DNA of 64,000 nucleotides, from assembly GCA_965112155.1 (NCBI GenBank), contig OZ218105.1; one strand, given 5' to 3'. The notes beneath the pieces are model-generated. The model was not told the DNA's origin. It searched no databases and worked only from the letters and a program-made list of their open reading frames with translations. Position numbers and translations under genes: made by a program. Numbering within the stretch: the first letter of the stretch is position 1; each line of letters begins with the position of its first letter. This stretch comes from Podarcis liolepis. Its lineage: Eukaryota. Shown piece after piece: positions 1 through 64,000 of this stretch.

Positions 1-2539
1 ATTAGATATAGGGAACCTCAGAAAGTGCCTAAGCTTTGATAGTTGGCTTGGTTTAACTCTCAGAGCTCATCAGCCCACAAGCAAATGCCATCAGAAGTGT
101 CAGCCTCAGTGGCTCCATACTACAGAAAGTTCAAATGAGGTTACGCTTTTAGTAATTAAGTAACAAAATGGCTCTCACTTTTATCAGGGAACCATAAAAG
201 ATTTACCTGTGTGAAATTCAAGTGCATAAATCCCTTTTGTTGATCTATTATTCTAATGAGCTCTTAGAGACAATATGAAGAGATCTTGATTACATTTAGA
301 AGATAAGTGCCAGGAGAGTACAAGTAATGAAGCACATCATGGCCATAATAAACACAGAGCTAAAGAAACTGTACTGGCAAGATAAAATTGCTTCTTTTGC
401 AATTCCCTTTAGATTGTACTTCCTTTTATCTATTTAGTTCTTCCCCAAGAGCATGTACTGTACTAGATGAAGGGAGGGCACACAAATGTACATTTCACCC
501 ACAAAAACGAAATGCTACACTTGGAACTTAAAATCACTTTTTGCTTTACTTTCTAAAACACTGCAGACTTCAGAAATCCACCCCAGCACTCATGTGTATT
601 AGGAACATTTTTAGCAACAGGAAGCCTTTACTGTTTCTACATCTCTTCCTGACTGAAGCAGTTAGAGGATTGAAGCCATCATCGTTTGATGTGGGACTGA
701 CAATAATGTCTTTCATTATCTCATATGATCTGCCACAGAAGGGCATAGGTGGCAGCAGATGGCGGAAGAAGGAACAACAGGGGAGGAAATAGGATTTTGA
801 ACTATTGCATTTTGCTCAATCAACAGAATTTGCTCACTGCTTTTTAACAGGTTTTTTAATGACATAGTTTCTCCCCAAATACTGGAGGAAAAAACAAGTT
901 TGTGGAAGAAAGTGTGAAGCCCTAGCCAAAGTGAGGCTGTTTCAAAGATCTGGGACTTCCCCAAACTGAGGTGGTGTCCTCTGCAGCAACAAAGACAAAA
1001 TTGGGCTCTTCCAAAAGCTTCAGGACTGATTTACAGATGCACAGAGACTGTGCATCTGTAAAATGTACATGTCCAACACTATGTAAGGCAATCATTACAT
1101 GGGGAGGGAGATGAAAGGATGTAGTTTTGTGACTGGCAGCTTTAGCTGCCAACCAGGCAATGACTTTCTCAGGATGTTCCTTTTTACTTCCACCTTGCCT
1201 TTGGGAGAAATTGCTGTAAACTGGTCAGAAATAACAACCAACCCTCAGACTGTTTTTTTATTCCTCATAACTCACCCTATCTCTGTCCATCTGAAATTTT
1301 GCAGGTTATCCAGGAGACCTCTATGATATATGCCATTTTCATACAACCCCTCCCTTAAAATCCCCACAAGGACCTCCTTTCCTCACCCCACCCCCAATTA
1401 AACAATCATTCCCCTTGCACACCAAAAACTGCAGCTATTTGCCTGTTTGGCAGGCTTCATATCCTCAAAAGGTGAAACTACGCCTGCAAATTTCATCCAT
1501 TTCTACCAAAAGTAAAAAACAAAAGAAAAACATTGTAAGCTGTCTTGGGTGTACACTCACAGAGCCCTCTGTGTGAGTTCAGAAGGAAGCTTACTTTGTG
1601 GGACATTCAGGCTGCTCCAAACCCACTTCTTAGTTAATTTGCCTCCCATTCTCCCCTGTTCCCCAGCATTCCTCTCCCTTCTCTGTTTTTGTTCTTTTAA
1701 TAATTCAGTTCAGTTAGGTATCCCACCACTACCCACTTCCCTACCAAAGTCCACCCAAGGAAGCATTGCAACATTATAGGTTTCATGGGCTTTCCAAGCT
1801 CAAGTCGTCCCAGCTCCCAATCACAATGAATCCTAGGAACTATTGTCAGTCGAGTGATAAGGACGTCTTCTGGTTTCAGCCCCTCCCTCTTTCTACCAGG
1901 CCTAGGAGAGATACAATTGGTCCCTACCTTTCCTCTCTCTTTTTTAGCTTTCTCCTTCTCTTTTCCAAGTTTAGCTATGCTGCTGCTAGTTGTACATATC
2001 TAATTTCTTTCCTGTTACCCATTATTATTTTTATTACCAGTTTATTCTATGCTGTATTTTCTACAAAGACAATGATATAATAACTGTAATACATACTTAA
2101 AATTACAATGCCTTTTACAACACTAAATTAACAATCCAATAATTAATCATTATTGTTAATCAATAATTAACAATTCATTTAAACTACATCAAAAAAATTA
2201 AATCAATGTAAAACACATCAGCAAGCTCATTAATATCCCCAAATATCCTTAAAGCTACTGAAAGTAATAACTACTGTTTCTCTTCAGTAGGTAGCTCCAC
2301 AAAAGGGGAACCTATGGTTGTTCTGCCAGTTCTAGTATTATAGCCTTGCAAGTTTTTTTAGCTGAGGGGGTCATTGCTTAACAAGGGCACCAAGTTTACA
2401 TCCTTGACTAATGATTGCTTTCCTATTTTGTAGCCAGACTCCTTGGTTTGTGGCAATAGAGACTGAAAAATCTCATTGGATAACTTTACAGGACTCGGAC
2501 ATCTGATGGCACAACTTCTCCATCAAGATTGACCGGATT

Positions 2540-2915
2540 GCCCTCTAAGCTGTTGCTGAATGCCAGGTCGACTCTGAGTAAGACTTCCTTCATCCATGAT
2601 CTGATTATTGGTGAAGAAGCTGATCTGGTTTGCAATCCTGAGACCTAGGTGGGTGAGCAGAGTGGAGTTGGTCTTACCCAGCTGTGGCACTGGGTGCAGC
2701 ATCAGGGCAGACTTGAGGGTGAGAGAGAGGGACTTGTTGTAGTCTACAGAGATTCCATCTCTCTCTCCAGGCTCTCTGTCCAGTTGAGAGAGGATCTAGA
2801 GTGTATATTCATGGCACTGGGCAATTGGGGCAGATTAGGGATTCTGCTGGTTTACTGCCTGTCTTTCTGTCCCGCAGTCTCCCTGCCTGAGCTGTCAGCT
2901 GTTATTTTGCAGACA
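2540..2915 (+). pseudogene. L2-clade LINE ORF2 AP-endonuclease N-terminal fragment
   Basis: Translates as LKLLLNARS..SKTSFIHDLI..EEADLVC.PET*...QHQGRLEG...VVYRDS...LGILLVY, which are APE motifs, with stops. Confidence 0.75.
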
Positions 2916-4799
2916 GGTCTGGTTTGGATGCTCTTTGCTGAATGAATCATTTTTTATTCTGTAACAATCAGCATATAAACCAATATTTCTCTGTGCTACT
3001 TTTGATTCTAAGCTCCTGTGTGCCACTCCCTTTTTTCATCCACAAGCAATTGGATCACAAAATCATCTCACCATAAAAAAGGAAATTTGCAATTCTGCCA
3101 CTACCATTATATTCATATCAAAACACAGTAACATATCCAAGGCGGGGGGGCACACACCACTTAGCACTGTTCAATACAAATGCATAATAATTCAAAAATA
3201 CATATGTGTTTGCATGTAGCATGCGGTTGAGGACAAGTAGTTACAGTGCAGCCATCACAAAAGATAAGGGGATGTAATTTGAGCACTGAGCACATGGCTT
3301 CTGACATTAATGAGTATGCTCAGATGTAGTGAACCCTATAATTGATTGCAGCTGCCATGGGAGTGAAAGAAAAATGAGGAAAAGGCCAAGTAAAACTTAA
3401 CTCCCATGGAGACTTGCTGGAAGAGACAGTCAGGCCTGAGAGTTCCTGAAATGCTCAGTGTCTGAGCTGCCAGAGAGCATGATCTGCATAATAGCAGTGT
3501 GGGAGGTGGGGAGGAGAGTTTATATATACGACATCAATAGATCAATTGAAAATAGATGCCACAATGAGAGGGATGCATTTGGCACATGCCCCAAAGCACC
3601 CTCCTCTTTTCATATAGGCCACATATGCTAAATTGTGCCCTAGCGATAAAAGCAAGTACTAGAGCTGAATCCTAAGACTTTTTATGTGATCCCCCAAGGA
3701 ACCTAAGCCCCAGAAGGGGTTTCTATAGCAATGCCATGCTTAGACTGTCATATGCTTTCAGTGTTCATCAGACATTTTTTCTCTATACTGTCATCCTATC
3801 CAAACATCACAGAGAAGAAGAACAGCAAAGTGTTGAAGTTAAAATTGCATAATTCCCCAAATTGTTTAGGTTAAAAGAAGAAGAAAATCACATTGGCAGT
3901 TGACATTGTTTAGGATTAAAAAAGAGTCACCCATCACTTCATATGCAATGGGGGCAAACTTGTCTACATCATCCGGCAGTCATCTGATTTGAAATTGTCT
4001 AATCAACCTTTTATCATACTCTGAAATTAATGGAGAATCTATCCCTAGGGGAACTGCATATTTGACAATGCAGAATATAGTATGCAATGGCTGTGTACAC
4101 AGTTCTGTTTAGTCTGAATCCAGTGTGCTCATATCACTGGAGTTTGGCTCTGGTGTACATGTGACATTAGCCACAATCCATATCTATTTGAAAACATAAG
4201 CCAAATGAAGGTATTCATCCCCCTCTCTGCCCACTGGCATGGACAGATATCTGTTGATTTGGAAACGCATCTAACTATACTGATGTATATAATGACATTC
4301 AAATGCTATTTGAAAGATTGCAGTGGTGGGGAGGTGACCTCACTGTGCTTTAAGCCAGTAAAGTATGCACAGTCAATGTCTTCTGTCTGGCCTGGTCCTC
4401 ATACAAAAGGGCAGTCATTTGTTGGCCTATTAAATGATTTACTGGTCAGATATTCTTTGGGCATAGTTTGAAATGTAAACTGAGTAAATACACATCTAAC
4501 AGGAAACAAAGTTAATTATCCCAATAGATAAACAGCCCTTTATGGTTCGATTTAATTTTATTACACCAAACTGAAATATTTGAAGTCTTCATATATTCAA
4601 GATCCATTTTGGCATTTTCAGCAAAAATTACATCATGGACCATATGTTCAGAAATATCCAGGAGAAATTGAACAAGTCAACATCAAATTGTTACAACATT
4701 GTGCCCAGAGTTCTCTATCCTGCAGGTCTTAAAATAAAGGTTTGCTATATGCTGGTCTGGCAGTGCTGAAAAGTTTTTTTCCTTTATAAAACAAAATAG

Positions 4800-5170
4800 A
4801 TTTATGAATGTTTGCTTTGGATAATGGGTAGCTATTCATTTCTAAGTTATGCACCAGGTATACTATGTGTGTCCCTGAGTAGTGTATGTGCGAGCTTACT
4901 TTGGAAACTGAACAGTCCAGTTGCGAATCCACCAGAGGAAGAACAACTGCTGGGAAGAGTGCAGAGAGAAGAAACGGCATGGTGCATCTGCAACAGCACA
5001 ACCAGATACTTTCATCTGCCCCAGCTGCAACAAAACATGTCTCTCTCATGTCAGTCTCTACAGCAACAGCAGGCACTGTAACTTTCTAACAGTTTGACTT
5101 GCCATGAAAGGTGCCCTCCTCCATTGTCTCTCAAGACAGACAGATGCCTACCTATCATTATCATTATTAA
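4800..5170 (+). mobile_element. RTE-clade LINE 3' end fragment
   Basis: FICPSCNKTCLSHVSLYSNSRHC matches the C-terminal zinc motif of RTE ORF2. Followed by a short 3' UTR and a (TATCAT)-like tail. Confidence 0.7.
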
Positions 5171-5819
5171 AATTTCCATACTGCTCCTCATCCAAGGATC
5201 ATAGGGCAGTTTACACTATAAAAACACAAAACACAGTAACACCCAAAACCAAACAAAAACAATTTCAAGGCTATGAGAATCTCTGCACTGCTGGCTCCAG
5301 ACACTGGCCATGGTGGATGGGGGAGTTGTAAATGGGCTACAATTTCCCAGAACATCTAATAATGCTGAGGGAGTTTTTCATGCCTTTTGTAATTCTTCAT
5401 AAACCACAAGGCACTGAAGAAATTGGTAAGACTGGAATCTGATTTCTGAATCTCTGGAAATGAACAGCAGAGTCGTGGAAAGATGCAGTGCTCTAAAACA
5501 GTACAATTAGCACCTATGGAAAAAATGTGAAGGCATTACACTGTAAATGCTTTATTTGGATGGAGGTGAAGTCCTCTGGGAAGATGGTACTTGAGTGTAA
5601 CGCTCTGCAACATGGTGTGTGAGAGAGAGGGAGGGAGAGAGATGGAATAAGCAAAAAAACCCCACACGTTATTTTTTGAAGAAAGAACAGTTTTCAAAAG
5701 TAATCTAAACTTCCAAATGAGGAAGGGGACATGTGTTGCTCTCCATATGTGTCTGGACTACAACTCCTATCACCCCTGACTATGGATCATGCTAGCTGAT
5801 GCTGATGGGAGCAGTAGTA

Positions 5820-6057
5820 CAGTCGTACCTTGGAAGTTGAACGGAATCTGTTCCAGAAGTCTGTTCGACTTCCAAAACGTTCAAAAACCAAATCACGCCT
5901 TCTGATCGGCTGCTGGAAGCTCCTGCAGCCAATCAGAAGCCGCAGAAGCCCCGTCGGATGTTCAGGTTCCAAAACTGGAACAATCACTTCCAGATTTGTG
6001 GTGTTCAGGAGCCAAAATGTCCAAGTTCCAGGGCATTCAGGATCCAAGGTACAACTG
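5820..6057. mobile_element. Tc1/mariner-type MITE nested in an older short repeat
   Basis: TIRs CAGTCGTACCTTGG / CCAAGGTACAACTG with TA on both sides. The host repeat (ggactacaactcc...gggagcagtag) resumes after it. Confidence 0.8.
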
Positions 6058-8149
6058 TATAGCAATGTATGGAGAGTCACAGGTTCCCCACACCTCTCTA
6101 GATGGTGAGCTGCAATCAAAGGAGGACCAATTCTCTCAAGCTATTTCAACATGTTAGAATATCAAATGGAGTGCAATCACAAAACTATGGACATTAAAAA
6201 GCTGCTGAAAATGCTAAAAGCTGCAGTTCTAATATCACTTACTTGGAAGTAAGTACCGTCAAATTCAGTAGGACCTACTTCTGAGTAGACTTTAACAATG
6301 CCACCCTATACATTTCTACTCAGAAGCAAGCCTCATTGTTCACAAAGTGATTTACTTACAAGAAGGAGTGTACTTTATGTATAGGGTTCAACCTTGCTAG
6401 AGAAAATTCAACTTCCCTATGAAAGCTGCAACAAATCTGGTAGAGTGGGGATGGGGAAATCTGTCAGTTTGTGTCTCTCTCATTTTCTTATTTTTCCCAC
6501 CTTAAATTTAGTCTACCTTAGTTTGTGACTCTTCTTGAACCCAGTGCTAAAATGGAGACCCCCCCTTGCTTTTAACAGGGGTTTCAATCAAGCAAGACAT
6601 GTTCCCACTGCCCATCAACTGATGGGTGGGAGGGAGAAGGACGTGCACTAGCAAAGGAACAATCAGAAACTCACTTACCAGACCCACACCATAAATGCTC
6701 CACATCTCACATACATGATGCCTGGCGGCCATGTCTTGCCCAAAATGGCTTTGTGGGATAAATGAGGAGGCCTGGTGGGCCAGCTTTGGAGGTTCCCCAC
6801 TCCTGCTATAAAGAGATGAAACCAGGCCTCATCCACTGTTCTTAAAGGTCAATATGGGAGAAGGCAATCTGCCTGATATTTGGGTCTCATGCTGTTTAGG
6901 GCTATAACTATCAGAGTAAGCCTCATGAACTGGGCTTGGAAAACAATTGGCAAAGATAGGGCTAATATGTTTGTGGCCTGCTGCCCTAGCAGCGTGTTGC
7001 AATTATTTCCTTGTGTGCAGCTACATGAATACTGATAGTCTTCCATCCAGAAATTCTTTTACCCAGACAGCCCAGTAGAAGGCCTGGGGTGGGCTAGCCT
7101 GCAATCCTTTTTTGGAGTAAGGAAAAATCTGCCATAAGCATTACATGGGCACCAGCAGGTTCTCTACAACTCCTTCCTCTGACATTGGCCCAGGTGATAT
7201 TTGAATATGGGGCAAGCATGGTTAATGGGTAAGGTAGCAGAGGTGAACATTTATGGAGCCTGTGATAGAACTGCATACCAATCTTCACAGAATTCATCTT
7301 GGCAGGCTTATTCTCTGTGACTGTGAATAGCTTGCATACATTTACCAGCAGAAGTCGATTGAATAAAAAAATAAATTTACCATTCCTACATTGTCCTTCC
7401 CTTAGCAAGAAATAATAGAACAGTGCTCTCAGAACTTTGCAGAATCTGTGAGGCTGGCAGTTATGAAAATTGCATATAAGGTAGATTTGAAAAAGAAAGC
7501 ACTACGCAATAGGCACAGCAATCCAGGGTATAGCTTCTCCAGTCAGTATCTGCACTTTCAAAGAATTTAAGGACAAAAAGGACAGGATAGAGAACTTATT
7601 TTTTATTCCTTTTGTTGACTGATACCATCAGAGATGCCACAGTAAACTACAAGAAATGTGATGGCTGTTTGGAATGGCTTATAACTGATTTACATACGTT
7701 TATGTATTTGTAGAATTTAAAATTCATAAAATATTCCCTATAGATTTTTTTTTAAGACTGTGTATGTATTTAAACAGGCTTCCTTTAGGAAAAAAAAATC
7801 ATGTTCAGTAGCTGATTTTAGAGACTCTTTTCCAGTAATCATTACATGCTCTCGTATAATTATTTGCTGTCAGTGTGTCTGTGGTAAAACTCCTCATAAA
7901 AATTCATAGACTAAGCTAACAGAGCATACAAAGGAAATTTCCAAGGTACCCATCCAAAACTAATTGTAGATTTATTTATTTATTTATTTCAAAAATTAAG
8001 TGATTTGTGAAAAAATTATTACAAGCATATCCATGATGCATTTTCTTGCAGAATGCCTTCTTAGTCTTTGTTTTTTGAACACGTTAGACATGTTCAGGCA
8101 TTGGCCCGAACTCCAGCCCCACCTGCACTTTCCTTTTGCACATTGTAAG

Positions 8150-8530
8150 AATGTAAGAACCTGCTGGATCAGGCCAAAGTCCCATCTAGTCCATTGTCCT
8201 GTTCTCACAGTGGAAAACCGGACGCCTGTGGGAAACCTACCAGCGGGACCTGAACACAAGAGCACTCTCTCCACCTGTGGTTTCCAGGAACTGGTATTCA
8301 AAAGCATTGTTGCCTCCAACCGTGGAGGCAGAGCGAAGCCCCCGACATGGCTAGTTGCCATTGATAGTCTTATCTGCCATGAATTTTTGGTCTAATCCTC
8401 TTTTAAAGCCATCCAAGTTGGTGGCCATCACTGCCTCCTTAGTTCCATAGTTGACTATGCACTGCATGAAGATGTGCTTTAACCTTCCAACATTCTGCTT
8501 CATGAGACGTCTATGAGTTCTAGTGTTATG
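8150..8530 (-). mobile_element. CR1-type LINE 3' fragment
   Basis: 'taagaacctgctggatcaggccaaagtcccatctagtcc' motif. Related pieces occur at 55745-55830 plus 56533-56690, 57075-57310 and 62340-62420. Confidence 0.6.
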
Positions 8531-8844
8531 CCAGGCATACTTTTATAGACTTCCCTCCTCAGCCCCCAATCTTCTCAATGCTGAGCAGGGAAGATCTGCA
8601 TAGTGCCTTCTACTTGCATTTGTTTAAACCTGAGTATAATGCTTCCTGCAGTTATATGGACCCAATTTTATCAGGGCCTTGAGTCATGCAGAGTTCTACT
8701 CATGCTCATGCAAGTGCAAACAGAAGCCCCCTGTAGATCTTCCCTGCTCAGTACTGGGATGGTCGGGAATGGAGCACACTGGGTGATATGCATGGGGGCA
8801 TTGGGGGTGAGGCTTACATGCATATCCCTGCCCCAGAAGAGTTA

Positions 8845-9006
8845 GGCTGCATACCTTTAAAGCACCCATGCCCCAAGAATCTGATGAACTGCCAGTTACC
8901 TCCCACAGAGCTACACTCCCAGCACCCTTATCAAACTACATTTCCCAAGATTCTTAGGGGTGTGTGCTTAAAATGTGGTTTTAATGTATGTGGTATATAT
9001 GCAGCC
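8845..9006. mobile_element. Short non-autonomous DNA element (MITE)
   Basis: Inverted ends GGCTGCATA / TATGCAGCC. Body resembles the host repeat at 53825-54480. Confidence 0.5.
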
Positions 9007-9955
9007 TTCATGCGTTCAAACAAATGCTTGGACGTGCCTATAATGTAAGCATGTTTAGGGTGAGTTTACATAATCAAAGACCCAGATGAATTTGTTTCGC
9101 TTATTGGTAGAAGGGGAAATGTGCTTTTTTGATTATTTATATTAAACCCTACAGGTTGGAGCATTCTATTTTTAAACTTCATTTCTGGGTAATTTTGCAA
9201 CATAATATTTTCATCAATTTCTGATTCTTATTTTTATATTTGCATAGCTTTTTAAAAAAGATTAAAAAATCTTTACATCAGACTTCCTTTTTTAAAAATT
9301 TCTGCACAGTTTGCATTCAGAAAGGATGCAGTTTTTAAAATAAAATCTGTTTATAGTGGCTGTTAAACCTCAATGACCTGTTACAGAAGCCTTTTTCAGG
9401 CAGTTCTGTGTTTCATGAATGTAGGAACTGTGGAGCAGAATCATATGCACTGACCCCACTCCAGCACCTCTGAATTAAACCAAACCTCCAAGTACAGCTT
9501 GTTGGTATATGGGATTCCTCTATGTGGCTTGGGGCTGTTCTTCCCTCAAGGTCCTATATTTTTTCCTGACTGACGGTCGAATAAAATGATTGATTGATTG
9601 ATTGATTGATATATTATACACTGAGAGCATAGAACTGCCCAAGTTGTATGTGTTGACTCTGATCAAAGCTTGGCTGTGTGTTTGGAGATCAGAGTAGGAC
9701 CAGTGCATGTGATCTTCCACTTTCCCATCCATCATGTGTGGATAGTAGAAAATGTGCAAGTTTACAGAAATTAGCCATTTAGATATCTATTAGCCTCAGT
9801 CATCACAACATATATGCTTAGGAGACTTACGGTACGTACACTAACATGGAAGCAAGTCCTGCTGGTTTAAGTGCCATTTACTTTCAGACTAGCTTAGTGT
9901 ATGGTTAAGTCCAAACAGGTAACAAAAAGATTCAAAAAAGGAAAAATAATAAATA

Positions 9956-10181
9956 CAATGGTACCTCAGGTTACATACGCTTCAGGTTACAGACTCTGCT
10001 AACCTAGAAAAAGTACCTCGGGTTAAGAACTTTACCTCAGGGTGAGAACAGAAATCGTGCGCTGGTGGCACGGCAGCAGCGGGAGGCCCCATTAACTAAA
10101 GTGGTGCTTCAGGTTAAGAGCAGTTTCAGGTTAAGAACGGACCTCCGGAACGAATTAAGTACGTAACCAGAGGCACCACTG
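9956..10181. mobile_element. Tc1/mariner (Tigger-like) MITE
   Basis: Near-identical to 62935-63176. TIR CA(A/G)TGGTACCTC...GAGG(C/T)ACCACTG, with TA at the left end. Confidence 0.85.
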
Positions 10182-10599
10182 GTTCCGTGCTTTGGAACTA
10201 CCTAATATTAGCACATCATTACAGAATTGATACGCCTGGGTTACTACAAAATAAGCATTTACAAAGTATCGACAAAACACAAATAGAAACACGCAGGGCA
10301 AGTTTGATGTTATTTGTCTTTCCTACCACTTTTTTTGGCATCCAGTTGCATCCTTTTTATTGATGGTAAGTGAAATTATTCTTCATAGAGTTTCTAATCT
10401 ATGTTGAGTACCTTGGGTACCTACTCTTTGGAACCCCCTCCCATTTTATATCAGGCAGCCCACTTCTCTCTTGAGGTAGCCTCTCACACTGGTCCAGAGA
10501 GTTGGGGAACCTCCAAAACAACGAGGGAGGGGGTCCAGAGGTTGTGGAGGGAATGGAAATCCAACAAAACTTGCTTCCACTCTTCACAAAAAATATTGT

Positions 10600-11005
10600 T
10601 GTTATTATTATTTATTGAATTTATATACCATCCTATGCCTGGGGGTCTCAGGGCAGTTCACAGCTCACAGAATAAAATCAAGATTAAAACCACAAAATAC
10701 ATAATAAAAATAAAACCAACAACCCAAAAGCCATCCCCCCACAAAAAATATATATTCTAAAAGGGCATAGGATGTAAATCAGATCAACCAAAGGCCTGGT
10801 TAAAAAGGAACATTTTTGCCTGGTGCCCGAAGGTGTATAATGAAGGTGCCGGGCAAATTTCCCTAGGGAGAGCATTCCACAGACAGGGAGCCACTGCAGA
10901 GAAGGCCCTTTCTTGTGTTGCCACCCTCTGGACCTCTCGAGAAGGAGTAGGTTAATATGGAAAGAGGTGGTCCTTGAGATATTGCAGTCCTGAGCTGTTT
11001 AAATA
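10600..11005 (-). mobile_element. L2-type LINE 3' end
   Basis: (TTA)n tail followed by 'tttatatacc...gggcagttcaca' and 'gggagagcattccac...gagaaggccc'. Reverse-complement relative of 55030-55450. Confidence 0.6.
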
Positions 11006-13883
11006 ATATTTCTGCTGAATCAAAAGCCTCCTATAGATGAAAGGAGCATTTACATCTTTGAGAGATAAAATCTGAATCCAACCCAGGATGTATAAATGGA
11101 TAACCCTTTGTTTACACTGAATTTCTAAACTGTGGGGTGCTAGTTAGGGTTCTTGCCTTCTCCGTGATATTTGCAATTAGATTATCAAATGCATTTCAGG
11201 GAGAGGACTAGGTCCCCCCCCCTCTCTCTCTCTCCCCTCTCTCCCCTTTCTCCTCTGATGGGAATATCAACACACTTTGTTTAATTATTTGAGAGATTTA
11301 TAATCTGATTTCTGGTTTATAAAATGCACCTGAAAATATAAATCAATGTAAACAATACCAAACTAAATATTTATAAATACCGAGGTATGGGGCTTGCTTG
11401 ATAATGCGCTGGGAGACTTTTTTTAGTGTGTTTACCTGCAAGTGCTAGAAAATATCCCAAACCTCAAAGTCCTAAAGTGTTCTGTGAGCAACAGCTCATC
11501 AGCTACAACTCTTATGCTCCACTGATTATATTCCTGCCCTCAAGCAAAATTAAATTGCCAAATTAAACATCTGAAAGAAGGACTTGTATAAATGATCATG
11601 TTTCCAGCATCTGTGCTCTGCTTGTGCAAAGAGCCTTGGCGTAATGCATTTTATGGATTTTGGGTAAAGTAGATCCTGTATCTTGCCATAGCATTATATC
11701 ACAAGTCCATGTTCCGGTAATAGTGAGATCCTGAAAAAGGGACAATTGAGACCCATGCAAGTTTCCCCGTTCTAACTTGATATTATGGTTTGTTCTGGAG
11801 AATGTAGAAAAATCACTTTTCTCGTATATGTGAAATATGATTCAGGCCAAAATTCAATCATCCCCAAATTAATGCCTTAAAATTCTCCAATAATTATGCT
11901 AAAGGCAGCACAAGCACACACCAAGTGATAAGGGAGCCAGGGATTAAGCCTGTGCATAAATTCACTCGTACGGGAAAAGGTCACGGGCTGATATTACCGA
12001 AATTTGATTAGACTTAGGAGCCGCATGCTTGAAATCAATGTTTTCTTGGCTTTGGCATTTCTGCTCTGGAGTCAGCCACTCTCTAGGGGCCCTGGGTCTA
12101 ATCGCAGTATGTAGCAATGTTACATCCTTTCCAGAGCACAAAGACAGCAAGAAATTAGAAAGGATTTACAGGTCAAAACAGACAGACTTCTGCAATTCGT
12201 ACAGCCGAATAGCTTGCAAAGCTGAAAGGGAAAAGCTGCAGCTGCAGCTGTGAAGCTGATGCGCAACTGTCATGTTGGTCAAAGCCCACAGGAAAGGTAA
12301 ATCGTAGGCTGGCGATTTTACAGCTCTCTGATCACTTCCAAGAGCAATCTAGTCAAACTAGGATAAGTCCACAAAGGGCTCTGCGCGGAAACATGGCTGC
12401 AGAGTGGCTACAAAAATGGAACTTATGACAATAATTTAATTCCATCCAATAAAAAAGGCCCCCAAAGCAGGATTTAGACGTACAGTGTTTCCAGAATGTG
12501 AAACCTGACAGATAAGGGGAAATAATGAAAGTTTCTTAACTCTTACTTGATCCCTCTGTGGGTCTGAGCTTAACTGTTCAGCAAATAACACCTGCTGTAG
12601 GATTTGACGGGGCTTTATCCATTCCCCGTATAAGTTAAGTTCATGGCAAATTTTACAGTGTTGGGAGAGTCTCTCTCGTTCCCACTTCTGCAACAGCAGT
12701 GGGGCAAAAATGGTATTATGAAAACAAAATGAAGGGAAGGAATGAACACAGCGTCTGCTCTCATTGAGAGTAGTTAAAATTAAATGAGACTGCATAGCAA
12801 GAGGGTTTAAGATGGTGCCTGCTTGCCTTAATTTTTGGATTAAAAAGAGATTCAGTGTTTTTAAACCTACTGCATGATTAAGTGGTGGTACCTTTAGAAT
12901 CAGTCAAAAGGATTTTACGTTACTGAACAAACCCCACTGTGCCAATTTGGTTCAAAATGAAGAGAAGGATGGGGCTCTCGCTTGAGTGTTAGCATGTCAG
13001 GGAACTATGCCTTTGCTCTATGCTAAGACAGTATGCTGTGTGGATAAAGACAGCCACCCCCTGTTTAAAAGTAGCATCTATTGTGTGGAATAATACATGG
13101 GTAGTTATTAAAAACAGAGATGGCTAGCCAGTGGCCCGCTGAATATTGCTAGCCTGCAACTCTCATCATCCCTGTCCATTGGTCATGTTTCTTGGGGCTG
13201 ATGGGAGTTGAATTCCAACAACAACTAGAGGGCCATTGTTGGGATTTCAGTCCCCACCAGTTGCCACGCTGGCAGGAAACAGCAGGAGCGGTTTACATCA
13301 GGTGGCATATCACAGTTTAATTCTATGAAATGGTATTGGATATATTTTCCTCCAGAACATCTGTGCAATGCCACCGTTCTCTTTTCCTTAAAACTCCTCA
13401 AAACCCTATTCCACGATGTATTTGGCACAGTTCCCATGCAGTCCCATGATTAAGCCATAGCTAGCCAAAACAGCACACAGTCTTTCCTTTTTAATGCTTC
13501 CCTTCTACTTCCCTTCTCTCCTCTTATCCCCCTTCTTCACACATTATCCTCTGGTCTCTTCTAGAAACACAGCAAAATGCCTTATACACATTCAGACTCA
13601 TATTGCTCACTATTGGACTGGCAGCAGTGACAGACTTGGGTACAATGCCCTGTGTGAGGCCAAATTTTGCTCCCCCCAAGCCCTCATGCTGCCTTCCCAA
13701 AGGTGGGTAAGAAGGGGCCAGATTGGGGAAGGAGGTGTGACGTGTGAGGCCTCTCATCTCTTTCCCAAAGCTGGGAAAGTGCTAACTAGTTTTTGGGAAG
13801 GAGGCAGGAGGACTCTAGGACCTTGTTAGAGCCTTGTGCCTTCTTCTCAAAGCCCAGCACCTTGCTTAGAGGGCTTTGAGATG

Positions 13884-13885
<2 letters not shown>

Positions 13886-13942
<57 letters not shown>
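13886..13942. repeat. (TC)n(TG)n microsatellite
   Basis: Direct inspection. Confidence 0.95.
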
Positions 13943-15683
13943 ACCACTTGCAGAGCCCTAAATCTACCCTTTCTGGCAGCAGCCCTGTTGGGAAGTCTTT
14001 CCTAGCCCTACCTGGGGATTCCAGGGATTGAACATGGTACCTTCTGCATGTAAGGGATGCTGTATCACATTTCTCTTCACAAAGAACTTCCTCCAGATGA
14101 CCCTTGAATACCAGACAGAGGATGGGAGATGCTGAGCCCATGAATCATATTTAAGGAAAGGAGTAGTCGTCAACACACACCTATCACAGCCTGAATTAGC
14201 CCTAGCATTTGTATTTATCTCCACTCCAAGATCCCATTAGTAAAAAAGGTCACCTCAAACGGGGAGGAAAAAATACCTGCGCATAGTGAAACAATATTGT
14301 TTGAATCTAGTGACCATCTCTCCCTTCTCCTTTGTTCCCAAATTCACATCCTAGGGAAAAAATCATATTACATAGGAAGATTAAATTATGCGCAGGAAAC
14401 GTGTGCAGAAATCACAACAACTTCAGTGGATTGAACCAAGAAAAATGCAATGCTTCCCAACAAAGAACTGGTTAAATCTTAATGTTGCTTGAGAGTTATG
14501 ACTACTATCCTTTGTCCCTTAGTTGCTAAGCTTTCGGGGTCAGAATTTTAAATCGAAGTAAAACCTCATGAAGACCTTTTGTTTTGTGCTTGCATTTTAA
14601 TGTGTTTTCATATCAGAAGCCTTTGTTACTGGGCACTGGAACACTCATTGCTTGATATAAACTTTTCTCCATGTACAAAGCATCTAACAATCCTTGAAAC
14701 GGGTCCCGTAAGAGTTGCTCTAAGGTCAGCATTTCCTGAAACAGCTTGTCGTGCCTCTGGATCATGAGAGTTCACATCTTTACTCAGATCAGTAACTGAA
14801 ACCAAAGGGAGAGGCGCTCTGCCAATCTCCTTTGTCAAAAGGATAGCTTCCAATTGCAGATTGCTGTGTTCAAAGGTAGTTCCCCACCCTTTGGCTTCGA
14901 AAAAGAATTGTGAAAGAGAACTTACTTCCTTGAAGGCAGTGCATTCTGCTCTCAGTAGCAACCTGTTCAGAATCTCCTCAAACTGGCAACTAGAACTTTA
15001 ATAATTTTCATATTTTATGTGATCTTTCATGTGCCATAGACTCCACTTATGGAAATCTAGCAGAATCTAGTAGAAGCTTAGCACTCATTTCCACATCAAC
15101 TATTTCCAGAAAGAAAAGAAAAGAAAGGTCACCCCATTAAACCAGAATATCACAGGAGTTTTGCACTTTTATTTTCCCCACAGATTTCATGGACCATCCC
15201 ACCAGCGCTCATGTGATGGAATTTGGGGTATTATTCAAACATACAGTTCTTTCCCACCATTTCATAGGTGAACCATGCATGTAAATAAAGGGTGGTGCCA
15301 TGTCTAATAACATTGACTGTTGCATGACACTGCTCCCACTGGTGCGAATGAAGTTTAGTGCGACATAGTGGTGTATTGAGCAAAAAGTCAGTTTCATAAC
15401 ACAACAAGTAATGTAATATAAAAAGAATTCTAGAAACTGGGACAGAAGACATGGCATTAAAACGAGGCAAACTAACAAAATAAACCCCTTCTTTCAAAGC
15501 AAGGGGGTGGGTTTGCTGCCACCAAAGCATGGCAGTGCACCAATGGCTGCTGTGTATTTGTGACAGAGGCATTCCTGCCCACCTTCACAATGCCTTGGAA
15601 TGACTCAGTTTATATGGTGCTGTCAGAAATGATGATGACAGACCCTCTCACCTAGATAACCCCCCCAAACCCCATGAACCTTA

Positions 15684-16033
15684 AAGGTAAAGGGACCCCT
15701 GACCATTAGGTCCAGTTGTGACCGACTCTGGGGTTGCTTCGCTCATCTCGCTTTATTGGCCGAGGGAGCCGGCGTACAGCTTCCAGGTCATGTGGCCAGC
15801 ATGGCTAAGCCACTTCTGGCGAACCAGAGCAGCGCACGGAAATGCCGTTTACCTTCCTGCCGGAGCAGTACCTATTTATCTACTTGCACTTTGACGTGCT
15901 TTCGAACTGCTAGGTTGGCAGGAGCAGGGACGGAGCAACGGGAGCTCACCCCATCGCGGGAATTTGAACCGCCAACCTTCTGATTGGCAAGTCCTAGGCT
16001 CTGTGGTTTAACCCATAGTGCCACCCATGTCCC
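15684..16033 (-). mobile_element. Sauria SINE, full length
   Basis: tRNA-like head, (ACCTTT) tail, reverse complement of 54064-54403. TSD CCAT(G/A)AACCTTA at 15672-15683 and 16034-16045. Confidence 0.9.
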
Positions 16034-16249
16034 CCATAAACCTTAGATGAGCCCCAAATTGTAGGAAGGGAGCCTATGGGATTGCACTTTGGGGAGGGCC
16101 CACTCAATCCTGGCTCTGAATTTGTAGTGTAAAGACAACTGTTCCTGAAGGAAGTGGGGCAGTTACTGCTTACCAGTTTGTACATGGGCTGCTGCTTTCC
16201 ACTTCTCACCCAAGGATGAATGAGGGGAAGATGAGAAGAACATGTAGAC

Positions 16250-16564
16250 CAGGGGTCAGCAAACTTTTTCAGCAGGGGGCCAGTCCAATGTCCCTCAGAC
16301 CTTGTGGAGGGCCGAACTATATTTTGGAAAAAAAAAAAAGAACAAATTCCTATGCCCCACAAATAACCCAGAGATGCATTTTAAATAAAAGCACACAATC
16401 TACTCGTGTAAAAACACCAGGCAGGCCCCACAAATAACCCAGAAGTGCATTTTAAATAAAAGGACACATTCTACTCCTGTAAAAACATGCTGATTCTCTG
16501 ACTGCCTGCGGGCCGGATTTAGAAGGCAATTGGGCCAGATCCGGCCTTAGTTTGCCTACCCACA
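16250..16564. mobile_element. hAT MITE
   Basis: Starts CAGGGGTCAGCAAAC. Perfect 8-bp TSD ATGTAGAC (16242-16249 and 16565-16572). Internal tandem duplication of about 70 bp. Confidence 0.85.
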
Positions 16565-19500
16565 ATGTAGACTGATATAAATGACCTGTGGTAAGCTAGT
16601 GAATTATGGGAGGTAATGTTAATCTCCTAGGGGTCAAATGTTTCTCTCAAGGAGTTTGAAGTAGCAGAAAAGAGTAGGGAAATATGGGGTTGTATCTGAC
16701 AAGCTGGTTCCATCAGTACAAATATTTCCATTTGTGTAATGGAACTTCCCTGGTCCTCTTCCTGCATGTGCCCCACACATCTTCTCCCTAGCACAAGCAG
16801 AATTTCTTGCATTGATGGAATGAGTTAGTTGGATGCCTCCCATATCCTATAACACTTTTGATAGCATGTAGTAGGTCAGGGGAGACTTTGGCACTCCAGA
16901 TATTGTTGGATTCCAGTTCCTATTAGCTCCAGTGGTTAGGGATGATGGGAACTGTAGTCCAGCAATATCAGAAGGGCCAAAGTTTCCATATGGTATATGG
17001 CTTCCAAACTTTACATTTGTACCAAATGTCCCAGTCAATAAAATGGAATCTAGTTCATCTAAGATCAAATTATCTAACATGTTCTAACACTATAATGTCA
17101 AAATATTAAACTGCAGTATCTGTCCTTACTTTTAATTTACTTTTCAAACATGCATCTGCAAAATTTATTGCTTTTAATAAAACCTTTTCAAGAGGAAAAC
17201 AGCAGAACAGCTCACTTAGGCTGAAGCAACCTTGAAAGATACAGCTGTGGCTACTATGCTGCTACTATGTTACTATCTTTGGCATAGTAAATTTAGATTA
17301 TCCATTTCTTCCATAGCTAGCTGAATCACTGAGCTCTATGATGCAGACTGGCAACAATTTATATTTATGGATCCTGTTTGCAATGCCTCCATGGAGACCT
17401 CTGAAAAAGATTACAACAGATCATTCCAAACCAGACATGGGAGTGGGGGGGAGGGAGGGAGAGAAATCTCTGTGATAAAAAAATGCAGACATCATAACTC
17501 GGTGTTCACTGTTCCCAGTTAAAAGAACATTCTGTCACCTCTTTTGCATTGTTAATATACTTTCTTATGCAAAGTATGGCGAATTTTGTAAAGAAAGGGA
17601 ATTCAAAGATAGCTTTCCTTTAATATCGTATCAGCAAAATTTCAAGAAGTTACAGTTCAGGGAAGAAAGTCTTCCTTTAATATTATTACTATTTTTGCTT
17701 CTCATTACTTTGAAGCAGATATTCTCAAACTAGCAAGCCTCCTAGAATCACATTTTAAAAAATCCTTTTTACCGTTTTGTGTAACTAAGGCAAAAGGCAG
17801 TCAGATGGAGTGGAACTGATTTTGTTTCCTGAAGCAGGTGTTGGCACACTCCAGATTCGCAGGATTGACTTTGTTTATTACTAGGAGCCTGAAGGCCACC
17901 AACCAGGTGCAATATAGTGCCCTGTGTGGTGGAGTAGCAGGGGAAGGCAGATGCAAAATGGCATCCTAGAGAGTGCATTCAGACATTGGACTTACTGTGT
18001 TTATTTTCCTGATGATATTGCTAGTGTATTTATCCTCAGTTCCGACATTCCTTCTGCACTTCTTAAACACAATGCTGTGGCTGTGGCTGCAATCTGAAGT
18101 GAAAGATGAGCTCAGGGAGAGTAAGTTTTCTTACACCACCCCTTTCACACAGTTTCCTCCATGATAAAGCTTGCATGCTGCCTTTACCCACAACGGGGGG
18201 AAATAGATATGTATATTCATATTAGTACTGTGCTGAAAATCACTTTTGCTTTTTTATTACTATTAAAAAAACCACCTCTCCATCAATTAATGAGGAAACA
18301 AACTGCATTCAAAAATTATCAAAGGGGAGAGAAAAGTTCAGTTAAGCTTTCAATGGTGGATTTTTGTTGTTGCACTTTCCATACCTTGGATATCATAATT
18401 TTATTTATATGACTTACATGCTGTTTAATTTTTTTTAAAAAAATCTATTAAATGGTCCACATGAAATAGAATATAACTAAAAACCACAATCCTGCTGCAT
18501 ACATCCTCCCTTCAGCTCCTACACTGCATGTCATAGAACTTCATGTAGCATGTAGTTATATCACCAGTTTTCCTTTCATTGGATTGAGTTCACGAGACCT
18601 TGATAAATCTGTGGTGATTACATAGGAACACAGAAAGTGGTCTTCTACCGAGGCAGATCACTGGTCCATCTAGCTCAATATTGCCTATAGTGATTGGCTA
18701 CTGGCATTGCTGGGAACTGAACCTGGGACTTTCCTCATTCAAAGCTGTTGCTGTACCACTGAGCTACAGCCAGAAATTCATTGATGAAAGCTAGAAGATG
18801 AATTTTGGATAGTATAAAGGACTGGCACATAAATTTTCCATAAAATACACAGTTATCTAGCTGAGGCAAACCATAGATAATGGCTCTTAGATAGATAATT
18901 CAGCTGCCTCTGCTTATTTGGAGGTTTTGTCGCTCATGACTGCCTTGTAGAACAAGGCCTTCTGCAAGTGCCAGGCACACCAGAAACACTTCTTACAAAA
19001 CACCAGAGCAGAGGTCAGCCATATTAATGGACATCTGTAGACCCATGGGAGTTTCTAAATACTAATTAAGGTGTTATAATTAGCAATAACGCTAGCAATA
19101 TTAGTTTAATTCCTAGTTGCTAGACATTTTCTGTCTTTTCTCCCTGTCTCATTCCTGACTATGAATTTTAGAACAATAGCAGAGCTTAAAGCTCACAGTA
19201 ATGGTTTTAATGGCTTATTAGTGGGTACTTTCCCTTAACCTTTTGCACTGCTCCTTTCTCTGCCTCCCATACTGCCACTTTAGATCGATCCAAAGGGAGT
19301 GTGAAGAGGCACAACCGCTTGCAGCAAGAGCAAGTTCTCAGCTCAGCATGAAGAAAGTGAGAAAGGTCTGCGTCTAAATATCAGGAAGAAGGAGGCATTA
19401 AAAACTAAACTTTTTTGGTTTGGTTTTCAGATAGATCCTATCAGAAATGGCCTCAAGATATGTGTATTTCAAGCAACATGAACTGATTTATTCTTTTTTT

Positions 19501-21214
19501 TTTAAGTGGGGAGAGGGATAAACATCCTTCTAGTAACTTACTCATATTAATTGTGAGAAGGGTGGGAATGTTTTAAAAACCATGCTACCCTAATTCATCT
19601 TCTGTGTGCAACCCTGGATGGAGCAAAAGCTTTCCTCACAATCCTTCCTATTCAGAAAAGTCCAGGGCAAGTGCTGGAAGCTTTGTTGATGCCTTCCTTC
19701 CCTCACTCAGATTTTGGGGTGGCTTGAACCCCCTGAGAAAGGTGAACTCAATGAGGATCTCCTCAGTGATTCTTTAATGTCTCCACCACCACCTGAAAGA
19801 TAAATGAATCAGAGGTCTGGATTAGTTCTCCAAGCTACATGGGGAGCTAGAGTCACCCCAACCCAACCCCATTTCCCTCAAACTTCCAGCACTTCCAAAG
19901 CCAACACACATTTCCTCACTTCCCTTCTCCTCTCCATGCTTCAATAAAGTAGGAACAGTAGCAGAGGTGAGCAAGAGGGAAGGTTCCTCTCCCGTCTTCC
20001 CTTCACCATCAAAAACACTGGGCAAAGTGAGTTCCCTGAGGAGTTTAAGGGATTCAACAGTAGTTTAAGAACTGCAAAAATCCACCACGCTGCATCACAC
20101 TCCTAAATCAAGTCAGTCTGGTTCCTGTCTAGTGAGGATGGGAATGAAATATTTTTTTAAAAAAAATAAAAATGATGCCCAGCAGCAGTGTGGAGAATAT
20201 GTGTAGGATAAACACATCCCTATTGACATCTCTCCATCACTAAAATGGCTCTCCCAACTTCACAGATTATGACTGGAGTGGTGAAGTTGGGGGTTTGGGA
20301 TGCATTTCAACTCAGTTCATCCCCCCCATCTTCATCATCTTCATTCTATAGGCATTATATATATACCAGAGACAGAGAGTTGCATATACATACATAGGAC
20401 TAAATTTGAAATACAGTTCTTATTAAGTTAGATGATGATGGTTCCCTCCCCTTTGGATATGTGACTTCCTGCACCTCTGAGTGAAACTAAGGCCTGCAGC
20501 CATATATGCCTATATTTTTTCCCTCACCAGGAACTTGGGCTTTTCACTACAGAGGTGGACATGCAGTTTCTATGGCAGAATGGTCTCGATGTTAGCAATG
20601 TGCCTTCTTATGTGGTAGACGATGCGTCTGTAAATTTTGGGGAAACACGGGTTAGCGCACCAGAAATTAAAACAACTTAATGTCTGCCTGATACAAGTGA
20701 GATGCAAATCTCAAACATGAGATGAAGGATTTGAGTCGTGATGTAGAAACACTTGTCTTCTAGGTACGCAGTGAGTTTCCCCCTCAGGCAAGAAGGGTGG
20801 TATACAAATTAAATAAATAAATAAATAAAGCTGCACAGAACTCTATGGGGTAAAGGAAGGCCCCCCCCCCTTCAGAAATGAAGAGAAGAGAGGCCAATGT
20901 CTATGGAAGATCAGCCCAAGTCATTTGGGGCAAAGTCTCCCCAGATTAGAAGAGAAAATCTGGAGAAGAAGCAAATAAGATATTGACATGGAGCACTGAA
21001 TGCACAGGGAAATAGCACAATGTTGAAACCGCACATTAAAAACAAAAGCAAATGTCAATGCTGTCACTTCATAAAGCTGTGAAATGGGGAGATTTAGAGA
21101 CTCTTGCTTCAGCACTCTGCATTCTCATGGACAAGCTGTATGATGACATATGTAACAAACTAGGAATGAGTGCAATGGCAACCAAATAATAATAATACAG
21201 TAATAATAATAACT

Positions 21215-21484
21215 GGTCTCTTTCATACTTTTCATTCCTGTATCTAACGCCTCCTGTGAGTTTTTAGTTTAATGACACAACTGTGGACCAAGAACAGAAA
21301 CAGACTAAGTGACAGCACTGTGAAAGCTGAACTGCAGGTGCAACTGAACATTAACATGACCTGTGCAAAGCTTCCTGACTTTTTAAAAACAGAACTCAGG
21401 TCTACGAAAAACAGCAAGAGGCCAGTTCAAATACAAATTTTAAAGGAAGAAAGCCGAGGGCAAGCCAACCCACGTTTAATGTGA
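21215..21484 (+). pseudogene. hAT transposase C-terminal dimerisation-domain relic
   Basis: IPVSNASCE/FSLMTQLWTKNRNRLSDSTVKAELQV, with a frameshift, matches the hATC pattern P.S.A..ER.FS......R.RL. Confidence 0.7.
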
Positions 21485-22334
21485 AAACATCATATTTAAT
21501 TTCAAGTATTTCAGTATGAAGGTGTCATGCTGGCTTCCTAGCTGCAGAAAAGGAGAATACAAGAAGCTTAGAAGGGCGACAGGGTTTACTGTTTAAATGT
21601 GAACTGAAGAGGTACAAATGGCTTTGTGAATTCTAACCAGCATTTAAAGGGGTAAGGCTGCATGTAGACATCTGATCTTAGTTTGAATCCCCAGGAATTT
21701 CTGCAGTTGGCAACCTCACACCTAAGCTTTCATAGGGAATGGTTGTGGATGATGGAAGTTGTAGAACACAAAATTATGAGGGCACCACAGTAGTAGGCAG
21801 CAGTCTAAATTTTCCCTTCCCATAAAACAGGGATATATGGATCAGCAGAGCCACAACTGCATCCACATTCCTGCAACATATGGCAGCTGGGACAGAAGGC
21901 GGAACCTCAGACAGGTCATTGTATCAACATGAAGATGATGCAATGATTGGGCCTTGATCAGACGCAATGCTGTTACATAACAACAGTGAAACTGGCCTGA
22001 GATCAACTGGATCCCAGATCAGCTCAGCCCACCCTCTTTCCTGCCCTTGGGATGCACTGTTTCAAGGCATTCTACTGTCTGGCTCTGGTGGGGATCCCAC
22101 CAGAGGCCCTTCCACCTGCCTGCACATTTTTTGGCTAAAAGGTGGAAGGATCAGGGTGTGTCACTCAACTGGTGGTGGTTGGTGGGAGGCTGGCTGAGTT
22201 GAGAGAGGTGGGAAGAGGGACACCTTCACTCATTCCATAGCATAACATTTTTAGCTTGTGAACTACCCTGAGAGCTTTAGATTAAGGGTGGCTGTATTAT
22301 TTTTTTCTGGGGGTACTAAAGAGTATACAGTACC

Positions 22335-22335
<1 letters not shown>

Positions 22336-22374
<39 letters not shown>

Positions 22375-22456
22375 GATAAAAGTGTGGCACTTACTATAAC
22401 AACATGGTGAGTACCAGCACATTTTGTATTTTAAAAAAAGCACTGAAGGGCAGTAG

Positions 22457-22500
<44 letters not shown>

Positions 22501-22534
22501 CATCATCATCATCATCATTATTGTTATTATTATT
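22336..22534. repeat. (CA)n and (ATT)n(CAT)n microsatellites
   Basis: Direct inspection. Confidence 0.95.
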
Positions 22535-23145
22535 AGCATAAGAGGGGTTTGGATTGCTCTGTTAGTGTGTTTCTGCCCTCTCTCCATTGATTTTCACTGG
22601 CATAAAACAACACATGCCCTCCATCCGTACAAAAACCTGCAAAATGGGATGACAAGGAAGAAACAATTTCATATTAGTGAGCACTCCTTTATTAACTACT
22701 TTTCTAAAGCCAGAATTATGAAGCATATTGATTCTAAACTCTTTGCTTAGAAGTTAAACCCCATTGATTAAAGGGGTACTTGCTTCAAAGTTAGACATTC
22801 CTTATCTTTCACCCAAAAGTAGGTCAATACCCCAATCGTCATGCAAGAAGACCAGGGTTCTCTCTGACCAATGTCACTTAGGGAATCTACCTGCAAAGCC
22901 AAACAATGTATACATGCATTAAAAACAGTTCATTGTTAACTATACATCAATTATTTAAAGCTCTTCAGCATTTCTATGGTAACTGCATACTTTATCATGG
23001 TATATTATTCCCTAATGAAACACTAAAGAACAAGATGAGGCTCCGGCTCTGTGATGTGAATAAATGAACCCTGGGATGATTTTGCAAGTTGTCTTAAACT
23101 GTTTTTAATATTGTGTTTTAATGTTGTAACCCACCCTGGGACCTT

Positions 23146-23286
23146 NNNNNNNNNNNNNNNNNNNNNNNNNNNNNNNNNNNNNNNNNNNNNNNNNNNNNNN
23201 NNNNNNNNNNNNNNNNNNNNNNNNNNNNNNNNNNNNNNNNNNNNNNNNNNNNNNNNNNNNNNNNNNNNNNNNNNNNNNNNNNNNNN
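23146..23286. other. Assembly gap (141 N)
   Basis: Run of N. Confidence 1.
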
Positions 23287-26200
23287 GTGATTGCATTAAC
23301 ATGGACATCCAAGTATTTCTCCAAAATGATAGTTATTTATAGAATTCGTATCTCTCCCTTCCTCCTGAAGGAGCCCAGGCCACATAGTGAGGGAAGCAGA
23401 TCTGTGTTTTCATATGCAGGGCTGCCCCCATCAATGTCTAAAGCATTGAAATTGCAAAAGGATGTATAGGTGAGAGGTACTGAGCTCTTCCTCTCTCCCA
23501 CCCCCACTGAGCTTTGCTCCTTGGTATGAACTCCTTTGGCATTTTAAACCTCACCCCCAGCCTTTGCTTCAAATGTGATTGGGATAGGCATGCCTTTAAA
23601 GAAATGGATTGCATGTAGTTTGGGCCTGTGTGACCTCCTTTCAGTCGCAATGTTAATTAGCTGTCTCTGGTTATACGACAATCTCCTAGGCTAATCTATC
23701 ATACATGGTTGTTAAGAGGAAAATTTGATACTGAGGAGTGCTGTACAAATGATTGATAATAGTCTCTCTCTGATCACGAAATGGAAGACCTAGTCACTTC
23801 TCCAAGATTACTTAGAGCTGATTATTATATCAAATATACCCATTACTTCTTCTTTCATCCATATGTGCTGGGGGGGGGGGATAGCTGACCACTTGGTTTT
23901 ACACATATGCTTTTAAACACCAAGTGCACGATCACATTTTCTCTGCATGTCCTCCAAGTGTCCCGATTTTCCAGGGACAGTGTCAGAATTATGAAAGCCG
24001 TCATGGATTCTGATTTGAATCATCCTGAGCAGCAGTGGCTGTGGCTGAGAGGTAGCATCCCGTTGCCTTTTCATGGCCACCACTGCTGGTCTTCTCCCTT
24101 GGGCAGCTTGTAGTGGCCGCTGGAGAGTGGGCAAGGAGGATGAAAGACTGCTGCTACTGAGGCCCAGATCTACATGGCGGCAGCTCTGAGGGGGCAGGGC
24201 CATCCTGGGTGGGAAGAAAGGGGGAACGCAGTGCAGAAGGAGTCTTTATTTTTATTTTGTAATGTTTTGTGTGTCCATGTTGCCCCTTTCTAAAAAAATT
24301 TTTTTATTGGTGTGTGCTTTTCTTTTTCTAAATCTACCAAAGAATAAATAAAATAAAATTGGGATTAAGGGGTTTTCCCAGGACAGTAAAGATAGTGTGC
24401 TCTGTGTGTTGTTGGTGTAGAAGTGGTGACACTCACCCTTCTTCTGATAGGAAATACGGGGGGAGGCACAAAAATGGGGGGGGGGTTAAGGAAGGTCAGT
24501 TGGGGGGAGTGAGAAATGTCCCTATTCTCATCTAAGGAATGTTGGAGGGTATGTCTTTGAATGTGATGTACATTCCATTTCCTTGATGATCTCTTAATGG
24601 TTAATTCCCACATTTCTTTGAGTTTTCACATTATGTGAAAGCCACTTCTGGAAAGTTAGTAGAATATTGCACATGTCTGGCCTTTATTTCCATGTTATTT
24701 GATAAAAATCCCATTTCCCTTAATCTGGAAATCATGGGAATAAAGTGACACAATTTGGGATGGTATATAGGCATGTAGTTCTTTCCTGCTGCTTTGACAG
24801 CAGGGAACAAAATCATGTTATGTGTGGCCTAACAGCAGTGATATTGTCCAATGATGTTTATTGTTTTGTCCCACAATGCCCACTGGCATGAATAAAATTT
24901 AACATGACATTAGGCTTGTCATACATCAGGAAAATCCTCAACGTCCTGGTTTTCGGGTGTAAAAATGGCATCAGAGGGAAATTTTGCCGAATTGGCAAAA
25001 TTTCATGGCAAACCCAGATATATGGCAACACAATGGGAAAAGCTTAAAATCCCTTAAAAACAACTTTGTGGGTGTCAGGAATTTTACTTTTTGAAATATG
25101 GCAACCCTACGTGACCTGCCTATATAGCAGTCACAAAGCCGCAATTCCATAACGCAACAGGTACTTCAGTATGAAAGGAGCATTAGAAAATGAGACAGAA
25201 GCACTAACATTATAATCAGGAAAGCTAATGCAATTTATTCCATGTATAAATGCACCCTTAGTTTGCCTGACAGATTTAGTGTTAAACTTGGATCATGGAG
25301 ATCTGGTTTCAAATCCTTGCTAAACTATTATGCCTACTTGGTGGTCATGGGAAAGCTACTATCTCTGAATCTGACCAACTCAGATGGCTATTGTAGGAAT
25401 AACATGGGAATAATGTATGTTGTCCTGCTCTCCTTATGGGAAGGATGAATACAATAAAATGTGTCTCTGTGAATCAAGGTACATGTGGCGTGGTGATAAT
25501 ATACCTATGGAAAACACAAGAAATACTCACTACCGAAATATTTTGTGCTTGAGTAGTGAGTGTCACCTTACAAAATATACTATGCACAGTATATGATGTG
25601 TTGCATGACTATGCAACACCTGGTTTCGACTAGGAGTTTCCTGAAATGGGAAGGCAAACTTAGCATGGTGCTAGTCTGTATTGCTTTCAAACTTTGCCTA
25701 ATCCCATCCTCCCATGTACTGTTGAGCCCTTGCTTTATGCAGTTGGTTGCTCTTCCATTTGTTTACATGAGTAAGTCCAGAGATCTGAATACATAGAATG
25801 CAATTAATTAGGTATTCACTTGGGGGTTATATGCAGTTTGGTAGATAAACTGGCTTGCATGCTCTACATGGTTTCCAAGGAGTTTGCATCATCTCAAATG
25901 AAGGGATCAATCAAAGGAATGTTTCAGATGAAAATGTAATTGCTTTCAAGGATTAAAATTTTAATCATGTTTATTCAATTACCAATTAACGTCTAGTTTC
26001 CACAGTTTAGATCTTTATGGAAATAGGCCCATTGTTGTGAAGATAAAGGCAACACATGCAGGTTTGAAAGGGACTGTTGTGAAATTCTTTTACGTCGGGT
26101 GGAATTTACTTCCACTGAAGCAACTCTTAATTTAATTTCACTGAAAGGAATGTGCCAGAGATTTCATATGTTGCAGCTCCTTTCTCACCAAAATATAGAC

Positions 26201-27096
26201 GTAGCTGCCATCTGGTATAAAAAGACCCTGGATTACATATGGACAAAAGAAATAATGTTCTCTACGAAAAACATTCCATATGCTTGCTTATGAAATGGTG
26301 GTTTAAAAAAATCCCCAAAAACTTTGATACAAGTCCATCATTATTTGTGAAACTTCTTGCTCTTATAATTAAAATAGCTGATTCTAAAGTCACTCAGTAA
26401 ATGATGGTGGTGCTTCCATTGGTGTTTGGTTTTGGAAACTGCAATTTAGTTAAGTTTACTTTTAATTGCCAACTAAATTGAATTTGTCCCCTATCCCAGA
26501 TGCAGGTGAAAATAAAGTGATTCTTTGGGTAAAGCTATGGCTACTGACGTGGCATAAGAGTGTTTTAAATGCAAGGTGTGGATGTGACCACAGTTGTAAA
26601 TGCATGTAGGTGTCGTTCTAACCTTCAATGCAGGGGGCAGGATAGCACACGATCCACTCTACCTTCTCCATGTATTCAGCTGTTGTCTGAAAAGGATTAA
26701 AGATTGACCACAATAGTCACAAGGAGTTGGGGTAGCCAGACCATTGCAGTTCAACTGAAGGTAGACTTGGCATCAAGTATATTGAAAGTAACATGTATAA
26801 TCTGAACACTGATACCACTAAAGTCTTCTTGCAGATGGGAATATGTTCTATTGATCCTCTCTCTTGTTCTTCAGGTATATTAGGAAGAACGAAATGAAAG
26901 TAAATTTATCTGAAGAATCTAGGTCATTTATAAATCTGTGTGCATTAGGATATTGATCTCTTGGCACTCTCGCAAGAAGGAAATCTGAAGAAATCTGAAA
27001 TAGTGAGCAGTATGTTGCCCCATACAACAGAGTGTAAAGTTTACAAATGATCTCCCTGATGGACAATGTGGATGGAGAATGAAAGGCTCTCTGGAA

Positions 27097-27097
27097 T

Positions 27098-27168
<71 letters not shown>
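27097..27168. repeat. (TTTC)n microsatellite
   Basis: Direct inspection. Confidence 0.95.
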
Positions 27169-27169
<1 letters not shown>

Positions 27170-30100
27170 GTTAAGAGAATTTAGTAATGTAGTTGAAAAT
27201 TCTATAGTATTTGCATTTATTTATATTAAGCACAAAGGCAGTATTTTGTAACACTATTAATATCCTGACCCAGTTAAATTGAAGGACTTGAGTTTAAGAA
27301 GATTTAGACCATGATCCTAAACATATTAAATTGGAAGTAACTTCCATTGATTTATTTTAACAAAGAAATTGTCCTTTTAAACCGAACTTGCATTCAAAAT
27401 AGGAATTGGTAAGAAGAGAACACTGAAGTATTAATCTCAGGTAAAAAAAAGTAAATAGGGCCTTGCTCCCTTTTTTCTTTTGCCATCTTCATGTGAGAAA
27501 GAGATAATATATCTACCACTGCTCATCAAAACATTTCTAATTCCATTCTCTTGACTTGCTATTCTGAGAAAGATAAACCTGTAGACAGAGCTCTGCTTCA
27601 AGCCAGGCAGCACCATCTGCTTTAACAGAGCTGCTAAAATTATTGCAATTGATTGAATAATCCCCAGTGAACTGATACTGGGTATGTGTATGTGTTCAGT
27701 GGGTGATTGGTGGGGAGAATTAACACATATATATGGCAGTAAAGCTTCCCATTTCACTTCTATCCCTGGACATAGAAAAATCTGGACATAGAATGCCTCC
27801 TAAAACAATGTTTTGGGTTTAGACTTAAGGCTTCCATCTTTTACTCACATACATGGGAATAACCCCATTGACCTTACTCCATTACATTCAATGGGGCTTA
27901 TTTCCTTCAAACATGCACAGGATCATGCTGATTTCCCATTGATTTCAAGGGGACATCAACAAACCAGTTAGTGCTGCTAACTTTGGATCCAAAGGACTAA
28001 AATTAGGATAGACAGTAGCCACCTTCATGTGTGAATCATGTGAGGCACTCTGCGATTGCTGGTAGGAATTGGGCTGCTGGACCTGCCCTGAGCACCAGGC
28101 ACACTGCTGGCCATCCCTTCTTGGCATCCATGTGTTGGAGTTGACTGTCTGCAAAGGGAGGGGAAGATTATGTTTGAGCAGTTGCTCCCATGAAGACTTG
28201 GGCAGTGCAAACAGTGCATGCTAAAGCATGGATATCTGAGTGTATGGTCACCAGCATGGCTGATATTGGGAATAGGAGCAAATAATCACATAGTGCTCTC
28301 TCCACTCCTGAACGATGGTTGGTTTTTCCTTTTGCAGACAGTTCAAAGTGCTATGCGTTCTCTTCTGTCACATTACCACCTACAGGTTAGCTGCACATTG
28401 TTCTGCTTCACAGTGATGTGGGGTCAGGAGAGCAGCTTCGCATCACCACTCCATCATCCTGGCTGTTCCTGACCTGAAGTGACTTTGTGGATATAGAGAA
28501 TCTATTAAGAAAATAGATACTTTATTCAAGTATGGGCATGGAAGTTGAAGACTGTTCATTGCAGACAACTTTTGGCAGACCTTTGGTACAGCATATTTCA
28601 ATTTGCTGAAGTATATTAATAAAGACTGACACCCTCACCATGTAAACATTGATTTTAATGTTGTTATGATATATCGGTTGGGCTATGCTGTAAATCTCAG
28701 AGTTTTTTTCTTGCTTACTATTGCAAGTAAACTCTCAGACTATTTTTATTATATTAAAAGGGTACACTGTAGTCTAGTGCAACAAGAATTCTTATCGCTT
28801 CTCCCTGCCCTCTATCCCACCCTCAAATCTGCTTCCGAGGGTTGGGGAAAACACCTAGAACAGATTAAAGGTGTATAGAAGGAAATGAGAGGAAGAGAGC
28901 TTTCCATTGTAAAAGGAGAAATCCTTGCATTGGCAGAAGCAGCAACTTAGCACTATATTGAATACAAGCCTAAGCTGCCTTTTGTTATTTCCATGCTGCC
29001 AAAGAATGCCATGTTTTGGGGCTTCCTGGCAGGATCTGCTGCCAGGTATACTGCCAAAGGAGCTCTTGTCTGCATGTTGGGCAAGTTGTGGAGGCTGGAT
29101 TAGCTGGTAGTGCCAAGTGAAGGGGCAACTCCATTCAATTCAGAGTCTCCACAGCCATGTGTAATGGGTGTGTCTGTAGATTGCTCTAGCAATCTTTAAA
29201 AACTGTGGCTTGTCATTTTCATTTGAAATCCTAACTCTGCTGCCATAGGAAGATGGAAGTTTAAGGAATGCTAAGCCTATTTCATATATTATAGCTTATT
29301 GTTTTTATTTATTTCATATGGGATACTTTGATATATTATAACTTACCGGTACATGTTTGACAGCATCCTTTAAAAGTTTTCTAGGTTTTAGAATCTGTGT
29401 ATAATATGTATATAAAATGTATATATTCCACTTGAGCATAACATTGCATGGCTCTAAGCAGGCTATACTCCATGGAAGCTTATGCCATAGTATCAATATC
29501 TTAGTCTTTAAATTGCCATAAGTCTCTCTTTTTCTGATGCAACAGACTTGCTCTGGTTGACTTACAATAATAACTGTCTACAATAATAACTTTTAAGATA
29601 TTGATGTTGTTAGTCATCAGCGGCCAATGTGGAAATACAATTGGACAAAAATATTGAGCAACAGATGAATGTAACTACACCTCTGGATTTGGTTGCAAAC
29701 AGCTGCAAACTGAAAACAAAACACTAGCACTGCATTTTTCTGAAACAGGATTGTAGCCAGTGAAGCAGTTCTGTTTGTGCAAGGACATCCATTTATGCAA
29801 TGAAACTTCGCTTCCCTCTCCTCTCCTCTGTGCCAGTGAACCCTGGGATCACTGCCACAGGGGGGCATGGGTCACCACTTCACCCCCCCCCCATTAAGGG
29901 AAGATAGACTAAAGGATTCCGCCCAATGCCTGAAACCGTCAAAGTTGTGATGTTTTGCTACGGGGAAGGCAAAATCTGCCAATGCAGGAAAATTCCTTTC
30001 CGGCCCTTCAACAGCGACCAATATGTAGCAGGGTCTGTGTACCTGTTGAGAAGAGGTTAACTTGCAACGGAAGGCTTAACTGAGGGAGGGCAGGGTGGGA

Positions 30101-33038
30101 GAAGCTCTGGAGCCAACTGGTGATTCCCAGGTAAGATCCACCCTCTATTGTGTAGGTATGGTGGTCCTGCCCCCTACCTGGCCAGGTCTCCTGGCAACGC
30201 CTCCCCAGGTGGGATTGGGCAACTGCTCGAGGTAGACAGAGACCTCCAGATATTCAGCCTGGAGAGGCCGAAGCCAGGCTATATGGCCAGGAGCCGCATA
30301 GGATCCGGGGGGCTGTGCGCAACCACCCAAAAGGCGCCTCCCCATTTGATGTGGGGAGTGGTCATTATGCTTACAGAAATTTATTGTGTGAATGGGATGA
30401 CTTTGTTGGATACAACCCAAAGCTTTCTGACTTCTTTTTTTTTTAAAGAAATACAGTGCTTTAAGGGGAAATTAAGTGGCATCACCACCAGCTTTAGCCA
30501 CCTTAGCCCAAAGCATCTAGGTGTTGAATAATAATAATAATAATAGTTTTGCCAACATAAAGGGGGAAATGCCAAGAAGAACTGTGCAAACAGATATCCC
30601 TAGTATTGCTTTTCACCATGTTCAGCACCATGAATTTCTATAGCCATAAAAGACGGCTTGAATGTGTATGTTTGCAAATGCTGATTTTTTTTACTTCATC
30701 TATAGCACTTGGGAACTGGGATGAGCAGGCAAGAAATCCAACAAGATATATTATGTCACCACTAATTCAGGAATTAGAATTTGTTGAATTGACTTAAGCC
30801 TTTAAGAAGTAAAACTGATATAGTTGCTAAACTGGAAATCTAGGGAATAATATCAGAATCAAGTAGCCATAATCTACAATTATAGGTTCATATTCTTAAA
30901 AGCTTTTAAAGTCTCAAAAGCAGGAAATTCAAAAATAGCAAATTGCAGGTGCTGAGGGTGGGGCTGTCTCCTGTTTTTTATTTTTAAAAGAAATATTTAT
31001 TCATCAACAATTTAATGACTATGGAACTCCTATATTTCTTCTTCTGTAGGTGCTAAAGGGCATTTTAATAAAATGTTTAACCACCATAATTAGCTTAAGT
31101 TATGGAATACCCCAAACAAATGAAGAGCAGTTTAGGAGTTGTTCTGAGGAACATTTTGTGCTGCTGCTGTTTTGTTAAATATTTGCAGAAAACATGATTT
31201 GCATCATTTGCAAGTTACATAAACCTTTAGTAATTATGGCCCAAGGTATTATCCCTAAGTAATTTAAGTAATTCCCAAAGAGTGCTTCTTGGTGTACCAT
31301 GCATTAATCATCTGTTGTGTCTATTATGAAATGCAAAAGCAATTAAGTTGATCTGTTGTGAGAATAGTTATTGCCAGGTTTGCAAGGGGAAAAAACACTT
31401 AAAAAAACACAACATTGGTGTTATTACCAATGAAGAACAATCTTTTCTATGCTAGGGAAAAATACTGTATTAAGCCAAAAATGGTTCGGCCTTCTAAAAT
31501 AAAAAGGAAAAACATGTAACAAAATAATAGAGCCAAGATAAACAATAAACGGAAAGCATTTTTACAAGCAACAATACACCGTGATCTGTAGAATAGTAAA
31601 ACAGTGTATATTAATTTCATTTTCAGTGGCATAAATAAAGATTACAGATTTACAAGAGAGTTGAAAGACAGGACTATGATGTCACAAATCAAACCAGAAA
31701 GACTACCCCAAATATGATGTGTATTAAGGAGAGAGGTGGTGCGCTGTGGTGGCACTTAGATAAAAAAAAGTCCTGGGTTCTATGGACTTTGGCTATTGTG
31801 AAAAAAAAAAAAAAACATAAATTGTGTATCTCCTGGGAGATGAAGGATCCAGAATGCTTTTATGCCATCTGGTGGGATTTTATTTCCTATACTTCAGACT
31901 TAGATACCCAACATTCGCCAGCTATGCCAGGATGACAGGAATAAGTAGGGCTGCAGAGGATGGACAGCTTCATACAACAAGTGCCGACATCCAATCAATA
32001 TGAGACCCTGCTCCTAGTGGCATCAGTCATGAAAGGTGAGGCGGGATGGAGCAGCATCACTGCAGCTTACTTGGACAATGCTGAGGTGGGGCAAGGCTTC
32101 ATTCTGGTCAGCACTGCATGGCTCCATTCACAACAGTGCCAGATGGCTCTATTGATGCACCTGCACAGCCCTGGCCCCACTACTGTCCTAACCTGTACCA
32201 GCCCCATCCAGGTAAGCTGCAGGGTCAAGGGGGCTAGATCTGTTCCACCACACTGGCTGCTGTTGCTCATTGTGTGATCACAGTGATGCTACATGTTAGT
32301 TGACCATAAGTGTGGCTCATTTGCCCTTATCTGCAGAAGAACGCTTCATATCTTTCAACAGGCATAGAGAGCTTTCCCCTGTTCTGTTCCTTCAAATTGT
32401 TTCTCAGTTTTACTCTGCCCTGCAGTTCATTCATCTCAATCAAAGAACCACATTTTCTACACTGGGAGCATGTCCAGTCAGTGTACAGTTCCTTCAGCTC
32501 ATTTCCATCTTTGCCAGCCCTTGTTGCAGATATGCACCTGTTCATTGATAAAACACCTGCAAAAAAGCAATCTTGATGCGATCATGCCTTGGATTCTATC
32601 CAGGTTCTCTTTGTTGACTGTTTTATTGATGCACACTGTTAAACATATAAGTTCAATGCATAAAGTGCTGTGTTTGAATGCATTGTATTTAAAATGTTAT
32701 GCAGAGAGGTTTGCATTAGGCACGATAAGTTTGTCTATAGCAGATGTAGCAAGGTGAGTGTTTAAGGCTAATTGATGACTCGCTGTAATCTCTCAGCAGG
32801 AAGATGAAACCTGAGAACTGAGCATCTAAGTTAGTTGAAGTAACAGCAGCAGAAGTTCAGCTTAGTGACCCTGAGAAGCAAGAAAAGCAAGATGCTTGCA
32901 TAGGATCTTTCTCTGGAACCAGAGTGAGATGTTATTGAACTGTACTCAAGGTTATAAAGAAGGCTGGACCACATTTCTAGTTTGTTAAAGAGCAATGTGT
33001 CACAAAATAAAGCATTGCAAAATACAAAAGAACTAGAC

Positions 33039-33223
33039 CAGGGGTTGTCAACCTGGTCCCTACCGCCCACTAGTGGGCGTTTCAGGATTCTAGGTGGGTG
33101 GTAGGGGGTTCTACGGCACAAGCTGAATCCTCCTTCCATTGAGAACTGGTGGGCGGTAAGGAAATGTTACCATCAAGAAAGATGCATTAGTGGTGGTAGG
33201 TATAAAAAGGTTGACTACCCCTG
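33039..33223. mobile_element. hAT MITE
   Basis: TIRs CAGGGGTTGTCAACC / GGTTGACTACCCCTG and 8-bp TSD A(A/G)CTAGAC. Confidence 0.85.
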
Positions 33224-34397
33224 AGCTAGACAGTTTTGCAGTAAAGCTTTTCGGAACTCATTCTTGTGGTGGAACTCATTCATTTCTATTCTGCACAAGG
33301 TCCAGATCAGGGATTCTGCTTGCCATATCTTTAACAGCACACATGTGCTCCTGCACACTGGTAAGCAACACAAAAGAACCCCTATTCAACCATACATATA
33401 TTCAGAGCAACTTTGCTTCTGTGCTGTGTTTTTCAATGCACACAGAAGGGCAGATTATGATGGAGCAATTGCTCCAGAATCCTCACTATTTGTGGGGCGC
33501 ACTGCTTCATTGCTGCCTTGAATAGGGACCATTGCCTTTTGGCTAACACAACATCTACTGATGCTGCTGTCTGACACACACACATTCCTAACCAGGTGCG
33601 CAGGAACAAAACTTAACACAAGCAAACTGAGAATAAGCCCTATAAAGTAGCAGCAGCAGTAACTATATCTAATTGTTAACCCCATCCATACTAAAAGATG
33701 ATGTTTTAATCAAATGAACCCACCCCTCTCTAGTCTCCTGCTGCAATGGAGCAGAGGAGCATCTTGTCTCATTAGCTGATCAACAGTGGAGTCTGGTGAG
33801 GATGGCAGTCCCACATCCCCAGGCCAGAGGGGTGCTGGTCTCCCAGGCTCATCTGGTAACAGCACTTCTGAGGCTGGCCCTATGTGCCATTCTTTTCCTT
33901 GTTTAGAATTCTCAATTCCGTCACCTGAAGTTAAGGAAGCCGACTCCTGGTCCCTAACAATTGGTGCTATAGAGGGTGGAGGAAAAACATGAATGAACTG
34001 AAATCTTTGGTATGAGCAGAAATCTGTACACAATTGGGAACTAAATAGAATATAACAGTGGGAAACACCTAATGCATCAGTTCCATGGGTGGGGGAGAAC
34101 AACCCACAATTAATTCATAACTTCAAAAGCTGTGGGGAAATTTACATGAGCTGAGTTTTGGAAGCATCCCTACCTGCAAGTCAACCAGAATGTAGAGTGA
34201 TCTGTGCCTTCCTAATGTTACTACAGTACACCAAAAGGAGGCACGCTAAGACAAGGAAAACTGCAAGGCCATTTTCAAGATGATACACTGGAGGAGGTTT
34301 TGCATAAATCTATGTCCCACAGGACGTACACTTTTCACCTTGACCCCTTAATCAAAGCTTTTGCCTTGTAAAGTACTGCCCACTTGTTGCTTTCAAT

Positions 34398-34560
34398 ACC
34401 TATTTATCTGCTTGCACTGCTGTGCTTTCGAACTGCTAGCTTGGCTGAAGCTGGGACAGAGCAATGGGAACTCACCCCGTTGCACGGATTCAAACAGCCA
34501 ACCTTCTGATCAGCAAGCCAAAGAGGATCAGTGGGTTAGACCACAGCGCCTCCCACTCCC
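34398..34560 (-). mobile_element. Sauria SINE 5' half (diverged)
   Basis: Aligns by eye to 15870-16033. Confidence 0.75.
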
Positions 34561-37500
34561 TACCTTTTTACTTGTTGCTTTCATATAAAACCTGCTTTTT
34601 TTCAAAAACGGAGGCAATTTTTAAAAACAAAAACAAAAGAGAGAGATGTCTGCAGCTTTTAATGGTAAATGACATGGCATTAATGAGTGTCTAAATGTTT
34701 CAGAGCTACAAAGACATGTGATGTTACTCTAAAGTACTTGCTTTTCAACTCACTAGGGGCAACTTCATTTAACAGATCAACAGCTTTTGTGTACTGCTGT
34801 GTGTGCTGTTTTCCATTTTATGTCCTCTCTGTTTTTCCTCCAGTAAAAAAAGAAGGTCTGTAGGCACAGTATTATTTACCTGCAAATAACGTCAGTGGGA
34901 ATAATTGCAAGGAAGTGATGGTGTCTGGACTGTGGTCAATGAGATTTAAACAGAAGCTGAGGTGATGCTGCTTTCCCCCCATTTTTAATTTATTCCCTCC
35001 ACCCTACTTTTTGGATAAGAAAGAACAAGAATAGCCATGAGCAAAAAAGTAACCTTCAGTCTGGAGCTAAATCAAAGACAACAGATTAGAATAGATAACT
35101 CCTGTTTAATATTCTCTAATATTCAAATATGATGTTATTTGTATTTTATTGCATATTTTAACTGTATTCTGATGTACATTTTAAAAAATTGCTCTCTGTT
35201 TTAAAACTGATGTTTTATTTAAATGTTCTAAGCCTCCTTGGAATCCCAACTTGAGAGAAAGGTGGGGTATAAATATTTTAAATAAGTACAATAAGTAAAA
35301 TGTCGATCCTCCCATCTTTTTTCATGATGAATGTATGTGTAAGATTGGATGGAGGATGCACCATATGATAAAAAAGTCAGTATTTTGAAGAGAACATGTC
35401 TGTTGGAAATCCTGTAGCATCTACCACTTAATATGATTATTATTTTTTCAGTGTGAAACTCCCTATCTTCAAAGGCAACTGGATCTTATTGGGAAACATT
35501 ACTTTTGCTCAGCATTACCAGCACCGGCAAGTGGCATGATGTGGCCCTGGGGTCCTGGCAGGACCCACTGCTACTGGGATGCCAGCCAGCCAGGGACTCC
35601 CAGCAAGTACTGAGAGGTAATGGCTGCACCATTGAACACAGCTTCCAGGCTGTATGCATGTGCAATTGCCATGTTGGCGACAACAACCCAATCCCTAATT
35701 TATGCACATCGGGTTACTGTTACCAATGTTGTATGCCTTTCCTTCATTTGGAATTTTCTTCTATTTGCTCCAAATTTGGGAAGTGAATGTTACTCAAGTA
35801 CATGTGGCATGCTGGAAATGATCTAGGGCTGTGAACACATCTGCACCTTCCAACAGGGTTATCTGTGCCACACTGCTGTCCTTTGACAAGGCCAATTTGG
35901 GTGCAGAGCTATGCCTCCATGGCTGTGTTTTCTGCTGAGCTATGCCGCACACATTTTTTTTGCTTCCCATGGCACTGTGACTGGGCTCTTGTAAATGTTT
36001 CTGCCCTGCAAATATCAACAGCTTGGGCAAGTGTTAAGTTGGAATTTTCTTTTTAGCTAGACATCTGTAACACTGAACACAATCTTGCCACTCAGCATGG
36101 GGTCTCTGCAGCTTCAGATTCACAGCCTCTAGTATTTGGTCCTGACTCTGTTATAGACTTATCAAATGCATTCTTCAAAAACTGGTACCTTTTTAAGATG
36201 GGACACTGGTTGCGAATACACTAACCCGTTTGTAGCACACAAAAAATGTAGTTTTGCTCAATGTGGAATTGTTTATGCTTGCCCTTGACATACTGCTTTC
36301 CATCTAGATTTATTCTAGATCCTGCCGTCCACAAGGCTGGGTGCAGTTCCTTGATGTGTGTTTGAAAACCCTCCTCTGGATTAAGCTATACATGCCCTTT
36401 CTCCCCTGTACATCCTCCATGTGAATGATGAAGAAAATGGTGATTGCTGTCTTGGTATATATCCACAACATCATTGCGTAGGTGTGTATACCCCCCCCCA
36501 TTTATTGGGTGGGACCACCTACATCTGTTTTCAAATAGACACATTATGGAGTAATACAGAACCAATCTGCAATGAGCTTTTAATTTCCAAATGAAACCGG
36601 TTTCTCAAGAATCACTTTTCAGGGGCAAAAAATATGCATTAGATCTATGGATTCTCTAGATAACATGAGTACTTAATCTTCATTGATTCTATAATGTCAT
36701 GTGTATACAGCCTCTTTCTCCATTTGCAATAATTTCTCAAAGCTCTCAAGACTTCTGCTGGAGCTTATTTTGTGGCATCTGCTAGACTTTCTGCACATTA
36801 CTGCGAAATTCCACTGCAGTGCCTCCAATAACATGAAGTATGAGAATAATTAAAATGCTTCTGGGTGAGATATGGCTTTAGACCCTGCCAGGTAAACCAG
36901 AAACTTGTGTGCTCACTTTCTTCAGTTTTCCCATAGCCTTCCTGGTAAGCATAACTTACCTGCTGGTAGCTTTACATATTCTGTTTGTGACTGCATTCAC
37001 CTGGGCAGGGTTGGGGAACACCTTGTTTAGACCATGTGTCTCATTCTCTTATAGGCAAATTAACAAGAGTCCCATGCCAATGGTGGGTGGGGCCAGAGCC
37101 AAAAGTGAGTGCAGTGACAAATGTAAATTGTATGCAGTAGTTTTTGCACATAGCCCCCTGTCTATCCTGCTTCCAGCAATCAAGAAACATCTTCAAATTT
37201 TAAGAACACATTACAGCTAGGCAAAAACAGAGTGCAAATCAGGTCCAGGTAGAAGTATGATATGGAGACGGTTATGAGGCCCAAATAGTTGAGCTCCCCA
37301 AATTGAAGGTTACCCACCTTTGCATTAGGGCCTGCTGTCTTGCAGCTTAGAGAGTTATTGACTCGGGGATCAATCCTCACAGGTGCTTGGGAGGAAGATT
37401 TAAGGTAAGTGGAGGTAGCTGCTCCATCTCCCCACACCTCGCATTTTTTGCATGATCTTGCAGCTGCAAGAAGAATAAGCTTCAAGGTTAGGAGTCTTTG

Positions 37501-38650
37501 GGAATCAGCAGTGGAACCTTCCCTATTTTCATCAGAGAAATGTTGGAGGGTTTGGAGTTATGCGACCCCCGAGCCAAGGAGATAAGTAGCTATACAACCT
37601 TTAGAAGTCATATGAAGGCAGCCCTGTATAATTTTATTAAGTTTTCATATATGCTGGAAGCTGCCTAGAGTGACTGGGGATGTCCCTATTTTCACCACAG
37701 AAATTTAGCAGGGTATGTTGGCAGGTCCCCAGCAATAACAGTGGCCAGTGTGGTATAGTGTTTGGGTGTTGGACTAGGACCTGGGAGACCAGGGCTCATA
37801 TTCCACTCAGCCATGAAGCTCCCTGACCTTGGGCCTGTCACAGTTTTACAGCCTAACTAATTTTGAAGGGTTGTTGTGATCATGGGATGTGTAGGGAAAG
37901 ACCCATGTGCAGCACTTTGAGATCCTTGGAGGGTAGGAGAGATAGAAATTGTAATAATAATTAAAAAAAACCTTGTCAGCCGCAGATGCTGGCTTGATGC
38001 CAATGCTGGTAACTGCCTCACCATGACATTTTGTCAGGAATACATTGTGTGTTTGTAAATATTCTGATATAAGCAAAGGCAAAAGCTATAGATGCATCAT
38101 TTAAATTCCTATGCTATCAGGCAAGTCAGAGAAATAGTTTGCAAACGCTATTATTCTGCATGTAAGACCCAATGGAAACATTGTCAGTCAAAGGAAAGTA
38201 AGGCTGAGCAGTTAAAATAGTTCATAATCATCATGCTGCAGTTGTTCTAAATCTTCATCCACACAAGGCCAAACTTTAAACAGGGAGCTGACTGGGCTAA
38301 AATGAAAAAAAGACATTTTGACAACTGAACACCTTGTGAATTATGATTGCATCCAAAGCGGGCAAATGGAATATATATAAGGAATGGAAATTAATAGTAT
38401 CTTAAATCAGTAGAAGAAAAGACCACACATATAGCAGGGGTGAGTAATCTGTGGCCCTCCAGATATTGCTGAACAGAAGCTTACGTCATCCCTAACCATT
38501 TGCCATGTTGACTGGGGTTGAGGGAAGCTGGGGACCAACACCATCTAGAAGGCTGTAAGTCGGCCACCCCGGCTATATAGAATTTGCTGCCAAATAATGG
38601 TCTATGAGAATATTCAGGAGTTACATTATTGTTTCTTCATTAATGTACAG

Positions 38651-39085
38651 CAGGGGTAGGGAATCTCAGACCTGCTGGCCAAATGTACCCCCAGGCCCCT
38701 CTTTCCAATCCTCATAACTTCCCCAGGTCACATTCGCTTTCCCCAGACCCTACACTTTACTGGCCCTGTTTTATATCCCATTTTATGTGTGGGTGAGGCA
38801 ATTGAAAAGCTGCATCCAGGCCTGGGGCTTAATGCAACCAATCAGGCCTCTATAGCTTGCCTTCAGGATTCTTATCAGGCCACACCTTCTATCCCCAGGC
38901 TGTGTCCTTCAGTGGATCTGGTCCATGCTCTTTTCAAATGCTTTTATGCAGCCCTCTATACATATAATTCATTGCTCATTGCCCACTTTTCCATCTGGCC
39001 TCATTCACTACTGACATGTGGCCCTCAAAAAGTTGCCCAAGAGGGAAAGTGGCCCTCAAACTGAAAAAGGTTCCCCACACCTATG
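38651..39085. mobile_element. Degenerate hAT-like MITE
   Basis: CAGGGGTAGGGAA start and GGTTCCCCACACCT end. Confidence 0.5.
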
Positions 39086-39140
39086 CACAGAAAGGTGAAA
39101 GGAAATTATACATATCACCATTTAATGCATTATTATAATG

Positions 39141-39897
39141 CAGTGGTGTCCAAACTTTTTTCAAAGAGGGCCAGATCTGATGAAGTGAACTTGCGTGAGG
39201 GCCAGCCAAAATTATCGAGCTTTTTTTTTAGGATTTTGTCCCAAAAGTGTTGAGCTTTTTTTAGGACTGCTCCCCACAGAAATTGTTTAACTTACATTTA
39301 CACTTAGGTGTTGAGGAGACAGAAGAGAACAGTGATTGTGGTCAAACTTCAAAGAAACAAGCTCTCCATTGTTATTGGCATCTCCTTTCCTGGGCTGCTT
39401 CAACTCCTGAGACTCTACTGCATCCTTTGTCAACCTGTTGCCCTTGTATGAAGTCTTGGGTTTGCAATTTTGGGAGAGGGGAGACTGTCCACTGGAGAGC
39501 GGGTGGGCTGGCAAGGCCCCCTAGATTTAGAGGCCCTAGGCTTCAGCCTACTTAGCCTATACATAAATCCAGCACTGGGTCAATGACGCAGCCGCCCCTC
39601 TGCCACTGCCATCGCTGCAGCATCAATGTCCCGAATGTGTACTGTAGTATTTATTTATTTATTTAGCCACCCCCTGGCCGACCAGATTGGTTAACCCAAG
39701 GGGTGACGCAGCCACGCACCCTGCCCCCCCCCCGTGCAGAGGGGAGAGCTTGTGATGAGCCTGCAAAAAGCAAATGGCTTTGGTGGGCAGGTGCTCGGAG
39801 GCCACAAGAGATTGCTTTTTCAAAATTGCCTGGGGGGCCATTTGAAACCAGACTGGGGGCCGCAAGTGGCCCCCAGGCTGGACTTTGGACATGCCTG
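39141..39897. mobile_element. hAT non-autonomous element
   Basis: TIRs CAGTGGTGTCCAAAC / CTTTGGACATGCCTG and perfect 8-bp TSD TTATAATG (39133-39140 and 39898-39905). Confidence 0.85.
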
Positions 39898-40139
39898 TTA
39901 TAATGGGATTAGTTTCTCTCTTTTTTAAAATGAAAGTTGGAGCTATGCCTTGAAACTGATGCACTCTTGAACTCTGTGGGCTTCACTGATACTTGTATGG
40001 CTATTGCCTATGCTGACAGCATTCTTTTTAAACTTCTTTGAGTAAAAGAGATAGTTTTGTAATGGTGAAATAATGCTGCCAGCATAGGCAATTGCCATAC
40101 AGGTATTAGTGAAGGTGCTAGAGTTCAAGAACTTAAAAG

Positions 40140-40830
40140 TGCATCAGTCATTTCCTGCATTCATCCTGCAACTGTTGGCTACTTGTGTATACTCCTCCTC
40201 TGTGATTTCCCCTTTCTTCCATTTCTTATACATGCCCTTCTTAACTTTTAACTCCCCTGTAAGCTCCTTATGCAGCCACACTGGTTTCCTTAGATGCCTC
40301 TCACTTTTCTTTCTTGTTAGAATCGTCTGCATTTGGGCCTTCAATACTTCACCTTTAAGAAACTCCCAAGCATCTTGGACTCCCTTCTCTTTGAGTATTT
40401 CTGACAATGGGTTCTCCTTTAGCTTTTTGAAACTGGCCTTCTTAAAGACCAGTGTGCATGTCTCACTGTACTGAGCTTTCCCATGGCTCTGTCCCATGAA
40501 ACCCAGGAGGGCATGATCACTTCCTCCCAAGGTTCCCAGTACTTCCACTTGGTTGATGAGTTCCTCCCTGATGGCAAGGACCAGGTTCAAGAAAGATAAA
40601 CCCCTTGATGCTTCTTCCACCTTATGGGAAATGAAATTGTCAGAGAGGTAGCAGAGGATTTTGTTGCTCCTTACATTCTTGGCAGAGTTTGAGTTCCAAC
40701 AGATAATCAGGGTAGTTGAAGTCTCCCATGACGCCTATATCTCTCCTTTTTGTTTGGTAATCTGCTCTAGGAATGCATCGTCCAAGTCTTCAATCAGTCT
40801 TGGAGGTCTGGATCCTCCATCACTGCTCCT
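40140..40830 (-). pseudogene. CR1 LINE ORF2 endonuclease/linker fragment
   Basis: MGDFNYP..., LNLVL..REELI..VEV.GTLGGSDH and KPVWL..EL...LK.KK.MYKKWK.G motifs, with frameshifts. Confidence 0.85.
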
Positions 40831-41016
40831 CATGGGAATAAATTCCACAATTTAGTGTGACAGGGAAACTCTTGTCAGCAGATATTTAATTGGAATCATT
40901 CTTGCTTTCTTTTAGATGTGTTTTAAAAACTGCATTGTTCAGACAGGCCTTTGTAAGTTCACATTTTTTACCAACCAGTTTTGATTGACAAGTTACTGAA
41001 GTTTTAGGAAAGCAAT

Positions 41017-41808
41017 TGTCAGAGCTGCTTGAAGATCCTAGCTCACAGAGGATCACGCTAGCCAGCGGTCATTAAGTAAAAGTCTTTATTGAATTACAGT
41101 TTCCATTCTCACGCTGCTGCGCGCAACTCTACGCCTAGTAGCTAGGTCGGCGAAGCTCCGTCTGAGTCTCCGCCCTGTGTGCACCAACTTAATATCCTAG
41201 CCTTGCTCCACCTTTTCCTCCTGACTGTCCTCCTCTGGGTCCCTCTACCCCCCGGGGCTTCTTCCTTCCGGGATTCTTCTGACGCTGACCCAGACCCTCC
41301 TGCCTCCTTGCGCCGGGCTTTAGGACCTGGCTCTCTTTCGGGGCTGCTTACTGCGCCGCCTTCCTCTGCATTTGAACTTGGCGCGCGCGCCCAACCTTCC
41401 ACTTTCCTCTCAACCGTTTCTTCGCTCCCCGATGGAGGTGTGGCCATCCCCGACTCATGTCCTCCCTCCTGTGGAGGTGTGGCCACTCCTGACTCATGTC
41501 CTCCCTCCTGTGGTGAGCTGCCAGCGCTTCCCCCCTGGCTCCCTTCCTCTTCCCTGCTTCCTGGCGGTGACGCTGGTCCCGATTTCCAGCTGCTCCCCCC
41601 TGAGTCCTCTCTGGCTCTGTCTTCCTGGGGTGCCCCCCTAGACTCCCCCCTTGCCCTCGCCACTGGTGCTCCTTTCTGTGAATCCTCTGATTCACTGGAA
41701 AGACTAGGAGATCTCGGGTCGTCGTCGTCACTCATCTTTTCTTCTGCCTCCTCCCCTTCGCTCTCTGTTTCCTCCCTTGCCCGTGCTTCTGCTCCTAAAC
41801 CCCTGACA
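41017..41808 (-). repeat. 3' LTR
   Basis: Copy of the 5' LTR, preceded on the minus strand by the polypurine tract. AATAAA at 41090-41085. Confidence 0.97.
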
Positions 41809-44800
41809 TCCATCCCCCCCTCGAAGCCCCCCATTCCCCCCTCCCCTCCTTCCGGTGCTGGAGCTGGGGGCTGCTGTTGCAAAGGGACGAACGTCAGGTA
41901 TCGGTCGCTTCCCGTGGCAGGCCTCCATCTGAAGTCTCCCGGGTCTTCCTCCCCGCTCTCGTCGACGACAGTCACCTCCGCTTCCATCTCTGTGCCGCCG
42001 TGCTCGAAACCAGGGTCGTCCCCGAAAACGTCCATGTCCGTCTCTCCCTCACTTCCTCCTGTCGGTGTTGCTCGTCCTGGGCCTTCCAGCCACCGTCTGC
42101 GCCACTGCTCCTCTGGCCTATCGTCCCACCAATACGAGGGTTCTGATGCAGATCCCGAGGGTGACCCCTCCGGGGAACGGACGTCTTGTGTCGGGTCCTC
42201 GTCCGAGTCGAACCCCCGGAAAGTGCTGGCCGAAAGTGTGGGCGTGAAAAGCCAGTCGTCAAAATATTCTGCTGGCATAGGTCTATGGGGAAAGAGGGCA
42301 TGAAACTCGTCTTTGAGGAGAGGTTCGTCCAAGGCGTAGCCCGGCACCCAGCTGTTCGCACTGGCCGGGGTGCCCTCCTTGGCGAGAAAGTATTCTACCC
42401 CCTCTTCCCCCCATCTGGAGTCCAAAATCTCAGTGACTTCGTTGATGCGCTCCTTCTGTGCCACTTCCGCGTGCCCTGTTCTGTCTCTGACCGGACTCGG
42501 CGCTGTTCCGGGTTCCTGGAACCTGTGCGGTGCCTTGTAGGGAGTGAGCACCGATCTGTGGAATACCGGATGCATTCTGGAACCCTCCGGAAGTGCCAGT
42601 CTGAAAGCTACCGGGTTGACCTGCTCTTCGACTTGGTAGGGCCCCAGTTGCTTATGCCCTAGTTTCTTCTTGGCCAACGACCTGGCCGGCACTGCGTGGG
42701 CTGCTAACCAAACCCAGTCTCCCACGTGGAGCTCTTCTCCAACCCTTCTGTGCTTGTCTGCTTGTACCTTGTATGCGTGCTTGGCCAGCTCCAGGCGGCG
42801 CCTCAGCTGATCGTGGACCTCCTGCAGCTCCGACGCGAACGCATCTGCTGTCTGCGGCTCCCCCTCCCCCATTCTTTCCAGTCCCGGGAAGGTTCTGGGG
42901 TGCCTCCCGTTGTTGGCGAAGAACGGCGTGACCCCCGTGGACACGTGCTTCGTGTTGTTGTAGGCGAACTCGGCAAGCGGTAGGTAATCCACCCACGTCG
43001 CAGGCTGTTGATTTGCATAACATCTCAGGTACTGCTGCATGATGGCATTGACCCGCTCCGCTTGCCCGTTGGTCTGCGGGTGTCTTGCCGACGCCAGGTT
43101 GATCTTGACGTTCAGGAAGCCCATCAGCTTCTGCCAGAAATTCGAGATGAACTGCCGCCCCCGGTCGGACAGAATAGACCGTGGCAGACCGTGAACCTTG
43201 AACACGTGGTCTATGAACAGTTTGGCGGTTTGCTCCGCCGTGGCCACCTTCGCACACGGAATGAAATGCGCCATCTTGGAAAACAGGTCCACCACCACCA
43301 GCACTGCCGTCTTGCCCCTTGAGCTGGGCAGATCCGTGACAAAGTCCAGGGCCACTCTCTCCCATGGTTCGAACGGTGTTTGCAGCGGTTCCAACAGTCC
43401 GGCCGGCGGTTTGTGCACTGGTTTGGCCCTCTGGCAGGTGTCGCACCTCGCCACGTAGTCTGCGACCTCCCCTCTCATTCCAGGCCACCAGAAATCCCTG
43501 GCTACTAATTCCACCGTCTTCTCCTTGCCAAAGTGCCCGGCCGTGGGCGCGTCGTGCAGCTGCTGCAGCACCTTGGCTCGAAGTTCGTCTCCCGGCACGT
43601 AGATGGCCCCTTTTCGGATGAGCAATCCATCTCGTAGCCGGAAACCGTCGGCCGCTGCCTTGCCCCTTTGCACCTCTGCCATCTTTGCTTGTGCGAAGGA
43701 GTCCTCCTGCAACGCACGTCGCACCGCCTCTAGGTCCACGGTCGCCGCGGCGCACGCCCACACTGCTGGTGCGAAGATGTGCATGGCGGCCGCTGGTGTT
43801 GCGTCCTCCAGATACTGTGGCTTACGGGAGAGGGCGTCTGCCATGATGTTGGTGTCCCCCGGGACATACTCTATTCGGAAGTCGAAGTTTGCAAAGAACT
43901 CAGCCCAACGTATCTGCCTCTGGTTCAGGAACTGTGCCGTGCGCCAGTGCTCTAGATTCTTGTGGTCCGTGCAAACCTGCACCGTGTGCTTGGCGCCGAT
44001 CAGAAAGTGCCTCCACGCCTTGAACGCTGCGTGAATGGCCAGCAACTCCCTGTCCCAGATGGTGTAGTTCTGTTCGGACTTGCTGAGCTTCCTGGAGTAA
44101 AACGCTCCCGGTCGCCACACCCCCTGCGGGTCTTTCTGCAACAGGACCGCCCCCACGGCTCTGTCCGAGGCGTCTGTCTCCACCCTCATCGGCTTGCTGG
44201 GGTTGACATGAAGCAGCTGCTCTTCCGACGCGAAGAGACGCTTGAGTGCCTGAAAGGACTGCTCCGCCTGCGCTGTCCAAACGAACTTCTTCTTCTTGGA
44301 GCTAAGCGTGTCAGTGATGGCCGCTGTCTGCATCGCGAAGCCCTTGATAAACTTGCGATAGAAGTTCGCAAAGCCGACAAACCGTTGGACCTCCTTCCGG
44401 TTGCGCGGACTCTTCCAATCCAACACCGCTCGAACCTTGGCGCTGTCCATGGCGAGCCCCTTGTCAGACAGCTTGTAGCCCAGAAAATCCACCTCCGGCA
44501 CGTCAAATTGGCACTTCTCCAGCTTGGCGTAGAGCCTATGTTGCTTTAGCCTGCTCAGCACTTCCTTGACGTGTCCGTCATGCTCCTGCTGCGACTCCGA
44601 AAAGACCAGGATGTCATCTAAGAAACAGACGCACGTCTTGTAGAGAAGTCCCGCCAACACGTGATGCATAAACGCTTGAAAAACGTGGGAGCCATTTTGC
44701 AATCCAAAAGGCATAACTCTATATTCGTAGGTCCCCAGTGGCGTGAACATGGCTGTCTTCCACTCATCTCCTTCCCGCATGCGAATGAGGTTGTACGCCC

Positions 44801-45749
44801 CCCGCAGGTCTAACTTGGTGAACACTTTTCCCTTCCGTACCTTAGCGAGGAGGTCGTCAATACGGGGCATGGGGAAGTCCGATGGCCTAGTCAGACTGTT
44901 CAAAATCCTGTAATCCACTACCAGTCTTTTCTGGGGCGTGTCCCGCTTCTTAACAAAGAATACGGGACTGCCCCCCACTGCCCTGGACTCCCGGATGAAG
45001 CCGCGTTGCAAATTATGGTCAATGAACTCTTTGAGTTCCTGCAGTTCGTCCTCTGACATGGAATACAGTTTCCCTTTAGGCAGCGCCGCCCCCGGCAGCA
45101 GGTCAATTTTGCAGTCATATGGTCTGTGAGGGGGTAGCCTGTCTGCCTCCTTCTCGCAGAAAACTTCCAAAAATTCAGCGTACTTGTGTGGAATCGCTTG
45201 CAGCGTGCCTAGCAGCAGCTGTGACTCCTCTTCCTCTCCTTCCTGCCTGGGCACGATGCAGTGTTCAGCACAAAAGGAAGAGCCGAAGGTCAGCTGCCTC
45301 TGGTACCAAGCCATCGCTGGGCTGTGCTTGTCCAGCCAACTCATGCCCAATACAATGGGCGTGTCAGATAGTCGAGTGACGTTGAAGCTGATGATTTCTC
45401 TGTGATTCCCAAGTCGCATCACCATTGGTGGCGTCTGCTTCACCACTTGCCCCCCGAGCAGCTCCCTGCCATCCACCGTGACAACCTGCAGGGGCAGTGT
45501 GGCCGGCAGCAACTGCACAGCGTGCCTGTCGACAAAGTCCTGCCCTATAAAGTCCGCATTGCTGCCTGAGTCAATGGTGATTGGCACGTCCATGGTGATT
45601 CCATTGGGCAGTTGGAGAGACGCTGTGAGCCTCACTACTGGTTTGGGCGGGAGGGGGTTCACGGGCTGTAAAATCGCTGGGGACTGCGTCACTAACACGT
45701 CTGGCTGGGCCCCAGTGCCTCTTCCTCCAGCCAGACAGCCTCGTTTCCC
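41142..45749 (-). CDS. pol: Pol (protease, RT, RNase H, integrase, chromodomain, long acidic tail), expressed as an approximately 1871-aa Gag-Pol by -1 frameshift
   Basis: Uninterrupted ORF (track 41142..45827). Protease IDSGS. RT RLVVDYR, KLDLRGAY, MPFGL, FLDD. RNase H ETDAS, ELLAI, TDHKNL, ADALSR. Integrase H-X6-H...CDTC, LDF, SDRG, QAERVN and GPY motif. Chromodomain-like EVTEILDSR...EYF...NSWVP. Confidence 0.96.
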   Translation of the reverse strand, partial: GKRGCLAGGRGTGAQPDVLVTQSPAILQPVNPLPPKPVVRLTASLQLPNGITMDVPITIDSGSNADFIGQDFVDRHAVQLLPATLPLQVVTVDGRELLGGQVVKQTPPMVMRLGNHREIISFNVTRLSDTPIVLGMSWLDKHSPAMAWYQRQLTFGSSFCAEHCIVPRQEGEEEESQLLLGTLQAIPHKYAEFLEVFCEKEADRLPPHRPYDCKIDLLPGAALPKGKLYSMSEDELQELKEFIDHNLQRGFIRESRAVGGSPVFFVKKRDTPQKRLVVDYRILNSLTRPSDFPMPRIDDLLAKVRKGKVFTKLDLRGAYNLIRMREGDEWKTAMFTPLGTYEYRVMPFGLQNGSHVFQAFMHHVLAGLLYKTCVCFLDDILVFSESQQEHDGHVKEVLSRLKQHRLYAKLEKCQFDVPEVDFLGYKLSDKGLAMDSAKVRAVLDWKSPRNRKEVQRFVGFANFYRKFIKGFAMQTAAITDTLSSKKKKFVWTAQAEQSFQALKRLFASEEQLLHVNPSKPMRVETDASDRAVGAVLLQKDPQGVWRPGAFYSRKLSKSEQNYTIWDRELLAIHAAFKAWRHFLIGAKHTVQVCTDHKNLEHWRTAQFLNQRQIRWAEFFANFDFRIEYVPGDTNIMADALSRKPQYLEDATPAAAMHIFAPAVWACAAATVDLEAVRRALQEDSFAQAKMAEVQRGKAAADGFRLRDGLLIRKGAIYVPGDELRAKVLQQLHDAPTAGHFGKEKTVELVARDFWWPGMRGEVADYVARCDTCQRAKPVHKPPAGLLEPLQTPFEPWERVALDFVTDLPSSRGKTAVLVVVDLFSKMAHFIPCAKVATAEQTAKLFIDHVFKVHGLPRSILSDRGRQFISNFWQKLMGFLNVKINLASARHPQTNGQAERVNAIMQQYLRCYANQQPATWVDYLPLAEFAYNNTKHVSTGVTPFFANNGRHPRTFPGLERMGEGEPQTADAFASELQEVHDQLRRRLELAKHAYKVQADKHRRVGEELHVGDWVWLAAHAVPARSLAKKKLGHKQLGPYQVEEQVNPVAFRLALPEGSRMHPVFHRSVLTPYKAPHRFQEPGTAPSPVRDRTGHAEVAQKERINEVTEILDSRWGEEGVEYFLAKEGTPASANSWVPGYALDEPLLKDEFHALFPHRPMPAEYFDDWLFTPTLSASTFRGFDSDEDPTQDVRSPEGSPSGSASEPSYWWDDRPEEQWRRRWLEGPGRATPTGGSEGETDMDVFGDDPGFEHGGTEMEAEVTVVDESGEEDPGDFRWRPATGSDRYLTFVPLQQQPPAPAPEGGEGGMGGFEGGMDVRGLGAEARAREETESEGEEAEEKMSDDDDPRSPSLSSESEDSQKGAPVARARGESRGAPQEDRAREDSGGSSWKSGPASPPGSREEEGSQGGSAGSSPQEGGHESGVATPPQEGGHESGMATPPSGSEETVERKVEGWARAPSSNAEEGGAVSSPEREPGPKARRKEAGGSGSASEESRKEEAPGGRGTQRRTVRRKRWSKARILSWCTQGGDSDGASPT
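41809..41823 (-). promoter_or_regulatory. Polypurine tract
   Basis: Minus strand GAGGGGGGGATGGA lies immediately before the TGTCAG of the 3' LTR. Confidence 0.9.
45677..45749 (-). promoter_or_regulatory. -1 ribosomal frameshift signal: G GGA AAC slippery heptamer plus predicted H-type pseudoknot
   Basis: GGGAAAC at 45749-45743 is in the gag frame (Q-G-N), and the -1 frame gives G-K-R-G-C-L of pol. 6-nt spacer. Perfect 10-bp stem GTCTGGCTGG/CCAGCCAGAC (45736-45727 with 45708-45699). Loop CTGGGG can pair with downstream CCCCAG (45682-45677). Confidence 0.9.
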
Positions 45750-46756
45750 TGCTGTGGTCCTCCTTGCTGTGTTGCTGCAGTCACCATTGCTGAGGCTGCA
45801 GTGAGCTTGTGGGGCCTCTGGGGACACTCTTTCGCCATATGCCCTGGCTCCTCACAGACGTAACACTTCCTGTTCCCTCTAGGAGGCTTCGCTTTCACTG
45901 CTGCTGGTGCTAGGGCTCTGGTTGCTGACTGAGCCCTTGCACCTCCCACCTCCATAGGTTCGGCTCCTCCTCCTGGCGGAGGCGTGGATTGCGCCCGCGC
46001 TGCTTCCCTGGGAAAGAAGGAGGGGCCCCCGGCTGGTTCGCGCCCTCCACGCCCTTCGTCCCTGTTCCACGGACGTCCTTCCAGCCTCACCCCCACTGCC
46101 AGTGCCCTCTGAACGACCTCCTGGGTGGTTCGGGGTCTCTCCCCCCTGGCGATCTCATCTTTAATCGAGTTATGCAGCCCCTCCCAAAAGAGGTCTCTTA
46201 CAGGAGCCGAATCTCTGTCCCATTCCAGGGCACTGACCAAGGCGAAAAAGCGGGCATGGTACTGCCTGACGCTGGCCCTCCCTTGTCTCAGCCCATGCAC
46301 CTCCTTCCGTGCAAGATCCACGTCAATACTTGATAAAAAACACCCATCCATCGCTTTAATAAAGGCATCTGCATTCTGTAGCGCCGGATCCTTATCTCTC
46401 CATAAATTGCGTAGCCATGCTCTCGCATCCCCATGCAGATGGGACATGATGAACCCCACTCTCTCTTGTTCATCTCTAAAGTCTTTATGCAGCAGTTGCA
46501 GTGCGCACAGTACGTCGGCTCTAAAGTTGGGATACTGTTGCAGGTTCCCATCGAAGTGAGAGACCAGCCCGCCTGTCCGTCTCGCCAACCCAATGCCCTC
46601 CTGCCGGGGTGCCTGCTTTGTCAGCACGTCTAACCTGACCTGGAGATCCCTGCAGGCTGCGGCTGCTTCCTCCTCCCTCTTCCTGGATGCTAGAGCCTCG
46701 GCGTTCAGTTGTGCCACCGCGTTTCTGAGTTCCTCTATCTGCTGCTCAGCCGTCAT
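45692..46756 (-). CDS. gag: Gag (354 aa): N-terminal coiled coil, retrotransposon capsid, CCHC zinc knuckle
   Basis: ATG-initiated ORF. Capsid-like motifs FDGN..., 'VGFIMSHLHGDARAW', 'LRQGRASVRQY..F', 'FWEGLHNSIKDE'. 'EPMEVG' motif and CX2CX4HX4C knuckle CYVCEEPGHMAKEC, as in sushi/PEG10-type Gag. Confidence 0.95.
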   Translation of the reverse strand: MTAEQQIEELRNAVAQLNAEALASRKREEEAAAACRDLQVRLDVLTKQAPRQEGIGLARRTGGLVSHFDGNLQQYPNFRADVLCALQLLHKDFRDEQERVGFIMSHLHGDARAWLRNLWRDKDPALQNADAFIKAMDGCFLSSIDVDLARKEVHGLRQGRASVRQYHARFFALVSALEWDRDSAPVRDLFWEGLHNSIKDEIARGERPRTTQEVVQRALAVGVRLEGRPWNRDEGRGGREPAGGPSFFPREAARAQSTPPPGGGAEPMEVGGARAQSATRALAPAAVKAKPPRGNRKCYVCEEPGHMAKECPQRPHKLTAASAMVTAATQQGGPQQGNEAVWLEEEALGPSQTC

Positions 46757-46833
46757 GTCGTCTGCCGTTCGTGAGCTTGCTAGTAGGCACCTGTGTCTCT
46801 CCCCTCCTCGAGGCTGTAGATGCCCACAAGTGG

Positions 46834-46844
46834 AGACGGAGCTT
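46834..46844 (-). promoter_or_regulatory. Non-tRNA primer-binding site (self-priming type)
   Basis: 2 nt after the 5' LTR the minus strand reads AAGCTCCGTCT, with no TGG. This is the exact complement of AGACGGAGCTT at 46993-46983 inside the LTR. Confidence 0.85.
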
Positions 46845-46846
46845 AC

Positions 46847-47638
46847 TGTCAGAGCTGCTTGAAGATCCTAGCTCACAGAGGATCACGCTAGCCAGCGGTC
46901 ATTAAGTAAAAGTCTTTATTGAATTACAGTTTCCATTCTCACGCTGCTGCGCGCAACTCTACGCCTAGTAGCTAGGTCGGCGAAGCTCCGTCTGAGTCTC
47001 CGCCCTGTGTGCACCAACTTAATATCCTAGCCTTGCTCCACCTTTTCCTCCTGACTGTCCTCCTCTGGGTCCCTCTACCCCCCGGGGCTTCTTCCTTCCG
47101 GGATTCTTCTGACGCTGACCCAGACCCTCCTGCCTCCTTGCGCCGGGCTTTAGGACCTGGCTCTCTTTCGGGGCTGCTTACTGCGCCGCCTTCCTCTGCA
47201 TTTGAACTTGGCGCGCGCGCCCAACCTTCCACTTTCCTCTCAACCGTTTCTTCGCTCCCCGATGGAGGTGTGGCCATCCCCGACTCATGTCCTCCCTCCT
47301 GTGGAGGTGTGGCCACTCCTGACTCATGTCCTCCCTCCTGTGGTGAGCTGCCAGCGCTTCCCCCCTGGCTCCCTTCCTCTTCCCTGCTTCCTGGCGGTGA
47401 CGCTGGTCCCGATTTCCAGCTGCTCCCCCCTGAGTCCTCTCTGGCTCTGTCTTCCTGGGGTGCCCCCCTAGACTCCCCCCTTGCCCTCGCCACTGGTGCT
47501 CCTTTCTGTGAATCCTCTGATTCACTGGAAAGACTAGGAGATCTCGGGTCGTCGTCGTCACTCATCTTTTCTTCTGCCTCCTCCCCTTCGCTCTCTGTTT
47601 CCTCCCTTGCCCGTGCTTCTGCTCCTAAACCCCTGACA
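46847..47638 (-). repeat. 5' LTR (U3 about 47638-46994; R/U5 about 46993-46847)
   Basis: Repeat of 41017-41808 at offset 5830. TG...CA ends with a 6-bp terminal inverted repeat. TATA-like ATATTAA at 47025-47019 and AATAAA at 46920-46915 (minus strand). Confidence 0.97.
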
Positions 47639-50600
47639 GCAATTAATGTTGTATTATAGTTTTATGCAGTACACCACCTTGCTATATTTCCTATGGAAAT
47701 AGGATTTATAAATATTTCAATAAACAAAAATAAATTAATGTACATGTAATCCAAGATGCATTACAATAATTTGACTTCATATCAGATGTGAAATCTTAAC
47801 AGGTTTTATTAGATATCTAGATGTATCCCAATGAAATAATTGCAAGGTATTCTCATTATGCTGAAGTCCAGCTATCCTTTATAAAATTGTTATAATTCTG
47901 GCAGGTAACAAACCTAATATTAAAAATAATAATGACGAACATGCAATAATTCCCTTGGGCTACCTGTATCTATAATATAAGAATATTCATAAATTAGAAT
48001 TCACCTATTACTGAAATCTGGTCCATGAAGAGGAATAAAAATGTCTATACAACTCACTACTAAAGTCATTTTCTCAGTTCAATTAACCTGAACACAATTT
48101 AAGGAAACAGAATAACTATTCCTGTGTTGGGCCACTAGGGGGAAGTAGCCATTATGATACTATTAAAAAGAATAAGAAATTATCTCAGATGCTTATTGTT
48201 TACCATGCCTAAGCCTTCTCTAGCTGTGTTGTTTTTATTTCATTTTATGAGCAACTAATTATCACTATTAAATCGCTGGTGCAATCTGTTAGCTTTTTAA
48301 AACCTGTAGTGTAAAAATTATTCCTTAAAGTTGAAATGAAAGCCTTTCCAGAGATCTTACTCCTTTTCTGAAAAGTGGAAAAGCTAATGCAGGAAGAAAG
48401 ATATTCTGTTGGATGAAACGAAGAATCATATTGTTATTGTTCTGTGAAAGGCTGATTTCCTATGCACGTAATAATATATCTGCTTAGATATAGTTAAAAA
48501 CTATGTATGGCTACCATGCTGTCATTAGCTATGCCTAGATAAGTTTCATTAACATTAATAGGGCTTATACATTATTAGCTAGGTTTCTGCAGTGGAAAGG
48601 AATGTTCAATCTTCATTTAACTATCTAGTATATGAACTGAATAAATGTGCACAAGAAGATTATAAAAGCAAGACTACACGTTAACATCTAACAATTGTAC
48701 AATCTATGCCCCATGTACACAAATAGTTGAGCTGTATATCTGCACAGTTATTCAGATGCAATGTGTATCTATATGCGCCACAGCTGAGCTATGCAAATTA
48801 ACAAGTGTACAGCACACTCTTTCACACAAACACTTGTACATGTTTAGAGGCAGCTTATACCTGCATTTGGTGTAACCTGATCTGTGAACAAGCCTTTCAT
48901 GATGTACAAATCAATCCAATGAACCTCTGCACTGATGTTTCCTGTTTCAATTGTGCCCTCTGTTTTTGTGTAACTGCAGGATTGGGTTCTTCCTCATTGC
49001 ACAGGATCATGTTGACTTTCTGAAACCCCAATAGTTGGTTCCCTTTTATTTTAATTGGGAAACATGTAGAAATAGGAAAGGAATTTGCATAGAGAGGGGG
49101 AGCCATTTCAGTTATTAACATCGTGCAGCTTGAAGTAATAGGATGAATAAAAACTGACCCCTCTTGGAATAAAAATTGTCCAGACTGTATATATGGTTCC
49201 AAAGCTTTACTAACAGAACTTTCTTCAAACAGGCACAAAAACAAATAATGTTACATTCAAATAGTTGCATAAAATCATATGCTTGTCTAAGCGTATGCTC
49301 AGCTTATTACAAATATAAAATTACTCCAAACAGACCTGAAATCAAAGGTCTTTCTCTCTGCACACATACCCCATTACAGCCTGAAACTGTTTTCTCTTCA
49401 GGAGATACATTAGCACACCTTTCTTCTACGGTGTCTTGAGAACAAAGACAACTCCCTCAAAATGGTGATATGCAACTGAATATGCCTCCCATGTGATCTA
49501 AAGTTAAACACCACATGAGAGAGCTACAGAGATAAATCCAATTAATTATCAACCTATTAGGTGCTCAGAGAGCTTCACTTCGCTTCAGTGGAAATTTCCC
49601 TAATGTTCCCTTTGGCAATGCACATTCAGAGTTATTTTCCATTTTAATGTATAATTAAGCAATTATACATAACAGGAGCTTCTTGTACTATATAGAAGTG
49701 TTTGTAAATTGGTCTCATAGAATGTTAACCAAAGACAGAACAAGCAGAAAAGCAGTGGGGGTTTTTTTTGGGGGGGAGAGGGGTACAGCAACTAAAAATG
49801 AGATAACACACACACTTTTCTTAACAGCAACCAATCAGCACTACAAAAGAAGTAGGCTCTGGACCCTTCAAGGAAACTGTCAAATATTATGTTTATTATA
49901 ACTAAAACTTTTTAGTTAAACATTTTTGGCTCCTACCTTTCTCAGTAATAGACCCGGGATTTCAAAGGAATAGTGTGAGCCAAAGTGACTCATGATGACA
50001 TAATTCTAAAGAATGTGATGTGTGCAAGATAGGCTTTTAAAAAATGAAGAAAAGCAATGGCTAGATAGAAATTGTGTTTGTTTTCCAAATTAAACCCACT
50101 GAGATCCAAAGAGAGACGCTCTCTCTCTCTTCTAATATCTCTGGATTTGATGTTTCCTCTATAGCAAGGAAGGGGAACTTGTGGTCCACCAGATTTTGCT
50201 GCACTACTACTCCCACCACCCCAAGCATGGTTGGACCTGACAGGGGATGGAGTCCAATATTCTCTACAAATCTACTGCTTCCCCATTGTTAGACCTGACC
50301 AAAATATTGACCATAATACCCTGTAGACTTAAAGGGGAAGACAAAACTTAGTCTGCAATCATATATTGACTTGCCTGGGAGTAAGTCGGTGAACTCAGTG
50401 GGGCTTACTTTTGAGTAATCATGGATATGACTAAACTGGTAATATCTGTGTAGCCTCTGTGTGTGTGTCATACACCTGCCATATTCCTCAGAATTAATCC
50501 ATCCTGAGGCATTTTTAGAATTGTAACCGTCACTTACAGTGTACATTTGAAATCTGAACTGTGCTACTGAGGGAGGTGAAAGCTGAAACATTTAACTAAA

Positions 50601-50886
50601 TGGTTTAAGAAATATCTGTTTTGTCAGACAGAGAGAAAATGGGTAGGATCTGGACATGTCAGGATTAAGAGGATACATATATGCCACAGGAGAAGTATAT
50701 TTGTTGAAACCCTGGGCACAAATCCAACAGATAAATGGCAAACATGCCAATCTTTCTTTGAACATTCTTTTTAAGGAAGACACTTTATAATGACTACACT
50801 ATTTCAGATTTTTAGTTAATTTCAGCCACAAATGGCATGGAGTAGAAGGGTGTGTGTGCTGTTGGTAAAAAAGTGGTTCAAGAAAG

Positions 50887-50933
50887 AAGAGAATAGACAA
50901 CACTATCAAAGAGAATAGACAACACTATCAAAG
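50887..50933. repeat. 22-bp perfect tandem duplication
   Basis: AAGAGAATAGACAACACTATCA twice. Confidence 0.9.
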
Positions 50934-53307
50934 CGCTTAGACAATTAGCATATGCACCTTCATCTCTCTATCATTTTTATTGCAGTGACAGGGAATAATT
51001 TGCATCTATGAATCACACATCTCATGGAAAAAGAAAAACTGAATCTAGGACCTGCTAATTCTGTACCTGCTAATAGTGACTTGCATAAAATGAAGAAAAG
51101 AATAAACAAGGCATTTCCTGATGAGTACAGGTGAATGGTCAGTGGAGGACTGAAAATGCATTTTAGTCTGAAAACATGTGTTCAAGGGGGACAAGCATGG
51201 TCATTATGAGATTTAAAAACTGGGCACAAGTGCGTTTAAGACTCCTGTCCTCTCATTTCTAAATGAAGGGGTTTTTAGAATTCTTTCCCTCAAATATGCA
51301 GGGGAGTCTCCAGAGAGGTCTGTCCTCCATGGGTTGGAGAGTGTCAGGAACAACAAGGGGCATGGAACTAGCAAGTTCATCCCCGTTGGCCCCATCACTA
51401 TACCTTCCAAGTGCCCTGGGAAAAAATGGGACCAAATGGGACCAAGATCTTTTTTGCATGAGATCTTGGTGGCCATTTTGGGTGCCACAATCTTGCACAC
51501 TCTCAAGCTCCACCTTTGACCCCCCAAAAGTGTTTTTCAGGGTGAGAAAGAGACATGGGACTTGCCCGAGAGAGCATCCCAGAAGATACACGACCCGAGT
51601 TTGGGTTGGAAAAAGTTGGACAGTATGCATCACATGCTTATCACCTTCTAATTAAAGCCCACCTGAAGTGGCCTTATGTTGGCTTTACTTCACCATCATT
51701 GGCCTTAAATGGTTTTATTGAATGTATTGATTTAATTGTATTTTGCAACTGCACTTCAATCTTAACCAATGGCATGTATATACATATTAAAAACAATCAC
51801 AAATGCTCTTTGTGTTATTCAATTATTTTCATGTGCCTAAAATAAACCAGATAGGCCAGAGACTTTAGGAACTTTCTGAGGTCTTTTAATTTGACACTTT
51901 TCCTTTGAGTTAACTCTGCGGACCTTGTAAGCATGTAACAAAATCCTAATTAAGGAATCTGCTCTTAGGCTTCTTTTACATACCTAAATGCCTCCTCATT
52001 AAAATAGAACGAAAATAAAGTTCTTAGGAATGCCTTAATTGGCTTGAAAAACTTGTAAAATAAACAACCAATGACATAATGATGAACCTTAGATGCTGCA
52101 TGACAGGAAAGGAGAAATAATTGAATTAAAGCCTGAAGTTTCAGTATTCTGGTGCAGGGCTAGATTTGGGGGCAAGCAGCCCAGGGCAACAGGCTTGGGA
52201 GTGTGCCTATCATTGGCTCTCTGATCAACTATCCACTCAACAGATGTAATTAATACATATAAATGTGAACAACAATTCATATTCACTGCCACACCTGGCA
52301 ACACTAACCTACATATGTGGCCAGTAAACTTGCAACAGCTACCACTCAGCAACCAGACCAAAGAATGCAAAAGCATTGTTGCAGCTCCCCTCCAGACTGG
52401 TGTTTTTTTGCAGGTGCACTTTGCAACATGTCATTGATGCAACAGTTGATGGAGTTATACTGGACCGTCCACACACCATTCTGCTTTATTAGTTGTTCTG
52501 CGATGTCTCCCTAATATTATTGGAGGGGCACTCTTGCAGTACTGCACAGCAAAAGTGGGTAAAAACAACAACACCAGAACATTTGTGGTATAAAAAGTTG
52601 GAAAGATTTCAGCAGGAAGATTCGGAACATGCATTGACTGGAAACAAAGCAGTATGCCTGAATTATTATTTTTTGCAAACAGTACTGAAAACAGGATTGT
52701 GTATAACCCCTCTGTTACCAGCAAGAGCACAAATAATCATTAATGCACAGTAAAAAGGACATCTGGAGGGGCCCATATGACATGGGAAAATTGTGCATAC
52801 AAAACATATGTTAAAATTATGGTGTAGGCAACAAATGCAATAGAAAATAATGTTCCTTCCCTGGGCTGTCATTTGGTCTAAACTTGGCTCTGGTCAGGTG
52901 AGCTTTGCACCTGTACCCTCTACAGAACCTTGTATAGGGGGAAAGTGGAAGTTCTTCCTGGATCTATGTTGGGCAATGGCTGTTTTGCCCTTTGCTTAAC
53001 TCCTGTTGGCTCTGAGGCTATCCCCAGGAGACACTTGGCTTTGCTGTCCTGTGGTTTGTCAGGCAATTGGGGCAAAGATAATTATGAACTTCCATAACTT
53101 TACCTGGTGATTACAAGTCCTCCAAGGGCAGCAGAGGAAAGGATCTCCTGGGATCATGAAAGAGGAGTGTCATAACATGGGATGGGCCTGGTCCCCAAGA
53201 CAAATGTTATAGCCATTTATATAGTTTGTCATCTTTTAGGCACCAAATGGAGTGTGCCAATGTTCCCAGTCAGTGTTCCAGATTTTCAAGCTGCCTCTTT
53301 CTAAATA

Positions 53308-53352
53308 AAACAAACAAACAAACAAACAAACAAACAAACAAACAAACAAACA
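53308..53352. repeat. (AAAC)n microsatellite
   Basis: Direct inspection. Confidence 0.95.
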
Positions 53353-54063
53353 GCTCCATGTAGACATGACCCTAATGATAACTGGCACAGAAGACTAGTA
53401 AGCTGTGTGAAATAGTTAATTGGAAGGTGTGATTATTGTTTATGGCAAAAGTGTTTCTAGTAAGGAAGGGATCCTCATTTATACAAAATTGAATTTATGG
53501 AACAAATTCTTCCCTATTAGGATAGATGACTGCCAGTCTTTTAACATGTCTTCAGGCTACTCAAGAAGAGCTAGAGGAAGGGCACTAGAAATCAATGAAA
53601 GGCCTTCAGAACGGTGAAGCCTTCTTGACACCCACTTATCCCTTTCTCACTATGCAGTAACAAACTTTCACCCCCTCCTGATTTGCAAATAGTAACTGGG
53701 CAGTATAGGGATCAATGACATTTCCAGCTAATCTAATTTTAAGTCTTCCGCTGGAGTTGATGGCACCCCACAGGAGGGTAGATGGGATGAGCGTCCAATA
53801 AATCTGCTCAGTGATGAGAATTAGGGCACATCCACACCGTACATTTAAAGCACTATGGTGCCACTTTAAAGAGTCATGGCTTGTCCCAAAGAATTCTGGA
53901 AGCTTTAGTTTGTAAAGGGTGCTCAGAGTTGTTCGGAGACCCCAAGTCCCCTCATAGGGTTGCAGGCTCCAGAATTCCCTGGGAAGAGGGAGTGATCAAT
54001 AAACTACCGGTACTCTGTAAATTGTAGCTCTGTGAGGGGATTAGGGGTCTCCTAACAACTTTC

Positions 54064-54403
54064 GCTGTGGGTTAAACCACAGAGCCTAGGACTTGCTGAT
54101 CAGAAGGTCGGCGGTTCGAATCCCCACAATGGGGTGAGCTCCCGTTGCTCAGTCCCTGCTCCTGCCAACCTAGCAGTTCGAAAGCACGTCAAAGTGCGAG
54201 TAGATAAATAGGTACCGCTCCGGCGGGAAGGTAAACGGCATTTCCGTGTGCTGCTCTGGTTAGTCATGCGGTTTAGTCATGCTGGCCACATGATCTGGAA
54301 GCTGTATGCCGGCTCCCTCGGCCAATAAAGCGAGATGAGCGCTGCAACCCCAGAGTCAGTCACGACTGGACCTAATGGTCAGGGGTCCCTTTACCTTTAT
54401 CTT
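54064..54403 (+). mobile_element. Sauria SINE inserted into a MITE
   Basis: B-box GGTTCGAATCC and CCCTTTACCTTT tail. Perfect TSD TAACAACTTTC at 54053-54063 and 54404-54414. Confidence 0.92.
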
Positions 54404-55029
54404 TAACAACTTTCAGTACCCTTAACAAACTACAGTTTCCAGAATTCTCTGGGGGAATCCGTGAGCATTTAAAGTGGTATCAGGGATGATGTTCACTTCA
54501 TGCAAAAAAAGAAAGAAAAAAAGAAAAGAAAATGAAACTGGTTTTTAGCTCAGCTCTTTTTATAATAACATGTGTGAAAATGACTGATTAGTTATTTGGG
54601 CTGGAAATGGAGCCAGTTATGATAATCAGTTCATCCCCCCCTCCCTTCTGCAGTCTCTTGCGCTAAGTGCCAGGCTCATTCTAGGTTTCTCCTTAGGCTT
54701 ATTTAATGCCTGGTGAAGGAAGGGAAAACAAGTGTACATTTAAGTTTTTGAAGATTACGAACTACACATTAACTTTAAATTAAAATAAGAAAAGAACAAA
54801 CATTAAGTTTTGACAAAAAAGACCAAAACACCCCCCCCCCCCCATAAATACATTCTAGGTGTTTTCAGTACACATCTCCAAGAGTTCCCTGTGAATATTG
54901 AATCAGTAAATTGTATGGAGACAATTAAAATCATATACAAATTGTACATTGGAATAGCAAAAAGCACCATTAACCACATGTATACTATACATACTTTGAA
55001 CTCAATTCAAAGCACTGCTTTTGAATTAG

Positions 55030-55450
55030 AAAGCCTTAAGAAGCTTAGGCCACCAGTACCTTAAGGGCTATCTTCCCATATAAACCAACCCAGACCCTGT
55101 GGTCATCCTCTGAGGCCCTTCTTCATGTGCCCCCTCCATGGACCTAAGCTGCATGGGGCCTTTCCAGTGGTGGTCCTCCCACTTGAACAATGCTCTCCCA
55201 AGGGAGGCATGCCTGGCACCATCTTTATCTATTTTTAGGTGCCAGCCAAAGATTTTTCTCTTTACCCAGGCTTCAAACCCTTAATTTGAAGGGTGACATT
55301 GTGGCCTATTTCAGTGGGGAGGGACCAGTATTTCTTGGTCTACTTTAGCTTTTCAGCTGTGTTTTATATTTTTGTTGGACGTTCTTAGTTGGTTTTAATG
55401 TAAGTCACTTCGTGTCCTTTTGTGAGAAAAGCGACCGGCAAATATAATAA
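55030..55450 (+). mobile_element. L2-type LINE 3' end
   Basis: 'gggcctttccagtggtgg...aatgctctccc' through 'gaaaagcgacc..aaatataataa' tail. Confidence 0.55.
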
Positions 55451-55830
55451 CTAACTAACTAACCAACCAACCAACCAACCAACCATGATAACACAAAGAA
55501 TTATTTAAATCAGGAGTTGCCAACATGGCACCCATGGGTATCATTGTGTCCACCAATAGCTCCTACGATGCTTTTGAAGGCATATTGTTGATAGGAGTAG
55601 CTGACACGGGGTGAAGATGTCGGCATCATTTTGTGGTGTAGTCTCTTTTTCTGCTTTTTTAAATTTTTAGATGTGACAATTATTTTGCATTATGCAGTAC
55701 AGACCATGGTAGTCTTCTTGTGACTGGCGCCCTCAGGTCTTTAACATAAGAGCATAAGAAGAGTTCTGCTAGATCAGGCCAATGGCCCATCTACTCCAAC
55801 ATCTTGCTCAGACAGTGGCCAACCAGATGC

Positions 55831-56532
55831 TCTCATGAACTGACAGGAGGACAGGGAGGAGGAAGAGGATCCTGGTGTGTGTGTGTGGGGGGAGGTGTAG
55901 CCTGGAATGGGACACACCTTGGTATGCAGGGAGGGGATGGGGAAGGAGGTACTCACAGGATGACAGAAGTTTGTGAGGGGATGGGGGTCAGTGCACAGGA
56001 ACCAGAGCAGCAGGACTCATCACCAGACTCAGAGGGGCCCCTGTCTTCACAAACACAGTGGGCTCTGAGGTGTAGGGAGCAGTGGGAAGGGCGCTCTAGG
56101 AGGCTGAAGCAGGCAAGGGCCCATAGCTTAGCTCACTAGCTGGCCAAGTACGGCTCACTAGCTCTGGGAGGAGGGGTGTGATTCCTCAGCTGGAGTGAGC
56201 TTGGAACAGGTGAGGGTCACATGTCTCATCAAGTCCAGATGCTGTAGTTAGCATGCAAAGTACAAAAGACAAGCAGAGCTGAGGTGCTGTATCTGTTCAA
56301 CTGCCCATGTTGGTGGGCCTTGGCTTGGATGCTCCTGGACCTCTACAGGACTGCGCTTTGAGTTTGACTCTGGACTGTAATCTGACTGCTGGACTTCAGA
56401 CATGGCTGACTTGGATTGACCCTGGACTGCGTTTCCTGACCTTGGTCTTTGCTCGTGTGGATTGAGCCCTGGTCTTTGAACTTTGGACTTGACATACAGA
56501 CTTGCCACCAGGTAGGCCAGGGTTTCAGAACA
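55831..56532 (+). mobile_element. Probable degenerate solo LTR interrupting a CR1-type 3' fragment
   Basis: G/A-rich insert that splits a repeat seen unbroken at 8150-8300. Ends ...TCAGAACA. No clean TSD, boundaries approximate. Confidence 0.45.
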
Positions 56533-58454
56533 GTGCAACAACACTCTCCCTACTTGCAATTCCAAGCAACTGGTATTTCATGATATGCCTTCAACCATGG
56601 AGGCAGATCATAGCTGCCACTACAAGTAGCCCTTGTTATCCTTCCCCTCCATAAAATTGTCTAAACCTCTTTTAAAGTCACCCAAGCTAGCTTTTCCAGA
56701 CATGTCCACTGGTCTTGACATGGTTGGCAACACTAATCTAGGCACCAACACCCATCAGGCATGGTTCTTGTGTCAGCCCCCTTAAGAAGAACAAGACTTA
56801 GTCTGCTGCTGATTCACTAATCCTGTTAATTCAATAGCCAAAGTGGATGGTTGAAAGAGAAGCCACACAGGAAGAGAAGCATTTCTATATGGGTCACAAA
56901 TGGCTTGGGGGCAGGGCAGGGGAATCCCCTTCAAAACATTCAGCTCCAGTCTTTCTGCCATCAAGGAACTCTCTTCAAGCACCACTGGGAAGGAGCAGCA
57001 CAGTAGATTGCAATTGTTGTGATGCTTACAAGAGTTTCCAATCTACCTGCGTCAAAAGTCCTTTGTACAAAAGAGCATAAGAACATAACAAAAAACAAAA
57101 ACAAAAAAACCAGCCCTGCTAGATCAGCTCAGTCCAACCAGATGCCATCAAGAAGTCCACAGTCAGGGCATGAAGGCAATAGCTCTCCCCTTCTGTTACC
57201 CCAAGCAACTGATATTCTGTTCAGTGTTATACTGCCTAGGAATGGATTCTACTTAGCCATTAGGGTTAACAGTCAAGCATAAGTTTTACCTTCCATGAAT
57301 TTGTTTAACCATAACTCACCAAGCTGGGCTTCCATCCTAAAAGCTGCTTTGTAGCTGACAATTGTGGCAGCTGCAACTCCCCACCCACCCCCCTGCTGCC
57401 CCCAAACTCTCATCTTCAAATGGCAGCTTCTTCTGTTCCAGTCTGATACTGTGTTGTCATTAGGGAAGTCATAGAATACCTATTGAAACAGAAACGGGTG
57501 TGGAAATTGCTGTTTTCCACATCTTGGCTCCTTGTCAAGACCGGATTAACTTCATGCAAATATGAGCGGCAATTGTTGACACTGAATTTCAAAGCTGCGA
57601 ATGTCACTAATTAATGGAACTTGCATCCAAGTTACATTACTTGGATGCAAGCTCCATTGAACCCAGTGAAACTTTCTCCCCCCTGAGTGAATATGTATAG
57701 GATTACCCTGTAAATCTCATACAGAATATTGGGTTTTTGACAAGTTGTGGCTGGTGCCCAGTGGATCCAGTAGGCGAAAGGCAGGGAGCCTAACAGGAGT
57801 TGAACCCAGAAGCAATGGCAGGCAGAGCCCACTAATTCTAGTTTTGTCCTTATCCTTCTACGTGCTGGAGGAGGGTTAAGGGCAAGACTAAGGTTGGTGG
57901 GGCAGTATCCCAGTCACCTTAACAGACCAGCCCCCACTGCTCATATGCTATGAGGATTTCAGGGATAGAAGTTGGGAGAGAAAACAGGAGGCTCTGCAGT
58001 CCCTTGGAACTCTGACTAAAACCAAGATACAAAATACCCAAGATAAGAAGGGTGACAGATGTGAAGCTGCACAGGGCTCACCTTAAACTTTGGATTATTT
58101 CTCAGAGGTTTAATTAGCTAGGTGTGTGGTTCTCCTAGAAGAGAAGCATCACCTACTGAAGAGCCTCTTTCAGCAAGCCTTTTAAGGGTTTATCCACACT
58201 TACGTACCTTCTGCGCTGCTGCTTCCAGACAGAGGTCTGCACTTTAACGATCCATGTCCTGGTACGGGTTTTTTGCCCCATGTTTTCCCCACAAAAACCC
58301 ACTCTTTAAAGTTGAATTGGAGCAAATGTCAATTTAGGTTTTCCACAAATTGACATTTGCTCTGATTGAGCTTTAAAGAGTGTGATTTTGCAGGGAAAGC
58401 TTTGGAGTAAAAGAAAAAGGAAAAGGAAAAAAAAGAAGGGGGAGGTGCTCTGGT

Positions 58455-58790
58455 GTCCAGAATTGAACACAGCATTCCAGGTGTGGTCTGGCCAAGGCAG
58501 AATAGAGCGGTACTATTACTTCCCTTGATCTGGACACTATACTTCTGTTGATGCATCCTACAATAGTTTTAACTCTTTTTCTTTCTTTCTTTCTTTGCTG
58601 CTGCTGCTGCTGTGTCACACTGTTGACTCTTGTTAAGCTTGTGGTCCACTATGACCCCTAGATCCTTTTCACATGTACTGCTATATTTGCGCACCTGGTT
58701 CTTCTTGCCTAAGTGCAGAATCTTACATTTGTGCCTATTGAAATTTATTTTGTTAGTTTGGGTCCAGATCTCCAATCTATTAGGATCACG
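58455..58790 (-). pseudogene. CR1 LINE ORF2 C-terminal fragment
   Basis: [58 protein letters not shown]. Confidence 0.9.
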
Positions 58791-61391
58791 TTTTAAAGAT
58801 TTAAAAAATTGTTTTATCACTTGTTGTTTGCCGACCTGGGCTCCTTTGGGATAGAAATGTAATAACAAATAAGACATGATATTATGTTATCAACAACAAC
58901 ATTTATGGGGAGGGTTGACTGGGGAGGGAATTGCAGAGATAAAGTGCCCCTCCCTGTATACCTTGATCCCTGTAACTCTCAGGCACCTCATAGCTGTAAT
59001 TAATTTGAAAAAAAGCATAAGACATCATTGCATGCTATGCAATAAGCTTGACCCTGAGTTAGAGAGTAGGCAGGGAAGAGAGCATTTGCATTTTCGAGTG
59101 CTTTCAAGCCTTTTTGCATGGCCGGCATGAATCACACCTGAAACTAAAGGATGATCTTGTTCTGGTTCTGCTTAGTTCTCTTTTCCATGACAAAACTCAG
59201 TTTCTTCAAGTCAAGGTGCTAAGGGCTTTGTTAAAATGGCAGCATGGCTGAGATTTTTAATAACAGTTCATGCTATACGATCTCAACCCTTACAGATTAT
59301 ATGTATTCTCTTCTACTGAAGTAAGGAAGCACATGAAGAAGAACTAAACCTGAATTGCTTTTGGAGAAAGTTAATGAAGCAAAAGTTGGGCAGTGAATTG
59401 GAAAGTGGGAAAACCTTGCTTATATTCACCAGTACTATTTTTATTTCCCTGATTAAAAGGTGGTAAGCCGGTGTCTCATCCTTTGGAGAGATACAGCAGC
59501 CTGCGTTAAAAGAAAATATTCCTTAAAAAATAAATACATTTGGTAACCTGGTTCCTGTTTACATATTTTTGTAGATGCTCATGATTTCCCAACAGACATG
59601 ACGCCATTTCTACCTATTGCATATATGCAGCTGAATGAATTCTGCATGAGGACACTCTGGCCTTTCTTTGATTTGTAATTATAATTTTCTTTTGTGCATT
59701 GGTGTTTGTTTGTTATATATTTTTGATTGCTGCATGCTTAAAGTTTAAAACCAAGAGGACTTTTTTAAAAAATGAGAAGCTTCTAGAAATGTCTAAGCAA
59801 TGGAAGCATGTGACAGGGTGAACAGCCTGCATTGCGTGTCCCCTGGGATGATGTGAGTTAGAACCAAGAGGTGTGCCTGTAACCAGATTCTAGAAAGGAA
59901 AGTGCATTGTACAAAGGCATTCATCTCAACAATAGCAAAGCATGAATTGGTTCTATGTTTGGTTCCTTTGCAATAACCTTGTGAGCACTCTGCACTCCCA
60001 GCACAGTGAAAGAAGCATCTGAAAAGGCTTTAAGTGACTACCTCACTTTTTTCAAAAAAAAGATGATTGCCTTTCTATCAGAGTACATATTCTCTTTTCT
60101 GACATCTCATTTCCAGCTCTGCTTGTTCTTAGTTCTGTGAGCCTGGAAATGGTTGAACTTTTGAGTTCAGTGACTTAAACCTCAGAAGGAAATGAATAGA
60201 AGACTGATAGAAATCTCAATATTTTTCAGAAAAGAAACAGAATTGTTTCTTTCTTGGGAAAGTTACCAATTGACTGCAACATTCAGATTCGAGCATGCTT
60301 AACAAATCAGCTTGTGCACCCTTTAATACTTGTCAGAAAAAGGAGTGAGGGCCCCTGCCCTGCAGAAAAAGAAAAGAAACACAGCATTCAAGAACCAGAA
60401 TATAAATTTGTCACACTCACGAACATCTCCATCTGAATGCCTCCAAACCCAATATGTTAGAAAATGGAAGTGTTATTTACCCAACATTTATAAGCACAAA
60501 CGTACATAGCAAACTGTCAAATGTACAGCTAGGCCATTATGCGTTTTAACAGCTTTAATTACTGAGTACTTAAAACGCTCCTTATATTATGCCATCTGGT
60601 ACCAAGAAGCTTTAATGAATTTATAAACCTAATGGAATAAGTCTTGCGCATTCGGAATGTTTGAAAATGGGTTGCTAGTCACTGGAAGATGACAGATTTA
60701 TCAACACAAAGAAAAAAAGCTTCAATCTTTTGCCTTGGGCCATTAAGAGTCAACCAATTGTTAACTTTTGGTAATTTTTGCTTAAATAATTTTGCAGTGG
60801 GAAGTATTAAAGTTTATAACTACAGTATAACTTCTTCCATGCAAATTTCAAGTAATTGAGATTATTTCTCACAGAGGACTATTTTTTTGTTCTAACTTAA
60901 ATCCCTTTAAAAGAGGGGGGAAATCTGTAAAAATTATTTTCTGTCATCAGTCTGGACTGGGTATTTGGTTTTTTAAATTGGTTTTCATAATGTTGTACAG
61001 TAATTAGACTCAACAAATGGGTGAAATGTTTTCCCGTGGATTTGCATTAGAATAAAAATTGGAAATAATTCTGTAGATGGAAGAAAAGCAAATGTAAATA
61101 GTGTGTTTGTTAAAACAGGTATTGTCCATATGAGGCCTATTTCAGCAAGACCAGACTTCCCCAGCCAGTGTTGGCTGAGGTTGATGGGAGTTGTTGTCCA
61201 AAACTTGTGGAGGGCACCAGGCTGGGGGAGGCTATATTACTTTGTCATTATTTCTGCACAAAGGCTGCTTTCCTTCCAATTAAAACAGGCTAGGTGGTAA
61301 GTATCTAGAACAAAATGGAGCCACCAAAAAATGCCAGGCAGTGAAAAGTATTCTCACATTTTGCGACTTAATTCTGAGTAAACATACAAAG

Positions 61392-61888
61392 TGTCAGGTA
61401 TATAGCTTAACCAAATGCCTGTGAAGTGCCAGACACTGGAGATGAAGGAATGCCAGTACAGCGGGAGACAGAGTCTGACCCTGGAGACGGACAGGAGTGG
61501 GTTAGCCTGGTCCCCCTTCATCAAGAATTCCCAGACTCGGAAAGCTCGCAGAAGGAGGGGAGGAGATAGACGGCATGCAACCAGGAGAAAGGCAGAGTTT
61601 AGAGGCTTCTTCTTTTGACAGTGGGGGGAGGGGAAGTTCACCCACCTTCTCCCTGAACTAGAAGAGCTGAAATGGTGAAAATGCAATGGAAGTACAAGAG
61701 AGGAAGGACTGGACTCTGGCACCCTTCATACTGCAAAAGGGGCAGGGACTCAGAGTGACCCACTCGTACCTAATGGCGGCAGGCTTAGAGACGCTCTCTG
61801 GATATAAATTGTAAATAAACATACATAAAACTGCAAGAGACTCATTAAATTCTTATCAGAGCTTGCTTTCCTGCCTGAGATCATTACA
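61392..61888 (+). mobile_element. Solo LTR of an older Gypsy-like element
   Basis: TGTCAGG...CATTACA ends, 5-bp TSD CAAAG (61387-61391 and 61889-61893), AATAAA at about 61814, purine-rich U3-like body. Confidence 0.75.
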
Positions 61889-62934
61889 CAAAGGGTTGGC
61901 ACAGATCAAGTATATAAGAGATTACAAGTTGTATTTTAGGTATGTTTGGCCAATATTGCAAGGTACTCATAGGTTTTTTAATAGAGCTCAGGATCTCCCA
62001 GTGAAATTGAAAGGGAACAGTAGATTCAGAAGAGAAAGGATTTCTTCATGCAGCACATCATGTGGTGCTGGCTATTGATTGACACATTCTTTTAAGCTGA
62101 TTAGGACAAAGAGACCCAAAGCCCTTTCTGGTTGTTAGTCTCCGCAATTTCGGTTGATACAGAGGTAGACTTTGTCTGAACCTTAAGGTTCCATACAGAT
62201 ATCTTGTCTAAATATCAATTGATGGACACCTTTCTTTCTCCAGGTTTGGAGGCAGTTTACTTCTGAATTTGCTGAGGGAAGAGAGTAAAATGAAAGAAAG
62301 GGGTTATTGACCTCAAACTCTACATATGGATTGCCTGAAGAATCTGGCTGCCATTGTGGGAAGCAGGATACTAGACTAGATGGACCTTGGGCTTGATCCA
62401 GTGCTGTTGCTTTTATATTCAAAAGTACTTCCCACATCCTGCCTTTTAAACAAAATAGTGCAGGGGCACCCAGGGGGCGTAGATGGGGGGGGGGACATCC
62501 TGTCGCACAGGTGAAGGTCCTTGTGAAAAGCAGAAGCAGCCAGACTAGCTCATCTTCCAGCATGTTTTACTTCCTAGATTTCTTCATAGGAGGGCAATCA
62601 TCATCATCATCATCATCAATGAGAGCTAAAAGTCTGCCATCCTGGTACAATGGCTCCAGTTATACCACAGATAATCTGGCCTTGCTTTGCCTTCTCGGAT
62701 ATTTGATTTATACCTGAAAGAATTAATTCAGCTGCAAGTTTCTCTTTAGCTCTAGCTACCAAATTGTCCACCCATTGTAGCAGTCAAAGGAAAAAGGCAA
62801 AGCCTGGTTCAGATAATTTCCACCATAGCTTTATTTTTTATCAACAGTACAAACCATTTTGGAACCATAGAATCAAAGAACTATGAACAAAACCCCCAGC
62901 TTGATGTATACAGGCTTCCTTCCATTTTGCAGTA

Positions 62935-63176
62935 CAGTGGTACCTTGGGTTACATACGCTTCAGGTTACATATGCTTCAGGTTACAGACTCCGCTAACCC
63001 AGAAATAGTACCTCGGGTTAAGTACTTTGCTTCAGGATGAGAACAGAAATCGTGCTCCAGCGGCGCAGCGGCAGCAGGAGGCCCCATTAGCTAAAGTGGT
63101 GCTTCAGGTTAAGAACAGTTTCGGGTTAAGAACGGACCTCCGGAACGAATTAAGTACTTAACCAGAGGTACCACTG
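62935..63176. mobile_element. Tc1/mariner (Tigger-like) MITE
   Basis: TIRs CAGTGGTACCT..GGTTA / TAACC..AGGTACCACTG and TA TSD on both sides. Confidence 0.9.
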
Positions 63177-64000
63177 TATTGTGTCTATGAAGCACATTCT
63201 CAAAGCGCTTCTACCCCAGTTTCTCTATCAACCATGCCTTCAGTTGTGGTCACAGAATGTATAGGGAGGTTGTCCTCACACGCAACATCCACATGGGTTC
63301 ATCTGAAGTACTGCATGGACTGTAAAAACACACCATTGTGTGCCTGTAGGCATGAGGGTCTGTGCAGCTGTTCAGAGGAATATGTGTAAAATAGGTGTGT
63401 GGGAGTTCTTTCAGACATCTAGGATCGAAAGTGTGACTACAGTTTTCAGGGAATGTTTTCTTTTCTTGTTAAGGGAAAATATCCCTCACTTTCCTTGAGG
63501 TACAATCAAGCCCACTGGTGCAATCATGTTTATGTAACTTTAACGATAAGAGAAAATGAAAAAAAATAAAGTAGAACAACAACGGCACTGCTTAACTAAC
63601 TTGTCTAGACAACACACACATTTGTATAAATGGGATTTTGGAGAAAATCTTTTCAAAAGTTAATTTGTTTCTCTCATAGTAATCAATAAGGAGATGGCTT
63701 TTACTTATTCCATGCATCCTATTCCACATCAGGGTCCATCCTGGGTCATCAAGCCTTGATATAAGGTAATTCCCCAATTACTTGAAAGTTAATTACAAAC
63801 CTCTGCAATTTCCTCTGGATGATCTCAGATGCATTTCAATACGTTCATTGATTTCAAGAGGCTATTCATATCTTTGAAATGAGTCTTTTTTATACAGAGA
63901 AAGCTATAAAGCAGCATTCTTTGAATGACTGACAACACCAAGCAAAAAAATAATGTGGGGGTAAGCAAAGTGCATTTTGGGGGAGTAGGACAGATTTGGC

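Follow-up and report, generated by a model that had tools for sequence, protein, structure and literature searches.

A self-priming lizard chromovirus whose pol frame crosses the 3' LTR, with a selected integrase tail and a possible link to insertion at chromosome ends

The window, by which we mean the whole 64,000-nt stretch of Podarcis liolepis DNA that was analysed, contains on its minus strand an intact, young, self-priming chromovirus of the Tf1/Sushi type. Its two LTRs (792 bp each) are 100% identical and end in TGTCAG..CTGACA; the TG..CA LTR ends, the 5-bp target duplication and the order of gag followed by PR-RT-RH-IN are those of a Ty3/Gypsy chromovirus. Contigs from three sequencing runs that may be RNA, and from one other, cover the element, these being data that cannot reveal transcript start, strand or level. 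The features of the element are as follows.

41012..41016, minus strand: target-site duplication ATTGC, 5 bp (second copy at 47639-47643)
41017..41808, minus strand: 3' LTR, 792 bp
41085..41090, minus strand: polyadenylation signal AATAAA
41142..41808, minus strand: LTR-coded part of the tail, 222 codons, the whole U3 plus 22 nt of R
41142..45851, minus strand: pol frame, with protease, RT, RNase H, integrase zinc finger and core, SH3, chromodomain and tail
41211..41234, minus strand: basic cluster, a likely nuclear localisation signal
41809..41832, minus strand: polypurine tract (PPT), in-frame Gly/Glu-rich codons
41809..42290, minus strand: acidic pre-LTR tail, about 160 aa with aromatic islands, ending across the PPT (dN/dS 0.31)
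42210..42266, minus strand: helix, 8-residue S/T linker and FxGF motif, TIM-like as defined in part of PMC9987994
42288..42443, minus strand: chromodomain without aromatic cage residues (dN/dS 0.06)
45692..46756, minus strand: gag, with capsid-like domain and CCHC knuckle
45743..45749, minus strand: GGGAAAC, likely -1 frameshift site from gag to pol, judged from sequence only
46834..46844, minus strand: primer-binding site (PBS), 11 nt, pairing with the element's own LTR
46847..47638, minus strand: 5' LTR, 792 bp, same sequence as the 3' LTR
46983..46993, minus strand: 11-nt self-primer, the probable RNA 5' end and start of R, complementary to the PBS, the two co-varying
47019..47024, minus strand: putative TATA-like box TATTAA, -31 from the presumed transcription start

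We take the GGGAAAC motif to resemble the frameshift site of PEG10.

The original prediction, that pol continues past the PPT and across the entire U3 into R, was borne out by the frame itself, which is open on the minus strand from 45851 to a TAG at 41144-41142 (1569 codons from stop to stop) and is common, at 1569 codons, to 120 of the best 150 copies. It takes in 667 bp of the 3' LTR (41808-41142), or 222 codons. Its stop had been placed inside R and shortly before AATAAA, and this agrees with the complement of the 11-nt PBS, which begins at LTR position 646 (41163 in the 3' LTR) and leaves the TAG 22 nt into R, and with the polyadenylation signal, which begins at 41090, 52 nt past the stop. 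We counted 382 aa after the chromodomain, close to the predicted 380 or so; 222 of these residues are LTR-coded, and the remainder is coded before the LTR. Its richness in D/E/S/G/P was broadly as described (G 14.9, E 13.9, S 12.3, P 9.7, R 8.9 and D 6.8%), and every motif that had been quoted was found, with the refinement that all four aromatic islands precede the PPT. Folding the tail from its sequence alone told us little (mean pLDDT 43), and a protein atlas search returned no usable match. In its two remaining sense frames the LTR contains 13 and 8 stops, and 26 of 3000 dinucleotide shuffles of the LTR-coded stretch remained stop-free in the pol frame; the comparative tests speak far more strongly than the shuffles against a chance open frame.

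As the dN/dS check proposed for U3 had anticipated, the ratio is 0.27 in the pol frame as compared with 1.52 and 0.77 in the shifted frames (55 pairs, 11 copies), and it falls to 0.19-0.21 among close copy pairs, with bootstrap intervals below 0.4. This frame-specific signal, together with an excess of third-position changes, spans 190 codons upstream of the TATA-like box and primer. The stop itself alternates between TAG (9), TAA (6) and TGA (3) across 18 copies (L042, the other of the 19 chosen, was dropped because its anchor motif was absent). Among 173 LTR copies taken without regard to their open frame (5 partial ones of 178 were left out), changes that create stops make up 21/728 private variants versus 2/510 shared ones (P = 0.0009). 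The modal U3 lengths (609, 636, 645, 648 and 654) are each a multiple of 3, with one group tied at 635/636/638; the proposed test on U3 indels, however, went against expectation, with 13 non-multiples of 3 versus 5 multiples among shared events, mostly in G runs. Because G-run slips recur, shared indels give no clean multiple-of-3 signal. Four older copies have two G-run contractions ahead of the LTR in common, and a lineage with a truncated tail may therefore have spread in trans. Judged from these comparisons among copies, U3 is under protein-level selection in the pol frame, which supports the proposal that it serves as promoter and coding sequence at once.

The DNA signals of the LTR are interwoven with this coding sequence. 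Hexamers composed entirely of A and T occur in U3 only at -31/-32 from the start of the self-primer, and both the TATA-like box and the self-primer are themselves pol codons, the 3' LTR copy of TATTAA (41194-41189) being translated as Ile-Leu. Primer and PBS co-vary, in four sequence versions in the window family and two in a sister family, and we infer from this layout that the RNA 5' end is the start of the self-primer at LTR position 646. The sister family (about 40% identity) is built alike, with some 110 codons in the same phase within a 435-bp LTR, a self-primer 22 nt before the stop and a dN/dS of 0.42 versus 1.06 and 0.87 in the other frames.

The chromodomain of the element is well modelled (pLDDT > 90 across the domain), and its best PDB matches are HP1/CBX/CDYL chromodomains (rmsd 1.0-1.3 A, E 0.004-0.01). 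Pfam Chromo matches the sister family and gave no match on the window protein. The three aromatic cage residues that define a Group I chromodomain, an H3K9me reader, are absent: the cage positions hold N, K and T, where 50, 52 and 47 of 52 relatives have aromatics.

Shortly beyond the chromodomain lies an FxGF motif that is retained in 37 of 38 sequence variants, its x variable (R, Q, H), where composition predicts 0.03 such motifs. It is preceded by a helix predicted with moderate confidence and an S/T-rich linker of 8 residues; the sister family has two FxGF motifs with acidic linkers. Part of PMC9987994 defines the TND-interacting motif (TIM) of LEDGF/HRP2 ligands (KMT2A, JPO2, IWS1) as a short helix, an acidic or S/T linker of 8-16 residues and FxGF. 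The element's motif agrees with that definition; it differs from those ligands in lying on a retrotransposon integrase and in having a linker that is acidic only once phosphorylated. Contact with LEDGF/HRP2 is a tentative candidate function. A complex prediction for the 36-aa FxGF peptide and the Podarcis muralis LEDGF domain scored 0.01, in a run that used no alignments, folded no controls and employed a tool unvalidated on peptides; the score speaks neither for nor against the contact. Literature searches returned no report of an FxGF-type motif in any LTR retrotransposon.

Copies of this family are concentrated at chromosome ends. On most chromosomes a 509-bp satellite forms a domain of 250-350 kb at one end, about 85% of that domain being occupied by the family; in 120 kb sampled on C9, 86% was element and 13% satellite, with insertions in both orientations and with differing target duplications. 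The satellite was not seen in sparse samples of 5 of the 20 large contigs, and a 185-bp satellite was ruled out as the host of the clusters. Young copies lie within 500 kb of a contig end in 53 of 150 cases (2.0 expected), and 48 of 106 lie at the satellite end as compared with 1 at the opposite end; the other 97 of the 150, like the window's own mid-arm copy, are located elsewhere. The bias reappears with an LTR-based query (17/82 elements near ends versus 0.70 expected, 65/82 with paired LTRs still in place) and amounts to 27- to 67-fold among copies identical over the query. Young, independent insertions are therefore concentrated in one satellite domain per chromosome, the pattern of a centrophilic element, and because lacertid chromosomes are acrocentric and the domain occupies one end of most of them, it is probably the acrocentric (CENP-A) centromere. 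The target-site duplication shows a base preference, which the telomeric repeat fits. Literature searches, outside whose scope Repbase and Dfam lay, found nothing about the family itself or about centromeric retrotransposons of lacertids.

Subfamilies differ in what flanks them. In a comparison of 20 + 20 copies picked for nearness to ends, window-type copies had satellite flanks in 14 cases and telomeric in none, versus 1 and 12 for a type with a 1520-codon frame. Three of the telomeric copies of the latter, on C16, look like a single duplicated insertion. The enzymes and chromodomain of the two types are 82-92% identical (integrase core and chromodomain 90-92%), as against 59% and 48% for the tail. 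Since the remainder of pol (8-18% different) and the LTR ends diverge between the subfamilies as well, the contrast in flanks cannot be pinned on the tail specifically. In the sister family 3/32 copies lie near ends, versus 15/28 older copies of the window family, in a count that left out C20 and small contigs and in which the sister copies are old.

The best reading of these data is a tail convergent with plant CRM elements, with a disordered targeting and nuclear-import role. Pol would be translated through the PPT and U3 by way of a -1 frameshift from gag, and its 382-residue tail, likely disordered, would probably stay on integrase, serving it as chromatin tether and import signal with the basic end as the NLS; the tail, rather than another part of the protein, would then pick the target and bias insertion to the satellite domain. 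We assign a probability of roughly 0.55 to a selected tail on integrase that acts as tether or import signal and biases insertion to a probable centromere at one chromosome end. The accessory module that had been proposed is retained as a selected extension fused to integrase, given the frame-specific selection, and a tether with an NLS fits it best; no result specifically favoured an acidic activator or a histone-chaperone mimic. The basic end resembles CENP-C or shelterin-binding motifs too weakly for that comparison to be kept. A wider version, which we hold with considerable doubt, makes the element an independently evolved vertebrate counterpart of plant centromeric retrotransposons, in which an LTR-coded tail has replaced the cage and chooses centromeric satellite or telomeric repeats by subfamily, the family makes up about 85% of lizard centromeres, and FxGF provides a host-type tether on the same tail.

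The rather unlikely but weightiest alternative keeps the tail as a real protein segment for nuclear import, particle assembly or solubility and attributes the pile-up at ends to the integrase core, the degenerate chromodomain, target DNA, chromatin accessibility or insertion survival. A low-complexity tail that accepts large in-frame indels and whose dN/dS (0.27-0.31) is far above that of the chromodomain would suit it, as would the weak end-enrichment of a sister family of the same design and the match of the telomeric repeat to the target-site preference. Survival alone, however, is unlikely to yield the enrichment found among query-identical copies, the LTR-based query repeats the bias among elements that mostly keep paired LTRs, and flanks differ between subfamilies despite 90-92% identity in integrase core and chromodomain. 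It is less probable still that general chromatin access through LEDGF/HRP2, as for lentiviral integrase, is the main job and the LTR-coded part an NLS-bearing spacer. The persistence of FxGF and the helix before it, which fit the TIM description in that part of PMC9987994, speak for such a role; yet the motif precedes the PPT and hardly varies across subfamilies whose flanks differ, a tether to transcribed chromatin predicts insertions in gene bodies rather than in satellite or telomere arrays, and selection on the 222 LTR codons is left unexplained. As LEDGF/HRP2 recognise H3K36me2/3 (stated in the same part of PMC9987994), they do not by themselves account for the satellite preference.

Separate release or synthesis of the LTR-coded part, as an accessory protein like nef, sag or bel with an activator or anti-silencing function, is improbable. 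Its acidic, S/T-rich sequence with a basic end and the ATG that most copies of the window family have where PPT and LTR meet are what such a protein might have, but some copies have another codon there, the sister family has GTG, pol and this frame run on without a break in both families, and Pfam assigns the tail to no family. Scarcely credible, finally, is an open frame that came about incidentally, from an LTR rich in purines and poor in T and from selection acting on promoter DNA: T does make up 12% of the LTR, and the conserved last tail residues overlap the TATA-like box and primer, so that their conservation may be DNA-level, but the frame-specific dN/dS and third-position excess upstream of both, the synonymous stop codons, the modal U3 lengths and the private versus shared stop-creating variants all contradict it. 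An antisense frame of 385 codons (41146-42303), rejected as a shadow, is open in just 6 of 18 copies.

In retroviruses, nef, sag and bel coding overlaps U3, and these are separate genes. The overlap is shared by our element, but theirs are expressed from their own RNAs whereas its frame is the end of pol, and the apt comparison is with CRM. The premise that gypsy pol ends at or before the PPT needs correction, since chromovirus pol was already known to enter the 3' LTR in plant CRM group A and Beta Bingo families (parts of PMC3059260 and PMC3605345). Fish-like chromovirus proteins in databases appear to extend about 20 codons beyond the PPT, and the tails of 104 database relatives in which a chromodomain can be recognised have a median length of 36 aa; what is unusual here is the length of the tail, its crossing of the whole U3 and its link to chromosome-end targeting. 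With the Tf1/Sushi group (Tf1, Sushi-ichi, Amn-ichi/ni/san; V-clade) the element shares the Ty3/Gypsy domain order, SH3 and chromodomain, 11-nt self-priming (mechanism in Tf1, part of PMC7175516; a trait of the group, part of PMC6317226) and TGTCA..TGACA ends that match the Sushi LTR motif (PMC3601003), whereas its cage-less chromodomain and selected 382-aa tail through U3 into R set it apart. This grouping is by shared features, the named search neighbours being squamate, amphibian and fish chromovirus proteins. CRM group A likewise runs pol into the 3' LTR, has lost canonical chromodomain function and builds up in a satellite domain (parts of PMC3059260, PMC3605345 and PMC6317226), but it is a plant lineage with a tRNA-Met PBS, where the PBS of our element pairs with its own LTR, and it lost outright the chromodomain that is conserved here; on the lizard side the centromere is a presumed one. 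In the centrophilic Tal1/ALE Copia elements of Arabidopsis, integrase's C-terminal region decides between centromere and arm insertion (part of PMC11735389); these are Ty1/Copia elements whose integrase is internal and not LTR-coded, and the evidence is experimental there and correlation only here.

How retrotransposons find centromeres is described in part of PMC11735389 as largely open and worked out in plants only. The sampled lizard domain is 86% one retrotransposon family, as compared with a transposon content of about 7% in chordate centromere arrays (part of a 2026 survey, 10.64898/2026.09.17.752431). If FxGF binds LEDGF/HRP2, lentiviral tethering would have a parallel among retrotransposons. 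One LTR sequence is used in three ways, as promoter, self-primer and protein, so that its evolution is constrained and LTR-only annotation hides a selected protein region. Should the domain be the centromere, lacertids would exemplify, among vertebrates, a centromere dominated by transposons; the element is young, and natural subfamilies differing in tail and target would be available. The subfamily starting TGTCATGGG seemed strictly telomeric in its first 5/5 copies, a pattern not borne out by the 30 LTRs that match it best, of which 8 adjoin telomeric repeats and most are dispersed solo LTRs.

The element is a complete LTR retrotransposon on the minus strand of the window, with a 5-bp target duplication on both sides and two LTRs:

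47638-46847, minus strand: 5' LTR, 792 bp, identical to the 3' LTR
41808-41017, minus strand: 3' LTR, 792 bp, identical to the 5' LTR

Pfam matches within it cover gag, a CCHC knuckle, protease, reverse transcriptase (RT), RNase H, the integrase zinc finger and core, and a Tf2-type SH3 domain. As originally observed, pol reads through the polypurine tract (PPT) and U3 into the 3' LTR: its frame is free of stops over 1569 codons, reaching 41142, which lies 667 bp inside the LTR, with a tail of 382 residues after the chromodomain, about 160 of them coded ahead of the LTR and 222 within it. An in-frame 39-nt tandem duplication in U3 (41433-41509 and 47263-47339) adds 13 residues in the window subfamily only. 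A 385-codon antisense frame (41146-42303, plus strand), lacking an early ATG and open in 6 of 18 copies, was rejected as a shadow of the sense frame. At 40144-41011 a decayed LINE-like remnant, which we take to resemble CR1, adjoins the element; its 196-codon frame has only a weak Pfam match, to DUF6822.

The tail extension is real and selected. Across 55 pairs of 11 copies, dN/dS was 0.06 in the chromodomain, 0.31 in the tail before the PPT and 0.27 in U3, below 1 as had been anticipated, versus 1.52 and 0.77 in the shifted frames of U3. Because this alignment was protein-guided and its copies were picked as open, the test was repeated on 173 LTR copies, many of them solo, taken without selection for frame: stop-creating changes accounted for 21 of 728 private variants versus 2 of 510 shared ones, and silent changes were commoner among shared than among private variants. 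The stop codon of 18 open copies occupies a single alignment column (TAG in 9, TAA in 6, TGA in 3). These comparisons argue that the tail is selected as a protein. The expectation that U3 indels come in multiples of 3 held for the modal lengths, all of which are such multiples (kept by 112/153 copies), but failed for shared indels, 13 of which break the frame, mostly in G runs, versus 5 in frame. G-run contractions of 1-2 nt at or before the PPT occur in nine older copies, the same pair in four, and may reflect slippage, read error, duplication on contig C20 or the spread in trans of a truncated lineage.

The primer-binding site (PBS) is not tRNA-like, and an 11-nt part of it is complementary to LTR positions 646-656; primer and PBS co-vary, with four versions among full-length copies. 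All-AT hexamers in the window's U3 are found only at -31/-32 relative to the primer, and a related chromovirus of the same genome (the sister family) shows a T-rich hexamer at this spacing too. Because of this pairing, co-variation and spacing, the likeliest start of R is 41163, and pol would terminate 22 nt inside R; the TATA-like box and the primer would then both be translated as pol codons. The proposed pol stop inside R is thereby supported in its placement, the RNA start being deduced from sequence.

The family is young and abundant. All 150 places scored, out of 3958 candidates in the genome, match a 167-residue query exactly, and the 1569-codon frame is identical in length in 120 of them; other subfamilies have frames of 1520, 1556, 1562 and 1566 codons. 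Among 20 full-length copies retrieved for their long frames, 13 reach the same end point and 7 are broken earlier; among 30 more diverged loci, 10 reach it. The element's proteins are present in UniRef under a generic name. The host is a Podarcis-like lacertid: all five proteins that match the tail are P. muralis predictions (55-79% identity), and one exon of the host shows 100% identity to PSIP1 of P. muralis. Tandem elements with common LTRs lie at C1:139.387-139.405 Mb, C4:35.20-35.22 Mb and C9:78.71-78.73 Mb. Contig C20 resembles a non-recombining W chromosome; it carries 58 of the 90 sister-family copies scored, as well as 30 among the first 60 older copies in the window's family.

The sister family is about 40-45% identical to the window's over SH3 and chromodomain, and its pol enters its own 435-bp LTR in the same phase for about 110 codons, with a basic cluster at the end and a stop 22 nt after its own self-primer. 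Its LTR-coded part has a dN/dS of 0.42 versus 1.06 and 0.87 in the other frames, and the LTR-crossing design is evidently older than the window's family. Rhineura and Vipera proteins carry shorter acidic tails with basic ends; since these are known from proteins rather than DNA, we infer their LTR overlap. Across 104 database relatives, tails have a median length of 36 residues.

Young copies are concentrated at contig ends, with 53 of 150 within 500 kb versus 2.0 expected. Samples were taken at a distance of 100 kb from each end of the 20 large contigs, and on C5 also at 400 kb. In 12 contigs one end was 81-99% element plus a 509-bp satellite and the opposite end was without satellite; C3, C17 and C21 have the satellite near the contig start too, and none was seen in the samples from C1, C2, C12, C19 and C20. 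The satellite end is known for 13 contigs; of their 106 young copies, 48 lie at that end and 1 at the opposite one (0.72 expected at each). In an unbroken 120-kb stretch of C9, the element accounts for 86% and the satellite for 13%; the copies there lie in either orientation, belong to several subfamilies and have differing target duplications, so they are separate insertions. Loss to solo LTRs in the arms was ruled out as the source of the bias, because with an LTR-based query 17 of the 82 elements still lay close to ends (0.70 expected), most with paired LTRs. Lacertids have acrocentric chromosomes that carry telomere-like repeats at their centromeres (PMC7290949), and one terminal satellite domain is present per chromosome; this domain is therefore likely the centromere or its immediate flank.

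The predicted structure of the chromodomain superposes on HP1-type domains at about 1 A, and N, K and T occupy the three cage positions, at which aromatics occur in 50, 52 and 47 of 52 relatives; the domain thus folds but is probably unable to read methyl-lysine in the usual way. Immediately after it come a helix, an 8-residue S/T linker and FxGF, retained in 37/38 variants with x free; the sister family has two FxGF motifs with acidic linkers. This arrangement meets the description of the LEDGF/HRP2-binding motif, through which host chromatin readers are bound (PMC9987994), and by sequence match is a candidate for it.

We favour, at a probability of roughly 0.55, a mechanism in which Gag-Pol would be produced through a -1 frameshift, protease would free an integrase still carrying the tail, the basic end would mediate nuclear import of that integrase, and short motifs of the disordered tail would tether it to chromosome-end chromatin, substituting for the lost cage. 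The subfamilies differ in both target and tail. In the window type, the flanks of 20 copies near chromosome ends are satellite in 14, element in 2, other DNA in 3, undetermined in 1 and telomeric in 0. In the 1520-codon type, with 18 copies inside 500 kb of an end and 2 inside 1 Mb, 12 of the 20 are directly telomeric, 7 of these junctions classed by script and 5 read from junction sequence, and three, on C16, resemble one duplicated insertion; the rest are satellite (1), element (1), other (5) and undetermined (1). Identity between the two types is 82-92% across protease, RT, RNase H, integrase core, SH3 and chromodomain, versus 59% and 48% in the two tail halves. This correlation, seen between two lineages, falls short of proof, and the main rival, a tail serving import or assembly with targeting determined elsewhere, is possible if rather unlikely; the sister family, whose copies are old, shares the LTR-crossing tail and is weakly end-enriched (3/32 versus 15/28 older copies of the window's family).

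That the tail is solely a LEDGF/HRP2 tether would suit the retained FxGF, which occupies only its start, and we consider it improbable. Still less credible is that part of the tail is a separate accessory protein, the tail being continuous with pol. A compositional artefact can hardly be entertained. Of 3000 shuffled sequences, 26 were stop-free in the pol frame, and the remaining two sense frames of the LTR contain 13 and 8 stops.

The proposed tail-borne tethering would have counterparts in plants. In centromeric CRM group A elements pol enters the 3' LTR, where the centromere-targeting CR motif is encoded (PMC3059260), and its gain accompanied chromodomain loss (PMC6317226); pol of Beta Bingo families also runs into the 3' LTR (PMC3605345), and centromere targeting by the Arabidopsis Copia element Tal1 is determined by the integrase C-terminus (PMC11735389). 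The lizard element would work much as CRM does, yet is not a CRM member, because it self-primes and retains a chromodomain; it is a likely vertebrate parallel to plant centromeric retrotransposons. A search of the literature found no published description of the tail or terminal domains, and the main text of a 2026 centromere atlas (10.64898/2026.09.17.752431) names no lizard.

The 509-bp repeat, a candidate centromeric satellite, is limited to one terminal 250-350 kb domain per chromosome, in chromosome-specific variants; C21 begins with a pure higher-order array. Sites include:

C13:60.48-60.69 Mb, 509-bp satellite
C14:58.66-58.90 Mb, 509-bp satellite
C15:54.02-54.19 Mb, 509-bp satellite
C16:46.72-46.95 Mb, 509-bp satellite
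Locus L190, 192-1911, 509-bp satellite
Locus L179, 509-bp satellite

A second candidate centromeric or pericentromeric repeat is a 185-bp satellite forming large unplaced arrays (locus L174 on C10; small contigs C117, C154, C167, C182 and C194), with one young element copy inside it (L030, C1:124.0 Mb). Among chromosome-end 10-kb stretches (L171-L190), 10 of 19 contain at least 4.9 kb of element. Insertions into telomeric repeats are mostly in the same CTAAC/GTTAG register, and at L074 and L093 (C5:265-273 kb; C8:90.25 Mb) elements or solo LTRs lie between oppositely oriented telomeric repeats, which suggests recombination between oppositely inserted copies inside telomere arrays. The 45 distinct target duplications from solo LTRs and full copies (L001-L170) have a symmetric bias, with T at position 1 in 1/45 and A at position 5 in 2/45.

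What the first reader, a model, noticed from the sequence alone, without database searches (positions are those of the whole stretch)
46834..46993. tRNA-independent self-priming architecture (Tf1-like) with a nested R/U5 fold
Seen: the PBS position has AAGCTCCGTCT instead of TGG. Its perfect 11-nt complement lies in the LTR at 46993-46983, 26-32 nt downstream of a TATA-like ATATTAA (47025-47019), where transcription should start. Between the two, R AGAGUUGC (46960-46953) can pair with U5 GCAGCUCU (46858-46851). Local hairpins are CCUAG-cua-CUAGG and GAUCCU...AGGAUC. Established: S. pombe Tf1 primes from the first 11 nt of its own mRNA, and the same has been proposed for sushi-group elements. 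Inference: a lizard element uses this mechanism. The 3' LTR copy of the primer also encodes part of the last Pol residues (DGASPT), so it would be promoter-proximal, primer and coding at once.
Basis: partly seen in the sequence, partly recalled or inferred. Interest (0 to 1): 0.75.

Follow-up and report, generated by a model that had tools for sequence, protein, structure and literature searches.

The report
Self-priming lizard retrotransposon, protein-coding primer
A young, very abundant lizard jumping gene has, where a borrowed tRNA normally binds, 11 letters that match its own predicted RNA start and change in step with it, so it likely primes its own DNA copying as yeast Tf1 does, and those same letters also lie in the conserved coding tail of its integrase.

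Summary
Observation confirmed; self-priming reading supported. This is a 6,622-bp Ty3/gypsy chromovirus with identical 792-bp LTRs and about 1,300 junction copies. The PBS has no TGG and is the exact complement of LTR 46993-46983.

Evidence: 28 of 30 copies with a changed PBS base carry the matching LTR change, against 1 of 98 ordinary copies (probably one event). Six other lineages in the genome each match their own LTR with different letters. The R/U5 duplex and local helices covary.

Two additions. (1) Directly 3' of the PBS is a near-fixed C (95 of 98), then a hypervariable base, about 130 times background in near-identical copies. This is likely the trace of reverse transcriptase copying the primer's cap and adding untemplated bases, which would place the start at 46993. 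(2) The Pol frame runs 222 codons through U3 and the primer under purifying selection (dN/dS 0.13-0.28), and also does so in sister families.

Against: the TATA-like site is not conserved, Tf1's third duplex was not found, and no RNA 5' end could be mapped. Self-priming is already proposed for vertebrate Tf1/sushi elements. The scan noted it earlier only in other groups, in other genomes.

The parts
41017..47638 (-). Whole LTR retrotransposon, 6,622 bp, 5-bp target-site duplication ATTGC
46847..47638 (-). 5' LTR, 792 bp, TG...CA, identical to the 3' LTR
41017..41808 (-). 3' LTR; its first 667 bases continue the Pol frame
47019..47025 (-). ATATTAA, TATA-like by position; lies in the conserved I-L-S-W codons and is not conserved as a TATA box
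46983..46993 (-). Predicted 11-nt self-primer; predicted transcription start at A46993
   Evidence: start inferred
46964..46976 (-). R hairpin; base supported by one compensatory pair, upper pairs variable; the Pol stop codon lies in its 5' arm
46953..46960 (-). R arm of the R/U5 duplex
   Evidence: 99% of cells paired; one pair occurs as U-G, C-G and U-A
46885..46952 (-).
46864..46884 (-). U5 hairpin, 6 bp, 100% of cells paired, one double-sided change
46851..46858 (-). U5 arm of the R/U5 duplex
46845..46846 (-). 2-nt spacer GT between the LTR's terminal CA and the PBS; sister families also have a short spacer (mostly GC)
46834..46844 (-). Primer-binding site, exact complement of 46993-46983, no TGG
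46832..46833 (-). Near-fixed C (46833) and hypervariable base (46832): likely cap copy and untemplated addition
   Evidence: pattern shown, cause inferred
46783..46827 (-). Leader hairpin, predicted with different letters in every subfamily folded
45692..46756 (-). gag, 354 aa from the first ATG: Ty3-type capsid and CCHC knuckle
45743..45749 (-). GGGAAAC slippery heptamer in the gag/pol overlap, followed by a predicted stem (likely -1 frameshift)
41142..45851 (-). pol frame, 1,569 codons: protease, RT, RNase H, integrase, SH3, degenerate chromodomain, long tail
42300..42440 (-). Weak chromodomain match (E 0.031, below Pfam's cut-off)
41142..41808 (-). LTR-encoded Pol tail (221 residues plus stop) running through U3 and the primer copy
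41809..41820 (-). Polypurine tract before the 3' LTR

Best explanation
This recently multiplied Ty3/gypsy chromovirus likely primes reverse transcription with the first 11 bases of its own RNA, which are the exact complement of its PBS and change in step with it. Steps: (1) transcription likely starts at A46993 (inferred); (2) the R/U5 duplex, inner helix and hairpins fold the leader so that bases 1-11 meet the PBS (predicted, supported by covariation); (3) RNase H would cut after base 11, as shown for Tf1 (by analogy, untested); (4) minus-strand synthesis would start across the GT spacer; (5) plus-strand synthesis would copy the retained primer to its 5' end, write C opposite the cap and add an untemplated base, which is fixed at the second strand transfer. 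Step 5 would explain both the hotspot beside the PBS and how an LTR change is passed on to the PBS (pattern shown, cause inferred). In the 3' LTR the same bases lie in the Pol frame, which is under purifying selection (shown).
For: Exact 11-nt complement, rare by shuffling. 1,227 of 1,298 junction copies keep GT plus PBS bases 1-10 exactly; control patterns 0. 28 of 30 copies with PBS A>G at base 2 have the matching LTR T>C; 1 of 98 ordinary copies does. Seven lineages: each PBS matches its own LTR over 9-11 bases and the other LTRs over 4-8; 18 of 23 further elements with an LTR pair have a perfect match of 9 or more bases. Named structure: 95.5% of cells paired, 9 pairs with double-sided changes against 4.5 +/- 0.8 shuffled, 31-45% paired when slid. 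Hotspot at the duplex end: base 11 T88/C7/A3 with no copy changed at the matching LTR base, next base C95/G3, next C52/A31/T10/G5; in the 32 youngest copies that last base differs in 41% of pairs against 0.3% elsewhere. The same positions vary in contigs of other organisms while primer and PBS bases 1-10 show no listed change. C follows the duplex in 100 of 100 listed family-B copies and 17 of 20 sister-family elements, although the LTR base before the primer predicts another letter. Tf1 keeps a copied PBS at the cDNA end and its RT adds untemplated bases (PMC11042837, passages).
Against: No RNA 5' end was mapped. The compensated subfamily is probably one event, and the aligned copies are related, so the counts are not independent. 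Some variant copies are not compensated (L272, L278, L291, L241; family B L092, L093, L295, L296). One measure did not exceed the shuffles (pair types 23 against 25.1). Fold energy is not exceptional. No conserved leader-to-LTR duplex, the third helix of the Tf1 'pretzel', was found. The TATA-like site is not conserved. In 3 of 20 sister elements the base after the perfect duplex is not C. In this family the fixed C could also pair with an upstream GAGAC repeat. The hotspot is weaker in family B (9 of 100).
Confidence: 0.9

Rival explanations
1. Priming uses the same 11 bases but in trans: a second genomic RNA or a short transcript from another LTR supplies the primer, and the intramolecular fold is secondary.
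For: There are well over a thousand LTR copies with the same sequence. A few copies have a mismatched primer and PBS.
Against: 28 of 30 PBS-variant copies keep the matching LTR although about 1,200 ordinary copies exist to supply primers. The helices that bring the two sites together covary.
Confidence: 0.06
2. A host tRNA, tRNA half or other small RNA is the primer, and the LTR match is incidental.
For: The tRNA comparison covered only 34 gene calls in 13 anticodon classes, so not every host tRNA was excluded directly.
Against: No TGG at the PBS start. Best 3'-anchored match 6 of 14 bases. PBS letters differ wholly between lineages yet follow each element's own LTR, which a host RNA would not cause.
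Confidence: 0.02
3. The match is a structural stem or a by-product of protein constraint, and the hotspot beside it has another cause.
For: The LTR site is coding and conserved for that reason as well. The variant that spread is synonymous.
Against: Coding constraint cannot act on the non-coding PBS. There is no other candidate primer site. The hotspot begins exactly at the duplex end.
Confidence: 0.02

Closest known systems
Tf1/Tf2 of Schizosaccharomyces pombe (and Tj1 of S. japonicus)
   Same: 11-nt 5' segment complementary to the PBS, no tRNA site, an R/U5 helix beside the PBS, Ty3/gypsy domain order (passages). Tandem copies sharing an LTR occur in both.
   Different: Separate gag and pol frames with a slippery site and a CCHC knuckle, both unlike Tf1. 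No third duplex found. Pol frame runs through the LTR primer copy. Mechanism untested here.
Vertebrate Tf1/sushi group (sushi-ichi, GyDB V-clade; Butler et al. 2001)
   Same: Self-priming 'pretzel' proposed from sequence for vertebrate members (cited). LTR ends fit the published Sushi motifs TGTYANR and CNTNACA (PMC3601003). -1 frameshift architecture. RT-IN relatives carry chromodomains and come from lizards, amphibians, fish and fungi.
   Different: Butler 2001 itself was not read. In the searches made I found no report of compensatory PBS/LTR change, a junction hotspot, or an integrase tail coded through the primer in vertebrate members.
Plant CRM group A chromoviruses
   Same: [quoted passage not shown]
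   Different: tRNA-Met primed. The CR motif was not compared with this tail. Here the frame reaches the primer in R, and a degenerate chromodomain precedes the tail.

Membership tests
Ty3/gypsy (Metaviridae) | gag, then PR-RT-RNase H-IN order; LTRs; target-site duplication | tested here: met
   best solved relative is Ty3 Gag-Pol, E 4e-135
Chromovirus | Chromodomain after the integrase | tested here: inconclusive
   Weak Pfam Chromo match at the expected place, E 0.031, below cut-off; relatives at 64% identity carry PF00385
Tf1/sushi group | PBS complementary to an LTR site rather than to a tRNA | tested here: met
Tf1/sushi group | Duplex between U5 next to the PBS and R | tested here: met
Tf1/sushi group | Third 'pretzel' duplex between PBS-adjacent sequence and the LTR | tested here: inconclusive
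   No conserved leader-to-LTR duplex in 10 copies; only a 2-bp pairing of the GT spacer with bases 13-14. Published structure figures were not seen.
Tf1/sushi group | Primer is the capped 5' end of the mRNA | not testable with these tools
   Only contigs were on offer; the DNA hotspot is indirect support
Tf1/sushi group | RNase H cleavage after base 11 and priming from it | not testable with these tools
   Bench result; shown for Tf1 only
Tf1/sushi group | RT-IN phylogeny places it with named members (sushi-ichi, Tf1, Maggy) | not tested
   No named reference sequences were at hand; the tree holds only elements of this genome
Tf1/sushi group (non-yeast members) | -1 frameshift at the gag/pol junction and CCHC motif in Gag | tested here: met
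   Overlapping frames with GGGAAAC and a following stem; zf-CCHC; frameshifting itself not shown

The most novel reading that the evidence does not exclude
A clade of lizard chromoviruses writes a record of its own capped transcription start into each new copy: C for the cap, then an untemplated base, beside the PBS. Thousands of insertions would then form a natural in-vivo readout of self-priming in a vertebrate. The clade also encodes an undescribed integrase tail, ending in a conserved RR(K/R)R-x5-(I/L)L(S/C)W motif, straight through its promoter and primer, so one stretch of DNA is promoter, primer and targeting or nuclear-import module at once.
Probability: 0.5. Interest if true: 0.65.

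Novelty: new variant of a known kind. Interest (0 to 1): 0.47.

Why it matters
In the papers read, self-priming is demonstrated only in fission-yeast Tf1 and is described as implicated or predicted for vertebrate elements. This family supplies natural compensatory variants and a per-insertion hotspot, which is much stronger support than complementarity alone. If the cap reading holds, transcription starts of self-priming elements could be read from genome assemblies, and doubtful cases in other groups could be tested the same way. A tRNA-free PBS should also lie outside silencing by 3' tRNA fragments (inference). The selected 222-codon tail inside the LTR points to an uncharacterised integrase module and adds a coding constraint on the primer.

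Tried and rejected
Transcription start: the run search listed no RNA holder on record and only contigs; laying 4 + 4 runs cannot show a start. This is no evidence on expression.

tRNA priming: 30 loci, 34 ARAGORN calls, 13 anticodon classes; best 3'-anchored match 6 of 14, longest internal match 8 bases in doubtful long calls. The set is incomplete.

TATA box: ATATTAA reads GTATTAA, GTCTTAA, GCATTTA or TTAGTAA in older subfamilies and CTTCTTTG in some sister families, while the encoded residues are kept. My regular expression for it failed and gave nothing.

Third duplex: best leader-to-LTR duplexes were matched by 24-232 of 300 shuffles and moved between copies.

Primer changes being only synonymous: rejected, because sister-family primers differ by both silent and replacement changes.

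Other blanks: Rfam gave 0 matches. The ESM Atlas gave no usable hit for the tail, which shows neither novelty nor absence. The DUF4939 search returned family-B-type loci. The loose pattern returned mostly another repeat and chance hits (control 118 against 336). Earlier findings by sequence: none.

Esnault and Levin 2015 and Atwood-Moore 2006 are not held and Butler 2001 was not read, so prior mention of the cap C or of the coded tail there is not excluded. No supplements were read.

Full report
The element. The finding lies at the 5' LTR/leader junction of a 6,622-bp element on the minus strand (47638-41017). It has two identical 792-bp LTRs, a 5-bp target duplication and a purine tract before the 3' LTR. 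It encodes a Gag with Ty3-type capsid and CCHC knuckle, and a 1,569-codon Pol frame with protease, RT, RNase H, integrase and SH3. A GGGAAAC slippery site lies in the overlap and a weak chromodomain match follows the integrase. Its closest named proteins are labelled as lizard gypsy proteins. The genome holds 1,298 copies of the junction, and 40 of 40 scored hits to a 281-bp probe were identical.

The observation. An 11-base perfect complement arose in 28 of 5,000 shuffles of the LTR and 8 of 5,000 of its last 250 bases. The predicted fold contains the primer/PBS helix, the R/U5 helix and both hairpins, though its energy is ordinary.

Compensation between PBS and LTR. 1,227 of 1,298 copies keep GT plus PBS bases 1-10. 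A search for one variant seen among them, A>G at PBS base 2, gave 30 copies. 28 of these carry the matching T>C in the LTR, which is silent in the Pol frame; 2 keep the old base, giving a U-G pair. Only 1 of 98 ordinary copies has that LTR change. This is probably one lineage, so one event. A single copy with another PBS change (L291) is not compensated. A second family (RT 55% identical) has a different 10-base pair. Its variant copies L031, L044 and L292-L294 are compensated; L092, L093, L295 and L296 are not. Of 40 further loci, 6 had no RT and 11 no LTR pair. 18 of the remaining 23 had a perfect 9-11 base match to their own LTR, 2 more had it with one mismatch or wobble, and 3 had none. 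Across seven lineages, own matches were 9-11 bases and cross matches 4-8.

The fold. On 29 copies chosen for diversity, the structure taken from the window's fold had 95.5% of cells paired and 9 pairs with double-sided changes (shuffles 4.5 +/- 0.8). Slid controls gave 31-45% paired. The count of pair types did not beat the shuffles. One R/U5 pair occurs as U-G, C-G and U-A. RNAalifold found essentially the same helices. Relatedness inflates these numbers. No conserved leader-to-LTR duplex was found; the leader is predicted to form its own hairpin with different letters. The Tf1 three-duplex 'pretzel' is therefore only partly matched.

A hotspot at the duplex end. I examined 98 of the first 100 listed copies, dropping two tandem duplicates. 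PBS base 11 is T88/C7/A3 with no copy changed at the matching LTR base, the next base is C95/G3, and the next is C52/A31/T10/G5. In the 32 youngest copies (0.3% apart) that last base differs in 41% of pairs, including among copies with identical LTRs. The LTR base before the primer is C, which predicts G, not C. The three G cases are what a start one or two bases upstream would give, and the seven C-at-11 cases fit a start one base downstream. C also follows the duplex in 100 of 100 listed family-B copies, with 9 of 100 varying at the next base, and in 17 of 20 sister elements; two others read A then C and one reads T. Contigs of other organisms vary at the same positions. I infer that plus-strand synthesis runs off the primer's capped 5' end. 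Tf1 cDNA keeps a copied PBS and gains untemplated bases (PMC11042837). That RT writes C opposite a cap, and that Ty1 errors cluster at template ends, are recalled and come from no call. The predicted start also fits a pyrimidine-purine initiator (consensus recalled). A caveat specific to this family is an upstream GAGAC repeat that could also pair with the fixed C.

The primer is coding. Pol continues 667 bases into the 3' LTR and stops just after the primer copy. In 12 pairwise comparisons with the window copy, dN/dS over about 200 LTR codons was 0.13-0.28 in the Pol frame and 0.63-1.74 in the other sense frames (not independent). Sister families do the same and share a terminal motif at the same spacing from the primer; family B stops earlier. 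The TATA-like site falls on this motif's codons and is not kept as TATA. The tail matched only 5 proteins, all with the same lizard label, among 8,000 candidates of similar length. Its function is unknown; a nuclear-import or targeting role is my guess, by analogy with plant CRM group A (PMC3059260).

What is known. Self-priming is shown for Tf1 and is described as a common or implicated feature of the Tf1/sushi group, vertebrates included. Papers seen as passages: PMC6317226, PMC3601003, bioRxiv 2022.12.06.519325 (10), PMC11042837, PMC3035444, PMC4600332, PMC7175516, PMC3059260, PMC5341516, PMC7472051. Butler 2001, Lin and Levin 1997 and Atwood-Moore 2006 were seen only as citations. Nine searches listed no paper whose title or abstract start describes the junction hotspot, the compensation or the coded primer in vertebrate elements; the library lacks most subscription papers. 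Earlier scan notes on self-priming concern BEL/Pao and copia elements in other genomes and did not change my reading.

Verdict. The feature is real and self-priming is likely (0.9). The cap reading of the hotspot is about 0.65. Formal Tf1/sushi membership is likely but was not tested with named references. The mechanism is expected for the group. The natural compensation, the per-insertion hotspot and the selected reading frame through the primer make it a variant worth a specialist's look. Interest 0.47.

Noticed in passing
window 41142-41230; L346, L347, L350, L351: Sister families (RT about 69% identical) also run Pol through their primer and share the tail motif RR(K/R)R-x5-(I/L)L(S/C)W. 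The primer starts at the third base of the seventh codon after the W in each (read).
   Followed up: partly
L252, L255 (family B): A second young family with one 1,564-aa frame that runs about 350 bases into the 3' LTR and stops before its TATA-like site. Its tail has RRSARL, which I recall as the core of the HMGN nucleosome-binding motif (recalled, untested).
   Followed up: partly
G000:C1: 19 of 61 listed copies on this 139.4-Mb contig lie in its first 2.1 Mb or last 1.1 Mb; clusters at contig ends also appear on C2-C4. Targeting or accumulation was not resolved.
   Followed up: no
L302-L304 (G000:C1 near 139.39 Mb): Tandem array of three internal regions sharing four identical LTRs, like the single-LTR tandems described for Tf1/Tf2.
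   Followed up: partly
window 47224-47378 and 41394-41548: 39-bp in-frame tandem repeat inside U3; this copy's LTR is about 36 bases longer than those of older subfamilies.
   Followed up: no
window 41146-42303 (+): 385-codon antisense open frame mirroring the Pol tail; its dN/dS of 0.29-0.49 is expected from shared third positions.
   Followed up: partly
L181-L248: 23 of 64 copies with a scored LTR pair have identical LTRs and 57 of 64 are at least 99.5% identical (68 examined): a very recent burst.
   Followed up: yes
G000:C20: A large share of the 150 top SH3_Tf2-1 hits, mostly older sister-family copies, lie on this one contig.
   Followed up: no
window 40144-40734 (-): 196-codon frame that looks like a non-LTR (LINE-type) fragment beside the insertion (resemblance recalled).
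   Followed up: no
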